From: a virus
Strand: one strand, 5' to 3'
Length of the DNA stretch: 64,000 nucleotides
IMG/VR virus record: IMGVR_UViG_3300038412_000061
Coordinates: 1 to 64,000 of that record
The position numbers and the translations under genes were made by a program. Within the stretch, counting starts at the first letter, position 1; each line of letters starts with the position of its first letter. Of the stretch, positions 1 through 64,000 are shown in pieces. The notes under the pieces were generated by a model. It was not told the DNA's origin. It saw only the letters and a list, made by a program, of their open reading frames with translations, and ran no database searches.

Positions 1-9
1 CAGGTGGCA

Positions 10-70
10 TTTATCAAATCACCTGCCCCGACACACATCGCGTGCGCGCGATCCGGGGAAATGTTAGACT
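10..70 (+). promoter_or_regulatory. Cassette repeat/promoter copy 1
   Basis: (TTTATC)AAATCAC ending at 22, N14, ATCGCGTGCGCGCGAT 37-52, N12, TAGACT 65-70 preceded by TGn. Confidence 0.85.
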
Positions 71-114
71 GGTGACATGAAGGACAAGACATACCAAGCG
101 TGGGAGGAACTACA

Positions 115-234
115 ATGGACGAGCAGGGACTCATCGAAGCCCAGGACGAGAACCGGAGCAAGACTGCTGAGGAACTGGAAGAGGAGTCGCGTCGATTTCT
201 GACGGACCACTTCGTCTTCCTTCAGGTCGGTTGA
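115..234 (+). CDS. 39-aa acidic hypothetical protein (MDEQGLIEAQDENRSKTAEELEEESRRF...)
   Basis: GGAGG RBS before ATG115, TGA at 232-234; directly behind repeat copy 1; below the ORF-track cut-off. Confidence 0.65.
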   Translation: MDEQGLIEAQDENRSKTAEELEEESRRFLTDHFVFLQVG

Positions 235-248
235 GCCGGTGGGGGTGA

Positions 249-309
249 GTGATTGAATCACCACCCTCCCAGCGCATCGCGCGCGCGCGATACTCCCATC
301 TGTTAGACT
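249..309 (+). promoter_or_regulatory. Cassette repeat/promoter copy 2
   Basis: GTGATTGAATCAC 249-261, N14, ATCGCGCGCGCGCGAT 276-291, N12, TAGACT 304-309. Confidence 0.9.
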
Positions 310-330
310 GTGTGTAACCAAGGAGGAGAA

Positions 331-585
331 ATGACGATTATACGTTTTGACGAGTATTACGTATGCGGTGAGTGCGCCCAAGTAGTCTGTAACGGGCTGG
401 GGGGTATGGACCTAGACCCTGAGCGCGAGGAGGAGATTATCGAGGGTTTGGGCCAGATAGAAGGTCACTGGGCGCCGAATTGGGACAGTGAGACGGGCGA
501 GGGTATGCTCGAATTCTCGTGGCGTCAGTGCGACGGATGCGGTACGAATCTCGGAGGGGAACGCTTAAGGATGGCGATTGTCTAG
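331..585 (+). CDS. Acidic hypothetical protein with two CxxC pairs (probable Zn binder)
   Basis: AAGGAGGAG RBS before ATG331; CGEC and FSWRQCDGCG motifs. Confidence 0.8.
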   Translation: MTIIRFDEYYVCGECAQVVCNGLGGMDLDPEREEEIIEGLGQIEGHWAPNWDSETGEGMLEFSWRQCDGCGTNLGGERLRMAIV

Positions 586-595
586 CCGAGGGTGC

Positions 596-656
596 GTGAT
601 TGAATCACGCGCCACCGCGTGTATCGCGCGCGCGCGATTCGCCAACCTGCTACACT
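596..656 (+). promoter_or_regulatory. Cassette repeat/promoter copy 3
   Basis: GTGATTGAATCAC 596-608, N14, CG palindrome 623-638, N12, TACACT 651-656. Confidence 0.9.
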
Positions 657-685
657 GGGGGAGAACCACAACCAAAGGAGTAGCA

Positions 686-820
686 ATGGCAATCAGCCGA
701 GGAGAGCAAGAGCAGAACGAGCGAATTCATGAGAATTTGCAGTATGCGGATTGGGGGAGCATGACTTTCGATGACTTCGAGGAGATGTTCGAGGACCGCG
801 ACCCCCTGGAGTTCCTCTAA
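686..820 (+). CDS. 44-aa acidic hypothetical protein
   Basis: AACCAAAGGAG RBS before ATG686; 3' part of track ORF 578..820. Confidence 0.75.
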   Translation: MAISRGEQEQNERIHENLQYADWGSMTFDDFEEMFEDRDPLEFL

Positions 821-921
821 TGGAGAACGACATTCCGAACCCTCCCCTTACGGAGGTCGAGTTGGAGATTTTCTACGGACTTTGGGACATTTTCTACCAG
901 CACGACTACGAGGGGGAGTAG
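820..921 (+). CDS. 33-aa acidic peptide (MENDIPNPPLTEVELEIFYGLWDIFYQHDYEGE)
   Basis: TAATG overlap with upstream stop; ends exactly at the next repeat. Confidence 0.55.
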   Translation: MENDIPNPPLTEVELEIFYGLWDIFYQHDYEGE

Positions 922-978
922 TCGAATCCGGGGAACCGGACAGAATCGCGCGTGCGCGATAAGGGAATCTAGTACGCT
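918..978 (+). promoter_or_regulatory. Cassette repeat/promoter copy 4
   Basis: Degenerate box GTAGTCGAATCCG 918-930, N14, ATCGCGCGTGCGCGAT 945-960, N12, TACGCT 973-978. Confidence 0.8.
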
Positions 979-1006
979 GATGGGACAACCAAACGAAGGA
1001 GCAACA

Positions 1007-1312
1007 ATGTCAACATTCACCCCGGTACGTCGAGCGTCACTCAGTGACGTTCCCGACCTCATCACCACATTCACACCGTTTCAGACATCGTCAATGTCTG
1101 GTGAACTCCGCGCCCAAACGGAGACCTCCGCGCCCAGGTACTCAGTGCGTTCGTACCAAACGACAATCTTCGTGGTGGACATGAACCGCTACCGGTACTG
1201 GTTTGACCAGAGTTTCTACTCATCGACCACGTCACAACACCAAGCGCGAATTCGTCAGGCCGTCAGGGAACTGGAAGACCACGGTTACAAGATGGTCCCC
1301 AGGTTCGACTGA
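1007..1312 (+). CDS. Hypothetical phage early protein (Y-x-V-x-SY-x-T...YSxTTSxHQ motif family)
   Basis: AACCAAACGAAGGAG leader before ATG1007; motif recurrent in phage early regions. Confidence 0.8.
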   Translation: MSTFTPVRRASLSDVPDLITTFTPFQTSSMSGELRAQTETSAPRYSVRSYQTTIFVVDMNRYRYWFDQSFYSSTTSQHQARIRQAVRELEDHGYKMVPRFD

Positions 1313-1369
1313 ATGAATCCCCGGAAGGGGGTGCAATCGCGCGCGCGCGATCAGCACACCTGCTAGGCT
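1309..1369 (+). promoter_or_regulatory. Cassette repeat/promoter copy 5
   Basis: CTGAATGAATCCC 1309-1321, N14, CG palindrome 1336-1351, N12, TAGGCT 1364-1369. Confidence 0.85.
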
Positions 1370-1402
1370 GGTTGCAAGCAACCAAACGAAGGAGATTCAC
1401 TC

Positions 1403-1711
1403 ATGAACTACTGGCCCGAATTCACCGCCGATGAGACCACCATCACCCTGTCGGACCACCCGTTTTACGACCTGGGATATGCCATCTACGTGACCGCGCG
1501 TCACTTTGAGAACAAGGACGATGAGTACCCCGCCTCGTTCGCCACTCACACCTTCGTCTACGCCACTCCCGAGGCCGCCGAGTACGCCTACAATGGAGCG
1601 CAGTACGTTCGCTCCCTGTTCAGCGCGCTTGCTGATGACTCCCTCACCGCGTATGTCAGCATAGAGGCCCACTTGGACAAAATGCCATACCGGGTAGAAA
1701 TTCCCGAATAG
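1403..1711 (+). CDS. Acidic hypothetical protein
   Basis: AACCAAACGAAGGAG leader; 102-aa ORF. Confidence 0.8.
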   Translation: MNYWPEFTADETTITLSDHPFYDLGYAIYVTARHFENKDDEYPASFATHTFVYATPEAAEYAYNGAQYVRSLFSALADDSLTAYVSIEAHLDKMPYRVEIPE

Positions 1712-1716
1712 GGAAC

Positions 1717-1867
1717 TACATCGAATCACGGCCTAGCAAGCCGTTCGTGTGCGCGATAATCGGTTACAAATCAAATCACCGCTCCGGCAGTCCATCGCGC
1801 GCGCGCGATGTAGTCGGGAAGGGCGTATGATTGAATCACGAGCCAGCCGAGGATTCATGCGCGCGAT
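1717..1867 (+). repeat. Three tandem empty copies of the cassette repeat (no -10 box, no gene)
   Basis: AATCAC ends at 1729, 1779 and 1839, each followed after 14 nt by a CG palindrome or its remnant (1744-1757, 1794-1809, 1854-1867). Confidence 0.85.
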
Positions 1868-1879
1868 AGAGCTCGCCCT

Positions 1880-2048
1880 ATTTCCTACTTCGTCACTGGG
1901 AATAGTGGGGATCTTGGGGGTGGGATGATCATTTCCTACAAAGTCGATAGAAATTGTCGGGAATTGCGACGATCTACGGACATTTCCTACTAATTCACTA
2001 GGAATAGGGGACAATGATCATTCTCTACTAATTCACTAGGAATTGTGG
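1880..2048. repeat. Four imperfect ~30-bp direct repeats ATTTCCTAC...CACTAGGAAT
   Basis: Copies near 1880, 1931, 1982 and 2020; the last two share CTACTAATTCACTAGGAAT. Confidence 0.7.
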
Positions 2049-2205
2049 ACCGGGGGAGATTGTGGGCTAGGACACTGACCAGGCAGAATGCCACGAGAGA
2101 CCCCTAGAATGACCTCTAAGGCCTGCTAGCCAAAAAGCGGACCTAACCCCCACCCTGACAATTTGCGGGGATATTCCCTGGTCAGAAAGGGTGAGACAAA
2201 TTTCT

Positions 2206-2214
2206 TGTGGATAA
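2206..2214 (-). promoter_or_regulatory. Consensus DnaA box
   Basis: TGTGGATAA on + equals TTATCCACA on -; single copy in a non-coding region. Confidence 0.35.
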
Positions 2215-2448
2215 CTTGTGTATTTGTCATTGAAACGTTCAAACGTCGCGCGAACATGATATTGTGGTCATTGTAGTTGATGTACCCCGGATGGGTCCGG
2301 TTTGCTAACCCCTGCACCTTCACATACTGGGCGGTTCACCTAGGGATAGGTAGACATACCATGCGCGACCACGCGCGACCCACATAACGACCAAAAACGC
2401 ATTACAACGCATTTTTAATCAATCAACCAAACGAAGGAGATGTTTACT

Positions 2449-3360
2449 ATGTCAAGAACTACTAACCTAACCGCGTCAGGTGTACCCACGACCGGTATGG
2501 CCTGCTCGAATTCTGGCGCACCGAGTCAGGTCTACAATTGGCAGTTAGAGGTTGTGTCAGCGCTAGACCTCCTGGTGTCTGCCAGAGTGAAGGAATACTT
2601 CACTGCCGACCGTATCGGCGCGACAGATACGGAGGTTCAGCAATTGGCCCTACGTTCAATCACCGGTACGCAACCGCGCCAAGACCTTAAGGGGAAATTG
2701 GCCACCCAAGTTACTATGTGGACAATCGCCGGATTCAACGTTGGCACCAGTCGCGCGCCGGTCATCGAGTATCACCTCACCGACCTATCCGCCGACATCG
2801 TCCTATCATCCGGAGGCCACGACGGGCGCGAGACCATGGCCAGCGCGGTAATGAAGGTGTCTCACCCCTACGAAACGGTATCGGTGCCAGAACAAACGCG
2901 CTATTTGCTGGTTAACCGGGGCGAGACGACCGCAACGGAGTATCTAGTATCCACAGGTGGCGACGCGCAAGACACCATCAACCGTGCCATTGCCAACGGT
3001 CGGGTTAAGGTGCGCCTAGTGGAGACGATACCGGCCCACGAAGTTCCGCGACAGTATCACCTGACGACGCCTAGTGAAGCGCCAGGATACACCAGGACTT
3101 GCGGTTGTGACGCCAAGTCACGAGGTCCCCTTACACGCACCGCGACCCTGGCGAATGCCCACAAGGGCGAGGCCTCAAACGCCAAGGGTCTGGCCCATTT
3201 GGTGGCGCGCGACTTGCTTACCATGGTCGAGACTAGGCGTGACGTGTTCGCCGGTGGCGTGCTCGCCAAGACGGGCGCGTCATACCAACTACAGCACTCC
3301 CCGGACCAGCGCCTAGTGGAAGGTATCCGCGCCAAGTACCTAGTAGGCACCACGCGATAG
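2449..3360 (+). CDS. Hypothetical protein (303 aa), no recognisable domain
   Basis: Same AACCAAACGAAGGAG leader as the cassette genes; long ORF followed by a terminator. Confidence 0.85.
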   Translation: MSRTTNLTASGVPTTGMACSNSGAPSQVYNWQLEVVSALDLLVSARVKEYFTADRIGATDTEVQQLALRSITGTQPRQDLKGKLATQVTMWTIAGFNVGTSRAPVIEYHLTDLSADIVLSSGGHDGRETMASAVMKVSHPYETVSVPEQTRYLLVNRGETTATEYLVSTGGDAQDTINRAIANGRVKVRLVETIPAHEVPRQYHLTTPSEAPGYTRTCGCDAKSRGPLTRTATLANAHKGEASNAKGLAHLVARDLLTMVETRRDVFAGGVLAKTGASYQLQHSPDQRLVEGIRAKYLVGTTR

Positions 3361-3371
3361 GCCACGACGAC

Positions 3372-3418
3372 GCCCACCCCTACGGGGGTGGGCATTGTCG
3401 CGTTCGGGTGACTTTTTA
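3372..3418 (+). terminator. Intrinsic terminator-like hairpin
   Basis: GCCCACCCC-TACG-GGGGTGGGC, with a T run about 20 nt downstream. Confidence 0.65.
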
Positions 3419-3788
3419 TGCAGTCATGGGGGGGTGGTGTCAAAATGCTCATTTATTCACGCCAGCGATTAAAAAGCCGTATTTCGAGTTTGCGAAGGCG
3501 GTACCCACGAAGATCTGATCAGCTAAATGGGGTATATGAACCGATGTTCATTGGAATGCGCCTATCCATTCTGATCAATCACTCTAGAATCCACGCATCG
3601 GGGCCTACGTTGGCAGGAGAGACGAGCAAAAGTGAAATAGATGGGGAGTACTTGATTTGATCTTCAGAGGCTTAGAAGTCAAATTAGCGCGTCTACTACA
3701 CCCTCAAAACCCTGGAAGTCCAAAAAAATCGATACCTCCGGTGGCCCCCCCAAAAAATTTCAGGGACCAAAATTCCCCCTATATGTAC

Positions 3789-3817
3789 TTGACAAACCCG
3801 TTGGACTGTGCTATACT
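3789..3817 (+). promoter_or_regulatory. SigA/sigma70-type promoter
   Basis: TTGACA-17-TATACT with TGn extension. Confidence 0.85.
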
Positions 3818-3823
3818 GCAATC

Positions 3824-3998
3824 GTCAGGAACCCACGGCGACTTGCGAACCGCCTACGGGCTGTGTAACCACCATTTGGGAGGCACATAAGCGAGCTGGC
3901 AGGATAGTGGCGCGTTTTTGGGTGCGGTGTGACGGAACCCATACTTAGGGGTAGCTCCCCACAAACCCTTCATCATCGCAAGCGTTGGAGGGCGTCCC
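3824..3998 (+). ncRNA. Candidate structured ncRNA (~175 nt)
   Basis: Follows a consensus promoter, no credible ORF; 5' CGGCG(A)CTTGCGA pairs with 3' TCGCAAGCGTTG; internal hairpins. Confidence 0.6.
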
Positions 3999-4095
3999 TA
4001 TGATAACTTACGAATATTCGTGATCAGCGACATAATGCGCTAAATTGTGAATATGAGCAAGTTCGACAACAGCGCCCCGGAAGATTCGTATAGGG

Positions 4096-4124
4096 TTGAC
4101 AATCCACGCTACATGTGTTAGACT
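4096..4124 (+). promoter_or_regulatory. SigA-type promoter, leaderless transcript
   Basis: TTGACA-17-TAGACT, ATG 6 nt downstream. Confidence 0.85.
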
Positions 4125-4130
4125 CGTGCC

Positions 4131-4433
4131 ATGACTATTAAAACGATAAGATGCCAACGTATCGACCCGCCGTCCGAGGCCGTATGGGTCACGGAGGAGA
4201 ACGTTGAGGAGGTCGCCGCCTGGGTGCGGTCCAAGAACCGCAACTTCCAAGCAGACGTTTACAGCAATGGAAAGCGTATCTGTCTGTGGAGCGATGATTC
4301 AGACTGGGTCAACTCCGTAGGGGTGAATAGCTACTTGATATACACGCCGGATGAGGAGTTCATTGACTCATGGGATTCCTTGGACTTCTACGATTTCGAA
4401 GGCGCCGAGTACTACAGGATTCTGGACAGGTGA
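4131..4433 (+). CDS. Hypothetical protein
   Basis: 100-aa leaderless ORF. Confidence 0.75.
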   Translation: MTIKTIRCQRIDPPSEAVWVTEENVEEVAAWVRSKNRNFQADVYSNGKRICLWSDDSDWVNSVGVNSYLIYTPDEEFIDSWDSLDFYDFEGAEYYRILDR

Positions 4434-4618
4434 CGACGACATCGCGGCTGAAAAAGATCGAGGAGCGCCTGGGCAAACTTGAGTGCGGTGAGCCCCGCGT
4501 CGTGTCAGGCTACCTGGAGGGTATGTACGTCAGACTGACCATCCCAGGCGAGTTGAAGCATATGCTCCATCGTGGCTCAACCATTGATCTCAACGTGACG
4601 GAGCTGGTTGGCAAGTAA
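4430..4618 (+). CDS. Hypothetical protein
   Basis: GTGA overlap with upstream gene; 3' part of track ORF 4370..4618. Confidence 0.6.
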   Translation: MTTTSRLKKIEERLGKLECGEPRVVSGYLEGMYVRLTIPGELKHMLHRGSTIDLNVTELVGK

Positions 4619-4815
4619 TGCTTCGGTGCGTCCACACCTGGCTAGGTCGGCACAGGGTATTTTTGGCGCGGGGAGTCCACCCCTTCATGGCCAGATTCAG
4701 TAATTGAATATTCTTACATTGGCACAATGTTTCAATATCCTGGCAAAAACTTCTTCATTTATGTTGAACACCCGTCAGGGTGCCCCGTTGAAAAAAATCG
4801 TTTGAAAGAGGGAAG

Positions 4816-4986
4816 ATGAGCGTTGAGCAGATGGTGATAGAGGCGTTGGCTAATATCGAAAAGAATTGTCCCCACGTTCAAAAATATGGACATGGAGAGT
4901 TTGTGATTGAAGAAACCTACGATCAAGGACGTTATGATACGTACCTTACCGTTCTAGAAGCGATCCGTTGTGCAGAAAGTAACTAA
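4816..4986 (+). CDS. 56-aa hypothetical protein (MSVEQMVIEALANIEK...)
   Basis: AAAGAGGGAAG before ATG; read manually. Confidence 0.5.
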   Translation: MSVEQMVIEALANIEKNCPHVQKYGHGEFVIEETYDQGRYDTYLTVLEAIRCAESN

Positions 4987-5006
4987 AACAGTGAGTTACT
5001 CCACAC

Positions 5007-5375
5007 TCAACTGGGATAGTAGCGACAGGGGATTCCGGCGAGCGCGAGGCGTGCTTCCATGTCCTTTGTCCCCTTGCCGCCTGAAAAGACTAAGGCGAAA
5101 TCAGCCCCAAGATCGCACATTAACTGGTTCCTTTGTGGTCCTGCCTGAGGGTTGTACGATCCGCCGATTTTCCAATTCGCTGGGTGAGCCTCGGTACGAA
5201 ACCCTAAGTAAGCAGCAGCTTGAGAACATATCGAGTCCGCCCCAGATGCAGCACCGTGGACCAGTACATCGCCTTCTTGCAAGTTGTCGCGCACTGCTCG
5301 GTAGATCAGGATGAAATCGTAGTTGTCGCGACCCCCAGTAACCAGAACTCTTCTACTCATCTTTAGCTCGATCAT
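5007..5375 (-). CDS. DUF2493 / YspA-like SLOG family protein
   Basis: RVLVTGGRD, LVHGAASGAD, AGPQRNQLM and GGKGT motifs. Confidence 0.85.
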   Translation of the reverse strand: MIELKMSRRVLVTGGRDNYDFILIYRAVRDNLQEGDVLVHGAASGADSICSQAAAYLGFRTEAHPANWKIGGSYNPQAGPQRNQLMCDLGADFALVFSGGKGTKDMEARLALAGIPCRYYPS

Positions 5376-5919
5376 TCAACCCTGCCTTATACGCTTGATC
5401 CTGCACCCGGCGAAGGAAAGAGGTTAAGAAGCCTCTGTCTACGGGCGGCTGTTCTTGCCCATACGGATAGTCATGGCGGCGTGGTGGGATAGGAGTGAGG
5501 CGCTTAGCCTTCTTTTTGACTCTCAGCGTTCCCGCGTCGTTCAGAACCATGAGCCCCCATCGCTCTGGGAGCTCGCCGTCCTTCACGAACGACGCATCTG
5601 ACACAACTAGATACCAATAGTCGCAATGCTTGATGAATTCAGCGCTCTTCTCGGGATCTTTTAACTCGCTCAGCCAATCAGCACGCGACACCTTGACTTC
5701 GTGTCCAGTGAATGCCAAGCCTTCTCCCCTGGAGTTGCAAGTGTCAAAGGCTATGAAATCGGCTGTTCTCTTTGAGTCCCACCCGGCGTCTGAACGCACA
5801 TGAGATGCGCAAACGTACTGTTGTACTACAGGGATTCCCCGCCATTGGGTCTTTCCCAGGGGGGAGTAACGTTGGAAAAGAGCCTCGATCACTTGAGACT
5901 CCGTATGCTTATTCGCCAC
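5353..5919 (-). CDS. MmcB-like PD-(D/E)xK nuclease-fold protein
   Basis: RTADFIA...GHEVKVSRADWLSELKDPEK...CDYWYLV...ELPERWGL; probable GTG start at 5919. Confidence 0.75.
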   Translation of the reverse strand: MANKHTESQVIEALFQRYSPLGKTQWRGIPVVQQYVCASHVRSDAGWDSKRTADFIAFDTCNSRGEGLAFTGHEVKVSRADWLSELKDPEKSAEFIKHCDYWYLVVSDASFVKDGELPERWGLMVLNDAGTLRVKKKAKRLTPIPPRRHDYPYGQEQPPVDRGFLTSFLRRVQDQAYKAGLNDRAKDE

Positions 5920-6202
5920 CGATCCCCCCCGTGTTCTCGGTGAGAATGGCGAGGGCAGATTCCAGGAATTCGTCATCTCTTCTGTCGGTTGAGTCAATCT
6001 CCTCTAATAGCTCCACCGCCTGCCCCACCCTCTTACGAAGTTCTTCTAGGGCGACGCGTAATAGGATAGCGTCGCAGGGGTAGGGGATTTGTTGCGCTTC
6101 AGGCCAATCGTCGTCATGGCAGAACGAACAAACCAACTCTCTCATGAGATTTGTTCGAGGCTGATGCTTCATCCGCATATCGGCTATCTGTTCAGCGTTC
6201 AC
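5909..6202 (-). CDS. Hypothetical protein (H...CxxC...YPC motif)
   Basis: ORF in an overlapping-gene operon. Confidence 0.7.
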   Translation of the reverse strand: MNAEQIADMRMKHQPRTNLMRELVCSFCHDDDWPEAQQIPYPCDAILLRVALEELRKRVGQAVELLEEIDSTDRRDDEFLESALAILTENTGGIGGE

Positions 6203-6555
6203 GAGTAGTAGAACTCCATGTAGTCGTGCCGCTGGTGGTCAACGGACTCCTTTATTGCCGCCATGAGGTCCCCCCATGCGCGGAACGAGAAACTTCCCAC
6301 CGTCCCATCCTCAAACAACGGGACGCCCTCGTCGCACTGTTGGTGACGCCCGCCGTCAATCCAGTGACCCCTTTCAATGACGCTCTCACGAATCGCCTCA
6401 AAGTACCCGTGCTTTTCTTCGGAGAAGGCATCAAGGAAGTCCTGCCACGTATCGTGACGTTCCCACCCGAACCACCCTCCCATTCCTCCAACGCTGTCGG
6501 GTCGGTCTCCAATGTCGTCGTAGGCAATCCACTCAACTACTTTGTGTTCAGCCAT
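6199..6555 (-). CDS. Hypothetical protein
   Basis: GGAGGAG RBS before MAEHKVV. Confidence 0.75.
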   Translation of the reverse strand: MAEHKVVEWIAYDDIGDRPDSVGGMGGWFGWERHDTWQDFLDAFSEEKHGYFEAIRESVIERGHWIDGGRHQQCDEGVPLFEDGTVGSFSFRAWGDLMAAIKESVDHQRHDYMEFYYS

Positions 6556-6880
6556 TCTCTCCTCCTTCAGACTGAGGGGCGCGAAAGGACCGGACAATGG
6601 CGATGGCGTCATCCGTGGCCGCTCGATAGGCACGAGACCAAGGTCCTACTCCACAGACTTCGCTCACAGAATCCTTTATGGCCGTCTCTATCTTGGCGAG
6701 GAGTTCGGCCACGGGGTCACTTTTTTCGATAATTGCAATGAGGCGTTCCCCCCACTTGATTGCTTCCTCAGAATCGAAAACTCCATCAGGCTTTGGGTTC
6801 CAACACAGCGACGCCGAACCCAAGGTCTGCATCACATCCTCGCTAAGCGTTGAACTACGGTCTTGAACTTCTTCCATCAC
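6548..6880 (-). CDS. Hypothetical protein
   Basis: GGAGGAGGA RBS; ORF track. Confidence 0.7.
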   Translation of the reverse strand: MMEEVQDRSSTLSEDVMQTLGSASLCWNPKPDGVFDSEEAIKWGERLIAIIEKSDPVAELLAKIETAIKDSVSEVCGVGPWSRAYRAATDDAIAIVRSFRAPQSEGGENG

Positions 6881-6919
6881 TCCTCCTCCATCTCTCGTCC
6901 TGCGCTCGCAGAAATCACG

Positions 6920-7246
6920 TCAGCCACCCCCAGGCATCCCAGGCATGTCGCCTTCGGTGGGGTTTCGCATTACCCACGTCACTGACGTTGAACCGTCGTA
7001 CTGGCTGACAAAAATGACCCTCGTGGGGGTGTAGACGTTGACCGCTTGGCATTCCGGCGCTCCATACTCGGTGGAATACTCGTAGTCCAGCATCGGCTTC
7101 GCGTCTTCAGTCGAGAGAACGGTCGCCTTACGCCACGGCGGTTTACCCTCACTGTTGTAGTCGCCCCAGCCCATATCACCGATTACCACGGCTTCCACCG
7201 ACTCATCGCCAACCACTTCCATCAGGTCATCCCAAAAGTTGCTCAT
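6920..7246 (-). CDS. Hypothetical protein
   Basis: AAAGGAG RBS; ATGA overlap. Confidence 0.75.
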   Translation of the reverse strand: MSNFWDDLMEVVGDESVEAVVIGDMGWGDYNSEGKPPWRKATVLSTEDAKPMLDYEYSTEYGAPECQAVNVYTPTRVIFVSQYDGSTSVTWVMRNPTEGDMPGMPGGG

Positions 7247-7539
7247 CTCTCTCCTTTGTCGGTGTCGGGCTGAGGGGGCGCCAACTCGTAGTTCTGCTCA
7301 AAGATGTCGGGCTTGCAGGGGTAGAACTCTCCTTGAACGCCTTTGATAATCCAGTCGCCGGGTCTGGCGGTAATCCAACCTTCGAGTGTCTGAATATCCC
7401 ATGAGGCTTTGGGATGGCACGCATCTTCGTGGTGTTCAACTCCCAGCCACCGTGCCAAGTCCTTGCACGATTCGCCGGGGACGTACCTCATCGCCTCGAC
7501 CACCACTGGCTTCTTGCGGTACTTCGTCGGTCGGCTCAC
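7243..7539 (-). CDS. Conserved phage protein, YRKKPV/PGDYG-like family
   Basis: KYRKKPVVVEA...TLEG...PGDWIIKGVQGEFYPCKPDIF. Confidence 0.85.
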   Translation of the reverse strand: MSRPTKYRKKPVVVEAMRYVPGESCKDLARWLGVEHHEDACHPKASWDIQTLEGWITARPGDWIIKGVQGEFYPCKPDIFEQNYELAPPQPDTDKGER

Positions 7540-7955
7540 GCTTCCCCCTCTGGGGCCGGGGTAATCAGGGAACAAAGAAGGTCGAAGTCCTCCATGGGGT
7601 CAAAATCGTAGGCCGTGACGTTCCAACCTCGTAAATCCAGTCCGTAGTTATCGGGGTTCTTCGTGGCGCTGTCGCCAATGACTTTCACTATCCGCTCCAA
7701 AGAATCGGCGCGGGTTTCCGCTCGTTCGGCACGCTCACGGAGGGCGACGGCTGGTGTGTACCCGTACAAGTCAGCGGCTACTTGCTCCATAATCGGTAGC
7801 AAGTCAATTAGTCCGTAGCCCAGCGCAATAACGTCTTGTTGTGAGTCGTTGACGTTGGCGATAGCAGAATATGAGGTCCGCAGGTTGTCAAACAATCGGC
7901 TTCGCTCCATCTGTGACAATCCGTCCAGCGCGATTTGTTTTCTCTCGTCGCTCAT
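7536..7955 (-). CDS. Hypothetical protein
   Basis: ORF with overlapping start and stop. Confidence 0.7.
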   Translation of the reverse strand: MSDERKQIALDGLSQMERSRLFDNLRTSYSAIANVNDSQQDVIALGYGLIDLLPIMEQVAADLYGYTPAVALRERAERAETRADSLERIVKVIGDSATKNPDNYGLDLRGWNVTAYDFDPMEDFDLLCSLITPAPEGEA

Positions 7956-8518
7956 TCCGCCTCCTTCCTAATGGCGTCGGCCAAAGCCAACATTGCCTTC
8001 TGCCACATTGCCTTTGATTCACTTAACGCAAAAAACTCTCCTTCACGACGACGTTCAGAGATAATCCCGTCAATCAACTCATCAAGTCTCTCGCGGGACA
8101 GGAGAGCCTCTAAGTGGGCGACGCGGTCTTGGGCGGTGGCGTACTTAACTCTAAATTCCTTAGAGTCGTTTAGAGCCTCTGCCCACTCGTCCTGCTCTTC
8201 TTCGAGCCTCTCGATCTCTGCTCGCAGGCTGTCGGCCCGTAGAACGTGCTCGCGGTTATCGGCCTCTACTGAGGCGAGACGGGTCAGGAGGTAAGGGATG
8301 TCGTCACGGGAGTGGGCGATGAATATCGAATCGTCCTCCTTGGTGAGAGTCTGATTCAACAAGCCAATCTTTACCCCCTGGTTGCTTGGACCCAGGGTTT
8401 TCCCGCTCGTCCTTCCATCGTACTCCGTGCATTGAACTCCTATATTCGACCAGAACACCCACGGTCCCGGCGTGGCCTTGTCCACTCGCTCTTTGATTTC
8501 TTCTATTCGGTCACTCAT
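7952..8518 (-). CDS. Ead/Ea22-like protein with coiled-coil C-terminus
   Basis: KATPGPW...FIAHSRDDIPYLL; start at MSDRIEE with AAAGGAG RBS. Confidence 0.7.
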   Translation of the reverse strand: MSDRIEEIKERVDKATPGPWVFWSNIGVQCTEYDGRTSGKTLGPSNQGVKIGLLNQTLTKEDDSIFIAHSRDDIPYLLTRLASVEADNREHVLRADSLRAEIERLEEEQDEWAEALNDSKEFRVKYATAQDRVAHLEALLSRERLDELIDGIISERRREGEFFALSESKAMWQKAMLALADAIRKEAE

Positions 8519-8735
8519 TCTCCCCACTCCTTTCACTGGCGACCCGCGACGCTCTGATTTCATCACGGTCTTTCTTCCCGCTGTGTTGCCAGCAGTATTC
8601 ACTCGGTGCTACGGCTAGGCGGTAGCACCATTCAGGCGGTGCTGTGTCTCCGTATTCGTAGGCAAGACACATTGCCGGGTAACGACGACGAGCCTCACGT
8701 GCCCTCGTCCAGTAATCATCACGCATCATCCCCAC
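8511..8735 (-). CDS. Hypothetical protein with Cys/His motif
   Basis: ORF track; operon packing. Confidence 0.55.
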   Translation of the reverse strand: MGMMRDDYWTRAREARRRYPAMCLAYEYGDTAPPEWCYRLAVAPSEYCWQHSGKKDRDEIRASRVASERSGENE

Positions 8736-8991
8736 TCCTTTCAGTAGAGAAGGACCGGACGATGGCGATGGAATCGTCCAAGTAAATCAAAGGGCGATTT
8801 GGGCGTGAACCGACATAACTTGGCAGTCCCCTCAACGCCCCTTCCACTATCGACAGTGCCTCTGCAACATGGTCACGTCCTTTGATTACGTCCTCTTTCG
8901 TGGGTGTTTCTACCCAGACTCTTACCCACTCGCCGCCGTCAGTGGGGTCACCGTCCCACTCCCATTCATATTTTCCTTTTTCGCCCATCAA
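8719..8991 (-). CDS. Hypothetical protein
   Basis: ORF track; shares C-terminal AIVRSF module with 6548..6880. Confidence 0.65.
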   Translation of the reverse strand: MMGEKGKYEWEWDGDPTDGGEWVRVWVETPTKEDVIKGRDHVAEALSIVEGALRGLPSYVGSRPNRPLIYLDDSIAIVRSFSTERSGDDA

Positions 8992-9428
8992 TCACCCCCA
9001 GAGGTCAGAGACGCGCCGCACCGAGGACAGTTGTTGTAATCCAGCCCTGCGTAGATGGTGCTGGCGTAACTATTTCCGTGAATGTCATTGTGCTGGCACT
9101 TCTCCGGTAGGGGGGAGAGGGACTCTTCGGAGGCTCTTCCATAGCCTGGAACTTCATAGAAAATCACCGGGCTTCCGACCTCTCGTATGCGGTCATTTTT
9201 AGGCTCATGCTTGAGTGTCACCCGGTCCCCCACCTTGAATCGAGGCACGAGTGCCCGTTCCAGTTGCGCCGTGAGGTCGTCAATCACCAGTTGCGCTTCG
9301 TCCTTGGCTTGCTCGGCGTGCTGGTCGGCGTAGCGTTGAATGAGGGGCAAAGACCTGCGCCAGTAACCGCCTTCCACTAGGGCTACCGCTCCGCGTATGT
9401 CCTCCATCGTGACTCTCTCAGTCATCAT
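8988..9428 (-). CDS. Hypothetical protein (FKVGDRV SH3-like motif, C-terminal CPRCG)
   Basis: ORF track; RBS. Confidence 0.7.
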   Translation of the reverse strand: MMTERVTMEDIRGAVALVEGGYWRRSLPLIQRYADQHAEQAKDEAQLVIDDLTAQLERALVPRFKVGDRVTLKHEPKNDRIREVGSPVIFYEVPGYGRASEESLSPLPEKCQHNDIHGNSYASTIYAGLDYNNCPRCGASLTSGGD

Positions 9429-9892
9429 TTCTCTCCTTGAATGTGAATGACGTGACCCGTAACACTAGGGTGTGCCATTTCTTCTAGTACATCCCTGATG
9501 CTCCGTAGGCCACTTTCAGTCTTGTACTCCAAGAGGCCGATTATGTGGCCAACGTCCTCAAGGGTTTTCGCAGCGCGAGCGTCAGCTGCCGTAGCAGCAA
9601 CAGATTGACCCACCATGATGATCGATAGAAGAACTAGTTGTAGGAAGGCAGTAGACAGCCACTGGACAAACCCAATTCCACCGGGTGCTAAGGCGGTAGG
9701 TAGGCCGGATAGGGCAAGCAACGCGAAAGCATAGGCGCAAGCCATAGTGCCAACTCCACTGGTGATGATGACAGCTAGCTTTGCGTTAAAGCCCTCCACC
9801 TTCTTTATGTCTGCCTTTATCCCACGCAAAGAAATTGCTTTCTTCATGTGGCTTACGGTGCTATGAAGAGGATCGTACTCCACCATGTTCAC
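9425..9892 (-). CDS. DUF1003-like membrane protein
   Basis: FNAKLAVIITSGVGTM...QWLSTAFLQLVLLSIIMVGQ; two TM segments. Confidence 0.7.
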   Translation of the reverse strand: MNMVEYDPLHSTVSHMKKAISLRGIKADIKKVEGFNAKLAVIITSGVGTMACAYAFALLALSGLPTALAPGGIGFVQWLSTAFLQLVLLSIIMVGQSVAATAADARAAKTLEDVGHIIGLLEYKTESGLRSIRDVLEEMAHPSVTGHVIHIQGEK

Positions 9893-10037
9893 TCACCTCT
9901 CCTGTTCATCAACGTTCTCCAAAGACCCCAATACAAGAACACCATGATTCCAAGTGAAAATCCAAATGCTGGATAGACAACAATCGCGCAAATGAGAAAA
10001 GGAATGATTATGAAAATAAATGCTATGAGCGCAAACA

Positions 10038-11222
10038 TCAGTGAGTCCCCTTGTAATTAAGGATCTGGTGAAGGACGTGGTCTATTCGAGTTAGCTCTTT
10101 CTGTCGGTCCATCACCTCTTCTATGGGCTTGTAGGCAGATGGTGACTCATCCAGGAGCTCCTCAGCGTTTCCGCTGTTCCAGGCCTTGCCCTCCATCTGC
10201 GCGTTAAGCATTTCAACGGTAAGCTCTTTTTTAGCACGTCCGCGCGAGAGCAAGCGGCCAGCGCCGTGTGAAGAAGAATTTAGAGAGGCCTCATTTCCAA
10301 GGCCGGTAGTGATGTAAGTCGCTGCACCCATGGAACCGGGTATGACTCCACGATCACCCTTGTCCGCCTTGATGGCACCCTTACGCGTTACCCATAAACG
10401 CTTGCCCCAATGGTTCTCCTGCTCAGTGAAATTATGGTGGCAGTTGATTTGTGCTTCAGAGATGACATCAGCCATTGGAAGGAAGTTGCGCACTGCTTCA
10501 TATGTCCCGCGCATCATTACTTCACGGTTCTGAAGAGCCCATGACTGAGCCCAGCGAAGGTCGTAAATGTAGTTGTCGAACAGCCTGTTCCCCTCCAAGA
10601 AGTAGGCCAAATCGGGGTCAGGCAAGGTTTCGCCACTCTGGTGCATCAACTCCTTAGCTATCTTGATGTGCTTGGTAGCCAGTTGGTTGCCAATACCGCG
10701 CGAACCAGAGTGCAGTACGATCCATACACGGTCCAACTCGTCAAGACACACTTCTACAAAGTGGTTTCCAGCTCCCAATGTTCCCATCTGCTCGGTGATA
10801 GTGTTCACCTGCTTATCGCTCAAACTTGACGGCCCCATGTAGGCAGGAACTTTTCGGGTGTGGCGCATACGATCCCAGTACGAGGCGAACTCGTGACCCT
10901 GACCAACACCAGAAGGAACCGCCTTTCTGATGAGGCTGTGGAGCGCGCTCAAATCATCAGGAAGATCGTTAGATGTGAGGTTAAGACGCATGGCTATCAT
11001 TCCGCATCCGATGTCAACGCCAACGGCGTACGGGATGATGGCACCCTCTGTTGCTATGACGGAGCCGACCGGGACCCCGTATCCTTGGTGTCCATCAGCC
11101 ATAACAGCAACTGGCTTCTGAACGAAAGGAAGCTTGGCAACGTTGGAGGCTTGCTGTACAGCTCCAGCCTCTAGGTTTGGGTCCCAGCTTAGTACGTCTG
11201 GTGTCAAAAGTTCCGGGATCAT
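10038..11222 (-). CDS. rtcB: RtcB RNA ligase
   Basis: DGHQGYG, GVDIGCGM, GTLGAGNHFVE, LHSGSRG, NCHHN, RKGA, PGSMG, SHGAGR, DESPSAYK motifs. Confidence 0.97.
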   Translation of the reverse strand: MIPELLTPDVLSWDPNLEAGAVQQASNVAKLPFVQKPVAVMADGHQGYGVPVGSVIATEGAIIPYAVGVDIGCGMIAMRLNLTSNDLPDDLSALHSLIRKAVPSGVGQGHEFASYWDRMRHTRKVPAYMGPSSLSDKQVNTITEQMGTLGAGNHFVEVCLDELDRVWIVLHSGSRGIGNQLATKHIKIAKELMHQSGETLPDPDLAYFLEGNRLFDNYIYDLRWAQSWALQNREVMMRGTYEAVRNFLPMADVISEAQINCHHNFTEQENHWGKRLWVTRKGAIKADKGDRGVIPGSMGAATYITTGLGNEASLNSSSHGAGRLLSRGRAKKELTVEMLNAQMEGKAWNSGNAEELLDESPSAYKPIEEVMDRQKELTRIDHVLHQILNYKGTH

Positions 11223-11224
11223 TG

Positions 11225-11512
11225 TTAGTTTCTCTCTGTTCTTTCCGGCTCTGGTAATAGAGTTGTTATGGTTGGTGCGTCTCCCAGGGCAGCCTGAAGA
11301 CCTCGCTGTATGCAGACATCGATTCCATCTCCGTAACGGTGCATGAACTCAACGTTTTCTTCACTGGCCCAATCGGCTCTAACTCCAATGGGTCCTTTGG
11401 AAACCAAGTAAACGTTTACGTCGTCCTCCTTGGTGCCTCCCAAAACTCGGCCAATGTGCCACGAGTGGATAGGCTTCTGGTTAACGTAAACCTCGATGTG
11501 TATTGGGCTCAC
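11225..11512 (-). CDS. Hypothetical protein
   Basis: ORF track. Confidence 0.7.
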   Translation of the reverse strand: MSPIHIEVYVNQKPIHSWHIGRVLGGTKEDDVNVYLVSKGPIGVRADWASEENVEFMHRYGDGIDVCIQRGLQAALGDAPTITTLLPEPERTERN

Positions 11513-11681
11513 CGCCTACGCTCCCTCATGACGCTCCTGACCCCTGCATCCATCACGAACATTCCAGAGACTGAAAGCGAAAGATAGATGATGCCGTTTA
11601 AAAAAGTGAATCGGCTGTCTCCCAAAAAATTACCCGCAGTGATTATGAGAAAAAATGACCCTAGCTTGTAGAAGAACGGCA

Positions 11682-12623
11682 TCAAAACTCAACTCCCTTT
11701 GTTTTTAGGTAGGCGACTGCCTGAAGAAACATTTCTTCAGGTGAGCCGTCATTCATGATCTCGAAGTCCTCAAGCCCAATTGACGCAGTCTCAGAGATGT
11801 GTCCATTCACCGGCCCTTTCCCCTCTCGTGTCACGCGGATCACACTACCTCCGCGCTCCTTGATAGCTGCAACCTCATTCTCAAAGCGTACATCGGAGAC
11901 TATCAGTTTAGCAGAGTTCGCCCGATTAAGCAACCCATCCACCCAAACATTCTCACCTAGGTGTTGGCGTCCACCTTCAGTACCTAGGCGCTGAAGAAGT
12001 TGGCGAATCTCAGGAACGTCCAACTTTGCCCTTTCCCAGCCGAACGCGTCAACGTAGTCGCTAATACGCACAACGCCGTTGTGTCCAAACCCATCGCCTA
12101 CAACAGCCCAATTGGGGTCGGGGAGGATAGGATTCATTGCGTAAAGCATACCACGCATACTGTCAGCGAAACCACCACGAGCAAAGCCAAGACGATTGAC
12201 GAACTGAGCCGCCAGGGTATCCTTGCCAGCTTGCGCAAACCCTGTAAGGCCGATTAGCAACTCCCTCTCCAGGTATGAGTTATCAGCGTCAACACGGTAC
12301 ATGTCCAACTTTAAGCGACCTGCGAAGGCGCGCTCTAAAGATGCACCCTTAGACCTCTCCCATCCTGGGATGAAAGCTATCGCTGAGCACTCAGTCAGCG
12401 CTTTGTAGTCTCGGACCATGGCAGCGTGATAGTCGTCAGCAGTGAACTCGCGACTAGCCCACTCAGGGTCGTTGGGGTCATGCCCTGCCTGCCGGTCAAG
12501 GTCAGCGGGGGAGATGGGGTCCCAGCCCTGCTCAGCCAAGAACCGAGCATTGCGGTCGAAAGACGGAAAGTTGAACTGGTCGATTCCAGTCATCGGGCCT
12601 GCTACATAGATCCTGCCTCCCAT
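11682..12623 (-). CDS. Fusion of DUF4406 (deoxyribosyltransferase-like) and deoxynucleoside monophosphate kinase
   Basis: N-term IYVAGPMTG..FNFPSF..PGWERSKGASLE; C-term IGLTGFAQAGKDT, RQLLQRLGTE, SDVRFENE, HISE. Confidence 0.9.
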   Translation of the reverse strand: MGGRIYVAGPMTGIDQFNFPSFDRNARFLAEQGWDPISPADLDRQAGHDPNDPEWASREFTADDYHAAMVRDYKALTECSAIAFIPGWERSKGASLERAFAGRLKLDMYRVDADNSYLERELLIGLTGFAQAGKDTLAAQFVNRLGFARGGFADSMRGMLYAMNPILPDPNWAVVGDGFGHNGVVRISDYVDAFGWERAKLDVPEIRQLLQRLGTEGGRQHLGENVWVDGLLNRANSAKLIVSDVRFENEVAAIKERGGSVIRVTREGKGPVNGHISETASIGLEDFEIMNDGSPEEMFLQAVAYLKTKGVEF

Positions 12624-13159
12624 TACAGGTACCCCCCAACAGTCAGGAACTCCTGCTCGCTGTGTTCTGCGGGACGAGGGGCCTTCACCTTGGGAGCCTT
12701 GATACCGTAGTGGTTGAGCGTGGAGAGATTGGCCTCAGCTACGGCCTTCCAATAAGCAATTTCTTGATTACGCCTCTTTGCTTGTTCGATGTGAAGCGTG
12801 ATTTGCTTTCGCTGCTCAGACACCCGAGAGCGCAGGTTCTTCAACTCGTCTCCATGATTATGTCCGAAAGCTGTGTGCACAGCATTCAACAGAAGCATGT
12901 TGTGACGGTCACCTTCCTCGTACCCCTCCAACGCTTCCTTGAGGGATACGATCTCCTCCTCAGCAGACTCAAGGCAATCAACAACCTTGTTGTGCTCCTT
13001 AGCTATGGCATCCCACTCCTCTGTAGTGAACACAATAGCGAACGACTTTCGAGTCTGGGGATCACAAACGAGAACGTTTGGTGCACCATGGTCTTCTAGG
13101 GCGCGCTTTATCCCATAGGCAGTGTTGATGTCTCTGGCTCGCTGGCCTATATCTGTCAT
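12623..13159 (-). CDS. Hypothetical coiled-coil protein
   Basis: GGAGG RBS before MTDIGQ. Confidence 0.75.
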   Translation of the reverse strand: MTDIGQRARDINTAYGIKRALEDHGAPNVLVCDPQTRKSFAIVFTTEEWDAIAKEHNKVVDCLESAEEEIVSLKEALEGYEEGDRHNMLLLNAVHTAFGHNHGDELKNLRSRVSEQRKQITLHIEQAKRRNQEIAYWKAVAEANLSTLNHYGIKAPKVKAPRPAEHSEQEFLTVGGYL

Positions 13160-13186
13160 TTGTTTTCCTCCGAGTAGACTACTCAA

Positions 13187-13215
13187 AGGTTACCACAGAC
13201 TTTACTGAATTGCAA
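13187..13215 (-). promoter_or_regulatory. SigA-type promoter for the accessory operon
   Basis: TTGCAA-17-TAACCT with TGn. Confidence 0.65.
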
Positions 13216-13242
13216 CAGAAATTTGCATAAATTGAAAATTAG

Positions 13243-13313
13243 TCCGGGCAGCACGAATCGGACATGCGGAGTCGAAGATATAAGCTTCGATTGGATAACC
13301 AATCCATACCCGG
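13243..13313 (-). tRNA. Non-canonical tRNA, anticodon TAT (Ile)
   Basis: CCGGGTA/TGCCCGG acceptor, 6-bp anticodon stem, loop CTTATAT, 5-nt D-loop, T-loop TCCGATT. Confidence 0.6.
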
Positions 13314-13314
13314 T

Positions 13315-13389
13315 TGGTCGAGGTACCCGGAGTCGAACCGAGAGCGCAAGGCTTAGAACACCTTTGGCAGTCCATCCGCCACTACCCCG
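13315..13389 (-). tRNA. Atypical tRNA-Arg(TCT), CCA encoded
   Basis: AAGGT-GTTCTAA-GCCTT anticodon arm, TTCGACT T-loop, G at positions 8 and 32. Confidence 0.7.
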
Positions 13390-13391
13390 TT

Positions 13392-13560
13392 GTAGGTCAC
13401 TTTACGGGTGACCAATCCCCCGAAGCAAGTGGTAACCAACCCTAGTCTCTTCGGCACAACTAACGTCAACCGCCATGAATATCCACTTTGGTTAGAGTGG
13501 CCCATCTGGTGTCTCCCCAGCGTTCTGTCCTCACACGGCTCAGGCGCGTTAATTGCGTTC
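13392..13560 (-). ncRNA. Candidate multi-domain pseudoknotted ncRNA (~170 nt)
   Basis: 11-bp closing helix with two G.U pairs specific to this strand, four further helices, 7-nt loop-loop complementarity; own promoter. Confidence 0.65.
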
Positions 13561-13566
13561 GAATAA

Positions 13567-13595
13567 AGTGTAGCACATGTTATAATTTGTGTCAA
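13567..13595 (-). promoter_or_regulatory. SigA-type promoter
   Basis: TTGACA-17-TACACT with TGn. Confidence 0.85.
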
Positions 13596-13599
13596 GTGC

Positions 13600-13651
13600 A
13601 AAAACAAAAAGTACCCCGGCAATGTGTTTTGACAGGGATTGCTCCGGAGTT
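13600..13651 (-). terminator. Terminator of the upstream tRNA transcript
   Basis: ACTCCGG(A)GCAAT...ATTGCCGGGGT followed by ACTTTTTGTTTTT. Confidence 0.65.
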
Positions 13652-13656
13652 TTAAG

Positions 13657-13730
13657 CTCTAGGAGATGGGGTCGAACCACCAAGTCTCTCGGTTCAGAGC
13701 CGAGTATTTTTCCGGTTAAACTATCCTAGA
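13657..13730 (-). tRNA. tRNA-Gln(CTG)
   Basis: Cloverleaf; loop CTCTGAA. Confidence 0.88.
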
Positions 13731-13748
13731 ATGTAAAAATGCAAAGCG

Positions 13749-13834
13749 CGGATAGAGTGAGATTTGAACTCACGCGGCTATGACACCCTAACGGTTTAGC
13801 AAACCGTCCCCTTAAACCACTTGGGTACCTATCC
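13749..13834 (-). tRNA. tRNA-Ser(GCT)
   Basis: Long variable arm; loop TTGCTAA. Confidence 0.92.
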
Positions 13835-13838
13835 ATTG

Positions 13839-13909
13839 CTCTGGGAACTGGACTCGAACCAATACCTTACGGGTTCAAAGCCCGCCGTCCTGCCTTAGAC
13901 TATCCCAGA
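13839..13909 (-). tRNA. tRNA-Gln(TTG)
   Basis: Cloverleaf; loop CTTTGAA. Confidence 0.92.
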
Positions 13910-14046
13910 TCGATCACTGCGTAATTCTTGATTCTTCTTCCGTGCCCTATTTCGCGTTTTAAACTTCTGTCGCGGGGACGACACCATTCGCAAGAATGGC
14001 CCTCAGGGCAAACTTTCCAAGCTTTATTTCTAACGGTCCTGCTCAA
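13900..14046 (-). CDS. 48-aa basic peptide (MSRTVRNKAWKVCPEGHSCEWCRPRDR...)
   Basis: GGAGG RBS, TTG start; stop overlaps the 5' end of tRNA-Gln(TTG). Confidence 0.5.
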   Translation of the reverse strand: MSRTVRNKAWKVCPEGHSCEWCRPRDRSLKREIGHGRRIKNYAVIDLG

Positions 14047-14188
14047 AACTCTTCCTCCACTCAACTTCTTCTGAGCGCCGTCGGATCTTATGACTAGGAG
14101 ATTCCAAGCCGTGATCCATGCAGTAACAAATTCCCCTACCGGGGATTTTGCATAAAGCGGTTTTCATCCTGCCCATCATTTTAGCCAT
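14030..14188 (-). CDS. 52-aa basic peptide (MAKMMGRMKTALCKIPGRGICYC...KIRRRSEEVEW)
   Basis: ATG shares its A with the CCA of tRNA-Leu(CAA); fills the spacer. Confidence 0.5.
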   Translation of the reverse strand: MAKMMGRMKTALCKIPGRGICYCMDHGLESPSHKIRRRSEEVEWRKSFEQDR

Positions 14189-14263
14189 GGTCCTGATCTA
14201 GGGAGTCGAACCCTAACTGTGACGCTTTTGAAACGCCTATCTCTGCCATTGGATTACATCAGG
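14188..14263 (-). tRNA. tRNA-Leu(CAA) with short variable arm, CCA encoded
   Basis: Loop TTCAAAA; ~5-nt variable region. Confidence 0.8.
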
Positions 14264-14325
14264 ATAACTCCCATCTACCCCTGCATCTCACTTAAGAAAT
14301 TTCGCATCGGGGGTAGTAGGGATAG

Positions 14326-14396
14326 AGGCGAGAACAGGATTTGAACCCGTGTAAGAGGTGTTGCAAGCCTCCACCTAACCGCTCGGACATCCCGCC
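14326..14396 (-). tRNA. tRNA-Cys(GCA)
   Basis: TTGCAAC loop, U73. Confidence 0.85.
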
Positions 14397-14411
14397 ATTG
14401 TTACTGCTTCG

Positions 14412-14493
14412 TACTCATGGGGAGACTTGAACTCCCACCCCTTTCGGGACTAGTTTCTAAAACTAGCGCGGTTGCCGATTACGCCACACGAGC
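14412..14493 (-). tRNA. tRNA-Leu(TAG)
   Basis: Long variable arm; loop TTTAGAA. Confidence 0.92.
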
Positions 14494-14506
14494 ATGTATT
14501 ACTTAG

Positions 14507-14588
14507 TTCGGAAGAGGAGACTCGAACTCCTACGCTTTTAAGCAAGGGGGTTTAAGCCCCTCGTGGCTACCGATTACACCACTTCCGA
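14507..14588 (-). tRNA. tRNA-Leu(TAA)
   Basis: Long variable arm; loop CTTAAAC. Confidence 0.92.
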
Positions 14589-14675
14589 ATAGAACAGTCC
14601 ACTCTCGGATACTGTCATCTGTCACGACCTCCGCTGTCGTTGCGTTCGGTTCATAAGCATAGCCGAATTGCTTCG

Positions 14676-14749
14676 TGGAGAGTAAGGGACTCGAACCCTT
14701 GGTATCTTCGGTGCAAGCGAAGCGCAGTTGCCGCTGTAGCCAACTCCCC
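14676..14749 (-). tRNA. tRNA-Ala(TGC)
   Basis: G3.U70; loop CTTGCAC. Confidence 0.9.
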
Positions 14750-14851
14750 ATATAAGGTACTTTTAAGTCATGCCCAGGACTGGGGCTAGCGAGTAGTCAG
14801 AGACTACCGTCAACCTCCACCAGTATGCTTTTTACTTCATCCCAAGAAGAG

Positions 14852-14924
14852 TGGAAACGGTGGGATTTGAACCCACGACCTCTAGTATGCCATACTAGCG
14901 CACTACCAACTGTGCTACATCCCC
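14852..14924 (-). tRNA. tRNA-Ala(GGC)
   Basis: G3.U70; loop ATGGCAT. Confidence 0.93.
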
Positions 14925-15000
14925 ATGTTCTCGTCTCTCCGAGATGTCACCACAGTTCGCTGCGGTTGCAAAGTAGAAGCCTCTAGAAGCCGCTACTTCG

Positions 15001-15072
15001 TGGTTCCCGAACGGTTCGAACGTTCTCCGCAAGGTTTTCAAGCTCGCGTGCCTCCAGGTACACCAGAGAACC
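15001..15072 (-). tRNA. tRNA-Phe(GAA)
   Basis: Loop TTGAAAA. Confidence 0.85.
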
Positions 15073-15154
15073 AAGTGAAGCAGCGGGTGGTTATCCCAAT
15101 TGGCAACTCAGTTACGCAGGCAACGACTCTGCCACCGTGCCCTAAACTACTTCG

Positions 15155-15228
15155 TACAGACTGAGGGAGTCGAACCCCCGAACCTTCTCCTTGTAAAAGA
15201 GACACTCTGGCCACTGAGTTAAGTCTGC
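15155..15228 (-). tRNA. tRNA-Val(TAC)
   Basis: Loop TTTACAA. Confidence 0.9.
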
Positions 15229-15276
15229 ATGTGTCGGTCTTTCCCGACTGTATAGAGAGGCGCTAGCCACCCATCG

Positions 15277-15349
15277 TCTCCCCACACCGACTCGAACGGT
15301 GATCGCTGGTTTCGTAGACCAGAATTTTAATCCATTAAACTACAAGGAG
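15277..15349 (-). tRNA. tRNA-Arg(ACG)
   Basis: Loop CTACGAA. Confidence 0.9.
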
Positions 15350-15414
15350 AAGCGGGCCTTTTAGTGACATGCCCAGGTACACCATTAAATGGGTACTGCG
15401 GGGAAGATCCCCAG

Positions 15415-15488
15415 TTGTGCAAGAGGGATTCGAACCCACGACCGACCGCGTATCAGACGGTTGCTCTACCAGACCGAGCTACTGCACA
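15415..15488 (-). tRNA. tRNA-Ile(GAT)
   Basis: Loop CTGATAC. Confidence 0.9.
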
Positions 15489-15502
15489 TCGTTTACTGCT
15501 AG

Positions 15503-15578
15503 TAGCGGCGGCGGGATTTGAACCCGCGATTCCTTGGTTATGAGCCAAGTGCCGTAGACCAGACTGGGCCACACCGCA
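15503..15578 (-). tRNA. tRNA-Met(CAT), initiator-like
   Basis: Loop CTCATAA; 1:72 mismatch. Confidence 0.88.
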
Positions 15579-15640
15579 TCGAACTACCGGCTTCTCCCCG
15601 GCAGGCTGTTCGGGCCTTAACGCGGGGGAGAAGCACTAGG

Positions 15641-15712
15641 GGTGAGCGAGGAGAATCGAACTCCCGCGACTTGGGTCACATCCAAGCGGTCTACCACTAA
15701 CCTACATCCACC
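15641..15712 (-). tRNA. tRNA-His(GTG)
   Basis: G-1:C73; loop ATGTGAC. Confidence 0.9.
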
Positions 15713-15803
15713 ATGTCTTCACTGGGCGGAACCTCACCCCCAGCGTTACCATCCCCGCTAACCCCCGGATGGCTTCCATACTGTTGGAACGAACTTCTTT
15801 CCA

Positions 15804-15832
15804 AGTGTAGCATAACTCCTGCCACTTGTCAA
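15804..15832 (-). promoter_or_regulatory. SigA-type promoter inside the tRNA array
   Basis: TTGACA-17-TACACT with TGn. Confidence 0.85.
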
Positions 15833-15843
15833 ATCTTTTTTCG

Positions 15844-15916
15844 CACGGGCGGAGAGAATCGAACTCCCAGTGGCAGGTTTTGGAGACCTGCTGACATTCC
15901 AATATGCCACACCCAT
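15844..15916 (-). tRNA. tRNA-Trp(CCA)
   Basis: Loop CTCCAAA, G73. Confidence 0.88.
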
Positions 15917-15984
15917 ATAGTCCCGTCTCTCCAGGATGCCACGTTTCTTGGGTCGATCAACTCCCAGGGAAAAACGTCCCCTCG

Positions 15985-16056
15985 TTGACCCCGTGGGAGT
16001 CGAACCCACATGAAACAGATTAAGAGTCTGCCGCATAACCGCTCTGCCAGAGATCA
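15985..16056 (-). tRNA. tRNA-Lys(CTT)
   Basis: Loop CTCTTAA. Confidence 0.9.
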
Positions 16057-16067
16057 ATGTTACTGCG

Positions 16068-16145
16068 TCGTAGATGAGGGAATCGAACCCCCTTGCCGAA
16101 GCCAGTGGTTTACAGCCACCTGCCGCCCATGCGAGCCTATCTACG
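16068..16145 (-). tRNA. tRNA-Tyr(GTA), C1:G72
   Basis: Loop CTGTAAA; variable arm GCTTCGGC. Confidence 0.85.
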
Positions 16146-16156
16146 TTGTTACTACG

Positions 16157-16229
16157 CTCCAGTTAATGGGTTCGAACCATTCTATCACGGTTAACAGCCG
16201 CGCACATTCGCCAAGATTGTTAAACTGGA
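16157..16229 (-). tRNA. tRNA-Asn(GTT)
   Basis: Loop CTGTTAA, G73. Confidence 0.88.
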
Positions 16230-16242
16230 ATGCTTTACTACG

Positions 16243-16314
16243 TTCTCCTAGGGAATTCTGCCATCCCGACCCTGGGCTTAAAAGGCCCCTGCTCTTCTTC
16301 TGAGCTACAGGAGA
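16243..16314 (-). tRNA. tRNA-Lys(TTT) with non-standard T-loop
   Basis: Loop CTTTTAA; T-loop GGCAGAA. Confidence 0.8.
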
Positions 16315-16325
16315 TCGATACTTCT

Positions 16326-16402
16326 TGGTCTAGTAGGAGGGATTTGAACCCCCAGCCTGATGGCCCCAAACCACCCGCTCTACCAAGTTGAGCCACTACT
16401 AG
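16326..16402 (-). tRNA. tRNA-Pro(TGG), CCA encoded
   Basis: Loop TTTGGGG. Confidence 0.92.
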
Positions 16403-16413
16403 ATGATACTGCG

Positions 16414-16516
16414 TACTTCTTACATGGGGGGCGCTCTGCCCACTTAAGCTACCCCAGGACTTATGCCTCCGAAGAGAATGCCCGTGGACGGGATTCGAAC
16501 CCGCACCTCCCCCTCG
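16414..16516 (-). ncRNA. Circularly permuted tRNA-like RNA (YrlA Y-RNA-type module)
   Basis: T-arm GCGGG-TTCGAAT-CCCGT precedes an acceptor-like helix capped by CTC-TTCG-GAG, then D-arm TAGCTTAAGTGGGCAGAGC; ends pair GGGGG/CCCCC. Confidence 0.8.
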
Positions 16517-16590
16517 CGCCAGTAGCGGGTTTCGATCCCAGCTGCCTTTCGATTGACAATCGAATGCTCTCCCGAGTGAGCTATACCGGC
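16517..16590 (-). tRNA. tRNA-Asp(GTC)
   Basis: Loop TTGTCAA, G73. Confidence 0.88.
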
Positions 16591-17087
16591 TTGTGTAATT
16601 CTAGGTAACCTTTTATTTCTTTGGAGTAAGTTTCAAACCACCCCAATCTCGTATTGCAATAAAGACAAAGTAGTCCTCTAACTTCCCCTGTCGCATGATC
16701 GTGATCAACGGCGAAGTGACTGTTCTTTCTTCCTGAACCTCTTTTGCATATAGAACATTTACCACCCTGCAACTCCAAAAGAGCATCATATCTTTCCGTA
16801 GTGATTCCTGAAGTGGCCTTCAGATATGAAGATCTAGTCTGTTTTTTAAGTCTTTCGTTGCTACAAGTATTACAATATTTCTGAGCGGTACCGGTAGCTT
16901 GAAATTCTTTACTGCATTCCGCGCACTTTATCACAGGAAGTTTTCTAGTAACGACGGTCCCCTTGCCGGAGCACACGTTAGAGCAAAACCTTCCAGTCCC
17001 ACTTTTGACTTGATAGGGATGACGGTAAAAAACTACCTCACAACCATCAAGCTCACACACAACATCGATGCCAGATCGTTTTCTCAT
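16581..17087 (-). CDS. Endonuclease VII-family HNH nuclease with N-terminal Cys-rich repeats (probable homing endonuclease)
   Basis: QGGKCSIC...AVDHDHATGEVRGLLCLYCNTRLG; low GC; inserted among tRNAs. Confidence 0.9.
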   Translation of the reverse strand: MRKRSGIDVVCELDGCEVVFYRHPYQVKSGTGRFCSNVCSGKGTVVTRKLPVIKCAECSKEFQATGTAQKYCNTCSNERLKKQTRSSYLKATSGITTERYDALLELQGGKCSICKRGSGRKNSHFAVDHDHATGEVRGLLCLYCNTRLGWFETYSKEIKGYLELHKPV

Positions 17088-17093
17088 ACTTCT

Positions 17094-17122
17094 ATGGTAT
17101 CACAAGAACATTTAGAAGTCAA
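17094..17122 (-). promoter_or_regulatory. SigA-type promoter, leaderless HNH transcript
   Basis: TTGACT-17-TACCAT with TGn, ATG 6 nt downstream. Confidence 0.7.
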
Positions 17123-17141
17123 GACTTTACTTCTTACTACG

Positions 17142-17225
17142 CGGAGCCCGGAGGTACTGCCCCCCTGGGATTGCTCCCCGATTCGCTTTCAAGGCGAGCC
17201 CCCGACTATCCGAGGTTCAGACTCC
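17142..17225 (-). tRNA. tRNA-Ser(TGA) with non-standard T-loop
   Basis: Loop CTTGAAA; long variable arm; T-loop GCAGTAC. Confidence 0.78.
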
Positions 17226-17291
17226 ATTGTTGGAGCGTCGGGCTGATTAGACCCGTTAAAAGCGACTTCTTATAATTCGCTTAACGCTTCG

Positions 17292-17362
17292 TACTGTTAC
17301 GGGGTCTCGATCCCCGTCTGCCGCCCTGAGAAAGCGGAGTGCTACCATCACACCCTAACAGC
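17292..17362 (-). tRNA. tRNA-Glu(CTC)
   Basis: Loop TTCTCAG. Confidence 0.87.
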
Positions 17363-17458
17363 AAGTAAAAGTGGAACGGCTGACTAGGCCTAAGGCTAGA
17401 ACGACCTCTCGGGCAAAATCGTCAATCTCGCCGTAGGAACATCTATCCAACCACTTCG

Positions 17459-17531
17459 CAGTCTGACGGAGACTCGAACTCCGGCTACGAGGGTGAAAAC
17501 CTCGCGTCCTAGGCCACTAGACGACCAGACC
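17459..17531 (-). tRNA. tRNA-Glu(TTC)
   Basis: Loop TTTTCAC. Confidence 0.93.
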
Positions 17532-17546
17532 ATGTTTTACTACTAG

Positions 17547-17618
17547 AGTCTCAGGCGGGGTACGATCCCGCGACCTCCTACTTGGCAAGCAGGCGTTCTT
17601 CCGCTGAACTACTAAGAC
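17547..17618 (-). tRNA. tRNA-Gly(GCC)
   Basis: Loop TTGCCAA, U73. Confidence 0.88.
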
Positions 17619-17630
17619 ATTGTTACTTCG

Positions 17631-17701
17631 ACCGTCATGCCGGATTCGAACCGGCGCCGCCTACTTGGAAGGAAGGAAGTCTACCACTAACCTAACAACG
17701 G
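17631..17701 (-). tRNA. tRNA-Gly(TCC)
   Basis: Loop CTTCCAA, U73. Confidence 0.88.
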
Positions 17702-17713
17702 ATTGTTACTGCG

Positions 17714-17785
17714 TGCCGAAATGAGGGAACGATCCTCATCCTCTTCGTTACCAACGAAGCGTGCTTCCTTTATCACTATTACGGC
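17714..17785 (-). tRNA. tRNA-Thr(GGT)
   Basis: Loop TTGGTAA. Confidence 0.85.
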
Positions 17786-17853
17786 ATGTGAAGTGTTCGG
17801 GTTAAGTCATTCCCGATGAAGATGCGCTGCCTTGGACCGCCCTCACCACCTCG

Positions 17854-17924
17854 TTCCCCCGGACGGATTCGAACCGCCGCATCTGAGTTACGAACTCAGA
17901 GTTCTCCCGCTAAACTACAAGGGA
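17854..17924 (-). tRNA. tRNA-Thr(CGT)
   Basis: Loop TTCGTAA. Confidence 0.88.
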
Positions 17925-17929
17925 ATGCG

Positions 17930-18002
17930 TGCCGCTAACAGGATTCGAACCCATGACCTGACGCTTACAAGGCGCCTGCTCTACCACCTGAGCTACAACG
18001 GC
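17930..18002 (-). tRNA. tRNA-Thr(TGT)
   Basis: Loop CTTGTAA. Confidence 0.93.
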
Positions 18003-18011
18003 ATGTTTACT

Positions 18012-18040
18012 ATTGTACTGCAAATTCTTTAGGATGTCAA
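18012..18040 (-). promoter_or_regulatory. SigA-type promoter of the tRNA array
   Basis: TTGACA-17-TACAAT. Confidence 0.85.
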
Positions 18041-18043
18041 GCA

Positions 18044-18111
18044 GAAAGAAAAAAAGAGCGCAACCCCAATAAACACTTTCCCTCCCGAAAGTACTTACCA
18101 GAGCTGCGCTC
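18044..18111 (-). terminator. Long hairpin terminator
   Basis: GAGCGCAGCTCTGGTAAGTACTTTC / GAAAGTGTTTATTGGGGTTGCGCTC followed by a T run. Confidence 0.8.
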
Positions 18112-18122
18112 CTCGAACCGCT

Positions 18123-18199
18123 TGGTGGCGGAGACTCGGAATCGAACCGAGGACATCTGGTTATGAGCCAGATCGGAGCACCAGCCCCAGCCTCCCGCT
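18123..18199 (-). tRNA. Atypical tRNA with CAT anticodon, CCA encoded
   Basis: Loop CTCATAA, TTCGATT T-loop; bulged and mismatched acceptor stem. Confidence 0.75.
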
Positions 18200-18205
18200 A
18201 GGACC

Positions 18206-18502
18206 TTACTTCAAATCTTTACTGCCTACTGCTGGTACTACAGGTGCCGGGGTCGGATTCGACTTCGGCTGGGGGAGCAAACCGAGCAACCACCCGAGCT
18301 TCGGATACTTCGCTTCAAGTGACAGAATCACTGCAAAGTAGATCGGTGAGCCAATTGCGGTGATCTCACCCCAGGCCGCACCATGAAAGTGACCAATCTT
18401 GACAGCGGCCCACGCCAGTAGTCCTGTGACGATTGTCGAAACCGCGCCTCGAAGGGCGGTTCGGACTACTGTAGTGTTGAGTGAGTTCAGTGGCGATGTC
18501 AT
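18206..18502 (-). CDS. Putative actinophage-type holin / 2-TM membrane protein
   Basis: VVRT...TGLLAWAA...YFAVILSLEAKYPKLGWLLG..QP pattern; leaderless start. Confidence 0.6.
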   Translation of the reverse strand: MTSPLNSLNTTVVRTALRGAVSTIVTGLLAWAAVKIGHFHGAAWGEITAIGSPIYFAVILSLEAKYPKLGWLLGLLPQPKSNPTPAPVVPAVGSKDLK

Positions 18503-18509
18503 GTGGTAG

Positions 18510-18538
18510 AGTGTAGCACACAAATTCTCTAATGTCAA
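18510..18538 (-). promoter_or_regulatory. SigA-type promoter, leaderless
   Basis: TTGACA-17-TACACT with TGn; ATG 7 nt downstream. Confidence 0.85.
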
Positions 18539-18556
18539 GTGTTTAGAACCAAATCC

Positions 18557-18585
18557 TTGATTTACGTTAAAAACTATGGTAGGGT
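18557..18585 (+). promoter_or_regulatory. Divergent SigA-type promoter, leaderless
   Basis: TTGATT-17-TAGGGT with TGn; ATG 6 nt downstream. Confidence 0.6.
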
Positions 18586-18591
18586 TTGAAC

Positions 18592-18984
18592 ATGCAAGAT
18601 TTCCTTAACAAATACAAGAAGGGCAACGTTGCCGTAACCCTTGCGTATTCTCCATCACCAAAGATGACCTTCATCGACATGGAAATACCTCACGTTGTGC
18701 CTCTGTATGCTGACTTCAATGTCAGCAAGACGATGGGCGCAGTGCGACTGGTGTCAAACAAGGATGGCATCTACGCCATGTTCGAACTTACCCCTGCAGT
18801 GCGTATGAGGTTCCGTGACACCATCTCCCGTGGAGAAATCCCCAATGTAGTGCTTGCCCTGAGCGGGGAGGAGCGCATTGTCAAGGATGGCGTAAATTTC
18901 GTTCGCGGGGGAACAATAACTGCAGCCAGCCTGCACGACCGTGGATTCCAAGAGACAGAGGAGGCAACTGATGAGCCCGCTTGA
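18592..18984 (+). CDS. Hypothetical protein
   Basis: ORF track; leaderless ATG18592. Confidence 0.7.
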   Translation: MQDFLNKYKKGNVAVTLAYSPSPKMTFIDMEIPHVVPLYADFNVSKTMGAVRLVSNKDGIYAMFELTPAVRMRFRDTISRGEIPNVVLALSGEERIVKDGVNFVRGGTITAASLHDRGFQETEEATDEPA

Positions 18985-19195
18985 GATTGTAATAGTAGTT
19001 TATGGGGTTGCTGTCCTTGCCCTCGTTTGGAGAAACACCGTATTGTGCAACCGAAAGCGTGCGGAGGTGCTAGTTTTGCGAGGGACAAAGCTGACATTCA
19101 CTTCGTTCATCCCCCTGATACTCAACGAGGCCTTTTTTTGGCCCGTACACATATTTTGGCGCGGGGCAAAGAAGTTCTTGGAGGAGCTCGAATGA
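18971..19195 (+). CDS. Small membrane protein
   Basis: GGAGG RBS; hydrophobic segments. Confidence 0.65.
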   Translation: MSPLEIVIVVYGVAVLALVWRNTVLCNRKRAEVLVLRGTKLTFTSFIPLILNEAFFWPVHIFWRGAKKFLEELE

Positions 19196-19554
19196 TGATG
19201 GATGAAGGTGAGCGTGCCATAGCAGCCATCTTGCAGAAGCGCATTGGTGTCGCTGGAGGTGCTGGGCTTTGGGCACTTCCTGCGCCCGTACCGCCGACCC
19301 CGACCCCCATAAGCTGTGAACGCTGCGGGGTTTTGTGGGACCCAATCGACACCATCTCCACATGGGAGTCCACCCTTGAGCCAGGTTCGCTACAGAGGAA
19401 CAAGCACATCACGCGCGCCCTCATAAAGATGGAAGCAACCTCAGATGGGATGTTCTACACCTGTGGTGTTTGTGGAAACGAGTGGCATGGTCCAGACCCA
19501 TTGACAGTCGCTCTTACCATTGACCCTTCTATAGATGAAAGTTCGAATGTCTAA
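19192..19554 (+). CDS. Hypothetical Zn-ribbon protein
   Basis: GGAGG RBS; CERCG and CGVCG. Confidence 0.7.
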   Translation: MMMDEGERAIAAILQKRIGVAGGAGLWALPAPVPPTPTPISCERCGVLWDPIDTISTWESTLEPGSLQRNKHITRALIKMEATSDGMFYTCGVCGNEWHGPDPLTVALTIDPSIDESSNV

Positions 19555-19897
19555 GTCTCGCGCTAAGGGTACGGCCTTCGAGACCGACCTGGTAAAATGG
19601 TTCCGGGAGAATGGCTGGCCAGACGTAGAGCGCTTGCCGTTCAGTTCACCCCTTGGCGACCTCGATGGCCTACCTATTACCGCAGAAGCGAAGAACCAGG
19701 CAGCCATGAAGCTACCTGAGTGGCTGGCGCAGGCGGAAAAGAGTGCTGCCAAGCGTGGACTCCCATTTTTCGTTTTCCACAAACGAGTCCGTAAGCCAAT
19801 CGGGAAGACCTATGTCACGACAGAACTTGAGCAGCTGGCGCCACTTCTTCTTGAGCTCGTAACCCTACGATCAGCAAGTTCTTGTACAAACACTTGA
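19547..19897 (+). CDS. Holliday junction resolvase (Hjc-like)
   Basis: SRAKGTAFE...GDLDG..AEAKNQ..EWLAQA...VFHKR. Confidence 0.85.
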   Translation: MSKSRAKGTAFETDLVKWFRENGWPDVERLPFSSPLGDLDGLPITAEAKNQAAMKLPEWLAQAEKSAAKRGLPFFVFHKRVRKPIGKTYVTTELEQLAPLLLELVTLRSASSCTNT

Positions 19898-19923
19898 CAT
19901 TGGCTATAACGATATGTTATAGT
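19894..19923 (+). promoter_or_regulatory. SigA-type promoter
   Basis: TTGACA-18-TATAGT with TGn. Confidence 0.7.
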
Positions 19924-19975
19924 TAGGACAAGCTTAAGAATCCTCTCCATTCTTACCAATGTTTGGAGACAATGA

Positions 19976-20572
19976 GTGGCACAAGGCCTTAACCAACGCG
20001 GCGTACAGCGCTTGAAGCGAGTGTCTGACAGTATAGACAACGTGAACAAGTCCATTGCGCTTTTGAGGGTCGATTATCTAGAGGAACTTTTCCGCCGAGA
20101 CCAAATCGGCGTTGACACGTATGCTGCGTCAGGCACGGGGTCCTCCATAGTAGCTTTCAACCGTGGCTCCAATCCAGAGCTTACTCCCACCGAGCGAGCC
20201 GCCGAGAACAGTGGCTTTAAGAAACGGCGCTCCGACCCCGTAAGGGAAGAGACGAAGAAGATCGAACGAGACATCTTCAAGGCAGAAGAGCACCTCAGGA
20301 TGGCTGTAGAGAGCCTAACCGAGCTCAGATCTGGGGTAGAAAGAAAGCGTGGTCGTGAGACGACGACGCCCTGTGAAGCGTGTGGGATTCTGCCCATTGT
20401 AAAAACAGGCTTTTGCAACGAGTGTTATCTCGATTGGTTAGATAACGGAAGCCCAGATCGCCAGCGTTGGGTTGCCTACAAGAACGGGACTCGCAACATC
20501 GAAGGAAGAATTTTGGTATCTGACAAACCTTCCCCTAGATACGCCGCTCAAACACTTGACATTCAGAAATAG
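19976..20572 (+). CDS. Hypothetical protein with CxxC/CxxC Zn finger (possible regulator)
   Basis: CEACG...CNECY.DW...GSPD. Confidence 0.75.
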   Translation: MAQGLNQRGVQRLKRVSDSIDNVNKSIALLRVDYLEELFRRDQIGVDTYAASGTGSSIVAFNRGSNPELTPTERAAENSGFKKRRSDPVREETKKIERDIFKAEEHLRMAVESLTELRSGVERKRGRETTTPCEACGILPIVKTGFCNECYLDWLDNGSPDRQRWVAYKNGTRNIEGRILVSDKPSPRYAAQTLDIQK

Positions 20573-20584
20573 TGTGGTAATCTT

Positions 20585-20785
20585 ATGTTAAAGATTTGCG
20601 ACTTTTGTCTTCAACCGGAACCTTGTGACTGCTCCCCCTCAGTGGAGGAGCTCCTTTATCTCGGTATGGAAGACTGGCAAGTATCTTCTCTCAAGCGACT
20701 CCCGCCCGACATCCAATGGGAAGGGAAGTCCATCTTCTTACGCTCCCTGATGTCCAACGACAGCACAGATCCTTTAGGATTCTAA
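20585..20785 (+). CDS. Hypothetical protein
   Basis: ORF track; TTGACA-16-TAATCT immediately upstream. Confidence 0.55.
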   Translation: MLKICDFCLQPEPCDCSPSVEELLYLGMEDWQVSSLKRLPPDIQWEGKSIFLRSLMSNDSTDPLGF

Positions 20786-21079
20786 ATGACTGACGAAAGA
20801 GACCAGGACTACTACGAAAAAGAGTTTCGAATCATAGCTGAGTCGAACGGCGTGCTCGTTGGACAACAAGAGATTCAATCTCGTTTGTTCCTTGGAGACG
20901 CTGAGTACGAGAAACTCAGAAACTTCAACGACGACAATGCCAATGCGAACCTAAGTCTGACCATTGCGCGCGTACAGCACGTTAATGCAGTGGCCGGTTT
21001 GCTAAACAGCGCAGCGTTTGCTGTTATGACCCTGCCAGTGCTAACGCTTCTTGGCGTGATTCTTTACTGGTTCCACTAA
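20786..21079 (+). CDS. Hypothetical protein with C-terminal TM helix
   Basis: ORF track; coupled to the terminase start. Confidence 0.65.
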   Translation: MTDERDQDYYEKEFRIIAESNGVLVGQQEIQSRLFLGDAEYEKLRNFNDDNANANLSLTIARVQHVNAVAGLLNSAAFAVMTLPVLTLLGVILYWFH

Positions 21080-22611
21080 TGGCTAATTTCGGCAATATAC
21101 TTTCTCAAAATGTCATGCCTGCGAAGGTTGACACATTCAAAATTCTAGGGTACACTCCTACTGAACGACAGGCTGTTTTCCACGAAGCCTCAATGGCCGA
21201 AGCCGAAATCTTCGGGATTCTCTACGGCGGAGCAGCTGGTGGCGGCAAGAGTTGCGCCTTCCTAATGGATGCTATTTACAACGCTGTTAATTATCCTAAA
21301 ATGCGCATCGGTTGCGTTCGTCGTACATACCCGGAACTGGAAGAATCATTCATAGCCCCCTTGCTCGCTAAGTGGGGTGGCGCGAAAGCGTTGGGTGGCC
21401 GATGGAACGGCACCAAAAAGATGCTTTCGTTTCCGAACGGCTCAGTGATCAACTTCGTTTATGCCGAGACCGTCCAAGATGTCACGAACATCCAGGGTGG
21501 TGAGTACCAGGCGTTCTATATTGACGAGGGGGCGTTGATGCCTCCTGCCGTAATCCAGCAGATTCAAGAGCGTTTGCGCTCGGCAGACAAACTCATCCCA
21601 GTTGTTGGAATGAGGATTGCTAGTAACCCTGGTGGGTCTGCCCACAAATATCTTAAAGATCGTTTCATCAACCCTACTAAAAAGGGAAAGTTGAAGACGG
21701 CCAAAGAACCTATCGGCAAAACAGGACGCTTCCGCAAGGTCGCATTCATCGAAGCCAAGGTTGACGACAATCCACACTTGAACGAAGACTACACAGACGT
21801 TCTGGACAGCATCGAAGATCCGCAGCGCCGTAAGGCTATGCGCGACGGTGACTGGGACGCGATGGTCGGCCAGTTCTTTATGCAGTGGTCTAGCAAGAGA
21901 CACTGCGTGCAATCGTTCGACATATCTCCTGAGTGGCAGCGCTACGCCGGTATCGACTACGGGACCCTTGACCCATTCGCTTGTGTTTGGGTAGCCCCCG
22001 ACCCCGATGGCAGGATGTGGGTGTACCGGGAAATCTCAGCTACCGGACTTCAGGCTCGCGACCAGGCAAGATACATTCTTGATGCTGAAAAGAGTGCCAA
22101 GGAAAGCTCAGTCATCCGAGTCGCTGACCCGTCTATGTGGGGCAACAACGGTACCCCTCTCTCAATTGCAGACTCTTATGGGCTTGAGGGATGTGGAATC
22201 TACAAGGCAGACCACGACCGTCAAAGTGGCTGGTCATTGTGCCACCAGTATCTTAACGAGGGACCAGCCTGTCCGCTTCATGCCTCTAAGGGATGGAAGA
22301 CTTGCCCGATGCTTCATGTATTCGAGGACAAGTGCCCAATGTTTGTTGAGCAGATCCCTGCCCTCACCCGCAACCCCCTGAAGCCAGAAGACGCCGCAAC
22401 CCTCAATGTTGAAGACCACATTGCGGACGCTTGGCGATACGTTTGCATGGCTGTCGGAACATTCGCCAGACCCGTTTTTTATGACACCCCCTCTACCGGC
22501 GACACTTCAACTGCAGAAGAGATCGAAGAAGACCAACCTATCAGACCGGCTAAGACCTACGACCAATTATTCGGCGGCAACTGGGACAGCCCCTTCAAAG
22601 AGAGATACTAA
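21079..22611 (+). CDS. terL: Terminase large subunit
   Basis: YGGAAGGGKS Walker A, YIDE Walker B, ASNPGG, GIDYG, DHIADAWRY. Confidence 0.96.
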   Translation: MANFGNILSQNVMPAKVDTFKILGYTPTERQAVFHEASMAEAEIFGILYGGAAGGGKSCAFLMDAIYNAVNYPKMRIGCVRRTYPELEESFIAPLLAKWGGAKALGGRWNGTKKMLSFPNGSVINFVYAETVQDVTNIQGGEYQAFYIDEGALMPPAVIQQIQERLRSADKLIPVVGMRIASNPGGSAHKYLKDRFINPTKKGKLKTAKEPIGKTGRFRKVAFIEAKVDDNPHLNEDYTDVLDSIEDPQRRKAMRDGDWDAMVGQFFMQWSSKRHCVQSFDISPEWQRYAGIDYGTLDPFACVWVAPDPDGRMWVYREISATGLQARDQARYILDAEKSAKESSVIRVADPSMWGNNGTPLSIADSYGLEGCGIYKADHDRQSGWSLCHQYLNEGPACPLHASKGWKTCPMLHVFEDKCPMFVEQIPALTRNPLKPEDAATLNVEDHIADAWRYVCMAVGTFARPVFYDTPSTGDTSTAEEIEEDQPIRPAKTYDQLFGGNWDSPFKERY

Positions 22612-24198
22612 ATGGCTGTCTCATCATTGATGCGTAGGTTCGAAGAGATCGATGGTAACTCCTCATCATTCTCAATATCTGAAGGACGTAAGAAGGCAGA
22701 GCCAAGCCGCTCTGGGTTCGCAACCGGAGTGCCCATTGGCGGCTCTACCGAGTACAACTCTGGTGAGTCCGGCGCCGATGGTCCGATGGACAGAGTCTCG
22801 TTCATGGAGTCATTGCTGCAGGCTTACATGACTTGCACTTGGGCATCGGCTGCAGTTGACACCATTGCTCGCACAGCAACTGCTGGTGGCCTAGATGTGG
22901 TCCCAGTCAGCGGTGTCTACTCTGATCTTGAACAGGTCCCAGCTACCCCAGAGGTAAAGCGAGTCCAAGGTCTTCTCGATTATGTGAACCCTTCACAGGA
23001 CATACGACAGCTCATGCGAGGTGTTGTTACCGACCTTCTGGTTTACGGAGACTCGTTCACAGAGATCGTGTGGTCAAGTATGGGGGAGCCAGTAGCTCTC
23101 TATCCATTAGACCCTTCTACAATGACGGTCCTTGCCGACGAGCACGGGATTGTTAAGGGGTACTACCAGAGAACTGCCACGAATCGTGAGGCTTGGTTCA
23201 GACCAAAAGAGGTCATCCACGTTCAGTTCGATTCACCTGGCAACCCTCTGTATGGCGTGTCTCCTACACAAAAGGCCATCCTCCCTATCACTACGTGGCT
23301 TTTCGCCTCTGCTCTTTTGAAGGAAACCTACAAGCGCGGAGACCCGATGCGAGCTTGGGTTGACTGGCCCATCGCGTTGCCTGAGTCTGAAATGAAGAAG
23401 TTCCAACAGCAGTACCACATTCGTAACCTTGGGGTTAAGAACATCGGAAACCTGTTCGAGACCAAGGGTGGCGCACAGGTCAAAGAGCTTGGAACAAACC
23501 AAATTTCTTTCTGGCACCAAACATTGCAAGAGCGTCGTGACGAAATACTTTCTGCCTATGGCGTTCCTCCTTCCAAGGTCGGTGTTATCGAGGCGGGAAA
23601 CATCGGCGGTGGCACCGGAACGTCACAAGACAAAATGTTCCGTGTCAACACCGTTGGGCCTCTGCAGGAACTCGTCCTAGAGAAGTTCTCTTTCGCCCTC
23701 ATGTACCAAGCCTACAAGATCAAGGATTGGACACTCAAGTTCGGTGTTGTTGACTGGCGTGATGACGAGACTATTGAAAAGATTCGTGACCTGCGTTTGC
23801 GTAACGGTACATGGACCTTGAACAGATCTCGTTCTGACGTTGGTGAGCCGCCTACCGAGGGTGGTAACAAGCCTGTGTTGGTTGACCGTCAGAACATGGT
23901 TCTATGGGAAGACCTTGACGCGCTGTCTAAGGCTAACCTTGCTGCCGCTGTTGCTCAGTCAGAGCCTAACGACGGCACTGGTGCCAAGCCCCTGACATCT
24001 GGTGGACCTGGAGTTAACGCTACAAAGGGTCCTGACACGACGCCATCTACCGTCACCAAGCGGAAGCCGGGACAGTCTGCCACCTCAGGGAAATCCCCAA
24101 ATTCCCCCAGCGGGTCAGAATCATTTCAAGAGGAAGACGATGACCAAGATGACGGAATCTGGGAGTACGAAGACAACGGATCTAGAAACCTCATCTAA
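22612..24198 (+). CDS. Portal protein (HK97-type)
   Basis: DLLVYGDSF, LYPLDP, EVIH, YGVSP, AYGVPP; follows terminase. Confidence 0.93.
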   Translation: MAVSSLMRRFEEIDGNSSSFSISEGRKKAEPSRSGFATGVPIGGSTEYNSGESGADGPMDRVSFMESLLQAYMTCTWASAAVDTIARTATAGGLDVVPVSGVYSDLEQVPATPEVKRVQGLLDYVNPSQDIRQLMRGVVTDLLVYGDSFTEIVWSSMGEPVALYPLDPSTMTVLADEHGIVKGYYQRTATNREAWFRPKEVIHVQFDSPGNPLYGVSPTQKAILPITTWLFASALLKETYKRGDPMRAWVDWPIALPESEMKKFQQQYHIRNLGVKNIGNLFETKGGAQVKELGTNQISFWHQTLQERRDEILSAYGVPPSKVGVIEAGNIGGGTGTSQDKMFRVNTVGPLQELVLEKFSFALMYQAYKIKDWTLKFGVVDWRDDETIEKIRDLRLRNGTWTLNRSRSDVGEPPTEGGNKPVLVDRQNMVLWEDLDALSKANLAAAVAQSEPNDGTGAKPLTSGGPGVNATKGPDTTPSTVTKRKPGQSATSGKSPNSPSGSESFQEEDDDQDDGIWEYEDNGSRNLI

Positions 24199-24310
24199 CG
24201 ATGAGCCGATGGATGCGGAGTTAATGGGTTCCCCAATTGGGACTCCATACACATTCACTGGCCTGACCGCAGCCGCCGCGTCTGCACTTGTAAGCAAATC
24301 GGTTGGATAA
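24140..24310 (+). CDS. Small hypothetical protein
   Basis: 3' part of track ORF 24002..24310; start uncertain. Confidence 0.35.
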   Translation: MTKMTESGSTKTTDLETSSNDEPMDAELMGSPIGTPYTFTGLTAAAASALVSKSVG

Positions 24311-24312
24311 GA

Positions 24313-24744
24313 ATGGCCACTAGGGACTACGCGCAATTGCTTGCTGCAAGGGCAAAGATTCAGGAGAAGCGTCTCGTCAACAAAGATGCTAAAGCCACAA
24401 AGTCCCGTGCAGAGGTGAAGACTGGGTATGCCACTCTAGCCCAGAAGATCCGCAGAGCCGATGACCGCGCGATGCGCGATGGTTACATCAATGCTGCTAG
24501 GGGTCACATCATCGGTGGCAAGTGGCTTCACTACGACGCCAAGCGTCCTCCGCATCTTCGCAAGTCCACCGGAATCGCGGTACCCTTCTCTGCCGAGATT
24601 TCTCCCGGCAACTACATGATGCGCACTGAGTGGCGTAAAGCGCGTCACAGTAGCGGGTTCCACAAGATTCTAAAGCCACGAAAGCATCGCCTAAAGCGTC
24701 AGACCCATTGGCGTGTAAGCGGCCACTTCATAGTCCCCAAATAA
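24313..24744 (+). CDS. Highly basic hypothetical protein (possible internal virion protein)
   Basis: K/R/H-rich ORF between portal and protease. Confidence 0.7.
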   Translation: MATRDYAQLLAARAKIQEKRLVNKDAKATKSRAEVKTGYATLAQKIRRADDRAMRDGYINAARGHIIGGKWLHYDAKRPPHLRKSTGIAVPFSAEISPGNYMMRTEWRKARHSSGFHKILKPRKHRLKRQTHWRVSGHFIVPK

Positions 24745-24760
24745 CTCAAGGAGAACGCGC

Positions 24761-26512
24761 GTGACCAAATCCGCGACTACAGCCGCCGTCGTTAGTGGCA
24801 CCTTTCTCCGCCCAGGTATATCCAAGAATAAGCGTCTCTACACCAAAGAGAACATTGGTAAGGCTGTGGCGCGAATGAACGAAGCCATCGAGAGTCCTTC
24901 TGGGCTCCCGATCACAATGGCCACCAGCCACGCTGCCGCATACGGAGATGACGCTAACGCTACAGTTGGCCGCGTCACAAAGGTTATGCAGCGCCCTGAC
25001 GGTTCGGCCTACTTTGAAGCAGACATCGCCAACACCACTAATGGTCGAGATGTGGCTGTCGGCACTGTAGGCAAGTTCGTAAAGGGCATTTCGATCCGTG
25101 GTGGTTGGATGAGTCAGCCACGCTATGCAGAAGACGCAGAGTCGGGAGTGGTAACTGCCGATGATATGGCAGTTGTCGGGATCGACTTCACTTCACGCCC
25201 CGGCGTTGAAGGCGCACAGATCGAAAGTGCCAACTTTGTTGAGTCTTACGATGGCGGAATGTCATCAGTATTCTTCGAGTCCGTTGACGAGGCCGAGATC
25301 AAGGAGCTCTTCAATGAGGAGTCTCAAGAAGAAATCGACGGCAGACGCATTAGGGAGGCCGTTGAGACCGCCCTCAACATCGTCCTGGAAAAGGACAAGG
25401 AGCCTTACGGAGACGTTAAGTACGCCGACCCTGGGTATCAGAAGGACGGCAAGAAGCGCTACCCGATTAACACCGCCGCACACGTCCGCGCAGCATGGGC
25501 CTACATCAACGTAGCCTCGAATGCTTCTGCTTACAGCTCGGCACAGCTGAGCCGTATCAAGTCTCGTATCAAGAGTGCGGCAAAGAAGTTCGACATCTCT
25601 GTGACCGAAGAGTTCAACTCAATGGTTGACGACATCAAGACATTGATCGAAGATTACGCATCGATGAACATCTACAACGGGGCCGGAAGCGTAAGCATCT
25701 CTGGTTCCACTGATGACGCCGGAAAGCTCGTTGCAGTAGCGCAGCGTGTAGCCGCTTCCGCGATCATCGCCCTTAACGCTCTTGACCCCGACGCCGATGG
25801 AGACATTGATCTCGCTGGCGGAGACTCAAGTGACAGTGACAGTGAGAGTACGTCAGATTCTGGCGACAACTCCCAGTGTCTCCTATGTGACGGTCCCCTA
25901 GGGGACGGAAACCTGTATTGCCCCACTTGTGGAGCACCCGTACCATCGGCTGAGTCAAACGACGAAGCCCTTATCCAGACCAACAAGGAGGAAGCCATGA
26001 CGGCTCCCATCGAAAAGACCGCCGAAGAGTTGGCTGCGGAGAGTGCTGCCACTGAGTCAGTCGCTACCGCTGCTGCCCCCAAGGCAGAAGACATCAACAA
26101 GATCGTTGCAGAGGCTGTTGCCGCTGCACTAGCAGCCGAGAAGGCTGCCGTGGCTGAAGCCGCTGCTACTGAAGCCGCTGCAGCTGCCGCTGCCGCCGCT
26201 ACCGTGGCGGAGGCCGCTGCACCGCAGACGTTCACTCTAGAAGAGGCTATCGCCATGGCGACTGCTGCTTCGAAGACCGCTGTTACCGAGGCTCAGGCAG
26301 CTGCCAGAGCCGAGTACGAAGCCGCTCCTACTCGCAAGGGTATGTCCGGTTCCAGCAACGGAATCACCCTCACTCGTGACGACACGCTCGAAGAGTCGGA
26401 GCTAGCCAAGCTAGACGCGACAACCTTCCGTCGAGTTGCTGGTGCGGCTTGGAGCCTCCAGCCCAACTGGAACAGAAAACTAGCCGCTGCTGACGCCGCG
26501 AACGGTTACTAG
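24761..26512 (+). CDS. Prohead protease fused to a DUF6582-like domain, Zn ribbon and Ala-rich scaffold
   Basis: PGISKNKRLY, SH, GISIRG, IDFTSRPGV; YADPGYQ..KKRYPI..AHVRAAWAYIN; position before capsid. Confidence 0.85.
   Translation: MTKSATTAAVVSGTFLRPGISKNKRLYTKENIGKAVARMNEAIESPSGLPITMATSHAAAYGDDANATVGRVTKVMQRPDGSAYFEADIANTTNGRDVAVGTVGKFVKGISIRGGWMSQPRYAEDAESGVVTADDMAVVGIDFTSRPGVEGAQIESANFVESYDGGMSSVFFESVDEAEIKELFNEESQEEIDGRRIREAVETALNIVLEKDKEPYGDVKYADPGYQKDGKKRYPINTAAHVRAAWAYINVASNASAYSSAQLSRIKSRIKSAAKKFDISVTEEFNSMVDDIKTLIEDYASMNIYNGAGSVSISGSTDDAGKLVAVAQRVAASAIIALNALDPDADGDIDLAGGDSSDSDSESTSDSGDNSQCLLCDGPLGDGNLYCPTCGAPVPSAESNDEALIQTNKEEAMTAPIEKTAEELAAESAATESVATAAAPKAEDINKIVAEAVAAALAAEKAAVAEAAATEAAAAAAAAATVAEAAAPQTFTLEEAIAMATAASKTAVTEAQAAARAEYEAAPTRKGMSGSSNGITLTRDDTLEESELAKLDATTFRRVAGAAWSLQPNWNRKLAAADAANGY
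25997..26512 (+). CDS. Nested in-frame scaffolding protein
   Basis: AAGGAGG RBS 5 nt before in-frame ATG25997; A/E-rich helical sequence. Confidence 0.7.
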   Translation: MTAPIEKTAEELAAESAATESVATAAAPKAEDINKIVAEAVAAALAAEKAAVAEAAATEAAAAAAAAATVAEAAAPQTFTLEEAIAMATAASKTAVTEAQAAARAEYEAAPTRKGMSGSSNGITLTRDDTLEESELAKLDATTFRRVAGAAWSLQPNWNRKLAAADAANGY

Positions 26513-26553
26513 AAGTACTCGATCCTAACAATTTCTAACAAGGATAGCCTATA

Positions 26554-28068
26554 ATGACTACTGAACTACAAGAAGCCTTAACAGCCGCAGGCGCAGCCGC
26601 CCTCGTTGCTAAGCAAATCGACCCCGTATTGCTTGAGTACCAGCGCCGTTACGCGCCGTTGGTCCGTGCACTGCCTTCCGAGAAGTGGGACTCAACGGTC
26701 TACTACTTCAACAAGCGTACCGTTCTACCTAACGGTGGTTTCGTGACTGACGGTGGCGCACGCCCTGTCACCACTTCGACCTACGTGCAGGAGAACTTCC
26801 AGATGAAGCAGCTCCAGAGCGTTGGTGCTGTCACTGGTTACGCCCAGGCTGTTACATCCAAGACCATCGGTGACATCCGTGCCGCCGAAATCGAGGGTGC
26901 GGCGACTGGACTGTACTGGGACATCGAGACGGCCCTCCTTTGGGGTGCCGCTGCGCCTACCGTCAATGGAGCTGCTCCGCAGTTCGACGGTCTTGACGTA
27001 ATCTGCTCGTCGTTCTCTTCTTCTTCTTCCGGTGGTCCCAACCAGGGCGTCGGCGGTGGTGGAATCGACAACTACGGTGGTGCCACCACCTGGGGTGCGC
27101 CTACATTCAGCCCTTGGGTTGACAGCATCGACCAGAACGTTATCGATGGTGGCGGAAGCTACTTGTCGTACGGTCTGATGGACCTGTCAATCGACTTGGT
27201 TGAGCAGAACGCTGCACAGCCTATCATGGGCGACCAGTGGATGTTCGTTGCTTCGCCTACGGCAATAGCGCGTCTTGCACAGCTGTCGCTGATCAACCAG
27301 CGCTTCGTGAGCACGATGGAAATCTCTCCCGGACTCGTTTGTGACACCTACAAGGGTATCCCTCTTGTCAAGTCAACATTCCTGTCTGCCCGTAGCAATG
27401 TCATGGGAACGGTCGTGGCAACTGCCGCAGGTACCGGTACCCTGACGGGTGCGCACTACTACCAGATCGCCCCGGTGATCTCCCGCTTCGGTGAGATCCA
27501 GCCTTCTGCTGAGTCAACTGCCAGCCCTACGGCGACTGCAATCACGCTGACGTTCTCGACGCCTACTGGCCCCGACGCGGCGCAGCCTACGCACTACAAG
27601 GTTTACCGTAGCACGTCTACTGGTACCGAGACGTTGCTTGGCTACGTGGACGCGACCTTCCTGGACTCTTCTGGCGTACAGTGGAACACCACAAAGATCG
27701 TTGACACGGGTTCTACACTCGTTGCTTACAACGGCACCAACGTCCAGGCCTCGCCGCCTGCCACGTACGTGTACACCAACTCGGGTCTTAAGCCGCTTGC
27801 GGCTGGGGTAGAGAACATCTACTTGATCTCTCGTGATGCCAACAACATCGTTCGTCCTTACGTCCGCGAGATGCGTACGCTGGACCTGTACCCGACCACT
27901 TCATCGCCTGACAGCTTGCCGTTCGCCTTCGTGACGGACTGCACCCTGGCTGTTCGCGCCACCAAGTGGATTGGCCGTATCGCCAACGTCATTTGCGCCC
28001 TGGACAAGACTGCTGGAGCGGGCTACAACCCAACCCAGGCTTGGTCGCCCAGCTACGTAACTGTCTAG
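26554..28068 (+). CDS. Major capsid protein with inserted Ig/FN3-like domain
   Basis: Position; ETALLWG, QFDGLD, TYKGIPLV; insertion YYQIAPV...HYKVYRST. Confidence 0.9.
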   Translation: MTTELQEALTAAGAAALVAKQIDPVLLEYQRRYAPLVRALPSEKWDSTVYYFNKRTVLPNGGFVTDGGARPVTTSTYVQENFQMKQLQSVGAVTGYAQAVTSKTIGDIRAAEIEGAATGLYWDIETALLWGAAAPTVNGAAPQFDGLDVICSSFSSSSSGGPNQGVGGGGIDNYGGATTWGAPTFSPWVDSIDQNVIDGGGSYLSYGLMDLSIDLVEQNAAQPIMGDQWMFVASPTAIARLAQLSLINQRFVSTMEISPGLVCDTYKGIPLVKSTFLSARSNVMGTVVATAAGTGTLTGAHYYQIAPVISRFGEIQPSAESTASPTATAITLTFSTPTGPDAAQPTHYKVYRSTSTGTETLLGYVDATFLDSSGVQWNTTKIVDTGSTLVAYNGTNVQASPPATYVYTNSGLKPLAAGVENIYLISRDANNIVRPYVREMRTLDLYPTTSSPDSLPFAFVTDCTLAVRATKWIGRIANVICALDKTAGAGYNPTQAWSPSYVTV

Positions 28069-28084
28069 TAGGCATTCACATTCT

Positions 28085-28133
28085 AAAGCTGGCGGAGGGT
28101 CACCCATTCCTCCACCCTCCGCCAGCTTTGGTT
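28085..28133 (+). terminator. Terminator after capsid gene
   Basis: AAAGCTGGCGGAGGGT...ACCCTCCGCCAGCTTT perfect 16-bp stem. Confidence 0.85.
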
Positions 28134-28153
28134 TAGACACGAAAGAGGAATAA

Positions 28154-28465
28154 ATGTCTCAAACTGTACTTTTGGCCAAAGAGATCCCTGGTGGGGTTGC
28201 TGGCCTTGAATGGACTGTAGGCGGCGAAGACGGCGCCATTGAAGTAAACGCTGCTTACGCAGAACACCTGATGCTCATCCCCGAAAGCGACTTCTTTATT
28301 GTAGCGCGAGGTGATGAGAGTGAGAAGCCAGCAGAAAAGGTGACGAAGAAGGCTGTGGAGAAGAAGGCCAAGGCCACGGAATCCGCTCCCCTCACCGACA
28401 CTGAAGATGATTTGACGGCGGCTCTGAAGGTTGCCAGCAGCACCTCGGTAACAGCCAAGGAATAG
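28154..28465 (+). CDS. Hypothetical virion-associated protein
   Basis: RBS; position. Confidence 0.75.
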   Translation: MSQTVLLAKEIPGGVAGLEWTVGGEDGAIEVNAAYAEHLMLIPESDFFIVARGDESEKPAEKVTKKAVEKKAKATESAPLTDTEDDLTAALKVASSTSVTAKE

Positions 28466-28472
28466 GTAAACA

Positions 28473-29141
28473 ATGGCCACAGTTCAGGCTACTTTGGCCA
28501 CTGTAGAACAGCTGCAGACTCGCTACCCGGAGATAGTTAGGGACATTGACCCTCAGGTTCTCCAGGAAACCCTCGAAGAGGCAACACGCCACATCGAGAG
28601 TCGCGTGGGTCGCAGGCTTGCACCATTTGTAGGTCACGTTTACCAAGACAGACTCTTTGGGATTGACCCAGACGAATTTGGTGCAGACGCCAACACCCCC
28701 CTCAGCTGGGGAGGTTCCCTTGGTAGGAGCCAAGCTCAAGCGTATGGAGCTGACACCCTTGTACGCCACCTTTGGCTAGACCAATTCGCTCCGTTGTATC
28801 CAGAGCTCTGGACGTACAACGTTCAATCAATGCAGATTTACCGATCATTCGGTGACACGCAGCCCATCATGTTTAACGATGGTGGAATCCTGGGACCAGA
28901 CTCAACTGATGGACACGTTTGGTTTCGACTTGGGACCTTCATCCCCGAAGGAACCCGTATACAAGTGATCTATGATGGTGGCTACACCGTCAGCATCCCG
29001 TCCGACCTTCGCCGCGCCTGCTTGTACCAGGCCATCAAGTTCGTGATTCTTGACATCGAACCTCAGTTGAGAAAGGACCTGAACTTGACTGAGATCGATC
29101 AAGAGATCAGTCTTATTTTGGGCGGTTGGGTAAGGGGCTAG
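28473..29141 (+). CDS. Head-tail adaptor
   Basis: EEATRHIESRVGR...IQVIYDGGY..IPSDLRRAC. Confidence 0.8.
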   Translation: MATVQATLATVEQLQTRYPEIVRDIDPQVLQETLEEATRHIESRVGRRLAPFVGHVYQDRLFGIDPDEFGADANTPLSWGGSLGRSQAQAYGADTLVRHLWLDQFAPLYPELWTYNVQSMQIYRSFGDTQPIMFNDGGILGPDSTDGHVWFRLGTFIPEGTRIQVIYDGGYTVSIPSDLRRACLYQAIKFVILDIEPQLRKDLNLTEIDQEISLILGGWVRG

Positions 29142-29142
29142 A

Positions 29143-30015
29143 ATGGCCAGGGCAACTGGTGGCGTCTACACAGACGGCCTAGACCAACTCATTGCAAAGT
29201 TTGGTTTAGTGCGCGAGCGCGTACTTGAGCCAGGTCCTGTCCTTCAGGATATAGCATTACTCTTCGAAACCATGGAGGCCCAGGTCTTTGCGGGCCAGGG
29301 AAGCGCTCCTGAGTTCGGTATCACTACCCAGTGGAAGCCATGGAGCGAGGCCACTGTCAAACGCCACAGGTATGCAAACTCTGGAGGCCAAGGTGCCAGC
29401 ACTCTCGTAGCGTTCGGATACCTTCGTGCAGCAGCAATCAATCCGAAGTACGGATCGATAGACCTGTATGCAAAGCAGATGACCCTGGATATTGACCCTC
29501 ACAACAAAGGGTACACCCGTGGGCAAGCCAACTATGCGGCTATCAACAACCTCACGAGGCCCTTCGTTCAGATAAGCCCTACCTTTAGGGCGATGGCAAA
29601 CGAAATAGCTGCGAACTACATTCTTGAACCCTTAAAGAAGGGGAATGCTATCCCTGTCAAGTACGGGAAGCAAAGCCCACCAACAGTTCGTGGTGGTTAC
29701 AGGGCAAGTGACCATAGGCACCAGCGTAGTTTCACTGATGTGAGTCGTGCGGCGAACCCAAAGGATTACGCCAACTTCCGTCACATGCAGACAAATGGAA
29801 CATACCTGGACCATCGTACTACGGCATCACGAAATCTTCAGCAAGAATACAATGCGGTCATGGCCGGAGATGTTTCCAAGTTCGCCAGCACAGCAGCGTA
29901 CAACGCAGCAGCCAAGAACGTTGCTAGATTTCACGTTTCTCATTTCAACTCTGTGACCACAGGTGGCCTATCACAGTCGTACTTCATAAAGGCTAACAAC
30001 TCTGTAGGAGGGTAG
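29143..30015 (+). CDS. Neck / virion morphogenesis protein
   Basis: WKPWSEATVKR..TLVAFGYLR..YAAI..RPF; position. Confidence 0.65.
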   Translation: MARATGGVYTDGLDQLIAKFGLVRERVLEPGPVLQDIALLFETMEAQVFAGQGSAPEFGITTQWKPWSEATVKRHRYANSGGQGASTLVAFGYLRAAAINPKYGSIDLYAKQMTLDIDPHNKGYTRGQANYAAINNLTRPFVQISPTFRAMANEIAANYILEPLKKGNAIPVKYGKQSPPTVRGGYRASDHRHQRSFTDVSRAANPKDYANFRHMQTNGTYLDHRTTASRNLQQEYNAVMAGDVSKFASTAAYNAAAKNVARFHVSHFNSVTTGGLSQSYFIKANNSVGG

Positions 30016-30017
30016 GA

Positions 30018-30698
30018 ATGGCATCTGATCCAGTAAGCCCTTGGTGGTATGATTGGAATCTGAGCTATGCCGACAGTGCCATGGGTCCTATGTACGGTGG
30101 TGGCTCTGTTCAAGAGGCATTCTACCAGACCCTTCAAAAATGGTTTCCCACCTATGTTGCGGAGATGAACCGCAAGATAGGCTCAGAGGTACTCACGGCT
30201 TCTCCAGAATATCGGTTGGAGCCCAACTATCGAACATTGAGCAAGGACGTTGTCGCAAGCATCCTCGTTAATGTCCCCCACACAGTGGGAAAGCCAGAGA
30301 CGTTCACGAAGGGCGTTCGAGCCCAGTGGCAAGTCAACGTCATGGTATTCGTATACGGCTCGAAAGACTGGCAAGAGACCCAGGCTCTTACGTATGCGTA
30401 TGCAACTTGCGTTCGTGCACTGATTCTCCAGCAGCGTGGTCTTGGCGGCCTTGCCTCCACAACAACGTGGGACGGCGATGAGTACTTGGAGGGTGAGCAC
30501 ACCTCTGGTCGAACCACGGGCATCGCTCACATAACCTTCACGGTCACTGTAGAGAACGTAGGAGAGCCATTCGGCGGACCTCCTACTGCTCAGTTCTCGC
30601 CACCTGGTTCTATCACCGGCCCTACACTGCAGCCATTGCTCGAACAGCCGAGTGTGTCCGCATCAAACATAACTATCACACAGGAAAGTCTACCATAA
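30018..30698 (+). CDS. Tail terminator-like protein
   Basis: Position upstream of sheath; size. Confidence 0.6.
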   Translation: MASDPVSPWWYDWNLSYADSAMGPMYGGGSVQEAFYQTLQKWFPTYVAEMNRKIGSEVLTASPEYRLEPNYRTLSKDVVASILVNVPHTVGKPETFTKGVRAQWQVNVMVFVYGSKDWQETQALTYAYATCVRALILQQRGLGGLASTTTWDGDEYLEGEHTSGRTTGIAHITFTVTVENVGEPFGGPPTAQFSPPGSITGPTLQPLLEQPSVSASNITITQESLP

Positions 30699-30952
30699 TG
30701 GCAATAATCAAAATCCATGTCAGTGGACCCCACCCAATTTTTGACGGCGACGGAAAGTCAATGTCCCCAGGTTTTGAGTACTCCGTAAAAGATACTCCCC
30801 TCATTCAGAATTACGCTTCAGAGGGACGCGTACTAATCCTAGAGCCTGAGAAGGACTCTTCGGACAAGACCGATAAGAAGCTCAACACAAAAACTTTAAC
30901 AGACCAGACCGCTGGTTCTGACAAGACCTTCGAGGAGAACTCTAATGGCTAA
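30698..30952 (+). CDS. Small hypothetical protein upstream of sheath
   Basis: Overlapping start and stop. Confidence 0.7.
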   Translation: MAIIKIHVSGPHPIFDGDGKSMSPGFEYSVKDTPLIQNYASEGRVLILEPEKDSSDKTDKKLNTKTLTDQTAGSDKTFEENSNG

Positions 30953-32495
30953 CCAAGCCCCAGGCGTTACTATCAATGTTTCTGCTTCTGCTACGACTCC
31001 CGCCAACCCAACTTCCACCAGCAACTGGTTTGTGGCAGGAATGGCCGCTGGACCCGCTGGAGTAGCAGTTCCTATCAAGTCAATGAGCGACTTCAACAAC
31101 TACTTCGGTCAGATCATTTCTGGAGGCCTTACGGGTCGCTACACGCTCAACGCTAACGTTGATTCAACGCTGCTTTACGACTCGCTGGACGTGTTCTTCC
31201 GTGAGGGTGGATCTGCTGCGTGGGTTTCTCGTGTGCAGCCAACTTCAACCGGTGTTGCGGCAACCTCCACGACAACTGGTGGACTGTTTCTTCTGACGGC
31301 AACCGGTAAGGGTACCTGGGCAAACTCCTCAAGCTCAAGCGCCGCTGGACTAATCCTGACCATCACCGCGTCAACCGTGAACTCTGCAACCGTGTATGCG
31401 ACTTCGATAGCTTACAACGGCGTTGTTCTTGCTACGGCTGTTGGTCTTGGCTCAAACGCCGACATCATCAACTGGGTAAACTCACTTCCTGCCTACCAGT
31501 CTATGTGCACTGCCTCATCGCAGTCTGGTACCACCGTCCTTCCTGCATCCGGTTCTTCGGTTTCCGTCTACATGACGGGTGGAACTGACGTTGCTGTTGC
31601 GGACGCAGACACTCCGGCTGCTCTTGCTGTCTTCACCGACATCCTGGGTCCTGGACAGGTTTCGTTCCCCGGCAACACCTCGGTGACGACGCAGGGCTAC
31701 CTGGCAAACCACGCTCTTGCGTTCAACCGTGTTGCGCTTCTGGACGCTCAGAACACTCCGACTGCTGCCACAATCGTCACACAGGCAAGCACTGTTCAGT
31801 CTGCCGTGACAGACCCGTCATACGCAGCTATGTTCGCGCCATGGGTCATCGTTCCAGGTCTGGTGAACACCAACCCTGCAGTTCCAACAAGCACCGTGTT
31901 CAACCGTACTGTGCCGCCAGTAGCGCTAGCCGCTGCTTTGATGGCCCGCAACGATGCGCACAACGATGCCAATGTACCTGCTTCTGGTACCACTGCTGGT
32001 CTTTCGACTTACTCAACCGCAGTATCACAGACCTACAGCGCCTCCGACCGTGGCAACCTCAACTCTGCTGGAGTCAATGTTATCCGACTGGTCCCGAACA
32101 TCAATGTAATCGCAATGTACGGCAACCGTAGTCTTTCGTTCGCTCCTGCATTCCAGGGCCTTAACAACGTCCGATTCCGTATGCAGATCACGCGCGACCT
32201 CGACTCAATCGGTGAGTCGTTCGTCTTCGATGAGATCGACGGAAAGGGCCAGCTGTTCAGCTTCTTCAATGGAGCCATAACCGGCCAGCTGAATGACTAC
32301 TGGTCACGCGGCTCCCTATACGGGCTGAGCGCCGATGAGGCATTCTTCGTGGACACTGGTGAGTCTGTCAACACGCCAAGCACGATTGCCAACGGACAGA
32401 TCATCGCCAGCGTTGGCGTGAAGATGTCTCCGCAGGCAGAATTCGTAACAATCAACATCACCAAGTACTCGGTTGCTGCCAACCTTCCGGCTTAA
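30945..32495 (+). CDS. Tail sheath protein
   Basis: PGVTI, FFREGG, RVALLD, YAAMFAPW, LNSAGVNVI, YGNRSL, PQAEFV. Confidence 0.95.
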   Translation: MANQAPGVTINVSASATTPANPTSTSNWFVAGMAAGPAGVAVPIKSMSDFNNYFGQIISGGLTGRYTLNANVDSTLLYDSLDVFFREGGSAAWVSRVQPTSTGVAATSTTTGGLFLLTATGKGTWANSSSSSAAGLILTITASTVNSATVYATSIAYNGVVLATAVGLGSNADIINWVNSLPAYQSMCTASSQSGTTVLPASGSSVSVYMTGGTDVAVADADTPAALAVFTDILGPGQVSFPGNTSVTTQGYLANHALAFNRVALLDAQNTPTAATIVTQASTVQSAVTDPSYAAMFAPWVIVPGLVNTNPAVPTSTVFNRTVPPVALAAALMARNDAHNDANVPASGTTAGLSTYSTAVSQTYSASDRGNLNSAGVNVIRLVPNINVIAMYGNRSLSFAPAFQGLNNVRFRMQITRDLDSIGESFVFDEIDGKGQLFSFFNGAITGQLNDYWSRGSLYGLSADEAFFVDTGESVNTPSTIANGQIIASVGVKMSPQAEFVTINITKYSVAANLPA

Positions 32496-32535
32496 TCGAT
32501 CCCAACAACACTTTCTAAATTCATAGGAGAATTCA

Positions 32536-32997
32536 ATGGCTGATAACCTATTCAGTGCTTACGGATCTGAGCAGCAGTGGATTCCACATCTTACGGTGAT
32601 CTCGCCGTTCAAGACTGGTATCACGGCAGGCAAGACCTACAAAGTACAGTTCGACAAGTTCTCAGGTGGCGACGTTACAGCGAACCCGCCTAAGCACCGC
32701 CCTTCTGGCATGGGAGACGAAATCTCGTACGCCGCACTTCCTGTCTACTCTGACGTTATGGTGACAAAGGCGTTCGAACAGGCTGACCTAGCAACACAGA
32801 CGGCATTGCGCCTTCTCGCTGGGCGAGCTCAAGCAATCGTCACACTTGTACCTCTCGATGACACTGGTGTCGCGTGGGGCAACAACCGTGTGTACACAGG
32901 CCGACTTGCTGTAGTCAAGGACGGAGTCACGGACTCGAATTCGAGCGCTGTTCGAACTTGGGACGTTTCTATCTCAGTGGAAACCATCAGCGGTTAA
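32536..32997 (+). CDS. Tail tube protein
   Basis: 153 aa directly after sheath; FDKFSGG. Confidence 0.8.
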   Translation: MADNLFSAYGSEQQWIPHLTVISPFKTGITAGKTYKVQFDKFSGGDVTANPPKHRPSGMGDEISYAALPVYSDVMVTKAFEQADLATQTALRLLAGRAQAIVTLVPLDDTGVAWGNNRVYTGRLAVVKDGVTDSNSSAVRTWDVSISVETISG

Positions 32998-33025
32998 TCC
33001 ACAAACCTAAAACCATTGGAGGAAT

Positions 33026-33583
33026 ATGGTTGATTTCAATATTGAGGGTAACGACACGTCTTTGGACGAGAGCAAAGATGTTGTGTTCGAAGCGTCCGCT
33101 CCAGCTGTGGACAAGAGCACACCTCTGTTCTCGCTGAAGAACCGCCGTGCCGAGATTCTCAAGACTCTCTACATCGATCTTCGCGTTCCGCGCTACGACG
33201 AGCCTGAGGTATGGGTTCGATTCAAGCCTGTCAACACCGTTCACATGAACGCTGTTCTGGAAAAGCGTCGTAAGTCCAAGGAACCCGACTGGGGCCTGAA
33301 AGCAAACGCAGAAGTTCTTATCAACTCTTGCATCGGCATCTACGCAATGTTCCCAGAGGACACCAATGCGAAGTACTCTTTGCGCGAGGGAGACCCTCTG
33401 GGGGAGTGGACCAAGTTCGATACCGCACTGGCAAAGGCTCTGGACATCACACCCGATGACCATGACTCCGCTACATCTGTGGTTCGTTCATTCTACATGG
33501 CCGATGGTGACCTTGTGGACACTACCGAACGTCTTTTGAAGTGGTCCAACATCTCCAACAACGAGGCCGACACAGTTTTTTAG
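33026..33583 (+). CDS. Tail assembly chaperone
   Basis: Between tube and tape measure; ends in GTT TTT TAG. Confidence 0.8.
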   Translation: MVDFNIEGNDTSLDESKDVVFEASAPAVDKSTPLFSLKNRRAEILKTLYIDLRVPRYDEPEVWVRFKPVNTVHMNAVLEKRRKSKEPDWGLKANAEVLINSCIGIYAMFPEDTNAKYSLREGDPLGEWTKFDTALAKALDITPDDHDSATSVVRSFYMADGDLVDTTERLLKWSNISNNEADTVF

Positions 33584-33807
33584 AAGCCCTGAGCAAGGAA
33601 CCATACGTTGAGCAAGCGGCTTACGCACTCATGGCGGGTATGGACCCACTTCAGCTTCTAGACCAGGGCGTAGAAGAACACTTAATCAGCATAGCGATCC
33701 TAAACAAGTCGCTCGAAATCGGAAGCAAGAACAAGGTTGAGGAGTTCAAAATACTTTCTCAATTGACTGCCTACGAGCTGGCTAAGATACTCGTTAAAAT
33801 ACTCTAA
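33575..33807 (+). CDS. -1 frameshift extension of the tail chaperone
   Basis: T6 run 33576-33581; the -1 frame stays open to 33807. Confidence 0.7.
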
Positions 33808-33843
33808 CCCAATACCGTCTTAATATCCATAGGCGGCGAGAGA

Positions 33844-33877
33844 CCGCTACCCTTCGGGGTGGCGGCTTTCTTGTTTA
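33844..33877 (+). terminator. Terminator/attenuator before tape measure
   Basis: CCGCTACCC-TTCG-GGGTGGCGG then CTTTCTTGTTT. Confidence 0.75.
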
Positions 33878-33886
33878 AGGAACAAA

Positions 33887-36800
33887 ATGTCAAACGTAGG
33901 GCCAGATGGCGTTGTAGTACCAATTGTAGTGGATACAGGTGATTCTGCGCAGCAGATCACCACCACCGATGACGCCATCAAGGGCTTGGCGGACAGCGCC
34001 AAGGGTGCCGATGCTGCCCTCATAGGACTCGCAGATGCCAACGACATAGTCGTAATCTCAACCGACAGAGTAACAAAGGCACTCCTTCGAAAGAGGGCAG
34101 CTGCTGGGGAGGACGTTAGCGAAGCGAAAGCTCAGGTAGCGGCACAGGAAGACGTTGCAGCCGCGACCGACGCTGCAGCCGCGTCTGCAGACAGAAATGT
34201 CGCTGCTCTAGACGCTGAGGCTGCCGCATACGCTCGTACTGAGGCTGCGGCTATGACGATGGCTGCCACCCAGGAAGAGGTTGCTGCCAATGTGGCAGCT
34301 GCCAATGCTGCTCTTGGGTCTACGTATGCCGGAATGAGCAAGCTAGAGATGCTCGGCACACCAGCACTGATGAAGGCAGCTACGTGGTCGGTTTTGGGTG
34401 TCGGTGGCATCGCTTACGAAGGCATCAAGCAGTACATGAACTTCAACAAGCTGATTACCCAGACTATCACCCAGGCCGGACAGCCAGCCAGCAACATGGG
34501 ATACCTGACCAACATGACCGAGAGCATCTCCAAGATGACTGGTGTTGGCCTTACGGATGTAGCTAACAACCTGTACCGTGTAGCTTCCGGTACCGCCTCA
34601 TGGAACAACGGTCTCGGCGCAACCAAAAAGCAGCTCGCGGACATCGTGACATCTGTGACTAAGCTGCAGGTTCTTGGGAACGTGCCAGCCGGTGCAGCAT
34701 CAGAGCAGGCCGCTCGTGTTATCACCGCTCTTGTCAACTCCAACATCGTCGGTGTGGGTAGAAACCCCGATAAAGCTGCTGCTCTAATCAACGCTGCCGT
34801 TGGTTCTGGTGACATGCGCCTTAATGACTTGGTTCCTGGTATCGGACGTGGCGTTCTGCAATCTGCCAAGGCTAACGGCTTGAGCGCCCAGGACATGCTT
34901 TCGTGGATTGCCCTCCAGACGTCTATGGGTACTACAGCCAACGTTGCTGGTAACTACGTTAAGACAGGTATAAACCTTTTGGCCAACCCGTCTGCGCAGG
35001 GAGTTCTGGCAGAAGCGATGATTGGTATCAAGCCTGGTGAAATGCAGGGCATCATGTCAGGCCCCGGTGGCCTACAACAAGCCGTGGAGGTGTTCGACAA
35101 CGCCATCAAGCACTTTGCTCCAGCATCCGGCATGGTGTCGTACCGAACTCCCGAAGGTTTTCCTCGACCACAGTCCCCAGGAATCATTGGTGCCATCAAC
35201 AAACTGCAGACATGGATGGTCGGGGAGATGAACCCCACCGTTTTGAAGCAGTGGGAGCATGGTGGAAGCGCGGCCTCTGGTGGGCTTACCGCCAAGAACC
35301 TTCAATGGGTGCAGGACTTGATCATGACCAAGGCGTTTGGTGGGTCAAAGCAGTTCGCCACCCTTGCTGCTATTTTGAAGAACCCTCAGCTTCTTTCTGG
35401 TATCGAGTCATCAATCCAAAACAAATCATCTCTTTCGTATTTCAACTCATCGTACGGAATCGCAGCAATGACTCCTTCTCAGCGCTTCCACAAGGACCTA
35501 GCGTCAATTGAGGTTGACCTTGTAAAGGCTGGACAGGCTCTTTACCCAATTACTATCAAGCTAGTTGACGGGTTCACTTGGTTCGTTGGAAAGCTTGTTT
35601 CCTGGAAGCCAGCTCTATTCGAGATCGGCGCCGCCATGCTAGCCATTGTAGGGTTCGCCGCATTGGTAAAGGCGGCGTCTATTGGGAAAAGTGCCATGGC
35701 GCTTTACGGTGGAATACTGACGAAGTTCGACCCTCAGGGCACGAACATGATGCACTTCAGAAATGCCTACCAGTACCAGTCCGTTGGGACGATGGCAGAC
35801 ATAGGGGAGCAGGTCAGAAAGGCTGGCATCGCCACCCAAGAACAAATAAAGGTTGAGGGAACGGGTATCGAGGCAGCCGTTCGAGATGTTGGCACCGCCG
35901 AGGTTACTGCTCTGAATGAAGTGCGTGACATGATCGCTGCAGGGTCTGGCCTCAAGGGTGGCACTCCTGGTGGTGGCTCATTGATCAACCGTACCGCAGC
36001 TGGGGGCTCTTCGACAGAGTCAACTATAGTGGCAGGAGAGGCGGCGTCCGCGTCCAGAACGACACTTCTTCGTGACCCGGTAACGGGAAGGATGATGAGC
36101 GCAGAGGCTAGTGCAGCCGCCATGTCTCAGGAGGCCAATGCCGCCAGTCTAGCGGCTTACTATGGTTACAATGATCGACGTTTTCAGGCAGTTAACCCGG
36201 TAACTGGTGCTTTTATGGGAGACGCGCAGGTAAGCGCCCGTGCATCTAGAATTGCAGAAATAAGCAATCTTGAGGCCATGGGGGCTGCGCAGAACGCTTC
36301 CATCAACAGTTCAATGGCGAGCATAGCTGCGAGAGGAGCTGGCCGTAGCACTGGGTACCCAGGTTACAGTGGTCCGATGCCTTACGTGCTCCCTTCTGAC
36401 GGATGGTCTGGTGCAGCAAAAGAGATGTCATCCGTTGTGCCTACCGTGGCTTCAGACGTATCAAAGGTCGGCATCCTGTCTAGGATAGGGTCGCTTGGAG
36501 CGAGCGCGCTCGATCTGGTCGGCGGTCCCGTTGGAATAGCAATGCTTGTGGCCACTGTGATGCCGCTTGCAATGCCATACATGATCCATGGGATAAGCGC
36601 TCTTGGTGGTGTCATAGGGAGATGGCTTTCTGGCTCATCAACCCCGCAAGTCTTGAAGGTGCCAACCGTAGATGCATATTCACGTACTCAGTCTCAATTA
36701 AGCTCTTCAATCTCCTCTTACCAAAAGCAGATAGCAACCATGAATAAGGGGGGATTCAACTACGCAACCGCGACCCCAGACCAGCTGGCACGTTACTTTA

Positions 36801-37756
36801 ATCTCCACGGCGCCCTAAGCTCAACTGAGATGGCATTGAAGAACCTCTCTCCAGCCGCTCAGATGAAGGAGTTCAAGGCGGCCTGGTCAAGGTCCAACGA
36901 CCCACAGATGAATGCTCTGATGGGGCTTACTTCTACTGGGTCGTCCTTGTTCAGCGAACTTGGGACTTCATCTAACCTTTCAACTGCGTGGTTGCCAAAT
37001 GGTGGTTCATCAAGACTGATAAGTGCCTTCAGGGGATACAATGGGCCAGGAGCCGCCGTCATACACGCCATGCTAGCCGGTACCAGGGGGCTGAACAAGA
37101 AGTACAGCTACTTGCAGAATGCTTCTCCACGCCAAGTTGACACATTGATAAATTCCACGCTGTCCGGAATCTTCTCTGGAGCTCAAAGAGAACTGTCAAC
37201 ACCAGAGGCCGTCGCCGCACTCCAGGGCAACAAGATCATCCCTGACTTCGCCGGATACATGGCTGCTGAGGGGAAGATAAGATCCCAGGCAAACTACGGA
37301 AACCTAGCCCAGTCTCTCACTCTCAAGGGTCTGACGACAAAGAACTACAAGCAGCGCTATGGCTCAGCTGAAGGAATTTCGGCAGCTCTGTCAGGAATCG
37401 CAGTGTCCGACATGATAAGAAGCAAGGCCCCCGGCACCAGCTCCGCAACCGCAGAACTTTACAGGGCTGCTTCTAAGAGAGCCCTTGAAGAGGCGCAAGC
37501 CTTCGATGTGCTGAGGAACGAGATGGCCAACAAGCTAAATGGCCAGAAGCTCGATAAGGGGAGCATGAAGGACCTTGCCACAGAGATCACCAACCAGCAG
37601 AGAGACCTGTACAAGGCTCTTGGAATAAGCGCTGTTGACTTTGGCAAGGCATTTGCCAGTGCTCTTTCAAGCCAGTCGAGCACGCTAGCTTCAATGATAA
37701 ACGCAGCCAACTCCCGTGTTAATGGGACTGGCGCCAAGCCACCAGCGCACAGATAA
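33887..37756 (+). CDS. Tape measure protein
   Basis: 1289 aa, A/G-rich, TP901-like core (LYRVASG, AVGSGDM, LLANPS). Confidence 0.93.
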   Translation: MSNVGPDGVVVPIVVDTGDSAQQITTTDDAIKGLADSAKGADAALIGLADANDIVVISTDRVTKALLRKRAAAGEDVSEAKAQVAAQEDVAAATDAAAASADRNVAALDAEAAAYARTEAAAMTMAATQEEVAANVAAANAALGSTYAGMSKLEMLGTPALMKAATWSVLGVGGIAYEGIKQYMNFNKLITQTITQAGQPASNMGYLTNMTESISKMTGVGLTDVANNLYRVASGTASWNNGLGATKKQLADIVTSVTKLQVLGNVPAGAASEQAARVITALVNSNIVGVGRNPDKAAALINAAVGSGDMRLNDLVPGIGRGVLQSAKANGLSAQDMLSWIALQTSMGTTANVAGNYVKTGINLLANPSAQGVLAEAMIGIKPGEMQGIMSGPGGLQQAVEVFDNAIKHFAPASGMVSYRTPEGFPRPQSPGIIGAINKLQTWMVGEMNPTVLKQWEHGGSAASGGLTAKNLQWVQDLIMTKAFGGSKQFATLAAILKNPQLLSGIESSIQNKSSLSYFNSSYGIAAMTPSQRFHKDLASIEVDLVKAGQALYPITIKLVDGFTWFVGKLVSWKPALFEIGAAMLAIVGFAALVKAASIGKSAMALYGGILTKFDPQGTNMMHFRNAYQYQSVGTMADIGEQVRKAGIATQEQIKVEGTGIEAAVRDVGTAEVTALNEVRDMIAAGSGLKGGTPGGGSLINRTAAGGSSTESTIVAGEAASASRTTLLRDPVTGRMMSAEASAAAMSQEANAASLAAYYGYNDRRFQAVNPVTGAFMGDAQVSARASRIAEISNLEAMGAAQNASINSSMASIAARGAGRSTGYPGYSGPMPYVLPSDGWSGAAKEMSSVVPTVASDVSKVGILSRIGSLGASALDLVGGPVGIAMLVATVMPLAMPYMIHGISALGGVIGRWLSGSSTPQVLKVPTVDAYSRTQSQLSSSISSYQKQIATMNKGGFNYATATPDQLARYFNLHGALSSTEMALKNLSPAAQMKEFKAAWSRSNDPQMNALMGLTSTGSSLFSELGTSSNLSTAWLPNGGSSRLISAFRGYNGPGAAVIHAMLAGTRGLNKKYSYLQNASPRQVDTLINSTLSGIFSGAQRELSTPEAVAALQGNKIIPDFAGYMAAEGKIRSQANYGNLAQSLTLKGLTTKNYKQRYGSAEGISAALSGIAVSDMIRSKAPGTSSATAELYRAASKRALEEAQAFDVLRNEMANKLNGQKLDKGSMKDLATEITNQQRDLYKALGISAVDFGKAFASALSSQSSTLASMINAANSRVNGTGAKPPAHR

Positions 37757-37765
37757 GGATCACTG

Positions 37766-38530
37766 ATGGTATTCTCAGGCGGAACCCCCAACCCAACATA
37801 CGTGCCACCGGCGATACAGCCGCCGTCGCGCAACCTAGTCCTCATCCCGTACTCCCCGAACAAGACGTACAAGCCAGTCTCAATTGGCATCGCGGGAATC
37901 GTTCCTCTTACACAGGTGACCGGGTCTGGGGGTTGGCAAATAGTGGACAGGCCAAGACGGGTTTCTGCGACTCAGTGGTACGACCGATCTCCATTCGAAC
38001 TTGTCATACCTGGCATTCTCGATCAGTCTGTGACTAACTCTGCTACTTCTCCCTCTGAGGATGTAGCGCAGATGATTTCATGGATGGACGCCCCAGATGT
38101 GAATGCCACAGTGATACAGCCGCCAACTATAACGGTGCGTGGCCCTATCCTAGGAACCGAACTGACGTGGGTGGTATATTCGCTCAACATCAAGGACGCA
38201 CTGAGGGACAAGTCCACGGGCGAGATAATCCAGCAGATGGTGGACATAACGCTGTATGAGTACAACCCTCCTTTCCCATCGCTTCAGAGGAAGAGCCCAA
38301 CGCAGACAGCCTCCAAGCTGAACAAGAGCTCATCGACAAAGAACTATGTAGTCAAGGCTGGGGACACTTTGGCCAAGATAGCTACGCAGCAGATGAAGGG
38401 CGTGGCGCTTTCGACAGCGGAATCGAAGATCATTGATGCTAACAGGAACGACCCTGCTCTGAATATGAGAAGTCCTAACCAAATACTAACATCCCTTTTA
38501 GGTAAGACTATTAAGATACCGAGCAGCTAA
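37766..38530 (+). CDS. Tail tube initiator with LysM domain
   Basis: YVVKAGDTLAKIA...IIDAN..PNQI..GKTIKIP. Confidence 0.85.
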   Translation: MVFSGGTPNPTYVPPAIQPPSRNLVLIPYSPNKTYKPVSIGIAGIVPLTQVTGSGGWQIVDRPRRVSATQWYDRSPFELVIPGILDQSVTNSATSPSEDVAQMISWMDAPDVNATVIQPPTITVRGPILGTELTWVVYSLNIKDALRDKSTGEIIQQMVDITLYEYNPPFPSLQRKSPTQTASKLNKSSSTKNYVVKAGDTLAKIATQQMKGVALSTAESKIIDANRNDPALNMRSPNQILTSLLGKTIKIPSS

Positions 38531-38532
38531 GA

Positions 38533-39669
38533 ATGGCATCCACGAAGTCAATACCCGCTACCAACAATTCCGCAAAGTCTTCAACAGGTGCGGCGCCACC
38601 GTCGCAGTCTTCTGTAACCGCACCCAACCCAAACGCGCTTCTATCCACGATAGGGTTTGGGGCTCTTGACCTCAGCAACATAAAGTTCGTTGACCCATCT
38701 ACGCACGTCTCTTCATCTGTGCCGGATGCTTACATAGATGCCATCACCGACATCATCTATGAGAAGAATATGAACGGTGTAACGACGGTCACCATGCAGA
38801 TGAACGACCCGACACGAGAGCTGTTGCGAACACTCGTCAAGAATGGCACCGTTCTAACGTTAGTCGATGCTGGCAGAGAGGTGTCATTCGCCTTCACACA
38901 ACAGACCAAGGCAGCTGATCAGCTTCAGCTAGCCTTCGAATCTATGACGGTACACCGCCTGTCAGGCCAGCGTAATCCTCCTGGTACCACCACGACTTAC
39001 ACCAGCACAGCTGTCACCGAGTTCATGGCCTCCCTGGTCCACGCGCTTAATTACAGCGGTTCCCCGTACCCTACGGTCAACTTTGTGGCGCCCGACTATG
39101 CGACTACGTGGTCAGAGATCCGTGGCTTTCTGGGCTCCAAGCCGCTAGCGGTTGGGCTTGGGCGTGGAACAACGGTAGACCCGTTCGAGGACTCGTGGAC
39201 ATGTATGTCTCGCATTGCATCCACCATCGGCTGGCGTTTGTGGGAGAACAACAACACCGTTTATTTTGGGCCAGATGAGTACTGGCTCGGAATCCTCAAC
39301 AAGACTCCGCAGGGTATAGCACAACCCCCAGTGAATGTAGCCCTTGGGACAACTGGCGTCAACATACCAATCATAGAAGAGTTCGGTGATGAGATAATGC
39401 TCGTTGACTTCGACTGGGACGTTAACAAGCCATACGCACAGGCCACCGTTACGTGCATGTTGGACAAGTGGTCATATGACATCGGTGAGATAGTGCAAAC
39501 GAAGAATCTTGGACAAGGAGATGGGTACTGGATGGTGTACGACATGCAGCGAGACCTGTACAACCCTCAGGCCACAATGACGCTTCAGGTTCCGACACCT
39601 CATGCGCAACTGTACGAGCCAACCTCCCTCCCACTCCCCGGATTCCCCCTATCAGCGAAGTTGGTCTAA
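38533..39669 (+). CDS. Baseplate hub protein
   Basis: EDSWTCMSRIASTIGW; position. Confidence 0.7.
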   Translation: MASTKSIPATNNSAKSSTGAAPPSQSSVTAPNPNALLSTIGFGALDLSNIKFVDPSTHVSSSVPDAYIDAITDIIYEKNMNGVTTVTMQMNDPTRELLRTLVKNGTVLTLVDAGREVSFAFTQQTKAADQLQLAFESMTVHRLSGQRNPPGTTTTYTSTAVTEFMASLVHALNYSGSPYPTVNFVAPDYATTWSEIRGFLGSKPLAVGLGRGTTVDPFEDSWTCMSRIASTIGWRLWENNNTVYFGPDEYWLGILNKTPQGIAQPPVNVALGTTGVNIPIIEEFGDEIMLVDFDWDVNKPYAQATVTCMLDKWSYDIGEIVQTKNLGQGDGYWMVYDMQRDLYNPQATMTLQVPTPHAQLYEPTSLPLPGFPLSAKLV

Positions 39670-40086
39670 ATGGGCAGAAGTAATTCTTCATCCACGCTAC
39701 TGCAGCATAACCTTAAATCGATGTTTGGCGTTTTGTCAGACGCTCCTCAGATTAACGGCATTTACTACGGTACCGTTCTGCAGACACACGTTTCCATTGG
39801 TCTCGGGGCATCCTCGCCAATACCCGCTGGAATGATGACTGTCAACATTCCCACCCTTGGCGTTAACTACGTGTCAGACCCAGTTCCATACCCTGGGACG
39901 GTTGCACCGGCACCTGGCACCCAGGTTGCGGTTGGGTTCGACGCCGCCTCCAACCCAGTGGTCCTGGCCATGTACAACAACCCGCCTGGAGTTAGTGGGA
40001 CGGTTACATTGGCATCACTGGGCACTCACGCTGGTTCACTAACCTTTGTGGATGGCATCATAACCGCGTTCACAGCACCCGCCTAA
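39670..40086 (+). CDS. Baseplate spike (gpV-like)
   Basis: IYYGTV..VNIPTL..PAPGTQVAVGF OB-fold pattern; LTFVDGII tip. Confidence 0.7.
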   Translation: MGRSNSSSTLLQHNLKSMFGVLSDAPQINGIYYGTVLQTHVSIGLGASSPIPAGMMTVNIPTLGVNYVSDPVPYPGTVAPAPGTQVAVGFDAASNPVVLAMYNNPPGVSGTVTLASLGTHAGSLTFVDGIITAFTAPA

Positions 40087-40090
40087 ACAC

Positions 40091-40119
40091 TTGCTTTTTT
40101 GACAATCGTATGGTAAGAT
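40091..40119 (+). promoter_or_regulatory. Internal SigA-type promoter
   Basis: TTGCTT-17-TAAGAT with TGn in an intergenic gap. Confidence 0.55.
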
Positions 40120-40145
40120 CATAAGAAGACTGGACCTTTACGCCC

Positions 40146-40856
40146 ATGGCGCAACCCATCACAAATCTAACTGCTGACTGGATGCCGTCCATGGGGATTC
40201 TACTCCAGTGGACAGCGGCCACAGACGCTACCAATGAGTCTGTTTACGAGATTTACGTCCTCCAAGACGTGCTGTCTCACTCGCCATCGTGGAACCTTGT
40301 CGGACAAGGGCTTCCGTACGTCGTGCCATCCACGTCCCCCGGCACTTCCGCACCCGTCTTCCTTACGGTTGTAGCCCCTGCGACAGACTTCACTTTTTCC
40401 CAGTCTTCCATCGACGCCATAATGGGACCTGGATCAACTGTAGCTCCAGACTCTTTGGCTTTTTCGATCATACACGTTGACGCCACTGGCGCTTCAAGCA
40501 CCGCACTGAGTGTTTCGGCATTCAAGCCTTCACAGAATGTCACCTACGGAGTACCTCACTTCAAGAACGAGGTGTCACTTGATTCGTTTGGGCAATTCCG
40601 CGTCAACCCACAAGACTCGTACGGTGATATTGCGTCCAACGCCGAGATGTTTCTTGGGACTCTACCTGGCCAGAGAGACATGGTCCCTGACTACGGAGTT
40701 CCTGATTTGCCCTTCAGCGAGTTGGACATCATCAAGATAACAAACGATTTGAACTTTTACGATGACAGAGCGAACGCCATCATCTCTGTGCAGGTAGACG
40801 ATTATGACAACGCAACCTTGAGCGTCAAGGTTCAGGGTGGACAGGGCGGAGTGTAA
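40146..40856 (+). CDS. Baseplate wedge gp25/gpW-like protein with N-terminal FN3-like domain
   Basis: TLPGQRDMVPDYGVPD; LQWTAATD...YEIY. Confidence 0.75.
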   Translation: MAQPITNLTADWMPSMGILLQWTAATDATNESVYEIYVLQDVLSHSPSWNLVGQGLPYVVPSTSPGTSAPVFLTVVAPATDFTFSQSSIDAIMGPGSTVAPDSLAFSIIHVDATGASSTALSVSAFKPSQNVTYGVPHFKNEVSLDSFGQFRVNPQDSYGDIASNAEMFLGTLPGQRDMVPDYGVPDLPFSELDIIKITNDLNFYDDRANAIISVQVDDYDNATLSVKVQGGQGGV

Positions 40857-40858
40857 AG

Positions 40859-43558
40859 ATGCCAACAAATTACATATCGTTGCCCGTAGTCACAGACAGC
40901 GATGTCATTGTCCAGCAGGCTCTTGCAAACATTTCAAAATCTCTGCCGGGATGGGTCGCGCGCGAAGGCAACCTAGAGGTGCTTATTCTTGAGCAGATGG
41001 CTGTCGCTGCCGCCGAGGCAGCTACCGTCGCTTCTGACGTTCCGGCGAACATCTTCACTTCATTCGGCGCCATGGTTGGTATCACGCCAATGCCAGGAAC
41101 TTATGAGACGATTCAGGTGACTCTGAACCTTGCCAACCCAGCGTCTGGGAGCCCAGGTTACCAGATTCCATCAGGGACTCAGATGGGTTTCTACTTCTCT
41201 GGGGCGTCCTACGTTTTCCAAACAACTGCAGATGCCCTTATCCCCACAGGGCAGTCAAGCATTTCTCTAACGGTTCAGGCAGTGGCCACAGGTTCTATCT
41301 ACGACCTTGATGCCCTAGCTTTGACGAGCGGTCTGAATCTGTCAAGTCAGTACCTGCAGTATGTCTCTTCAGACCCTTTGGTCTCAAACATCATCATCAC
41401 TTCAACGCCGGGAACGAACTCCGCGCTGGTTTTGGGAACTGACCCAGAGACTACCACATCATTCTTGAATCGCCTTTCTGCTGAATTGCAGCTTCTGGCT
41501 CCCCGTCCCATCACATCTTCGGACTATTCTCTGTTCTCACAGAACGTTGCCGGGATCTACCGCGCCTTGTCAATTGACGGCATCAATCCGTTCAGCAACT
41601 TGATGTCTGCGGCTAACGCCAACATGACCATAGCTCCAACTTCTTCCAGCGCACCAGCTGGATGGATCGGAGTAGGTGACGGCGGTACCAATGTAGCGGC
41701 AGTTACGACCCCTGGCACCGCACCGTCAAACTACGCTTTAGTAACCACAGCTGCATCTGCCCTCGTGTCTGGTGCGGCGCTTCAGGCGGCCAGCGTTGTT
41801 GGCGCAACATCCCTCACGGTAGTCGTGGGAACCGGCCCAACGTTCAGCACCTCCACGAGCCCTAGCAACCCTTCGATCATCATCATCGATGACGCTACCA
41901 ATGGAAACGAAGCCGCCGTCGTCATAGGAGCAGCTGCAGCCACCGGTACCGGTGGAACAACGCAGCAAGTCATAACCCTTAGCTCTCCCCTGCACTACGC
42001 TCATGGTACATCAGCTACCGTTTCGGCAGGCCAGGGTGTTCAGCTTCCTCTTGTCGGAGGTGCACCAGGGAACGCAGGCGTCACTGCAGCCAACTCAAAG
42101 TACTATCAGGCGTCTGCTGTAGTGGAGTGCGGGTCGGATACAACGGCCACGGCAAAGCCCGCCATAGTAGCAGTGGCTACATACCTCGATGGGTCTACAT
42201 CGGTATTCTCTAACGAGCCACAGTACACGAGCCGACTGTTCGATTACACTTCAGCGCCGAAGACGATTTACTGCAACATTCCCGTGACGAACTCTGGGAC
42301 TACCAACAACATTGCTGGATCGGCCAACTCTCCCTACAACACACTGAAGCCTTCACTTGTTTCAGTCCAAACATACGTTGTGTGGACACTGGCTGGAGCA
42401 TCAAAGACGCACTACATCTACTACGACAGCGTTTCGGCTTCGCCATACCGTTTTGACGGAGACGACAACCCAACGGTATCAACAAGTTACTGGAACTTCA
42501 TTCCCGACTCCAACCTAGCGAGCTATTATTTTGCCAACTCTGCCGTGGGTTCGTGGACCATTCCAGCTGGCGTAACTGTTCTACCAGGATTTGGGATGCA
42601 GTGTCTCGGAACGGGGAGTGCTTTGGGAAGTGCCCTCACCGCAGTGTCTCAGATTTTCAACCTGTCGAACGTAGCCTCTGACATAGGACCGGGCACCACC
42701 TCAAGAACGTATACGGCATTTGCGACAATTGACTCATCTTACACGGGATCTACTTATGGAGACATAGCCCTAGAGGTATGGGACATGTCAACCGGTACCG
42801 CGTTGGCGTCTGTTTCACCGGCCTCCGCGAGTTTGTCAACGGTGGTGCTGCCGTTCACAATCACTACAGCAAAAGATGTCGAAATCAGGATTGTGTTCGG
42901 TGCTGGTCTTGACGTACCGCTTAACTCAAGCGTGGTTGTTTCAGAGATCGGAGTGATGAGCGGAAGCCAGAACTCCAATTACTGCCTGACGCACAACGAC
43001 GTTGGTTATTCATGGACTCCTGGAGGCCTGTACTCGACCCAGACCTTCAACTACCCACGAATGGTATCGATCTGTCCACTTGATGTTGATGGGCTTGGGG
43101 CCATCGACGGCACAAATGACAACTTGATTCAGTACTTGTCTTCGCGCCGTGAGGTAAACTTCGTCACCAACGTCTTGCAACCTAGCTACTTTCCAATCGA
43201 TGTTCAATGGACTGCATTCATAGATCCGGGTTACGACGCGTCAACAATACAGGCAAACGTCAATGCCGCCATCCGAGCTTTCCTCAACCCAGCCACATGG
43301 GCGAACGGCAACAACAACCCACCATTGTGGGACGGCTCTCAAACTACTATTCGCATCTTCGACATCGCCTCAGCAATGAGCGCGGTGCAGGGGCTGGGAA
43401 GTATCACCTCTGTTACAACCAGAGTGTCATACCCAATCTCTGGATCGTACGGAACGTCTGACATCACTATGGTTGGCATTGCTGGCTTGCCGATTGCCAA
43501 TAACATAATCGGTTCAGTCATCGACCCACGAAATGTCGCATACAGCGGTCTGACCTAG
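40859..43558 (+). CDS. Baseplate J-like protein with large internal insertion
   Basis: GTDPET..FLNRL..PITSSDY; C-terminal IRAFLNP. Confidence 0.88.
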   Translation: MPTNYISLPVVTDSDVIVQQALANISKSLPGWVAREGNLEVLILEQMAVAAAEAATVASDVPANIFTSFGAMVGITPMPGTYETIQVTLNLANPASGSPGYQIPSGTQMGFYFSGASYVFQTTADALIPTGQSSISLTVQAVATGSIYDLDALALTSGLNLSSQYLQYVSSDPLVSNIIITSTPGTNSALVLGTDPETTTSFLNRLSAELQLLAPRPITSSDYSLFSQNVAGIYRALSIDGINPFSNLMSAANANMTIAPTSSSAPAGWIGVGDGGTNVAAVTTPGTAPSNYALVTTAASALVSGAALQAASVVGATSLTVVVGTGPTFSTSTSPSNPSIIIIDDATNGNEAAVVIGAAAATGTGGTTQQVITLSSPLHYAHGTSATVSAGQGVQLPLVGGAPGNAGVTAANSKYYQASAVVECGSDTTATAKPAIVAVATYLDGSTSVFSNEPQYTSRLFDYTSAPKTIYCNIPVTNSGTTNNIAGSANSPYNTLKPSLVSVQTYVVWTLAGASKTHYIYYDSVSASPYRFDGDDNPTVSTSYWNFIPDSNLASYYFANSAVGSWTIPAGVTVLPGFGMQCLGTGSALGSALTAVSQIFNLSNVASDIGPGTTSRTYTAFATIDSSYTGSTYGDIALEVWDMSTGTALASVSPASASLSTVVLPFTITTAKDVEIRIVFGAGLDVPLNSSVVVSEIGVMSGSQNSNYCLTHNDVGYSWTPGGLYSTQTFNYPRMVSICPLDVDGLGAIDGTNDNLIQYLSSRREVNFVTNVLQPSYFPIDVQWTAFIDPGYDASTIQANVNAAIRAFLNPATWANGNNNPPLWDGSQTTIRIFDIASAMSAVQGLGSITSVTTRVSYPISGSYGTSDITMVGIAGLPIANNIIGSVIDPRNVAYSGLT

Positions 43559-43559
43559 C

Positions 43560-44834
43560 ATGACTACCACTCTGCCAAACTCTTACACAACGAACCAGAT
43601 CTATCAGGCCTTCCCCCAGTTCGTGCAAGATCAAGACGCCCAGAACAATTACGCATTGTGGTGGTGGGTCTATGGAGTGTGCCAGAACTTGGACACCATA
43701 GACACGCTAATGTTCGACAATGTCGGGGCCGGTGTCACCGTCACACCAACACAGGTCGGCGCAACACCGATCACTCAAGCAAAGTTGTCCGCTTCGATTG
43801 GTCCATCAGACACTTCGATAACAGTGTTTAACACAGACTCTACATGGAACCAGGTAAACACGTCGGCCAGTTTCACCGCCATGATAGAAGACGAGGAAGT
43901 GCTGATCCCGTCAGGCACTTACAACTGGCTCCTTCCGTCTTTGACTATTAGTGGGCTTACGCGAGGTTACAACGGAACTACCGCAGCGTCACACAGCGCC
44001 AGCGCTGGTGCTGACGGCACCATTGACCTAGACAGATACGCCAGTGCCCCTGGTTGGTCTCAAATTGTGGACATAGATCGATGCCCGGAATACGCACTTC
44101 CATGGTTGGCACAATTCGTCGGGGCAGCTATACCACAGAATAACACTCTCACCTACGAGCAGACCATTCAAAAGATTAAGTCGCGTTCAGGGTTTCAGCG
44201 TTCTACTCCTGCCTCGATTCAAGCAGAGATGGCTGCGGCCATCAACTCTGGTAACGTTTCTAGCCCCATACTTCCGTCTCAGGTAATCTTGTTGGAGAAC
44301 ACCGCTCTTCTCGCCCCGCGAGGAGCAAATCTTAATGCTGCTCTCAGCAACTCCGCAACATCCCTGACACTGCTCAACACTGATTCTTCATGGGGAAGCC
44401 TTGGATCGAACAGCAATTTCGTTCTAGAGATCGACACCGAAAAGATCCTGGTACCCCAAGGATCATACGCCTGGAGCTCATCCCCAGTAACCCTAACGGG
44501 AGTAACGCGCGGGTATGACAGCACTTCTGCAGCAGCGCACCTCGATGGAGCGAACGTCTCGTTGGCTGGCGGAAATAACATTTACGGCTACGACGAATAT
44601 GCGATGACGGTCTTGATCCCCGCTATCTACTACGGCCTCTACACCTATTCAAGCCTTGTAACGGCGGCTGGTGGCGCAGGAACGTACGCAGCTGTCAATA
44701 GTTTCATCGGTACCCTGGGCGGCCTATATGGGGACCTTTCCGCGTCGCCATTTCCAATTTCTGATTCACAATTTACGAGCTTCATTTACCGCTACCGACC
44801 AGCGGGAATACAAGTCTTCGTTGGAGGATACTAG
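43560..44834 (+). CDS. Baseplate/tail protein I-like
   Basis: DRCPEYALPWLAQFVG; two TRGYxxTxAAxH repeats; YRPAGI. Confidence 0.8.
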   Translation: MTTTLPNSYTTNQIYQAFPQFVQDQDAQNNYALWWWVYGVCQNLDTIDTLMFDNVGAGVTVTPTQVGATPITQAKLSASIGPSDTSITVFNTDSTWNQVNTSASFTAMIEDEEVLIPSGTYNWLLPSLTISGLTRGYNGTTAASHSASAGADGTIDLDRYASAPGWSQIVDIDRCPEYALPWLAQFVGAAIPQNNTLTYEQTIQKIKSRSGFQRSTPASIQAEMAAAINSGNVSSPILPSQVILLENTALLAPRGANLNAALSNSATSLTLLNTDSSWGSLGSNSNFVLEIDTEKILVPQGSYAWSSSPVTLTGVTRGYDSTSAAAHLDGANVSLAGGNNIYGYDEYAMTVLIPAIYYGLYTYSSLVTAAGGAGTYAAVNSFIGTLGGLYGDLSASPFPISDSQFTSFIYRYRPAGIQVFVGGY

Positions 44835-44836
44835 AC

Positions 44837-45556
44837 ATGTCAACAGGACTGACCTCTAGACTGGGGTTTCCGTACCCAGTCAACACAGACACAGCTGCCA
44901 TAGCCAGCGACATGCAGGGGATGGCTGACTTCTGCGACACTTACTTCATACCCTACAGCCAGTCTGCGTCGGCTACACCGCCAACGACAACAATCTCTGG
45001 GTCTTTCTGGTGGTGCACTAATTCCGGTTCAACGTATTATGGTTTGAACTACTATGACGGAAGCTCCTGGCACCTCGTCTCCTCCGGCCAGACCGCGTTC
45101 TCAGGAATCGCTTCTGCGCGTTCGACCGTCATCCCTTCACCTGTAATAGGGAACTTCTACTGGGCGACCGACACGTCGGTGCTTACCTTCTACACTGGAA
45201 GTGCATGGATCACTGTAGGAAGCAACGTAGTAAACGGGCAAGACATCGCTATCGCCACCATCAACACATGGCAGTCGGTGGCCACCCTAACGCCGCCCGT
45301 TAACGGACTCTACCAGGTCGTAGTATGTTTCGACGTTGCCTCTGGAACTCCTACAGTTGGTGCACAGGCTCTGTTTGCGGACGCCAACGGCGCCCAGACA
45401 ATAACTCTAACACCGACCGGGTCTAGCCTGTCCGTTGGCCCGTGGTCTTCTCTCTCAGCGCTTATTTCGGCGCACACAGGAACGGCAATCAGCCTTCAGG
45501 TGCAGGCGTCAACCACGACTGGCATAACAGCTAGCGGATTCATAGAGGCGGTCTAA
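44837..45556 (+). CDS. Tail fibre-type protein
   Basis: TSRLGFPYP N-terminus; YYDGSSW / FYTGSAW motifs. Confidence 0.7.
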   Translation: MSTGLTSRLGFPYPVNTDTAAIASDMQGMADFCDTYFIPYSQSASATPPTTTISGSFWWCTNSGSTYYGLNYYDGSSWHLVSSGQTAFSGIASARSTVIPSPVIGNFYWATDTSVLTFYTGSAWITVGSNVVNGQDIAIATINTWQSVATLTPPVNGLYQVVVCFDVASGTPTVGAQALFADANGAQTITLTPTGSSLSVGPWSSLSALISAHTGTAISLQVQASTTTGITASGFIEAV

Positions 45557-46614
45557 TGAGTGGCGGAATCATTCTTCCAGGTACGGCTACTGCGTCTGAC
45601 GTAAGAAGTGGAAAGACGTTCTCAAGTTCTAGCGGGTTCAACATCACAGGCACTAAGGGTTTGATGCTTCCATCTGGGGTGTTTGGAATTTTTCCGTCCA
45701 GCGGGGGCACGGCGAACCCCATGCAAAATATGGTTTCACTCGGTAACGACCTTTACTACACCGTAAGCAACCTAGCGACGATCTACAAGGTTGACATAAC
45801 GACATTGTCGGTCAGCACGTTTACGAACCCCCATGGATTGATGCTTGGTTCCTGCGTGGGTCCAGACGGAAACATTTGGTTTACTTCTCCCGGCACCACC
45901 GCAGGGAATGGTTACATTGTAAAAATGACACCTGCGGGCGTATTCACCTCATACCAGATCCCAACGGTTTCATACCCGTATGCGACTAGGATTGTCGCGG
46001 GGCCAGACGGAAGGCTGTGGTTTTCCCTTTCATTCTTCGGTACTTACTATGGTGCAGTAACAACGTCAGGCGTCTTTAGTATGTACACCAGTTCCTCGAA
46101 CTCGTTTTCCCAAAATGGAAATCTAGCGGTTGATGGCACATATATCTATTTTACGGGTGGAACGTTAGCTAGTGTTTATGCAATAGACATGTCAGGAAGC
46201 ATTGCTTACACATATCCCGTAAGCTCTTCATTCTCTTCCCAGGGTGGCATGGTGTATGACAACGCTGGATACGTGTGGGGGCGCGGGAGCTCGTATCTGC
46301 ATAAGTTCACCCCAGGGAGCAGCACTGTTACGACTGTGTCCTCGTCACTAACGACCGCATACCAGCAGACATCCGGCGTTCTAGCCAACGATGGAAACAT
46401 CTACTTTTCGTACATGTCAAACACAACACCATATCCGACGAATGTTGAAAAACTCGTCCCCTCAACGTCCACGATCACCTTGGAAGGCATGACCGGTGCA
46501 ACCAACAATTCAGTTGGTTACAGTTCATACAATTTGACCTGTCTTGGAAGTGATGGAAACATATACTTTGGATTGCCAATATTGTCCTCCATCGGTGTTC
46601 TCGCCCTAAGTTAA
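45556..46614 (+). CDS. Receptor-binding candidate, Vgb-like beta-propeller
   Basis: GTATASDVRSGKTF anchor; GPDGNIWFT / GPDGRLWF / DGNIYF repeats; lower GC. Confidence 0.75.
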   Translation: MSGGIILPGTATASDVRSGKTFSSSSGFNITGTKGLMLPSGVFGIFPSSGGTANPMQNMVSLGNDLYYTVSNLATIYKVDITTLSVSTFTNPHGLMLGSCVGPDGNIWFTSPGTTAGNGYIVKMTPAGVFTSYQIPTVSYPYATRIVAGPDGRLWFSLSFFGTYYGAVTTSGVFSMYTSSSNSFSQNGNLAVDGTYIYFTGGTLASVYAIDMSGSIAYTYPVSSSFSSQGGMVYDNAGYVWGRGSSYLHKFTPGSSTVTTVSSSLTTAYQQTSGVLANDGNIYFSYMSNTTPYPTNVEKLVPSTSTITLEGMTGATNNSVGYSSYNLTCLGSDGNIYFGLPILSSIGVLALS

Positions 46615-46672
46615 CAGAAAAGTCAAGTACGTCAGTGTCACGACTAGCGACCTACATTTCATTGGAGACAAG

Positions 46673-47380
46673 ATGACAATAGAAATGCTCGATTCAATCG
46701 ACATCGCCAACATACCCAAGACAGCCACGATGGTGGCTGGGTACGTCAACGGAAACTGGCCAACGTATGACGCGCTTGTGAAGGCGTTCCCACATGCACA
46801 CCACGTTTCGATTGACGTGAACGGTAGCGGAGTTGCCGACGTTTTGGATGTGGAGCGCGGAGATGCAACTCCCGCACAGGCACCGGCATGGGCCAAGAGG
46901 ATGCGTGCACTCAAGCGCACTGCAATCATCTACTGTTCAGCTGGCATAATCCCCACTGTGAAGGCTGCCTTCGCCGCTGCTAAGGAACCTGAGCCGTTGT
47001 TCTGGGCAGCCGACTGGACGAACAAGCCGCACTTGTATCCAGGATCTATAGCCACCCAGTGGGCTGACGGAACTCCTACCTACCCTGGTATCGCTCTGCA
47101 CTGCGACTCCTCGCTCGTGTCGCCGTCGTGGCCAGGTCTTCAGCCCCCCGCCCCAAAGAAGACCGCAAACCCAACTGCTGCGCAACTTGCAGCACATGGG
47201 TACGTATTGATGGCCAACCCTTCAGAGGCTTTGATCGCCTGCAAGAATGGATGGCAGTTGTTTGTATGGAATGGAATCGGATTTAGCAATGCTGCAGTCA
47301 ATCTTCCCGCTGGTACTCACGAGTACGCCTCTAAGAACTACAAGACTCACAATCCAGCAGTGAAGGTTGGAGAAGAGTAA
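46673..47380 (+). CDS. Endolysin, GH25-like muramidase
   Basis: VAGYVNG, VLDVERGDATP, IIYCS, FWAADW, ATQW, CDSS. Confidence 0.75.
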   Translation: MTIEMLDSIDIANIPKTATMVAGYVNGNWPTYDALVKAFPHAHHVSIDVNGSGVADVLDVERGDATPAQAPAWAKRMRALKRTAIIYCSAGIIPTVKAAFAAAKEPEPLFWAADWTNKPHLYPGSIATQWADGTPTYPGIALHCDSSLVSPSWPGLQPPAPKKTANPTAAQLAAHGYVLMANPSEALIACKNGWQLFVWNGIGFSNAAVNLPAGTHEYASKNYKTHNPAVKVGEE

Positions 47381-47932
47381 ATGTTCATGGTAATCCATTT
47401 CTTCTCCGGCTCATTCGCAGTTCTAAACTACATAACAGATCTGGTGATTGTAGCTGGCGCGTTCTTTTCCGGCTACCGGTGGTATGACAGGCGTCAGAAA
47501 AACAGACAAGCAAAAGAGGACGCTGCAGAGCAGACACGCATCGACACAATAGTTAAGGCTTCTGTCGATGCAAGCATACTGAGGGTTATGACTAACGTTG
47601 ACACGTTGGTGGAGAAGAGCGTTAAAGACGAATTGTCAAACGTCAATGACAGAATGAACAAGCAAGATGCTGTTCTCGCCGTCCTTGAACACGAAGTGAC
47701 ATTTAACGATGGGTCTTCAATGAAGGACTCGCAAAAGAGAACTGAGAACGCAATCAACCTTGCGGCGACTGCACTTGAGGGATTGCGCGAAAGCATGATC
47801 TCGCAGAAGGAGATTATGCACGGGCAGTCGGTGATCATTGAAAAGATAGAGATGCGCCAGAACGATTTGGCAAACACCATGGCGTCGCACATAGGTGCCC
47901 ACAGCGGGCTGCCAGATTCGGGGAAGAATTAG
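47381..47932 (+). CDS. Single-TM coiled-coil lysis-cassette protein
   Basis: N-terminal TM; HEVTFNDGSSMKD motif. Confidence 0.65.
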   Translation: MFMVIHFFSGSFAVLNYITDLVIVAGAFFSGYRWYDRRQKNRQAKEDAAEQTRIDTIVKASVDASILRVMTNVDTLVEKSVKDELSNVNDRMNKQDAVLAVLEHEVTFNDGSSMKDSQKRTENAINLAATALEGLRESMISQKEIMHGQSVIIEKIEMRQNDLANTMASHIGAHSGLPDSGKN

Positions 47933-48279
47933 TGCTTTACCTAGTAGCCCTGATTGCGGCAATCGCAATGGCCGTCCAGGACATCCTGGGCATTATCCTT
48001 TTGATGGCAGCGACAAGAAACCGTGGCTCACTGGCTGGCATCATGGACAGCCTCCAGTGGTTGGTCGGGATGACCACAACCACCATCTCGGTGAGCATCT
48101 TCCAGGGTCACTCCCTGTATTCGAAGGTTATCGTGGTCGCATTTGTCAGCCTAGCAAACTACTTCGGTACCCTTTGGGGGGAGAAGCTTGGTAGCAGGTT
48201 CGTCAAAGACCGCGCAGTGACAAACGAACAAAGAATTACAGCATTAGAGCAGTACATAGCCAATGATAACCATAGTTAA
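47932..48279 (+). CDS. 3-TM membrane protein (holin candidate)
   Basis: Three hydrophobic segments, charged C-terminus. Confidence 0.6.
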   Translation: MLYLVALIAAIAMAVQDILGIILLMAATRNRGSLAGIMDSLQWLVGMTTTTISVSIFQGHSLYSKVIVVAFVSLANYFGTLWGEKLGSRFVKDRAVTNEQRITALEQYIANDNHS

Positions 48280-48289
48280 GGGGAATTAG

Positions 48290-49030
48290 ATGAGTGAGAA
48301 CACAGACGTGCGCAAGGCCGGTAAGAGGGGCAAGCTTCCTGCCAAGCCATTGCTCACTACCACGCTCCGTGACTACATGAAGGGTGGCCTTCCTAGCGCC
48401 CCAACAACGGTTGACTACGCGCCACGAGTGTCGAACTTCCCAATGGCGCTGAACGACAAGGAGGGTGACTGCACAATCGCTGGCATCATCCACCTTCTCC
48501 AGCTCCAGTACGCCGAGATTGGTGAGACCTTCACATACCCCGGAGACGCCGAGACACAGTCCACATACTACAGCTTCACTGGCGGACAGGACACCGGCTG
48601 TGTAGAGACCGACGTGTTGTCTAAGTGGGCTGGAGACGGTCTATTCGGCACAAAGGCCGCTGCCTGGGTCCCTGTTAACCCGCGCGACGAAGCCGAGATG
48701 AAAGCCGCTATCTACCTCTTTGGCGGCCTGTACCTGGGTGTAGAACTTCCAGGGAACGCTGAGCAGCAGTTCGAGAACCACGAGCCATGGCACCTAACGA
48801 TTCCTAAGGCATCTCCGGTTGGCGGTCACTGCATCGTTGCATCTGGCTACAATCGCCAGGGAATGGACATCATTACTTGGGGTCAAGAGACATCGGCTAC
48901 ATGGGACTGGAGCGACTACTACTGCTCTGAGGCTTACGCAGTCATTCCCCAGGCGTTTGTCGAAGCTGACCATGGCCCTGTCTACAAGATCGACATTCTT
49001 CAACTTCAGGCAGACCTTAAGTTGGTCTAG
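48290..49030 (+). CDS. Papain-like (C1-related) cysteine peptidase
   Basis: NDKEGDCTIAG...GGHCIVASGY...IITWG. Confidence 0.75.
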   Translation: MSENTDVRKAGKRGKLPAKPLLTTTLRDYMKGGLPSAPTTVDYAPRVSNFPMALNDKEGDCTIAGIIHLLQLQYAEIGETFTYPGDAETQSTYYSFTGGQDTGCVETDVLSKWAGDGLFGTKAAAWVPVNPRDEAEMKAAIYLFGGLYLGVELPGNAEQQFENHEPWHLTIPKASPVGGHCIVASGYNRQGMDIITWGQETSATWDWSDYYCSEAYAVIPQAFVEADHGPVYKIDILQLQADLKLV

Positions 49031-49578
49031 TGACATCACTTTACCAGCCAAAACCTGGAGATGCCGTATTCGCGCGCACTACCACTAATTATGGAAGACT
49101 GATCCGTTTCGGCCAAGCACTCCGTTGGTGGAAGGGGCGTGACTGGAACCACATGGCTATTGTTGTGAAGATCGACCCTGACGGCACAGTGTGGTGCCTG
49201 CAGATGGTCAAACACTGCAGCCTCGTGCGACTACAGGACATCACCCCCCTTGGCGAAATAGTTGTCGTGCCTTGCCCAGATGGGGTTGACCGCGACAAAT
49301 CCGTGATGTTTGCCAACCTACAACTTGGCGTTGATTACGGGGACCTAGATATTGTAAGCATCGCAATCAACATCTGCTTGCCATCTGTGCTTGGGTTTGA
49401 CGTGCACAAGAACGACACCCTCATCTGCTCTGCTCTAGTAGCACGAAGCTGGGAGCACGGTGGCTACACGCTCCCAAGAGGAATAGACCCATTCACCATA
49501 ACACCAGGACAGTTCTACCTCGTATTGGGGGTGGCTGGCTACAGCCTCAAAGAAACCATCTTACACAAAGGATCTTAA
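49030..49578 (+). CDS. Permuted papain-like amidase (YiiX/YebB type)
   Basis: PGD..F, WNHMAIV, Y, LICSALVA, TPG in His-before-Cys order. Confidence 0.8.
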   Translation: MTSLYQPKPGDAVFARTTTNYGRLIRFGQALRWWKGRDWNHMAIVVKIDPDGTVWCLQMVKHCSLVRLQDITPLGEIVVVPCPDGVDRDKSVMFANLQLGVDYGDLDIVSIAINICLPSVLGFDVHKNDTLICSALVARSWEHGGYTLPRGIDPFTITPGQFYLVLGVAGYSLKETILHKGS

Positions 49579-50063
49579 TGACCAATTCAGCACCAGACGT
49601 AGCGGCACATGCTCAGAGCAGAGACCTCAAGGAAACGATTTTCTACCCAGATCATGTAAAGCGCGGTGCAGAGAGCCACGAGTTTGAAGAGGACAAGAAG
49701 GAACTAGAGGCTAGCGGTGGCGGGTGCTTCATTTGTGGCAAGACGCAAGCAGACCTTGGACCCAGCGTGCGCATGGAGGGACACCACTACAACGTTGAGT
49801 GGTCCCTAATCAACTCGTTGGATCTGGCAAAAGTCCAGAGGTATTTCCCCGACGTGACGAGCCTAGAAGAGTTCCTGGACTCTAAAGAGAATCTGATTCT
49901 TCTTTGCCCCAAGCACCACCGTTCCCCCCTCTACGGAGTCCACATGGTGTCAATGCCAGCGTGGGTCGCACAGAGGTTACAGAAGGATGGCTGGGACCTT
50001 GCCAAGGGCGAAAACGCAGCGGCAGAGATAGAGGACCTGTCAACGTATTACCCGGAGCACTAA
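49578..50063 (+). CDS. HNH-like Zn-binding protein
   Basis: CFICG..EGHH..NLILLCPKHH..GVH. Confidence 0.65.
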   Translation: MTNSAPDVAAHAQSRDLKETIFYPDHVKRGAESHEFEEDKKELEASGGGCFICGKTQADLGPSVRMEGHHYNVEWSLINSLDLAKVQRYFPDVTSLEEFLDSKENLILLCPKHHRSPLYGVHMVSMPAWVAQRLQKDGWDLAKGENAAAEIEDLSTYYPEH

Positions 50064-50121
50064 GTATTAACGACAAGATACCTGGCGTCGTGATGATGCC
50101 AACAATCACAAGGAGCATCTC

Positions 50122-50511
50122 ATGGCAGATGGAGCAGCAGTAGGAATAGTCAACGCATGGTTGGCGTCAGTACTCAACGGAACAGCGCCGACCACATTCT
50201 CAGCACCCTATGTTCAGTTGCACGTCGGTCTCCCCGGCGCGGCAGGAACGGCAAACATAGCTGGTGAGTCAACACGCCAGCAGGCGACTGGCACATTCGT
50301 CATCTCTGGCGGATCAACGACAAACCCAACGGCAATTAACTGGACTTCAGTGACGACCGCAGAGACATACACGAACATAACCCTATGGTCTGCAGCAACC
50401 GGTGGGACATTCATCGCATCAGGAACTATAACGGCCAATGCCGTCTCAGTGGGTGACAACTTCTCAATTCCCGTGGGGTCCGCTACAATCTCAATGCCTG
50501 TAGCGAGCTAG
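50122..50511 (+). CDS. Virion fibre-associated small beta protein
   Basis: YVQLHVGLPGAAGTAN...LWSAATGGTF motif typical of phage appendage modules. Confidence 0.7.
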   Translation: MADGAAVGIVNAWLASVLNGTAPTTFSAPYVQLHVGLPGAAGTANIAGESTRQQATGTFVISGGSTTNPTAINWTSVTTAETYTNITLWSAATGGTFIASGTITANAVSVGDNFSIPVGSATISMPVAS

Positions 50512-50548
50512 CACACAGCCGTATGGCTGTCCGTTCGGGGATTGACCC

Positions 50549-53500
50549 TTGACTCTTTCACTAGGTTCCGCAGTCACAACTAGCTACGGGGTTGGCGTTG
50601 GCTCAATGAGCATAACGCCAACCCATGTTGGCGATTGTGTTGTTTTTTGTACTTCCGTCAATACGACGGGTATATCCTGCACCGGTCTAAGCTCCAGCAA
50701 TGTGGCGTGGGACTCAACACCAATTGTGACGCTCACGGCTAATGGGTATACCATACAGGGTTGGAAGGGCGTGGCCACGTCAACAAGCGCTGCAACGGTT
50801 ACAGCCTCGTGGTCGGCGTCAATTTCTTCGAACAACACAGAGCTAGCGTCCTGGGGGGTCCACTCCTCTGTCTCTTGCACGTGGAAGTTACTTTCTGGTC
50901 AAGCCGGGTCTACTTACGGAAGCGGAACGTCATACAACTTTCCATCGCTTACATCTGGGAGCGGTGATCTTGGCGAATTCTATGGTGGCTTCGTCGTCGC
51001 TGGCAATACTGCGAGTGCTGGCTCGACCACTGGTTTCACCTACAGCCCAGACGGCAATGGGAACATGGAGATTTATGACCTCGCGCTCGCATCGTCTACG
51101 GTTTACGCACCGGGTGGAACAGAGAGCCCGTCAGGTAACTATTCCACAATAGGATTCATAGTTCAAGCCGTTGCGCCTGTACTTTCTCTAGGCTCTGCCC
51201 CTTCAATCCAGCCAGGTATAGGGCCTCAGACACTCACCGTCACTCCCGCACACGTAGGCGACTGCGTGATCTTCGTCACTCAGACGAGCAGCTCACCCAC
51301 GATCTCTTCGACGGCACTAAGTTCAACGAACGTCACGTGGGACTCAGCGCCGATGTTCTCCTATGTTTCGGGCTATCTGAACATTCAGATTTGGAAGGGT
51401 GTGGCGACCTCCACCTCCTCTGCTGTCGTCACACCTACATGGTCTGCTTCCGTCACTGGAGTGCACATCGAACTTATGTCAATGGGCGTTCACTCGTCAG
51501 TAGCGTGTGACTGGAAGCTTCTGCCAGGAGCCAGCGGAGGAACTTCCGGGACCACCGCATCGTCTGCGCTTGTTAGTGCAGCGTCACTCACATCTGGTTC
51601 AGGTGACCTGGGCGAGTTCTACTTCGGGTACATGTACTCGTCACCCGGAGCTGCAGCAGGTACGACACCAGGGTTCACGTACTACATAGACGCCTACGGG
51701 AATGGTGAGTTCTACGATTTAGTTCTGGCGCCATCGACGGCCTACACGCCAAACATCACCAACTCTGGCTCTGGCGCGTGGGACATTGCATCAGTAATCG
51801 TTCAGGCCGTCACACCATATGATGCTTACCTTGAATCCCTGTCACCGGTAGGGTGGTGGAAGCTGGCAGATGCAGTTGGTGCATCGTCCGCCATAGACTC
51901 ATCTGGCAACTCGTTCAATCTTACAAAGAACGGGACCATCACATTTGGTCAAACGACACCGTCTCAGATCAGCCCCGAAACGGGAGCTCTGTTCGATGGT
52001 ACATCAGGGTATCTGATCGGGACGATGACCTCGACGCAGGCCGCTGTCTTCAGTGGCTCTTTCACCGTCGCTGCATGGGTGAATACGTCTAACTGGAGTC
52101 CCACCTCTGACGTTGAATTCTTCGGAGCGGGCGGCACATCTTACGCAACCGATCATCTGTTCCAACTCTTCATCGACGGAAATAACTACTCTGGCGGTGG
52201 TCTCGCTATAGGCTTCTATGGAGATGACTGGGGAAGTGGCTTCCACCCGTCAGCTGGATGGCATTTCGTCGTTGCAACGGTAAGTCGTGGCGCATCAACT
52301 AGTGTTCGAACACTCTATGTGGACGGAGTGTCAAAGGGTAGCAATACGTCCACCGGCAACCTAACGGTGTCATCTGGAAACTTTCTGGAGATCGGACGAG
52401 AGCCAGCTGTAGGTAACTACTGGCCCGGTGACATTGCCCAAGTCGCTATCTTCAACAGCGTTTTGACTTCCACAGAGATCAGTACACTTTACTCTGGTGG
52501 GGTTGCCTCCTACACCGTCACCTTCAATGCCAATGGTGGTTCGGGGACGATGTCGCCCGAGACGGCAAGTTCCGCAACCGCTCTGACCCTGAACACGTTC
52601 ACTCGCACAGGCTACGCGTTTAATGGCTGGAACACGGCTGCTGATGGCTCAGGAACGTCTTACGCTGACGGGGCAAGCTACCCATTCACATCTAGCATCA
52701 CCCTTTATGCTCAATGGGCTGTTGTAATATATCATCCAACTGGGTTCCCACTTTCCACTGGATCAGACTCAGCTGCGTGTCCGGCGCCAACCTCTTACAC
52801 AATGCCGCATGCCTATGGGGCCATTGGTGACTTAGCGATATTCGCCCCTGCTTATTTCGGCACAGTAAACCCTACAATCTCGTCCATTACCGGAACACAG
52901 AGTGGCACCTGGACCCTGCGCGAGAGACTCCTTGGGTATGCCTCAGAAAACTTGGACATATGGACCGCGCCAGTCACGGCTACGGCCAGTGCCGATGTTC
53001 TCAGCATCACCTACGCTGGGTCAACGGCTGGCGGCTGCGGTGACTTTTGGGGAGATTCACTGAGCTCAGGGTTCGGTGCCTCCACCGTGTGGTCGTTCCC
53101 GGCATCAGGCTCAACAGAGGTAGCCAAAAGTACCACGTTCTCCTATCCAGCTCTACTTAGTGCTACCACTTCTGATCCTCAGGCTTATTGGGGTCACGGC
53201 GTTCCATCAGGAGTAGCCAGCGGAGGCACGACCCCTGGGTTCTCCTATCTTGAAGGTGGAGGATTCGGACAGGAACAGATATATGATCTATCTATTGCCT
53301 CCAATACGACCTACACACCCACATCTACAGCTACTTCGAGTGGCGGAAGCAACAATGCGAACGACCTCACTGTGGGCATCATTATTAGGGCGTCTTCTGA
53401 GGTCACCGGTGTCGCTTCCGTTACTGCCGGTGCGCTAAGCGTCTCCTCTTCTTCTAAAAAGACAGTTAAAGGAACTGCCAGCGTAGGGGCCGGAGGTCTT

Positions 53501-55204
53501 AGCATAGCTTCAACTGGCAAGGTGACCGTTAAGGGCACCGCGTCAGTGAGTGCGGGTAGTGTATCCCTATCATCAACCTCAAAAAGGTCAACGTTCGCAA
53601 CTGCGAGCGTAGCCTTAGGGGCTGTTAGCGTTCACTCGAATTCTGTTGACGCAGTCTCTGGCCACGCATCTGTCACCGCAGGGACTTTGACGATTGCCTC
53701 TTCGTCTAAAAGGACCGTCAAGGGAAGTGCCAGTGTTGGTTCTGGTGCCCTTAACCTCTCTGCCGCGAGCAAGAAAACCGTCTCATCGACAGCTTCAGTA
53801 ACCCTAGGTTCTGTCTCGTTTAGCTCCAATGGAACCACCACAGTTCTCGGAGTCGCAAGTGCGCCTCTAGGAACATTGACAATCGCTTCTTCTTCAAAGC
53901 GAACCGTTAAGGGAACCTCGTCTCTTTCTGTGGGTAACCTATCACTGACGGCCTCAAGCGGTGCGTATGCCACGGTGCGCATTGGTTCGCTGACCGTTGC
54001 CGCAACTGGCAAGCGCACCGAATTGTCTGCGGCATCTATCCCTATTGGTGGACTGTCTGTGGCCTCCACAGGACAAGACACCGTTAGAGGGACAGCCTCA
54101 GTAGGCGTAGGGGGCCTAAGTCTAACCTCCGCTGGGAAGCGTACCGTAAACGGTACCACACACGTTTCTGCAGGAAACCTATCACTATCATCAACGTCTA
54201 AGAGATCAACGTTTGCCACCTCCAACATTTCAGTTGGATCTCTTTCGCTGCACTCCAACTCTCTAGACGCCGTGTCAGGCTACGCTTCCGTGGCGGTTGG
54301 AAGCCTGTCAATTGCTAGCAGCTCGAAGACAACCGTAACCGGCACGGCATCAGTACCGTATCGTAGTCTTTCCATCACATCTTCGTCTAAGAAGGTTGTG
54401 TTCGGGTCTGCGCTTTACGCTATCAGTGCACTTTCAGTTCACGCAAGCAGTTCTGGTGCTAAGAACGGCACGGCCAACGTCTCTGTCGGAAACCTTGGGC
54501 TTGCATCAACGTCAAAGGTCACGGTTCGAGGAGTAGTCTCGGCAGTGCTCGGTGCGCTTAGACTTGCGTTCTCCGGCGCCGCGCCAAAAACTGGTGTATC
54601 CTCTGTACTCATCGGTGCCCTTTCTGCCGCAGCGTTCGGCAAGACCACAGCACTAGGATCTACTTCCATAGGTGTCGGTGGGGTCTCGCTGTCATCGTCT
54701 TCGCGCCGAACTGTGATTGGAACTGCTGACACAACCATCGGCGCTGCGAGTGTTGAGTTAACCTCAAAGCGCACTGCCACAGGGAGACCCTCAATCGTCC
54801 TTGGGCCTCTTGACTTGGCATCTCGCGGGGGAAGAGTAGTCGCAGGAGCTTCAGCGCTGCAATTCGGCAACGTGACAATCTCGTCCTCTTCGAAGCGAAG
54901 TGTATTTTCAAGGTCTGCAGCTTCGATGGGTCCAACTTATTTGACTGCCACTGGGCAGAGGGTAGCGACTGGGTACCCACAGGTAACCTTGAGCGGCCTT
55001 GAGCTATCTTCGCTGTCCGTAGTGACAAGCACCTCTCCGTTCACGCATCCTGGCGCCGTCGAATTCGGAATCCTGCAGCCGAAAACGTCTTTGTTGAGTC
55101 GAGCAAACAAGATAGAGATCCATACCCAATCACCCTCAGTCAGCGCAGGATTCATAGCAACACAATTGGAAGCTTCAGTATCCAGACCATCAGTTAGGAC
55201 TTAA
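50549..55204 (+). CDS. Large Ser/Thr-rich adhesin-like virion protein (repeated beta domains, LamG, Listeria-Bacteroides repeat, repetitive stalk)
   Basis: PVGWWKL..FDGTSGY..FTVAAWV..WHFVV..LYVDG; YTVTFNANGG..FNGWNT.ADGSG..TLYAQW. Confidence 0.85.
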   Translation: MTLSLGSAVTTSYGVGVGSMSITPTHVGDCVVFCTSVNTTGISCTGLSSSNVAWDSTPIVTLTANGYTIQGWKGVATSTSAATVTASWSASISSNNTELASWGVHSSVSCTWKLLSGQAGSTYGSGTSYNFPSLTSGSGDLGEFYGGFVVAGNTASAGSTTGFTYSPDGNGNMEIYDLALASSTVYAPGGTESPSGNYSTIGFIVQAVAPVLSLGSAPSIQPGIGPQTLTVTPAHVGDCVIFVTQTSSSPTISSTALSSTNVTWDSAPMFSYVSGYLNIQIWKGVATSTSSAVVTPTWSASVTGVHIELMSMGVHSSVACDWKLLPGASGGTSGTTASSALVSAASLTSGSGDLGEFYFGYMYSSPGAAAGTTPGFTYYIDAYGNGEFYDLVLAPSTAYTPNITNSGSGAWDIASVIVQAVTPYDAYLESLSPVGWWKLADAVGASSAIDSSGNSFNLTKNGTITFGQTTPSQISPETGALFDGTSGYLIGTMTSTQAAVFSGSFTVAAWVNTSNWSPTSDVEFFGAGGTSYATDHLFQLFIDGNNYSGGGLAIGFYGDDWGSGFHPSAGWHFVVATVSRGASTSVRTLYVDGVSKGSNTSTGNLTVSSGNFLEIGREPAVGNYWPGDIAQVAIFNSVLTSTEISTLYSGGVASYTVTFNANGGSGTMSPETASSATALTLNTFTRTGYAFNGWNTAADGSGTSYADGASYPFTSSITLYAQWAVVIYHPTGFPLSTGSDSAACPAPTSYTMPHAYGAIGDLAIFAPAYFGTVNPTISSITGTQSGTWTLRERLLGYASENLDIWTAPVTATASADVLSITYAGSTAGGCGDFWGDSLSSGFGASTVWSFPASGSTEVAKSTTFSYPALLSATTSDPQAYWGHGVPSGVASGGTTPGFSYLEGGGFGQEQIYDLSIASNTTYTPTSTATSSGGSNNANDLTVGIIIRASSEVTGVASVTAGALSVSSSSKKTVKGTASVGAGGLSIASTGKVTVKGTASVSAGSVSLSSTSKRSTFATASVALGAVSVHSNSVDAVSGHASVTAGTLTIASSSKRTVKGSASVGSGALNLSAASKKTVSSTASVTLGSVSFSSNGTTTVLGVASAPLGTLTIASSSKRTVKGTSSLSVGNLSLTASSGAYATVRIGSLTVAATGKRTELSAASIPIGGLSVASTGQDTVRGTASVGVGGLSLTSAGKRTVNGTTHVSAGNLSLSSTSKRSTFATSNISVGSLSLHSNSLDAVSGYASVAVGSLSIASSSKTTVTGTASVPYRSLSITSSSKKVVFGSALYAISALSVHASSSGAKNGTANVSVGNLGLASTSKVTVRGVVSAVLGALRLAFSGAAPKTGVSSVLIGALSAAAFGKTTALGSTSIGVGGVSLSSSSRRTVIGTADTTIGAASVELTSKRTATGRPSIVLGPLDLASRGGRVVAGASALQFGNVTISSSSKRSVFSRSAASMGPTYLTATGQRVATGYPQVTLSGLELSSLSVVTSTSPFTHPGAVEFGILQPKTSLLSRANKIEIHTQSPSVSAGFIATQLEASVSRPSVRT

Positions 55205-55207
55205 CAA

Positions 55208-55813
55208 ATGGCAAGCAATCCCACAATCACTACAGTCCAGTATGGATCTGTCTTTAGGTTCATCAACGATATGGATGGACCGTTCACTTCTCTCGACGGA
55301 GTAGTGGTGGACCCCGACATCGTCAGCATCACCTTCACACCGACCGCTTCCCCGAACTCTACCCCAACTCCGGTGACCTTCACATACACCAACGGTGCGA
55401 TTCCACCAGACCCAAGCTATATGGTGAACAGATTCGAACTGCCCATAGCCTCCGTGACCCCAAGTTATCCGGTGCCTGGACAGGTCGGGTACACCACGAC
55501 GGGGAACAACAACTTCATCGTAGGACAGACCGTTACGATTGCAGGCATCTCCACTGCAGGGTACAATGGGACGTTCACAGTCGCGGCTGTTCAGAGCGAT
55601 GGGGGTTTCTCCGTGATCAACTCCACAACCACGACCCCCACGGTCTCATCGCCTACCGTGACCGCCAACGGGATTTACTACATGGACGTGGACACTACCG
55701 CCTACACCACTGGTGTGTGGGAGTACTACATTTCAGGCGAACCAGGTCCCAGCGGTATCGACCTCACGAAGACAAAGGTGCGCTCGCAAATTTACAGTCT
55801 TCTTGTCGAATAA
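55208..55813 (+). CDS. Hypothetical Thr-rich virion protein
   Basis: VGQTVTIAG...YNGTFTV motif. Confidence 0.7.
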   Translation: MASNPTITTVQYGSVFRFINDMDGPFTSLDGVVVDPDIVSITFTPTASPNSTPTPVTFTYTNGAIPPDPSYMVNRFELPIASVTPSYPVPGQVGYTTTGNNNFIVGQTVTIAGISTAGYNGTFTVAAVQSDGGFSVINSTTTTPTVSSPTVTANGIYYMDVDTTAYTTGVWEYYISGEPGPSGIDLTKTKVRSQIYSLLVE

Positions 55814-55830
55814 TTCGAACCAAGAAATAC

Positions 55831-55859
55831 TTGCAAAGTCCCTCGTTTCCTGCTATAAT
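55831..55859 (+). promoter_or_regulatory. SigA-type promoter
   Basis: TTGCAA-17-TATAAT with TGn. Confidence 0.85.
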
Positions 55860-55879
55860 GGTGGTGAAAGCGAGGGATT

Positions 55880-56137
55880 TTGTCTGTACCGAACATAGAC
55901 GTTTTCAGAAAAAAGACTGGGTGCATTATCTCCACCCTCCCCTTCTCCGCCGAACAAAGAGCGGCGTTTGATGCTGTCATGGACGCAGATCAAGAAGAGT
56001 ACCCTAACGTCCAGATTCAAGAAGTAGTCAGCAAAGAGTGGGGCATTGCCTTGAAAAAGACAGCGCTTTCCGCTCATCGACGCAAGAAGTGCTTGTGCTT
56101 CGAGGGCAACATCGCCCGTAATATGGAGAACAAATGA
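55880..56137 (+). CDS. Hypothetical protein (HRRxxCxC motif)
   Basis: ATGA overlap with the phosphoesterase gene. Confidence 0.7.
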   Translation: MSVPNIDVFRKKTGCIISTLPFSAEQRAAFDAVMDADQEEYPNVQIQEVVSKEWGIALKKTALSAHRRKKCLCFEGNIARNMENK

Positions 56138-57357
56138 CCGAAATCATTTCGCAGTTTCGCCGCACTCCCCGTCAGAAGTTTGACCACCCTAAGGGGTTCG
56201 AGCCAGGAGTTCAGTGGGAACCCGGCAAGGGTGGACACCTAACAGTGATCGCTGATTCTGAACCAGACTCTTCGATTTGGCTAAACCTTATTGAGGACTG
56301 GGACTTGAACCCGGCTCAAGTAGAGGTAGTCCCAGGAACGGTGCAAGTTCGTGCATGGGACGCCAACATGGGGGACGGAGAGGTAAAGCGTTTTAAGTAC
56401 TACCGCGCCACACTCCGGCCAAAGACTGGAATCACCAGCGCAGAACATCAGGCGGACGTAGAAGAACTGATGAAGTTCGTGAAGGGACGCAAGCCGGTAA
56501 AGGTCACCACCTCAGAGGTGGTTGACACAACACTCTTGGTCCTTCTTGCTGACTGGCAGGTTGGCAACGGAGAGGCCGGTGGAACTGACAAGATCATCGA
56601 GCAGATCCTTGCCTCTCGTGATCGAGCTGTTGCCCGTGCAAAGACGTTGCGCAAGCTCGGCAAGATAGGTGACACTGTGTGTTTGGCGGGTTTGGGCGAC
56701 CTGGCTGAGGGGTGCCTAGGCTGGTACCCAATGCAATGCTATTCTACTGACCGCAACATCCGTGAGCAGGACCGCATTGTGCGACACTTGATCATCGAAT
56801 GGATCGATGGATTCGTGGCAGAGGGCTTTAAGGTCACCGTTTTTGGTGTAGGAGGTAACCACGGCGAGCAGCGTGTTGATGGGAAAGCGTACACCTCGTT
56901 TGACGACAACAGAGACGTTCAGGCGTTTGAAATCGTTGCGGAGATTCTTGCTGACAACCCGCGCTATGAAAATGTGTCGTTCCCAATGGGAATCCTAGAC
57001 GAGTACGACCTTAGCGCCACCCTGGACATCTCTGGCGTGCCTTGCACGTTTGTGCACGGACACCAGTTTGGTGCAGGAGGCCAGGGCAACAAAGTCAACG
57101 TCATTGAAAAGTGGTTCACCAACCAGGTTATGGGCCGACGCCCAGTTTCTGATGCGGAGATACTGTTTAGCGGGCACTTCCACCACTTCATTGCCTCAGA
57201 GGCGAGTGGCCGTCAGGTCTTTCAGGCACCGGCCTCAGACACTGGTTCTGCATGGTTTACGAACAGCACTGGCAAGTCGTCGCACCCAGGAGTTCTGACC
57301 CTCGTTATCGGGGATGACGCTGGCTTCCGTGGATGGAACGACCTAGCGATCCTCTAA
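56134..57357 (+). CDS. Calcineurin-like metallophosphoesterase (Mre11/SbcD-like)
   Basis: ADWQVG, LGDLAEG, GGNHG, VHGHQ, SGHFHH. Confidence 0.88.
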   Translation: MTEIISQFRRTPRQKFDHPKGFEPGVQWEPGKGGHLTVIADSEPDSSIWLNLIEDWDLNPAQVEVVPGTVQVRAWDANMGDGEVKRFKYYRATLRPKTGITSAEHQADVEELMKFVKGRKPVKVTTSEVVDTTLLVLLADWQVGNGEAGGTDKIIEQILASRDRAVARAKTLRKLGKIGDTVCLAGLGDLAEGCLGWYPMQCYSTDRNIREQDRIVRHLIIEWIDGFVAEGFKVTVFGVGGNHGEQRVDGKAYTSFDDNRDVQAFEIVAEILADNPRYENVSFPMGILDEYDLSATLDISGVPCTFVHGHQFGAGGQGNKVNVIEKWFTNQVMGRRPVSDAEILFSGHFHHFIASEASGRQVFQAPASDTGSAWFTNSTGKSSHPGVLTLVIGDDAGFRGWNDLAIL

Positions 57358-57632
57358 TGGCTAGAGACAAGCTTGACGAGACGCGGAAGGTACAAAAGCC
57401 TCCGCCCGATGACGTTCTGTCTGTGCAGAAGAAGCGCGAATGGCTGCCTTGGGAGCAAGGTGATGTCCCGTGCGAGATATGCGGCCTTCTGTGCCCACTC
57501 AACTGTTACGAAGGATTTGAGACCGTTCACATTACCTGCACCTACACGGTGAGTGGCAAGAGATGGGTCAAGGCACGCAATGCTGCGAAGAAGAAGGCCC
57601 TTCTAGCTAGCACCAAGCCCGAACTGTTCTGA
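57357..57632 (+). CDS. Hypothetical Cys-rich protein
   Basis: TAATG coupling. Confidence 0.6.
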   Translation: MARDKLDETRKVQKPPPDDVLSVQKKREWLPWEQGDVPCEICGLLCPLNCYEGFETVHITCTYTVSGKRWVKARNAAKKKALLASTKPELF

Positions 57633-57962
57633 GCACAGGAGTTCTTCGAACGCATCATCAGGGTCAGTACCCTCCGAGATCCACACTGCCCGGTCGTCGG
57701 GACGGCTTCCCCACACTCCTTGGTCGTCTTTGTTCTCCAGAGCAAACGTGAAGCACTCCCTGCGCACTGGGCATCTTTTGCAAATGTCGAGTCCCCTCTG
57801 CATGTACGCAGCTTGCCCCTGCCCTGGGAAGAAGAACTCTTGAGGCTCGCCAATACACAGAGCGTCGTGGACCCATGGCGGACGCTGACGTTGTAGCATG
57901 GATATGAACTGAGCTATCTCCCAGTCAGAAAACGAAATGACTGGATGTTCCCTACTTGTCAC
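57603..57962 (-). CDS. whiB: WhiB-family transcription factor
   Basis: W..ALC...FFP...ICKRCPVRREC..AL...GVWG; probable GTG start at 57962. Confidence 0.92.
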   Translation of the reverse strand: MTSREHPVISFSDWEIAQFISMLQRQRPPWVHDALCIGEPQEFFFPGQGQAAYMQRGLDICKRCPVRRECFTFALENKDDQGVWGSRPDDRAVWISEGTDPDDAFEELLCSEQFGLGAS

Positions 57963-58113
57963 GCAGCCCCAATTCGTTGTAAATGTGGAGGTGCGCAGAC
58001 GCATGGGCCATAGGACTATTGTCCTCAACACCAAGGTTCGATCCACAGGAGCACTTTACTCTGAGCTTGCCCTTTTCGGGAGTGATTTCTACGTAATGCG
58101 TGGTATTGCTCAT
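57952..58113 (-). CDS. Small Zn-finger-like protein (CSCG...H..H)
   Basis: Start MSNTTH overlapping upstream stop. Confidence 0.55.
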   Translation of the reverse strand: MSNTTHYVEITPEKGKLRVKCSCGSNLGVEDNSPMAHASAHLHIYNELGLRDK

Positions 58114-58538
58114 TTCACAAATCCCTTTTCTTTCGCCTCTTGATCTCTGATAGTAATCAGTGTGTGGCACGAACGGCACACAGCACGAAAGTTTGAGTCG
58201 TCGTCCCCAACTGGGACAAGGGCGCCCCCTTGCGAGCGCAACTTTATCTCGTCTACGTCCACTGACTCTCCACCGCACCCACGTAGCCTAGCTTCGCAGG
58301 TCGGATGTTCGCTCAGGAACTTTACGACAAAGGGGATTCTTTCCTCTTCATAAAACTTAGCCATCTTCTCTGACCGGGCTCGGATCTTCTTACGGGATCT
58401 GAGCCCGGTCTTGGCTTTAGAGAGGCCCGAGGTACTGTTCGAGCTGCTCTTGGTAAATGGTGTTCGCGCGAGCGAGACGTGCGATTTCAAGGTCCCTTTT
58501 TTCAATTTGGTGCTCCGCCTCGAATAGCTGCATCTCAA
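58110..58538 (-). CDS. HNH endonuclease-like protein (start uncertain)
   Basis: CEARL.GC..SVDVDE..RSQGG..NFRAVCRSCH. Confidence 0.8.
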   Translation of the reverse strand: MRCSYSRRSTKLKKGTLKSHVSLARTPFTKSSSNSTSGLSKAKTGLRSRKKIRARSEKMAKFYEEERIPFVVKFLSEHPTCEARLRGCGGESVDVDEIKLRSQGGALVPVGDDDSNFRAVCRSCHTLITIRDQEAKEKGFVK

Positions 58539-58572
58539 GCTCGTGTATGTAGTCTAGTGTCTCTTCGTCCAT

Positions 58573-58947
58573 CTATGAGCCTCCAGTAACGGTTCGGTAG
58601 TTGCTGTTCAAACTCTGTAAAGCCCCGATCTCTTCGCGTATGGAGAGAAGTGCTTGCCTGTGTGCGTCCCTTTTCGCTGCAGTAGCTTCCATTTCGAAAC
58701 GTTCATCTTCTGTCTCGATGGTGGCTATGTCATCTGCCGCATCTCCACTAATCTTCACTCCATTGACGACCCCAAGAACTCGCGCATTAAAACGCTCCTT
58801 GGCAAACCTCGTTTTGAACAGCGTCTCGGCTCTTCCAGCGGCTTCGATTACATCAAGGTACCCACTAGTCAGTTCGTTCTGACGGTTGATGGCGTCTCTT
58901 AAGCGGTTCTCGATGGCGCCAATAGAAAGGGGACCACGTTCGGACAT
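58573..58947 (-). CDS. Helical hypothetical protein (possible recombination mediator)
   Basis: Coiled-coil; ends ALQSLNSN. Confidence 0.7.
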   Translation of the reverse strand: MSERGPLSIGAIENRLRDAINRQNELTSGYLDVIEAAGRAETLFKTRFAKERFNARVLGVVNGVKISGDAADDIATIETEDERFEMEATAAKRDAHRQALLSIREEIGALQSLNSNYRTVTGGS

Positions 58948-59276
58948 CAGGCTGAGTGTGTTCCTTCGACTTGACGGGCTTCACGACTGACAGTTCGGGA
59001 GTTGAGAGAATCAAGTGCTGCGTTTAGATGCGAGATGGCTTCAGCGTTCTCTTCGCAGAAGAACTTACCGTTGCTAGCCGCCTGGTAGAACTCTATCCGC
59101 TGCTTGGCTGCAGCTATCACGGTCTCCACAAACGCGCCGTTCGGTTCCAAACGATCCTCTCCGCGCCCCAGTGGGCCGTCCTGCCAGGAAATGACGAGTC
59201 CAACACCAACGACGGTACCGCCAGTCGGGTTGCCGTTCTTGTCAATCTTGTTCTCGGCTTCAAATTTTGCTAGCAT
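58947..59276 (-). CDS. Tad1-like nucleotide-signal sponge (anti-Thoeris/CBASS family)
   Basis: WQDGP..NG..R..YQ..F.CEENA.A..HL..AL..L..R..R..R.VEGT matches the Tad1 pattern. Confidence 0.75.
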   Translation of the reverse strand: MLAKFEAENKIDKNGNPTGGTVVGVGLVISWQDGPLGRGEDRLEPNGAFVETVIAAAKQRIEFYQAASNGKFFCEENAEAISHLNAALDSLNSRTVSREARQVEGTHSA

Positions 59277-59277
59277 T

Positions 59278-59430
59278 TCACTCTCCTAACACGTACTCTT
59301 CGAACTGTTCCGCGATGCTCACGGTGCTCATTGAATGGTCAACACCCTGCTGTTTGATAGCTAGCTCTAGAAGCTGAACTCGGAGGTCGATCAGCTCGCC
59401 CGTGCTGATTTCGGTAACTGCCTGTATCAC
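59278..59430 (-). CDS. 50-aa hypothetical protein
   Basis: GGAGG RBS, GTGA overlap; read manually. Confidence 0.55.
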   Translation of the reverse strand: MIQAVTEISTGELIDLRVQLLELAIKQQGVDHSMSTVSIAEQFEEYVLGE

Positions 59431-59672
59431 TGTTGTCCTCCCCTGGCCTTGTTGGGCGTCAGCGCCGCCCTAACGACTCTGGCGGCTTGCCATCCTATAC
59501 CCGCTAGGAAGAACCACCAAAAGCTGTGCGTGTGTGCGGCAACAAACCACCAGACCGCGCCCGTGAATAGTCCAGACAGAGCAATGAGAAGCGCCGCTAC
59601 CAAGAAGATCCCGAATGCTACGACGTACAGGTTACCTTTGCTCAAATCGTTTAGGTCAGGTGCTTTTATCAT
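59427..59672 (-). CDS. Small membrane protein
   Basis: Two hydrophobic segments. Confidence 0.65.
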   Translation of the reverse strand: MIKAPDLNDLSKGNLYVVAFGIFLVAALLIALSGLFTGAVWWFVAAHTHSFWWFFLAGIGWQAARVVRAALTPNKARGGQQ

Positions 59673-60010
59673 CTTGCGTTTACCCGTGCTTCCTCTTCTG
59701 TCGCCCCTAGTCCCACGCCGCCAGTTCTAAGGTTTGTAACCCTGAACATCATGTTCGGCGGACGAGAAGCATCCTTGAACTCTTGGACTTCCCAAGCGTC
59801 TTTTACGAGTTCCTGCAAACTCACAATGTCAGCGAGCTTAGCGAACGGGTGGGTGGGCGTAGTATTCCATCCTACCACATCCCAATGCGACCTTTGGGCA
59901 GCAAGATTCTTTGGAATGAAACCTAGACTATCACAAAGATCATCAAAAGCCTCGTTGGACCTGTTCAGTGCACGTTCAAGCCGATCTACACGGCGCCTCA
60001 ACCTTGACAT
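59669..60010 (-). CDS. Hypothetical protein
   Basis: Coupled to ssb. Confidence 0.7.
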   Translation of the reverse strand: MSRLRRRVDRLERALNRSNEAFDDLCDSLGFIPKNLAAQRSHWDVVGWNTTPTHPFAKLADIVSLQELVKDAWEVQEFKDASRPPNMMFRVTNLRTGGVGLGATEEEARVNAR

Positions 60011-60432
60011 TAGAAAGGCTCTTCGTCAAAGGTGTACGCGGTCGGTGCTACCTTCGTAGAGTACCCCTCAGACTTTGGGGTGCGTACCACGACTGCTGTA
60101 GCCCACTTCAAAGAAGGGGCAATCTCGTCCGCAACGATCTCAAACGCCTGACGCTTTTCCCCGGAATCAGTTTCCCAGGTACGCTGCTCCATCCGACCGG
60201 TGACTACGACTCGTGCGCCTCGCTCGATAGAAGAAGCAGTGTTCTCAGCTAGAGGCCCGTAAGAGGAAACATCGAAGAATGAAACCTTCTCCTCCCACTC
60301 CTGGGTCTGACGGTTCTGCCAGCGACGGTTGACGGCGATGCCCATTTGCAGACTCGCCTGTCCAGAGTTCAAGAACTTGAGTTCTGGCGCTCTCGTCACA
60401 TTTCCTACGACTGTGATTGTGTTGTCACTCAT
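60010..60432 (-). CDS. ssb: Single-stranded DNA-binding protein
   Basis: ITVVGNVTRAPELKF..VVVTGRMEQR..DEIAPSL; acidic DEEPF tail. Confidence 0.95.
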   Translation of the reverse strand: MSDNTITVVGNVTRAPELKFLNSGQASLQMGIAVNRRWQNRQTQEWEEKVSFFDVSSYGPLAENTASSIERGARVVVTGRMEQRTWETDSGEKRQAFEIVADEIAPSLKWATAVVVRTPKSEGYSTKVAPTAYTFDEEPF

Positions 60433-60472
60433 TAGTGTCCTTTTCTATATTCGTGAACTTTTGCGACCACTG

Positions 60473-60682
60473 TTACGCCTCGGTGAAGTCAACATAGTAG
60501 TCTTGGCCAACAATAAGACTAGCACTGGTCTCATCTTTTTTGACAGTTATGGTAATCAGCCCGCTTGGCGTCGTTCGGAAGAAGTCTTCGTTCTCGGCGG
60601 ACCCCGAAATAACAGGGGTCAACTTGTAGGTGCGTGAGTAAAGACTCCACTCTGCAGATTGGCACGTAAACTTTGCTCTCAC
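60473..60682 (-). CDS. Conserved small phage protein (RAKF...EN..F..TPSG...YYVDFT)
   Basis: Recognisable motif family, function unknown to me. Confidence 0.8.
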   Translation of the reverse strand: MRAKFTCQSAEWSLYSRTYKLTPVISGSAENEDFFRTTPSGLITITVKKDETSASLIVGQDYYVDFTEA

Positions 60683-60687
60683 TTTTC

Positions 60688-61491
60688 CTACTTCTTCGCC
60701 GGTGGGGTGTAGTTGGGATGAGCCTCAAGCTTGGCCTTTACCTTCTTGAACTCCGTAACGGTCAACTCGTCGTTGTCATCGATGTGCCGACCGATCACCT
60801 GGTCAACATAGTCGCGCATAGTGGGTTCATCCATGCCGATGTTCTTCACACACACTGCCCAAATCAATTGGGCCTGAGGCTTGGTGACCAGATTACCAGC
60901 AGGCGCAGGAGAAGACCCAGCTGTATTGGCAATCTTCTCATTCATACCGGTCGTCGGCGCAGGTGAGCTCGACTGCTGCTGGGAGGGCTGACGTGTGGTT
61001 ACAGGAGCGGCCCCAGATGGTTGTGTGATGTCGCGCACCTTTGTCCCTACGGTGTCAGGGTCAGGGTCGCCGGTAACAATCTTGAAAGTCTCCTTGTAGA
61101 AGTACTTTTCTGCCAGCGACAGGGCAGCACTCATAGACTTGTCGTTATCATTCTCCGACTCGCCCACCATCGTTGCCACCTCCTGCGAACCATCAGGGCC
61201 GGTCATCTTGTAATTAACGATGACTTGAGCCCAGTGTTGGTTGCCGACTACGGCGCCCTGCTGATTGTAGATTTCCTTGTCCCACGATTTAGCGGATGAC
61301 ACTGCTGGTACAATAGACAGCGACTCCTGAACAAGGATTGGCTGTACGGCCTCGATAATCTGTTCGATACCCATGACCCTATAGTCACGGCCACCACCGA
61401 TTCCAGCTACCTCAACCCCCTTAGGAATTTTGCCGATTGCGTCGGTGACGGCAAGGATTGCCTCATGTACGCTCTTCGATCCTACGGCCAT
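60688..61491 (-). CDS. ERF-family ssDNA annealing protein
   Basis: GPDGS..VGES..DKSMSAALSLAEKY..F.I.TGD.DPD; GGAGG RBS at MAVGSK. Confidence 0.85.
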   Translation of the reverse strand: MAVGSKSVHEAILAVTDAIGKIPKGVEVAGIGGGRDYRVMGIEQIIEAVQPILVQESLSIVPAVSSAKSWDKEIYNQQGAVVGNQHWAQVIVNYKMTGPDGSQEVATMVGESENDNDKSMSAALSLAEKYFYKETFKIVTGDPDPDTVGTKVRDITQPSGAAPVTTRQPSQQQSSSPAPTTGMNEKIANTAGSSPAPAGNLVTKPQAQLIWAVCVKNIGMDEPTMRDYVDQVIGRHIDDNDELTVTEFKKVKAKLEAHPNYTPPAKK

Positions 61492-61518
61492 TGCGTTCCT
61501 CCATTTAAGTTCGTTCCC

Positions 61519-61547
61519 AGTATAGCACCTTGCCACTGGATTGTCAA
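61519..61547 (-). promoter_or_regulatory. SigA-type promoter
   Basis: TTGACA-17-TATACT with TGn. Confidence 0.85.
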
Positions 61548-61563
61548 CACGTAATTCACTTTT

Positions 61564-61791
61564 CTACGAATTCATGACATCAAGGATAAACTCATACTCT
61601 GCGTCAGACCCTATGAAGACAAATGGATCTTTTGGCTGAATTTTGAATATACCCTGAGCAGGGTTTATCGTGTACATATTTGCCAGGGCAATCTCTGGCG
61701 GATTTTCCATCGTTGGATCTATCTCTACCGTTATCACGTCTGATTCTGGCGGCAGCGACCTTAAATGGGAAATCAATTGTATCACATTCAT
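61564..61791 (-). CDS. Hypothetical protein
   Basis: MNVIQLISHLRSLPPES N-terminal motif. Confidence 0.7.
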   Translation of the reverse strand: MNVIQLISHLRSLPPESDVITVEIDPTMENPPEIALANMYTINPAQGIFKIQPKDPFVFIGSDAEYEFILDVMNS

Positions 61792-61792
61792 G

Positions 61793-62848
61793 TCACTTTA
61801 CCAGCAGCGTTCGAGACCCTGGGGACGATTTCAGATACTTCTCGTACACATCTGGCTCCAACGCCTCCAGAGCCTTGGCATCGAAGGTTACCCTGTCTTG
61901 ACCCGACTTGAAGGTCAGGACCAAATCTCCACTGTACACAGCTGCCTCAGAGTCACCAAGACGTGAGACGATCTTGGTGCGTAGTGCCTTCTCACGTTCG
62001 GTGGCGCGCTTGGTTTCCTCTTTCGCTGCGACAAAGTTGAGGACCATGAGGTAGTCTTCCTCGTCCATCTCCAATACCTTGTCTGGTGTGCTGCGAGGGT
62101 GACGAGCGGAGACAATCTCCTCCGTGGTATCTGACCCGTCAATCTCTGGCTCAATGTCGTACACGACGTTAGACCAGAATGCGGCCTCAGCAATGCAGAT
62201 GTCCATCGCCGTCTTGTCATCCCAAATCAAGTCATCGTCAGGTCGTTTTCCAAGTTTTCGAACCACCAAACCCTGACCGGCCACTAGTGCAACAAACGTC
62301 ACATGGAACAGGGGAACACCTATTGTCTCCAGAACCGTTCCGTAGTGGTATCCCTGTACCAGATATGTCTCTGGTACCTTTCCCTTGGCCCATTTGTTAG
62401 CCGAGCCCATCGTGGCGATACCAGTGGTTTTGCACTCCACGATGTCAATGATTCCTGGCGGAATCTCGGTGCTGTGCCAGACAGTCACTTCCCCCGCTGG
62501 GAACTGATCTGATGGCTCAACTTCGACATAGTCCAGGTTGACGAACATGAACGGATAGTCGGGGGACAAGGACCAAATAAGGACGGGCCACTCGACCAGT
62601 GCCTTGTTGAAACGCTTGGCGTACATCGCCCCAATGACTGGCTCAAGAGCATGTCCCCACTCGGTCGCCTCGTTGCCATGAAAGGTGCGCTCGGTTTTGC
62701 CAGCCTTCTCGCTCCAGAGTTGAAAGGCTGAGTTGAAGGTGTTGACGCCAACAATGGTGCCAGCGTCACTACCGCCAATGCCGCGAGAGCGTTCCGCCAA
62801 CCACTCATCTTCCGTCATGTCCCATACGGGAATGATTGTCTCTGTCAT
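61793..62848 (-). CDS. YqaJ-like viral recombinase exonuclease
   Basis: WLAERSRGIGGSD, WGHALEP, NLD, ECKT, VPETYLVQ. Confidence 0.93.
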   Translation of the reverse strand: MTETIIPVWDMTEDEWLAERSRGIGGSDAGTIVGVNTFNSAFQLWSEKAGKTERTFHGNEATEWGHALEPVIGAMYAKRFNKALVEWPVLIWSLSPDYPFMFVNLDYVEVEPSDQFPAGEVTVWHSTEIPPGIIDIVECKTTGIATMGSANKWAKGKVPETYLVQGYHYGTVLETIGVPLFHVTFVALVAGQGLVVRKLGKRPDDDLIWDDKTAMDICIAEAAFWSNVVYDIEPEIDGSDTTEEIVSARHPRSTPDKVLEMDEEDYLMVLNFVAAKEETKRATEREKALRTKIVSRLGDSEAAVYSGDLVLTFKSGQDRVTFDAKALEALEPDVYEKYLKSSPGSRTLLVK

Positions 62849-63189
62849 ACCAGCTTCCCTCCATGACGCCACGGGCGCTTGGCGTTGTAGGCCATCTTCT
62901 TCTCGAACTCTTCTTCCAAGTCGAAACCGTGAGGGGCAACGAACTGGTCCCAAGTGGAGAACAGGCGAATCAAAACGTCCGCCAGCTCGCAAGCTACGCC
63001 CTCTGGCTTCGGCTGATCATCCGGCTCGGAAAACCCCCACAGGCGGAAGGCCTCAAGCGCCTCACTAATCTCTGATGTCAAAAGGGCAAGGGAAGTTCCG
63101 AACTGATTATCGTTGGGCCTCCACCCTTTGCTATGCTCAAAGGCTACGACCTCTGCCATCATTTCGTTTAGCGTCTTGCTCAATTCCAT
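62845..63189 (-). CDS. MazG-like NTP pyrophosphohydrolase
   Basis: LLTSEISEALEA..ELADVLIR..KMAYNAKRP..HG. Confidence 0.88.
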   Translation of the reverse strand: MELSKTLNEMMAEVVAFEHSKGWRPNDNQFGTSLALLTSEISEALEAFRLWGFSEPDDQPKPEGVACELADVLIRLFSTWDQFVAPHGFDLEEEFEKKMAYNAKRPWRHGGKLV

Positions 63190-63461
63190 TCCTCCACTAA
63201 TTCGTATGTTGCTGCGAATATTTCTGGCTTACAGGGGTAGAACTCTCCAGCCACCCCCCTGATAACGAAGTCACCTGGCTGGACGGTCATGTCTCCCTCC
63301 AGGGTAGGTATGACCATGGAGACAAAGTCACATGTTGACATCCCGAGGGGGTAAAGCTTTCCCGTTTCCATCCAGCAAGTAATTCTTCCCACGTCAGTTG
63401 ACGATCCGTTGAATTTGACAGCCTCTACCTCTACGGGTCTCTTACGGTACTTAGCCATCAC
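63180..63461 (-). CDS. Conserved phage protein, YRKKPV/PGDYG-like family (paralog of 7243..7539)
   Basis: KYRKRPVEVEA..TLEGDM..PGDFVIRGVAGEFYPCKPEIF. Confidence 0.85.
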   Translation of the reverse strand: MMAKYRKRPVEVEAVKFNGSSTDVGRITCWMETGKLYPLGMSTCDFVSMVIPTLEGDMTVQPGDFVIRGVAGEFYPCKPEIFAATYELVEEWN

Positions 63462-63685
63462 TTCCCTTTCTTTGCCAACCGGATGCTGCGAGCAACATTC
63501 TCTACCAGGGTGATTTTACCACTGTCGTGTAACACCGCGCAAGTCGAGTGGACGTTCCCGAGTGAAATACCGGTCATCTGCTGCAAGTCCCTGTAGGAGG
63601 GGCCATGGTCAAATTCCTTGTACCACTGCTTGATGGCGGCGAGCACAGCCTTTTCATTGTCCTGCCTACGGTCGATAACCGTCAC
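63458..63685 (-). CDS. Stand-alone LexA-type winged-HTH DNA-binding protein
   Basis: GPSYRDL..TGIS..VH..L..SGKI..ARSIRL; no peptidase domain. Confidence 0.8.
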   Translation of the reverse strand: MTVIDRRQDNEKAVLAAIKQWYKEFDHGPSYRDLQQMTGISLGNVHSTCAVLHDSGKITLVENVARSIRLAKKGK

Positions 63686-63873
63686 TCGTCCTCCTCATAG
63701 TAATCGTTGTCCCAATCCTCTGGAGATCCGAGGCGCACCACGTGAACGCAGAAATCGCCGTTGTCGTCATTCATCTCTTTGTCAGAAAGTGGTACTCCAC
63801 AATGCGTCATGCACACCTGACCGGAGCAATAGCCGTTTCTTTCCCCGTATCGTAGCCATTCGTTAAAGTCCAT
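63682..63873 (-). CDS. Hypothetical protein
   Basis: GGAGGAG RBS; C/H motif. Confidence 0.7.
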   Translation of the reverse strand: MDFNEWLRYGERNGYCSGQVCMTHCGVPLSDKEMNDDNGDFCVHVVRLGSPEDWDNDYYEEDE

Positions 63874-64000
63874 TTGACTCCTCCTGGATTACCTTGTCAA
63901 CAGCTTCCTTGATCATAGCATAGGTGTCTGGCTCGTCTGTCATTCGTTGTTTTCCCTTGACCTTTCCATTGGAGAACTGCTCGCCTTCGAAGTATACCCA

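Follow-up and report, generated by a model that had tools for sequence, protein, structure and literature searches.

Folded spacer modules between the tRNA genes of an uncultured phage

The window analyzed here is a 64,000-nt stretch of DNA from an uncultured phage found in mine drainage. Its minus strand carries a tRNA array at positions 13242–18198, which comprises 31 tRNAs predicted by ARAGORN, one extra tRNA detected by Rfam and one Ser-like cloverleaf. The total of about 33 genes is divided among several transcription units. A CCA end is not encoded in 26 of the 30 tRNAs counted, which fits with the presence in the phage itself of genes for a CCA-adding enzyme homologue and for RtcB; the latter adjoins the array.

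Twelve spacers in the window are 1–17 nt long (typically about 11 nt), in agreement with the original prediction that many are under 20 nt. Fifteen are 47–131 nt long and there are three larger gaps of 266, 278 and 700 nt. Spacer lengths are bimodal over eight related arrays, i.e. 60 spacers are shorter than 20 nt and 81 are 60–119 nt, with only seven at 20–49 nt. An endonuclease VII/HNH-type gene of 168 aa (16581–17087, minus strand) is inserted in the array inside the 700-nt gap, and a weak HNH remnant is found in the 278-nt gap at 13910–14187. The features are as follows, where z gives the fold stability of a single spacer against dinucleotide shuffles.

18003–18122, minus strand: Met-Thr spacer, terminator-like hairpin (18060–18107), then promoter TTGACA-17-TACAAT (18012–18040); z -3.8
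17786–17852, minus strand: Thr(CGU)-Thr(GGU) hairpin module, 6-bp end pairing, 3′ tail ACAU
17363–17457, minus strand: Glu(UUC)-Glu(CUC) hairpin module, 7-bp terminal stem; z -2.6/-2.4
17226–17290, minus strand: three-way-junction module 3′ of tRNA-Glu(CUC); z -2.3
17142–17225, minus strand: Ser(UGA)-like cloverleaf, long variable arm, aberrant T loop
16581–17122, minus strand: endonuclease VII gene with its own promoter (17094–17122)
16427–16513, minus strand: circularly permuted, YrlA-like tRNA mimic without an anticodon loop
16243–16314, minus strand: tRNA-Lys(UUU), unusual T loop, missed by ARAGORN; Rfam 37.8 bits against a gathering score of 29
15917–15983, minus strand: Lys(CUU)-Trp spacer, leader hairpin (15921–15936, GAGAGA loop) at its end
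15712–15842, minus strand: Trp-His spacer, promoter TTGACA-17-TACACT (15804–15832), then leader hairpins
15579–15638, minus strand: His-Met long hairpin; z -3.0
15350–15413, minus strand: Ile-Arg(ACG) three-hairpin spacer
15229–15275, minus strand: Arg-Val two-hairpin spacer, leader hairpin (15233–15248, GAAAGA loop) 4 nt upstream of tRNA-Val
15073–15153, minus strand: Val-Phe module, 8-bp terminal stem, tail ACUU; z -1.4 to -1.8
14925–14999, minus strand: Phe-Ala(GGC) three-hairpin module, leader hairpin (14929–14944, GAGAGA loop) 4 nt upstream of the tRNA; z -2.9 to -3.6
14750–14850, minus strand: Ala(GGC)-Ala(UGC) spacer; z about -0.1
14589–14674, minus strand: Ala(UGC)-Leu(UAA) spacer; z about 0
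14264–14324, minus strand: Cys-Leu(CAA) long irregular hairpin; z -4.0 to -4.6

Two sequences that were taken for spacers are tRNA or tRNA-like genes. The supposed spacer at 16230–16325 is tRNA-Lys(UUU), and the related genome L009 has tRNA-Lys(UUU) in the same position. The Ser(UGA)-like cloverleaf in the 700-nt gap is orthologous to tRNA-Ser(UGA) of L009. It is not called by ARAGORN, relaxed ARAGORN or Rfam, and is either a divergent tRNA or a pseudogene. The remaining spacers show no weak tRNA signal with Rfam at E-values up to 10 or with relaxed ARAGORN.

The tRNA mimic at 16427–16513 has the order closing stem, variable region, T arm, 7-bp acceptor stem sealed by a loop, D arm and closing stem. 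All six related genomes in which its junction is covered retain it, with compensatory changes, and three of the relatives have a tandem duplicate. The order of permuted T arm, sealed acceptor stem and D arm is that of YrlA (RF02553), and the RNA ends likewise fall at the anticodon-stem position. The 7-bp acceptor stem is as in M. smegmatis YrlA, which is cleaved by RNase P and receives CCA (Chen et al. 2014, PMC4201824). However the mimic scores 24 bits against the YrlA threshold of 69, lacks the Ro60-binding GNCGAA motif, has a closing stem of only 4–6 bp and is embedded in a tRNA array. A Ro60/TROVE gene is absent from the phage and from the complete relative L009.

The long spacers fold as a class. 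For 88 spacers of 40–130 nt from seven arrays the mean z against shuffles is -2.18 and 50% lie below -2, whereas length-matched coding controls have a mean z of -0.17 (Mann-Whitney p 5e-16). The sense strand of the spacers is more stably folded than the antisense strand (Wilcoxon p 6e-6). Terminal stems of at least 6 bp are present in 30 of 109 spacers, compared with 11.3 ± 2.9 (at most 22) after exchange of 5′ and 3′ ends between spacers, and stems of at least 7 bp in 18, compared with 4.7 ± 2.0 in the same control. Compensatory changes are seen in the His-Met, Asn-Tyr and Thr-Gly spacers as well as in the mimic. The structure of the spacers is under selection on the transcribed strand.

The original prediction counted about ten long spacers that fold with paired ends or as long hairpins. 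The array, the length classes and the class-wide folding bear this out, but several of these ten or so are tRNAs, promoters or a gene. The long class is thus mixed and consists of missed tRNAs, the tRNA mimic, promoters or a terminator (three spacers) and about ten hairpin modules. The folds proposed at 14264–14322, 15585–15637, 17371–17454 (ends paired) and 17230–17290 (three-way junction) are recovered within slightly wider elements. At 15075–15145 the terminal stem is present but the z is modest, and at 14781–14825 there is just a local 7-bp hairpin in a spacer (14750–14850) which as a whole is at chance level. The spacer at 14589–14674 also folds no better than its shuffles.

Signals at the DNA or transcription level, i.e. 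promoters, terminators and pause sites instead of RNA modules, are a very unlikely general explanation. On the tRNA strand, spacers contain one terminator and four promoter-like sites, but a count of five does not stand out from the 3.8 expected by shuffling the region, and the sites would explain only three or four spacers. U tracts are missing from the hairpin modules, and the stronger folding of the sense strand indicates RNA.

Short and long spacers have a common end frame, 5′ GAAGU(A/G) ... ACAU 3′, with a 3′ consensus of C at -3 (75%), A at -2 (79%) and U at -1 (82%). Bacterial RNase P favors U at -1 and A at -4 of the leader. Since the frame is identical in both classes, whatever excises the tRNAs would free the inserts too. 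A small leader hairpin with a 4–5-bp stem and a GRNAGA loop is located 3–6 nt upstream of the tRNA in 16 occurrences over six arrays, and its stems have differing but complementary sequences between copies. All three copies in the window lie exactly 4 nt upstream of a tRNA; on both strands of the 64 kb, other matches are limited to three outside the array and one inside tRNA-Asn. The lambda boxB-type hairpins, which are bound by N protein, have a 5-bp stem and a purine-rich GNRA-like loop. The leader hairpin resembles these in its short G+C stem and purine-rich loop, but it has a hexaloop and is present in many copies next to tRNA 5′ ends. Neither an N-like protein nor a nut context was identified.

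Most modules vary in presence or absence junction by junction across relatives and cannot be aligned. Spacer identity at shared junctions is mostly at about the shuffled level, whereas the tRNAs are 70–83% identical. The Thr(CGU)-Thr(GGU) junction is merely 12–14 nt in relatives. Three of the four relatives with the Glu(UUC)-Glu(CUC) junction have a spacer of 79–106 nt, which is unalignable with that of the window. At the site matching 17226–17290, L009 carries a hairpin of 58 nt whose terminal stem is 9 bp long. In the closest relative, L013, the Val-Phe module has a different interior and its terminal stem is 12 bp long, and no counterpart of the Cys-Leu(CAA) hairpin was found in relatives.

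Other elements are retained. The His-Met hairpin in L009 has 8 of 15 pairs altered on both sides with the CCGAAC loop motif unchanged. In the Ile-Arg(ACG) spacer 41 nt match L009 at 93% identity and 22 nt match L020 exactly; its final hairpin recurs upstream of tRNA-Arg in five genomes, with the A-rich loop CUCUAAAA in L009, L024 and L092 and variants in the window and L020. Two segments of the Ala(GGC)-Ala(UGC) spacer are kept in L009 (36 nt at 97% and 27 nt at 93%). The 3′ module of the Ala(UGC)-Leu(UAA) spacer, GUGACA ... AUCC-GAGAG-UGGA enclosed by an outer stem that covaries, is found again in L010, L024 and L020, in the last at a different junction. Conservation of the loop motifs GRNAGA, CCGAAC and CUCUAAAA suggests that they may have sequence-specific partners. 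A few elements exceed the tRNA level of conservation, i.e. the Lys(CUU)-Trp spacer, with 62 of 62 bases matching L009 although its flanking tRNAs differ, and two spacers that are 99–100% identical between L010 and L020.

The variable pattern would be expected if the spacers were functionless debris, such as decayed tRNAs, scars of homing-endonuclease insertion and excision, or slippage products that are tolerated if they fold on themselves. The two tRNA-type genes among the supposed spacers, the HNH remnant and the endonuclease genes inside arrays agree with this, and SegB-type endonucleases rearrange the tRNA region of T-even phages (PMC13096335). Such an origin is nevertheless unlikely for the class. 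The other spacers have no tRNA signal, and the length mode of 60–69 nt is too small to accommodate a tRNA with a short spacer on either side. The fixed distance of the recurrent leader hairpin with its covarying stems, the compensatory changes and the elements conserved well beyond the tRNAs also argue against debris.

The Lys(CUU)-Trp element, which starts immediately 3′ of a tRNA, lacks both a stable predicted fold (z +0.5) and a simple nested one. Theta (minimal HDV-like) ribozymes are found directly 3′ of phage tRNA genes and are implicated in tRNA maturation (PMC10879173); these are also structured non-tRNA RNAs that abut a tRNA 3′ end. That theta-type or other self-cleaving ribozymes trim the tRNA 3′ ends here appears most improbable. 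No ribozyme family matches in Rfam at E up to 10, a permissive HDV-like descriptor finds no window spacer and three spacers over all arrays compared with four in shuffled controls, and threading Lys-Trp by hand does not give a G-U-initiated P1 at the tRNA end.

The original prediction also proposed that the array is a processing scaffold for a library of small RNAs, such as antitoxin mimics or defense decoys. The scaffold part is sustained in that the array can deliver structured RNAs other than tRNAs, as indicated by the shared frame, the sense-strand structure, the conserved mimic and a complete RNase P RNA within the tRNA array of one related phage. The library part is not. Among spacers tRNA is the only Rfam family above threshold, and ToxI and CRISPR-repeat families have no match at E up to 10. 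Direct repeats, whether tandem or interspersed, are confined to tRNA arms. Matches of spacers, sense or antisense, to the rest of the phage genome are not above shuffled expectation, and the Lys-Trp element is without a match in the phage collection and in 185,579 species genomes.

A production line for trans-acting RNAs (decoys, antitoxin mimics or sponges), released by tRNA processing, is accordingly a possible but rather unlikely reading. Such RNAs would be stabilized by the closing stem, and their rapid evolution would reflect an arms race with host defenses. The modules are structured, framed and stem-closed, their quick turnover with structure retained fits diversifying selection, and RtcB beside the array hints at conflict over tRNA cleavage. 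The mimic and the RNase P RNA mean that non-tRNA RNAs are expressed in this way in the lineage. The T4 RNAC and RNAD (species 1 and 2 RNAs, about 120–140 nt), whose function is still unknown, come from its tRNA region (PMC3014915, PMC9697503). They are likewise small non-tRNA RNAs among phage tRNA genes, co-transcribed with the tRNAs in T4. T4 however has two, while here there are about ten shorter modules, predicted from sequence, with rapid turnover, a shared trailer/leader frame and a recurrent leader hairpin; no sequence relation to RNAC or RNAD was found. GOLLD and ROOL are also structured non-coding RNAs habitually beside phage tRNA clusters, but are single RNAs of 500–800 nt that form multimeric cages beside phage or prophage tRNA islands (PMC12286853), whereas the RNAs here are many, 45–100 nt long and without an Rfam match. 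The absence of known families, repeats and targets in the phage genome, and the spacers that fold no better than shuffles, weigh against the production line.

The hairpin modules may mainly be self-insulating, cis-acting spacer cassettes that are excised by tRNA processing, a reading to which we give an even chance. The array would then be a set of polycistronic pre-tRNA operons assembled from cassettes. Each junction is framed by a 3′ trailer starting GAAGUA and a 5′ leader finishing ACAU, with short junctions (about 11 nt) consisting of the frame motifs alone and long ones having a structured insert between them. Selection would keep the modules self-folding, often with the first bases paired to those just upstream of the ACAU leader, so that an insert of 50–100 nt does not disturb the folding or cutting of neighboring tRNAs. 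Many modules have the GRNAGA-loop hairpin at a fixed 3–6 nt from the RNase P site. We infer that RNase P at the following tRNA and 3′ processing of the preceding tRNA release the modules as hairpin by-products.

The 3′ external transcribed spacer of E. coli glyW-cysT-leuZ, which sponges small RNAs (review PMC8166272), is a comparable by-product of tRNA-operon processing. That case is one bacterial spacer with a known function and known small-RNA partners, whereas here no partner was found in the phage genome. Because 11-nt spacers suffice at many junctions, inserts are dispensable for processing, and a benefit in cis alone is therefore not demonstrated. Where the closing stem comes within 4 nt of the 3′ end, digestion by 3′ exonucleases should be hindered, which would favor accumulation and a role in trans. 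Conservation above the tRNA level, as in Lys-Trp and the two L010/L020 spacers, is more than a mere insulator would need.

RNAs functional in their own right are probably a minority, i.e. the tRNA mimic and the Lys-Trp, Ile-Arg and His-Met elements. The hairpin modules undergo rapid gain, loss and replacement, probably aided by recombination at the shared frame and by homing-endonuclease genes lodged in the arrays.

ARAGORN predicts 31 tRNA genes in the window, all on the minus strand at positions 13242–18198. The 95,949-bp IMG/VR virus record, of which the window is the first 64 kb, is rated complete by CheckV. The window DNA, which was found again in a mine-drainage metagenome, encodes terminase, portal, major head and tail-sheath proteins; it is thus from a tailed phage with a contractile tail. 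The genes and sites that accompany the tRNAs are as follows:

10038–11222, same strand as the array and downstream of it: RtcB RNA ligase gene
75360–75752 (genome positions, outside the window): CCA-adding-enzyme (PolyA_pol family) homologue, in a 482-aa frame
18012–18040, tRNA strand: sigma-70-like promoter (consensus scan)
17094–17122, tRNA strand: sigma-70-like promoter (consensus scan)
15804–15832, tRNA strand: sigma-70-like promoter (consensus scan)
13567–13595, tRNA strand: sigma-70-like promoter (consensus scan)
18060–18107: strong terminator-like hairpin (consensus scan)
16581–17087, inside the array: endonuclease VII/HNH-type gene with its own promoter

The four promoter-like sites and the terminator-like hairpin indicate that the array comprises several transcription units and not one. 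CCA is not encoded in 26 of the 30 tRNAs counted, and these mostly CCA-less genes, together with the CCA-adding-enzyme homologue and RtcB, suggest that the phage supplies its own kit for tRNA maturation and repair. The gap at 13910–14187 (278 nt, minus strand), between tRNA-Leu(CAA) and tRNA-Gln(UUG), contains two short Cys/His-rich open reading frames at 14030–14188 and 13900–14064. The latter has a sub-threshold match (15.6 bits) to the HNH endonuclease domain, and the gap may represent a remnant of a homing endonuclease gene.

Related arrays were fetched from IMG/VR and JGI metagenomes via the gene adjoining the array, which encodes a nucleoside deoxyribosyltransferase-like domain fused to a dNMP kinase. 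Arrays of the same tRNA order are found at nine distinct loci (contigs L009, L010, L012, L013/L014, L017/L018, L020, L024 and L092/L093). Orthologous tRNAs are 70%–83% identical between genomes, thus the relatives are well diverged. The array is on the opposite strand to the dNMP-kinase fusion gene in L010, L020, L024 and L092 and on the same strand in the window and L009, which indicates inversion of the array as a block. A search for close relatives in an annotated phage collection gave only tRNA-sized matches.

The gaps between consecutive tRNAs (termed spacers and named by their flanking tRNAs, e.g. Lys>Trp) fall into two main size classes. In the window 12 are 1–17 nt, 15 are 47–131 nt, and there are three longer gaps. 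Over eight arrays the lengths are likewise bimodal, with 60 spacers below 20 nt, 81 of 60–119 nt and 7 of 20–49 nt. The original prediction held that about ten of the long spacers are small structured RNAs, and the spacer coordinates it gave are correct. Folding stability relative to dinucleotide shuffles (z, where negative values are more stable) bears it out for 14264–14324 (z −4.6), 15579–15638 (z −3.0), 17363–17457 (z −2.6) and 17226–17290 (z −2.3), the last of which displays the three-way junction as described. Folding of 15073–15153 is weaker than in these examples (z about −1.4 to −1.8), and the spacer holding 14781–14825, also named as a folded one, has a z of about −0.1. Taken together, 88 spacers of 40–130 nt from seven arrays have a mean z of −2.18, half of them below −2, while length-matched coding controls have a mean of −0.17 (p 5e-16 against the long spacers). 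The transcribed strand of the spacers is more stable than its complement (p 6e-6).

The count of about ten did not hold entirely, since several of the long spacers are instead a tRNA, a tRNA-like sequence, a gene, or promoter and terminator sites. Positions 16243–16314 are a tRNA-Lys(UUU) (Rfam 37.8 bits, where a cloverleaf above 29 bits with RF00005 was taken as a tRNA), and L009 has tRNA-Lys(UUU) in the same place. No other long spacer is a tRNA by Rfam (E up to 10) or by ARAGORN with thresholds lowered to 85%. Positions 17142–17225 can be folded as a five-arm Ser(UGA)-type cloverleaf that aligns to the tRNA-Ser of relatives; its T loop is aberrant and it is below detection in tRNA scoring. 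Promoter or terminator consensus sites are found in 15712–15842 and 18003–18122. Decayed tRNAs were considered as a general origin of the spacers and rejected, as Rfam and the lowered ARAGORN thresholds added only one tRNA. In the relatives, Rfam finds tRNAs missed by ARAGORN within “spacers” at L024:7928–7998 and at L092:4197–4268, 5428–5498 and 5724–5795; lists based on ARAGORN thus slightly overcount the long spacers.

Short and long spacers share the same ends. The short spacers have a consensus of roughly GAAGUAACAU, and the long ones start with GAAGU(A/G) and finish with (A)CAU, as the short ones do. By sequence, a long spacer looks like a short spacer with a structured insert placed between trailer and leader. 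Of all 170 spacers of at least 9 nt, 75% have C at −3, 79% have A at −2 and 82% have U at −1, counted from the 3′ end. Bacterial RNase P leaders favor U at −1 and A at −4, and the 3′ motif therefore resembles a leader optimised for RNase P. The proposal that tRNA-processing enzymes free the inserts is supported by this trailer/leader frame, common to both spacer classes.

Many spacers are closed by a helix, in which the very first bases pair with the bases just before the last four. Terminal stems of at least 6 bp are present in 30 of 109 spacers. Swapping of the 5′ and 3′ ends among spacers, a procedure which keeps the end motifs and breaks their co-variation, gave 11.3 ± 2.9 over 2000 trials and never more than 22. 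Stems of at least 7 bp are present in 18 spacers versus 4.7 after swapping. This excess indicates that the two ends of each spacer have evolved to match each other.

A second element is a leader hairpin with a 4–5-bp stem and a GRNAGA loop (GAGAGA, GAAAGA or GAUAGA), which ends 3–6 nt before the tRNA 5′ end. Sixteen are found, in six arrays and at nine kinds of junction, and their stems differ yet stay complementary. Those in the window each end exactly 4 nt before the tRNA:

15921–15936, minus strand: GRNAGA leader hairpin
15233–15248, minus strand: GRNAGA leader hairpin
14929–14944, minus strand: GRNAGA leader hairpin

Elsewhere on both strands of the 64-kb window the hairpin pattern occurs three times outside the array and once inside tRNA-Asn. 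A related module, an AUCC-GAGAG-UGGA hairpin within a covarying outer stem, is found before the tRNA-Leu(UAA) of the window, L010 and L024. L020 has it one tRNA earlier, before tRNA-Ala(UGC), which indicates that modules or tRNA cassettes can move or be shuffled within the frame.

The best-supported reading is that the array follows a cassette grammar, where some junctions have only a fixed trailer/leader frame and others have that frame around an insert, which is required to be self-folding. A mainly cis role is the most likely one for the hairpin modules, about ten in number, at even odds. They would then insulate themselves from neighboring pre-tRNAs and would place the leader hairpin at a constant spacing from the RNase P site.

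Most long spacers cannot be aligned between relatives. Identity at shared junctions is 0.4–0.6, against about 0.5 for shuffled partners, and a single junction can switch between 10–14 nt and 60–115 nt from one genome to another. Pure debris would account for this turnover and for two of the “spacers”, however it leaves unexplained the leader hairpin, the covariation and the ultra-conserved elements, and we consider it unlikely. A few spacer elements are in fact far better conserved than the adjacent tRNAs. In Lys>Trp (15917–15983, minus strand) a 62-nt core of the window sequence matches L009 at 62 of 62 positions, and both flanking tRNAs have many substitutions. This spacer displays no stable predicted nested fold (z +0.5). 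A 20-mer from it is found only in L009 in IMG/VR and has zero matches in 185,579 species genomes, and the 67-nt spacer has no match in 50,697 phage records. L009 has a His>Met hairpin of the same shape; both bases have changed in 8 of its 15 pairs, and the CCGAAC loop is conserved. In L009 or L020, stretches of Ile>Arg and Ala>Ala are conserved at 93%–100% identity; in the RNAalifold alignment of the Ile>Arg set, the two distant members aligned poorly. Two spacers are 99%–100% identical between L010 and L020.

The Asn>Tyr spacer is 80 nt in L010, L020 and L024 but only 10 nt in the window. The L010 and L020 sequences are 99% identical, L024 has compensatory changes in the first hairpin, and the spacer ends in a GAGAGA leader hairpin. 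It adds to the conserved spacer RNAs of this lineage.

The hairpin modules were originally proposed to be a library of trans-acting RNAs, such as antitoxin mimics or defence decoys. We regard this library as unlikely. A closing stem that leaves a 3′ tail of 4 nt should protect such RNAs from exonucleases, and rapid turnover in which structure is preserved is consistent with an arms race. Searches for such identities gave no ToxI, CRISPR-repeat or ribozyme match (Rfam, E up to 10). Among Rfam families only tRNA passes in the spacers, with YrlA far below threshold. When 14 spacers were compared with the rest of the phage genome, sense and antisense, the longest matches were 11–14 nt, which is the shuffled expectation.

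Several specific candidates were also rejected. ToxI-like or CRISPR-like repeats are absent: the repeat searches gave a single 2.2-copy repeat of 10 nt, and every direct-repeat family consists of tRNA arms. A descriptor for HDV-like/theta ribozymes (nested double pseudoknot, G1 at the tRNA 3′ end, catalytic C in J4/2) fits none of the window spacers and, over all arrays, 3 real versus 4 shuffled sequences. Threading of Lys>Trp by hand as a ribozyme of this type failed.

One spacer, tRNA-Asp>tRNA-Pro, contains a structure that resembles a tRNA:

16427–16513, minus strand: permuted tRNA mimic

The unit opens with a 5-bp closing stem, 2 nt after tRNA-Asp. A variable region of 4 nt leads into a canonical T arm, which is followed by an acceptor stem of 7 bp that a 22-nt loop seals, then by a D arm and the second strand of the closing stem; an anticodon loop is lacking. 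Each of the six related genomes that cover the junction carries one or two of these units, and a structural parse gives nine units in six genomes. Pairing holds in 97.3% of the cells of the nine-unit alignment, with both sides changed in 14 of 22 pairs; it falls to 38%–50% when the partner is slid by 1–3 columns. A covariance model built from the units (R1) scores true units at 61–87 bits and tandem-tRNA junctions at 47 bits or less, the latter being the false positive of which Chen et al. warned (PMC4201824). In the window R1 finds this one unit and no further copies.

The mimic shares the architecture of the YrlA Y RNA, i.e. a T arm, a sealed acceptor stem, a D arm, and ends that replace the anticodon stem (PMC4201824). 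Against the Rfam YrlA model (RF02553) it scores 24.4 bits, a full-length match that is below the gathering threshold of 69 bits, and the outer helices of the model fall on the neighboring tRNA-Asp and tRNA-Pro, with mismatches. The Ro60-binding module of YrlA has a GNCGAAN0-1G motif near the 5′ end (PMC4201824), which is absent from the mimic unit. YrlA is expected to have a Ro60/TROVE gene on the same strand, no more than about 4 kb away; neither the 95,949-bp genome nor the complete relative L009 nor two partial relatives gave a Ro60/TROVE match. The mimic resembles the tRNA-like half of YrlA but falls outside the family by these measures. The YrlA of M. smegmatis, which also has a 7-bp acceptor stem, is cleaved by RNase P and receives CCA (PMC4201824), and by analogy it is a reasonable prediction that the mimic would be processed in the same way. 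The mimic, Lys>Trp, His>Met and Ile>Arg are probably RNAs with jobs of their own.

A related array carries a much larger RNA. A full-length bacterial class A RNase P RNA (Rfam RF00010, 203.9 bits, E-value 1.7e-64) is found at L092:1415–1755 on the minus strand, with a twin in L093. It fills part of a 591-nt gap between tRNA-Gln(UUG) and tRNA-Gln(CUG) and is on the tRNA strand. It is absent from the window's own genome. Its presence indicates that this lineage uses the array to express a large non-tRNA RNA, and it ties the array directly to RNase P processing.

Contigs of a mine-drainage metatranscriptome (run X2), which belongs to a different study from that of the probable source metagenome (run X1), are 100% identical to eight stretches of the array and carry tRNAs and spacers together; as assembled contigs they record presence in an RNA library, from which levels and true ends are not readable and where DNA carry-over is possible. 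Parts of the array left uncovered are uninformative either way. One 504-nt contig joins position 16427 to 14850 and skips 1576 nt, and the joint is missing from the DNA run. These positions are, respectively, the final base of the mimic closing stem and the base directly following tRNA-Ala(GGC). The contig runs to 14675, where tRNA-Ala(UGC) has its 3′ end, plus three unmatched letters. The joint, a weak hint, could be a ligation or template-switch product of real RNA ends, or a deletion variant.

A wider role for the cassette grammar, which we think improbable, is that of an RNA-expression chassis, in which interchangeable cassettes are cut out via the frame and stem-closed small RNAs act in trans on host factors. 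The GAAGUA ... ACAU frame, often with a GRNAGA hairpin, would let host or phage tRNA-processing enzymes excise each cassette. The cassettes would be tRNAs, anticodon-less mimics, RNase P RNA in one relative, and fast-evolving, exonuclease-resistant small RNAs, which might serve for example as decoys for tRNA-directed defences.

tRNA-spacer sponges exist in bacteria. The candidates for non-tRNA RNAs described here lie on the tRNA strand inside the cluster, which is the location of the T4-type small RNAs. Such RNAs have long been known in phage tRNA clusters, i.e. T4 RNAC and RNAD, for which no role is yet known (PMC3014915). YrlA is a precedent for a tRNA mimic (PMC4201824), theta ribozymes are found beside phage tRNAs (PMC10879173), and GOLLD and ROOL RNAs adjoin tRNA islands (PMC12286853). 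In the literature searched, no description was found of the shared trailer/leader frame, the fixed-distance GRNAGA leader hairpin, self-closing inserts with junction-by-junction turnover, a tRNA mimic without Ro60 as an array cassette, or an RNase P RNA inside a phage tRNA array.

Annotations of phage tRNA arrays commonly list tRNAs with nothing in the gaps. In this lineage the gaps follow a grammar: they share a frame, and what they contain includes a leader hairpin locked in position, inserts that close on themselves, at least one conserved mimic and, in a relative, RNase P RNA. If the modules act in cis, they would be a natural rule set for long multi-tRNA transcripts that process cleanly, of use in synthetic tRNA arrays. 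If some of them are stable trans RNAs, phage tRNA arrays would be a neglected source of small RNAs directed against host tRNA biology and defence, with a link to the 50-year-old puzzle of T4 RNAC and RNAD.

Follow-up and report, generated by a model that had tools for sequence, protein, structure and literature searches.

Between the tRNA-Asp and tRNA-Pro genes of a phage known from metagenomic sequence lies an element that, we hold with high confidence, specifies a real RNA that is folded like a tRNA, is related to the bacterial Y RNA YrlA and lacks the handle for the Ro60 protein. By this account it would encode a stable non-coding RNA, about 90 nt long, that comprises a complete tRNA body circularly permuted at the anticodon loop; a capped hairpin closes the acceptor, and the two ends leave the body through a 5-bp G/C "anticodon stem". 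Co-transcribed in a tRNA operon and presumably excised by the enzymes that mature its neighbors, such an RNA should be unable to decode and, for as long as it stays sealed, unable to be aminoacylated. Its role may be that of a trans-acting decoy or adaptor in the shape of a tRNA, uncoupled from Ro60. Taken as a package, a co-transcribed, non-chargeable mimic of the tRNA body that serves as decoy or adaptor is the best explanation we can offer, and we give it a probability of roughly 0.5.

A permuted tRNA body in a phage tRNA array

The window, by which we mean the whole 64,000-nucleotide stretch of DNA analyzed here, covers the initial 64 kb of an IMG/VR virus record 95.9 kb long, which is complete by CheckV. 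The terminase and tail sheath encoded in this genome are most like actinophage proteins, at 26-32% identity. No close cultured relative emerged when the genomes of cultured phages were searched at near and distant nucleotide similarity, using either the region or the module as query, and an exact 35-mer scan of IMG/VR gave no match. DNA of the phage was matched in mine-drainage metagenomes. On the minus strand, ARAGORN identifies 31 tRNA genes between positions 13242 and 18198 that cover all 20 amino acids, and the element occupies positions 16426-16516 on the same strand (Table 1).

From 5′ to 3′, the element consists of a closing stem, a variable loop, a T arm, a sealed acceptor-like stem, U8-A9 and a D arm. 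Every segment listed in the original prediction is present letter for letter on the minus strand, and the predicted start at the tRNA-Asp discriminator is equally exact, with tRNA-Asp ending at 16517 and the first base of the element following directly at 16516. The acceptor-like strands are in exact tRNA register, one directly 3′ of the T stem and the other directly 5′ of U8-A9. At the DNA level, the D arm reads GCTT/AAGTGGGCA/GAGC (16449-16433, minus strand). The element is not called as a canonical tRNA by ARAGORN or by the Rfam tRNA model; it has no anticodon loop, and its acceptor is sealed.

Table 1. Segments of the element and genes relevant to its interpretation. Positions refer to the window unless another record is named.
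Feature	Position	Strand	Basis and remarks
tRNA-Asp(GUC)	16517-16590	-	ARAGORN; Rfam tRNA, 49.5 bits; CCA not encoded; discriminator G is 16517
Leader CGA, 3 nt	16514-16516	-	Sequence; same letters follow the upstream tRNA in L004, L006, L044 (first copy), L071 and L076
Closing stem, 5′ strand GGGGG	16509-16513	-	Equivalent to anticodon-stem positions 39-43; covaries across modules
Variable loop AGGU	16505-16508	-	Last base, U48, pairs with D-loop A15 (Levitt pair)
T arm	16488-16504	-	5-bp stem GCGGG/CCCGU; canonical loop UUCGAAU
Acceptor-like stem, 3′-strand equivalent CCACGGG	16481-16487	-	All 7 pairs covary across modules; C16480 in discriminator position
Sealing linker, 22 nt	16459-16480	-	Holds mini-hairpin CUC-UUCG-GAG (16476-16467)
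Acceptor-like stem, 5′-strand equivalent CCUGGGG	16452-16458	-	6 of 7 pairs with 16481-16487; one G.A mismatch
U8-A9, D arm and G26	16432-16451	-	D arm GCUU/AAGUGGGCA/GAGC; GG in loop
Closing stem, 3′ strand CCCCCC	16426-16431	-	Six C opposite five G
Tail/spacer up to tRNA-Pro, 23 nt	16403-16425	-	Conserved in L004 and L006; spacer motif GAAGUA
tRNA-Pro(UGG)	16326-16402	-	ARAGORN and Rfam; CCA encoded
RtcB RNA ligase	10038-11222	-	Pfam PF01139, 372 bits; about 5 kb downstream of the element, same strand
tRNA nucleotidyltransferase (CCA-adding enzyme)	L093 11255-12691		Phage-encoded, outside the window

Thermodynamics alone would have overlooked this element, because folding of the window copy misses the tRNA-like structure. 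The nearest-neighbor minimum free energy (MFE) of this copy belongs to another fold, at -38.0 kcal/mol, which is 12.8 kcal/mol lower than the tRNA-like fold at -25.2 kcal/mol. With z = -0.8, the window copy by itself folds no better than shuffled sequences.

A family of related modules

The same Asp-Pro slot is filled by homologous elements in two relatives reached through the terminase, which share 85% (L004) and 72% (L006) terminase identity. The T stem, GCGGG/CCCGU in the window, gives way to GCUGG/CCAGC among these Asp-Pro relatives, a compensatory replacement, and the acceptor strands are wholly different while their pairing is kept. The unconstrained MFE structure of the L004 copy is the permuted cloverleaf. 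Its linker of 21 nt has a mini-hairpin of its own, and the acceptor of L006 is closed directly by C-UUCG-G. Two candidate features of the structure were dropped. Pairing of the leader CGA with a UCG in the tail can form in L004 and L006 and is impossible in the window, and a His-like G-1:C73 pair is present in those two relatives and absent from the window.

The three phage copies (window, L004 and L006) were used to build a covariance model, R1, and further modules were sought in IMG/VR. Two pattern scans, with R1 then run on the loci retrieved, brought the number of other viral contigs with similar modules, alone or in tandem, to at least 10. R1 assigns 42-63 bits to the modules of L044, L052, L065, L069, L071, L072, L074, L076, L078, L079, L082, L085 and L090, and at most 40 bits to ordinary tRNA-tRNA junctions. 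Some modules adjoin tRNA genes, such as the two in tandem after tRNA-Ala in a 166-kb phage (L044), the two after tRNA-Asn in L052, the single copy between tRNA-Phe and tRNA-Pro in L076, and those of L071 and L072, which lie after tRNA-Leu or beside tRNA-Pro. Double modules are also found in contigs without tRNA arrays (L065, L074, L078, L082 and L090). In the other contigs, a search for a protein neighbor common to the modules returned nothing beyond terminase, portal, capsid, primase and ERF, none of them a shared partner.

The helices are conserved as helices. In a 28-row alignment, which was fitted to the structure of the model and includes 5-7 rows that are tRNA junctions or doubtful, 96.4% of the cells are paired, versus 73.7% in shuffles and 43-52% in slid controls, and 20 of the 21 pairs have changes on both sides. 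A count over 21 curated rows agrees. The closing stem, for example, appears as GGAGGG/CCCUCC, GGCC/GGCC, GGGC/GCCC or CGGGG/CCCUG. Acceptor hairpins have stems of 3-10 bp, capped mostly by UUCG and in some cases by other small loops; since capping accompanies stems of such varied length, sealing itself is the conserved trait. Outside the helices, the modules keep U8-A14, the GG of the D loop and the canonical T loop, with a variable loop of AGGUY or AGAU. Among 20 curated modules, the tertiary Levitt pair (15:48) is G:C 12 times, A:U seven times and G:U once. A compensatory 15:48 pair was used by Chen et al. 2014 to argue for tRNA mimicry by YrlA (PMC4201824), and the like compensation seen here makes it very probable, judging from the alignment, that the module RNA adopts the L-shape of tRNA.

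Given the relatives in the same slot, their compensatory changes, and the covariation of four helices and of the 15:48 pair, the element is a real gene. Its order of parts could also have arisen by tandem duplication of a tRNA gene, as is usually proposed for permuted tRNA genes, and later deletions might then have left a non-functional relic. The two tandem modules of L044 do mimic a pseudo-tRNA at their junction, which ARAGORN miscalls as "tRNA-???" with a 4-base anticodon. Nevertheless, we find a relic scarcely credible, because the slot has been kept at 72-85% terminase identity with compensatory changes, because modules whose helices and tertiary pair covary exist in many unrelated contigs, and because the element has no close parent tRNA within the tRNA array.

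The positions of the modules bear on a different proposal, namely that the element acts in cis. Its tRNA-shaped fold would then recruit or position RNase P, RNase Z or exonucleases for the flanking tRNAs, notably tRNA-Pro, or for mRNAs, such that the flanking RNAs are matured or protected and the excised RNA itself has no role. Modules indeed abut tRNA 3′ ends with a leader of 2-3 nt and often precede tRNA-Pro (window, L004, L006, L072 and L076), and in the contigs without tRNA arrays double modules separate one operon from the next, ahead of genes for terminase, portal or capsid. Moreover, the element was found to have neither a promoter-like nor a terminator-like site of its own. However, a plain tRNA or a hairpin would suffice for such a task, and the preserved tertiary core and the kinship with trans-acting Y RNAs point to a product that is itself recognized. 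We consider a purely cis-acting element improbable and favor an RNA that would act in trans.

Transcription, ends and possible targets

The enzymes that mature the neighboring tRNAs might be enough to release the RNA. RNase Z or an equivalent would cut after the tRNA-Asp discriminator, the RNase P cut at the 5′ end of tRNA-Pro would free the 3′ side of the element, and 3′ trimming would then go back to the closing stem to give the mature ends. Transcription is indicated by one mine-drainage metatranscriptome from another study, which is kept as contigs and in which DNA carry-over is possible; 56% of the words of positions 15000-18500 were found there at 100% identity. One RNA contig of 504 nt is colinear with 16743-16427, a span that takes in endonuclease VII gene sequence, tRNA-Asp and all of the module as far as the fifth C of the closing stem. 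After 16427 it leaves the genome, skips the tail, and resumes at 14850 and downstream, in the trailer of tRNA-Ala(GGC), which starts 1-2 nt past the discriminator. Because the two sides share one base only at the 16427/14850 joint, it is not a k-mer chimera, and the DNA run has the unskipped form only. The joint hints at an RNA whose 3′ end, at the foot of the closing stem, was joined, by template switching or ligation, to the 5′ end of a processed trailer. Alternatively, it may represent a 1.58-kb deletion variant. No circular junction is present in the RNA contigs, an absence made uninformative by the contig form. A marine run (X3) contained 5% of the words, all of them conserved tRNA pieces of other organisms, and gives no habitat inference.

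Circularization was one of the possibilities raised in the original prediction, in the form of a permuted pre-tRNA joined by the RtcB of the phage. The genome does encode this ligase (Table 1), and RtcB is present in four of the four complete module-bearing genomes (G000, G001, G003 and G014), with an intein-like insertion in two of them; the count is restricted to complete genomes, partial records without RtcB being uninformative. All four of these genomes have large tRNA arrays, which RtcB commonly accompanies (PMC7824862), and its co-occurrence with the modules is therefore not specific. According to the pre-tRNA reading, RtcB or another ligase makes a circle, and RNase P and RNase Z then open the acceptor to yield a working tRNA. 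The 3′ half does precede the 5′ half, the acceptor strands are complementary, and the tail RUGU and leader CGA, kept in the window, L004 and L006, would together form a 7-nt loop with U33, the anticodon GUC (Asp) and G37. Outside this lineage, however, the ends give no U33 and R37 (L044, L052, L071 and L076), and direct UUCG seals in L006 and small caps in many other modules leave no removable linker, which is present in the window and L004. The element has a C in the discriminator position and A38, unlike the bacterial tRNA-Asp identity set, which includes G73 and C38. The phage already has a tRNA-Asp(GUC) and covers all 20 amino acids, the closing stem in the window sets six C against five G, and the RNA contig departs after the stem and not after RUGU. 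Furthermore, RtcB needs a 3′-phosphate or cyclic phosphate and a 5′-OH (PMC7824862), so the 5′-phosphate and 3′-OH ends produced by RNase Z and RNase P are not its substrates. A permuted pre-tRNA circularized by RtcB is thus unlikely, with a very slim chance of being correct.

The acceptor might instead be opened without circularization. In the window and L004, a 7-bp acceptor-like stem is joined to a long linker (22 and 21 nt), with positions -1 and 73 unpaired in both, and by analogy with YrlA of Mycobacterium smegmatis this stem could be opened by RNase P, in which case the sealing may not last. The M. smegmatis RNA shares the 7-bp stem, a feature said to allow RNase P cleavage, and it is cut by RNase P in vivo and in vitro and gains CCA (PMC4201824). 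A CCA-adding enzyme is available in both systems and is phage-encoded here. Cleavage in the linker 5′ of the acceptor, 3′ trimming and CCA addition would leave two "halves" annealed to each other, with the CCA end free and the anticodon stem open, a product that might serve as a CCA-requiring substrate, a primer or bait. Unlike the cleaved M. smegmatis RNA, however, L006 is capped directly in the very same slot, and most members of the family are tetraloop-capped. Small-loop caps across the family argue that closure, not opening, has been selected, and we see only a small chance that the opened, two-piece form is the functional one.

A sealed RNA that has no anticodon loop and yet keeps the elbow, core and variable loop of a tRNA is expected to be read by factors that recognize the tRNA body. 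The target of the proposed decoy or adaptor would accordingly be sought among factors for which the elbow and core, and not the anticodon or the CCA end, are what is recognized. It could be a host defense system or toxin directed at tRNA, the partner of the YrlA tRNA-like domain, or a tRNA-processing or repair enzyme, such as RtcB. The decoy or adaptor function, which is proposed from sequence, is tentative, and its chance is even at best. The more specific suggestion of the original prediction, a decoy that resembles an anticodon-cleaved tRNA, is possible, but anticodon nucleases generally read the anticodon loop, and its absence would make the module a poor decoy for that class.

A bolder scenario, which we consider doubtful, is that phages have detached the tRNA-shaped domain of a Y RNA from Ro60 and use it alone as a weapon or tool, either as an anti-defense decoy or as an exonuclease-proof circle sealed by RtcB. 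If the decoy version is true, the RNA would jam a host reader of the tRNA body, for example the partner of YrlA itself or a tRNA-directed immune nuclease. If the circle version is true, the 16427/14850 joint would be a by-product of ligation-competent ends.

Relation to Y RNAs and other known systems

The order of parts had suggested a YrlA-type RNA in the original prediction, and this comparison is borne out. Among non-tRNA Rfam families, the best match of the element is YrlA (RF02553), a tRNA-like Y RNA known from bacteria and mycobacteriophages that is bound by Ro60/Rsr (PMC4201824), with 24.4 bits and an E value of 0.004 against a gathering cut-off of 69 bits; at the gathering score, Rfam reports only tRNAs in the region. 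The YrlA match covers the T arm, acceptor and D arm; the model can place its terminal stem only by running across tRNA-Asp and tail with non-standard pairs. This search was a weak test, since the tRNA-Met/tRNA-Ile junction also receives 24.5 bits from the YrlA model, which renders the sub-threshold score unusable alone.

A clearer link comes from bacterial genomes. The pattern of the phage modules matched 114 stretches of bacterial genome DNA, mostly from Actinomycetota (e.g. Streptomyces). Most of these stretches share the T arm, the sealed acceptor and the D arm with the phage form, and some are ordinary tRNA-tRNA junctions. Genes with a TROVE domain are present in five of five tested genomes that have bacterial relatives, versus two of 14 control genomes, and at the two loci checked a TROVE or TROVE+vWA_Ro60 gene follows the bacterial RNA on its strand, at a distance of 160-250 nt. 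This adjacency indicates that the bacterial relatives are Ro60-linked Y RNAs of the YrlA type. R1, although derived from phage copies only, scores the Ro60-adjacent RNAs at 46-62 bits, above the ceiling for tRNA junctions, and on this sequence evidence the element is a relative of the YrlA tRNA-like domain. The Ro60-adjacent relatives also fall below the Rfam YrlA cut-off, and tRNA finders miscall them as tRNAs with assorted anticodons.

The element and YrlA share the order of variable region, T arm, closed acceptor-like stem-loop and D arm, as well as the canonical T loop, the GG of the D loop and the compensatory 15:48 pair. In actinobacterial YrlA-type copies, the strand composed of the G-run, AGGUC and GCGGGUUCGA is nearly identical to that of the phage element. 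The partner of the G-run differs, however. In the bacterial RNAs it pairs upstream, in a hairpin that resembles an anticodon arm, whereas in the phage element it pairs with the C-run after the D arm. The ends differ correspondingly, with long flanks between the D arm and the hairpin in the bacterial RNAs and ends at the would-be anticodon loop in the phage element.

The Ro60 site of Y RNAs is located in a long terminal stem that is formed by the 5′ and 3′ ends of the RNA (PMC4201824). YrlA has this stem, whereas the element offers CGA and a 5-bp G/C stem only. With tRNA-Asp directly upstream, there is no long terminal Ro60-binding stem at the element, and the predicted lack of room for one, with only 3 nt before the 5-bp stem, was correct. 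The ACAGCAA handle motif (a TACAGCAA-like site) does not occur at 16403-16516. The absence of a Ro60 gene, noted originally for the window, extends to the complete genome. TROVE (PF05731) is absent from all 95.9 kb and likewise from the five further viral records with modules that were searched, among them the complete G001 and G003; its occurrence beside the bacterial relatives served as positive control. DUF2828 (PF11443) is absent from five records (G000, G001, G003 and two partial ones). No hidden Ro60-like protein was found among the open reading frames of at least 399 codons, all of which are assigned elsewhere by Pfam and PHROGs (portal, scaffold/protease, capsid, sheath, tail, exonucleases, helicases and the CCA enzyme).

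Ro60 (Rsr) could be supplied by the host, with the module serving that protein as a non-canonical Y RNA. Actinobacteria, to which the host probably belongs, commonly have Ro60 and YrlA. The sheath and terminase have their nearest cultured relatives in actinophages, the bacterial pattern matches come mostly from Actinomycetota, and the module is related to RNAs adjacent to Ro60. Against this stand the missing terminal stem, where Ro60 would bind, and the non-standard pairs in the stem that cmscan forces. We regard a host Ro60 partner as quite improbable. Of the original idea of a minimal Y RNA, ancestry and shape are retained, and neither a Ro60 site nor a Ro60 partner was found.

Circularly permuted tRNA genes are present in Cyanidioschyzon merolae and in some other algae and archaea. 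Their maturation depends on a bulge-helix-bulge motif together with a splicing endonuclease and a ligase, and the resulting circle becomes a decoding tRNA. The element shares with them a 3′ half upstream of the 5′ half and a linker between the acceptor strands, but differs in having no such motif or enzyme, in forming no general anticodon loop on joining, and often in lacking a removable linker. Such genes are mentioned in PMC3400036 and PMC4238349.

Small stable RNAs within phage tRNA operons have a precedent by description. Phage T4 carries rnaC and rnaD, small stable RNAs of unknown function in its tRNA gene cluster, and the element would resemble them in being co-transcribed and co-processed with phage tRNAs. 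To our knowledge, rnaC and rnaD have not been described as permuted tRNAs, and we know of no relation in sequence or structure between them and the element.

YrlA-type mimics beside Ro60 are already known from more than 250 bacteria and phages (PMC4201824). What sets the present case apart is the Ro-less module within a phage tRNA operon; our literature search found no published description of Ro-less, handle-less modules inside phage tRNA operons. For genome annotation, both tandem-module junctions and the Ro60-linked relatives are miscalled by tRNA finders, and both escape the Rfam YrlA model. More importantly, many phages conserve the tRNA-like domain by itself, with neither Ro60 nor the stem that binds it, and this phage and several others have it within a tRNA operon. 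This implies that the domain has a job independent of Ro60. Stripped to about 90 nt, the module is a minimal bait with which the partner of the tRNA-like domain could be found. If that partner is a host factor for tRNA-directed defense or repair, then the domain that bacteria keep beside Ro60 would, in these phages, represent a new class of RNA-based counter-measure.

Genes and spacers around the module

Genes for tRNA-Pro repeatedly flank the modules, immediately 5′ or 3′ of these permuted, acceptor-sealed tRNA-like RNAs, across unrelated contigs. Also recurrent, in the window phage and its relatives, is a spacer motif rich in purines, AAGAAGUA or GAAGUA, which is situated either approximately 10 nt 5′ of tRNA genes or right behind tRNA 3′ ends. 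This motif may be a processing signal. The tRNA array of the window additionally contains an endonuclease VII family ORF whose stop codon falls inside the first bases of tRNA-Asp, and this ORF, tRNA-Asp and the module are found together on one RNA contig from X2, a mine-drainage metatranscriptome run in which DNA carry-over is possible.

Features identified in the window and in related or comparable sequences
Feature	Position	Remarks
Sites where modules adjoin tRNA-Pro	window 16326-16402; L072 13736-13810; L076 3837-3910; L071 near 4130-4280	viral contigs
Spacer motif	window 16403-16425, 16310-16325, 14825-14850; L004 5843-5863; L006 1255-1273	window phage and relatives
Endonuclease VII family ORF	window 16581-17087	- strand
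RtcB	G001:C1:2205-4235; G003:C1:132758-134827	two module-bearing phages
Ro60-adjacent Y RNAs (examples)	L156 3575-3653; L174 3892-3965	bacterial loci
Two-piece tmRNA	L082 1193-1552	small phage contig
Variant module	L072 12414-12512	3′ of tRNA-Leu(GAG)
Double modules	L074 5633-5800; L090 11583-11770	viral contigs

A joint at the base of the closing stem

In one X2 contig, the closing stem of the module is left after its fifth C, at window position 16427, and this base is fused to position 14850, where a trailer begins 1-2 nt past the discriminator of tRNA-Ala(GGC). This joint omits 1.58 kb and 12 tRNAs, and the overlap between its two sides is only 1 nt. Template switching, ligation of RNA or a variant carrying a deletion could each account for it.

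RtcB and bacterial Y RNAs

The RtcB open frames of G001 and G003 encode 749 and 760 amino acids, respectively, and their Pfam match is interrupted by a large gap, such that both proteins look as if they carry an intein-type insertion. Among the bacterial loci (L095-L208), Ro60-adjacent Y RNAs from actinobacteria and others have an anticodon-arm-like hairpin with a variable "anticodon", and ARAGORN calls them tRNA-Lys, Met, Ile, Thr, Cys, Gly, Asn, Phe or Tyr. The Rfam YrlA model did not detect these RNAs at its gathering score.

Variant and double modules

In the L072 variant module, the T loop is non-canonical and a hairpin is inserted into the D loop, but the covarying closing stem (GGAGG/CCUCC) is retained. 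In L082, a double module lies approximately 350 nt downstream of a two-piece (permuted) tmRNA of the alphaproteobacterial type. The double modules of L074 and L090 are enclosed by an outer stem, built from the 5′ and 3′ flanks, that covaries between the two contigs with one A.C mismatch kept; this stem is possibly a protein-binding handle. Compared with these enclosed double modules, the window module is a bare form.
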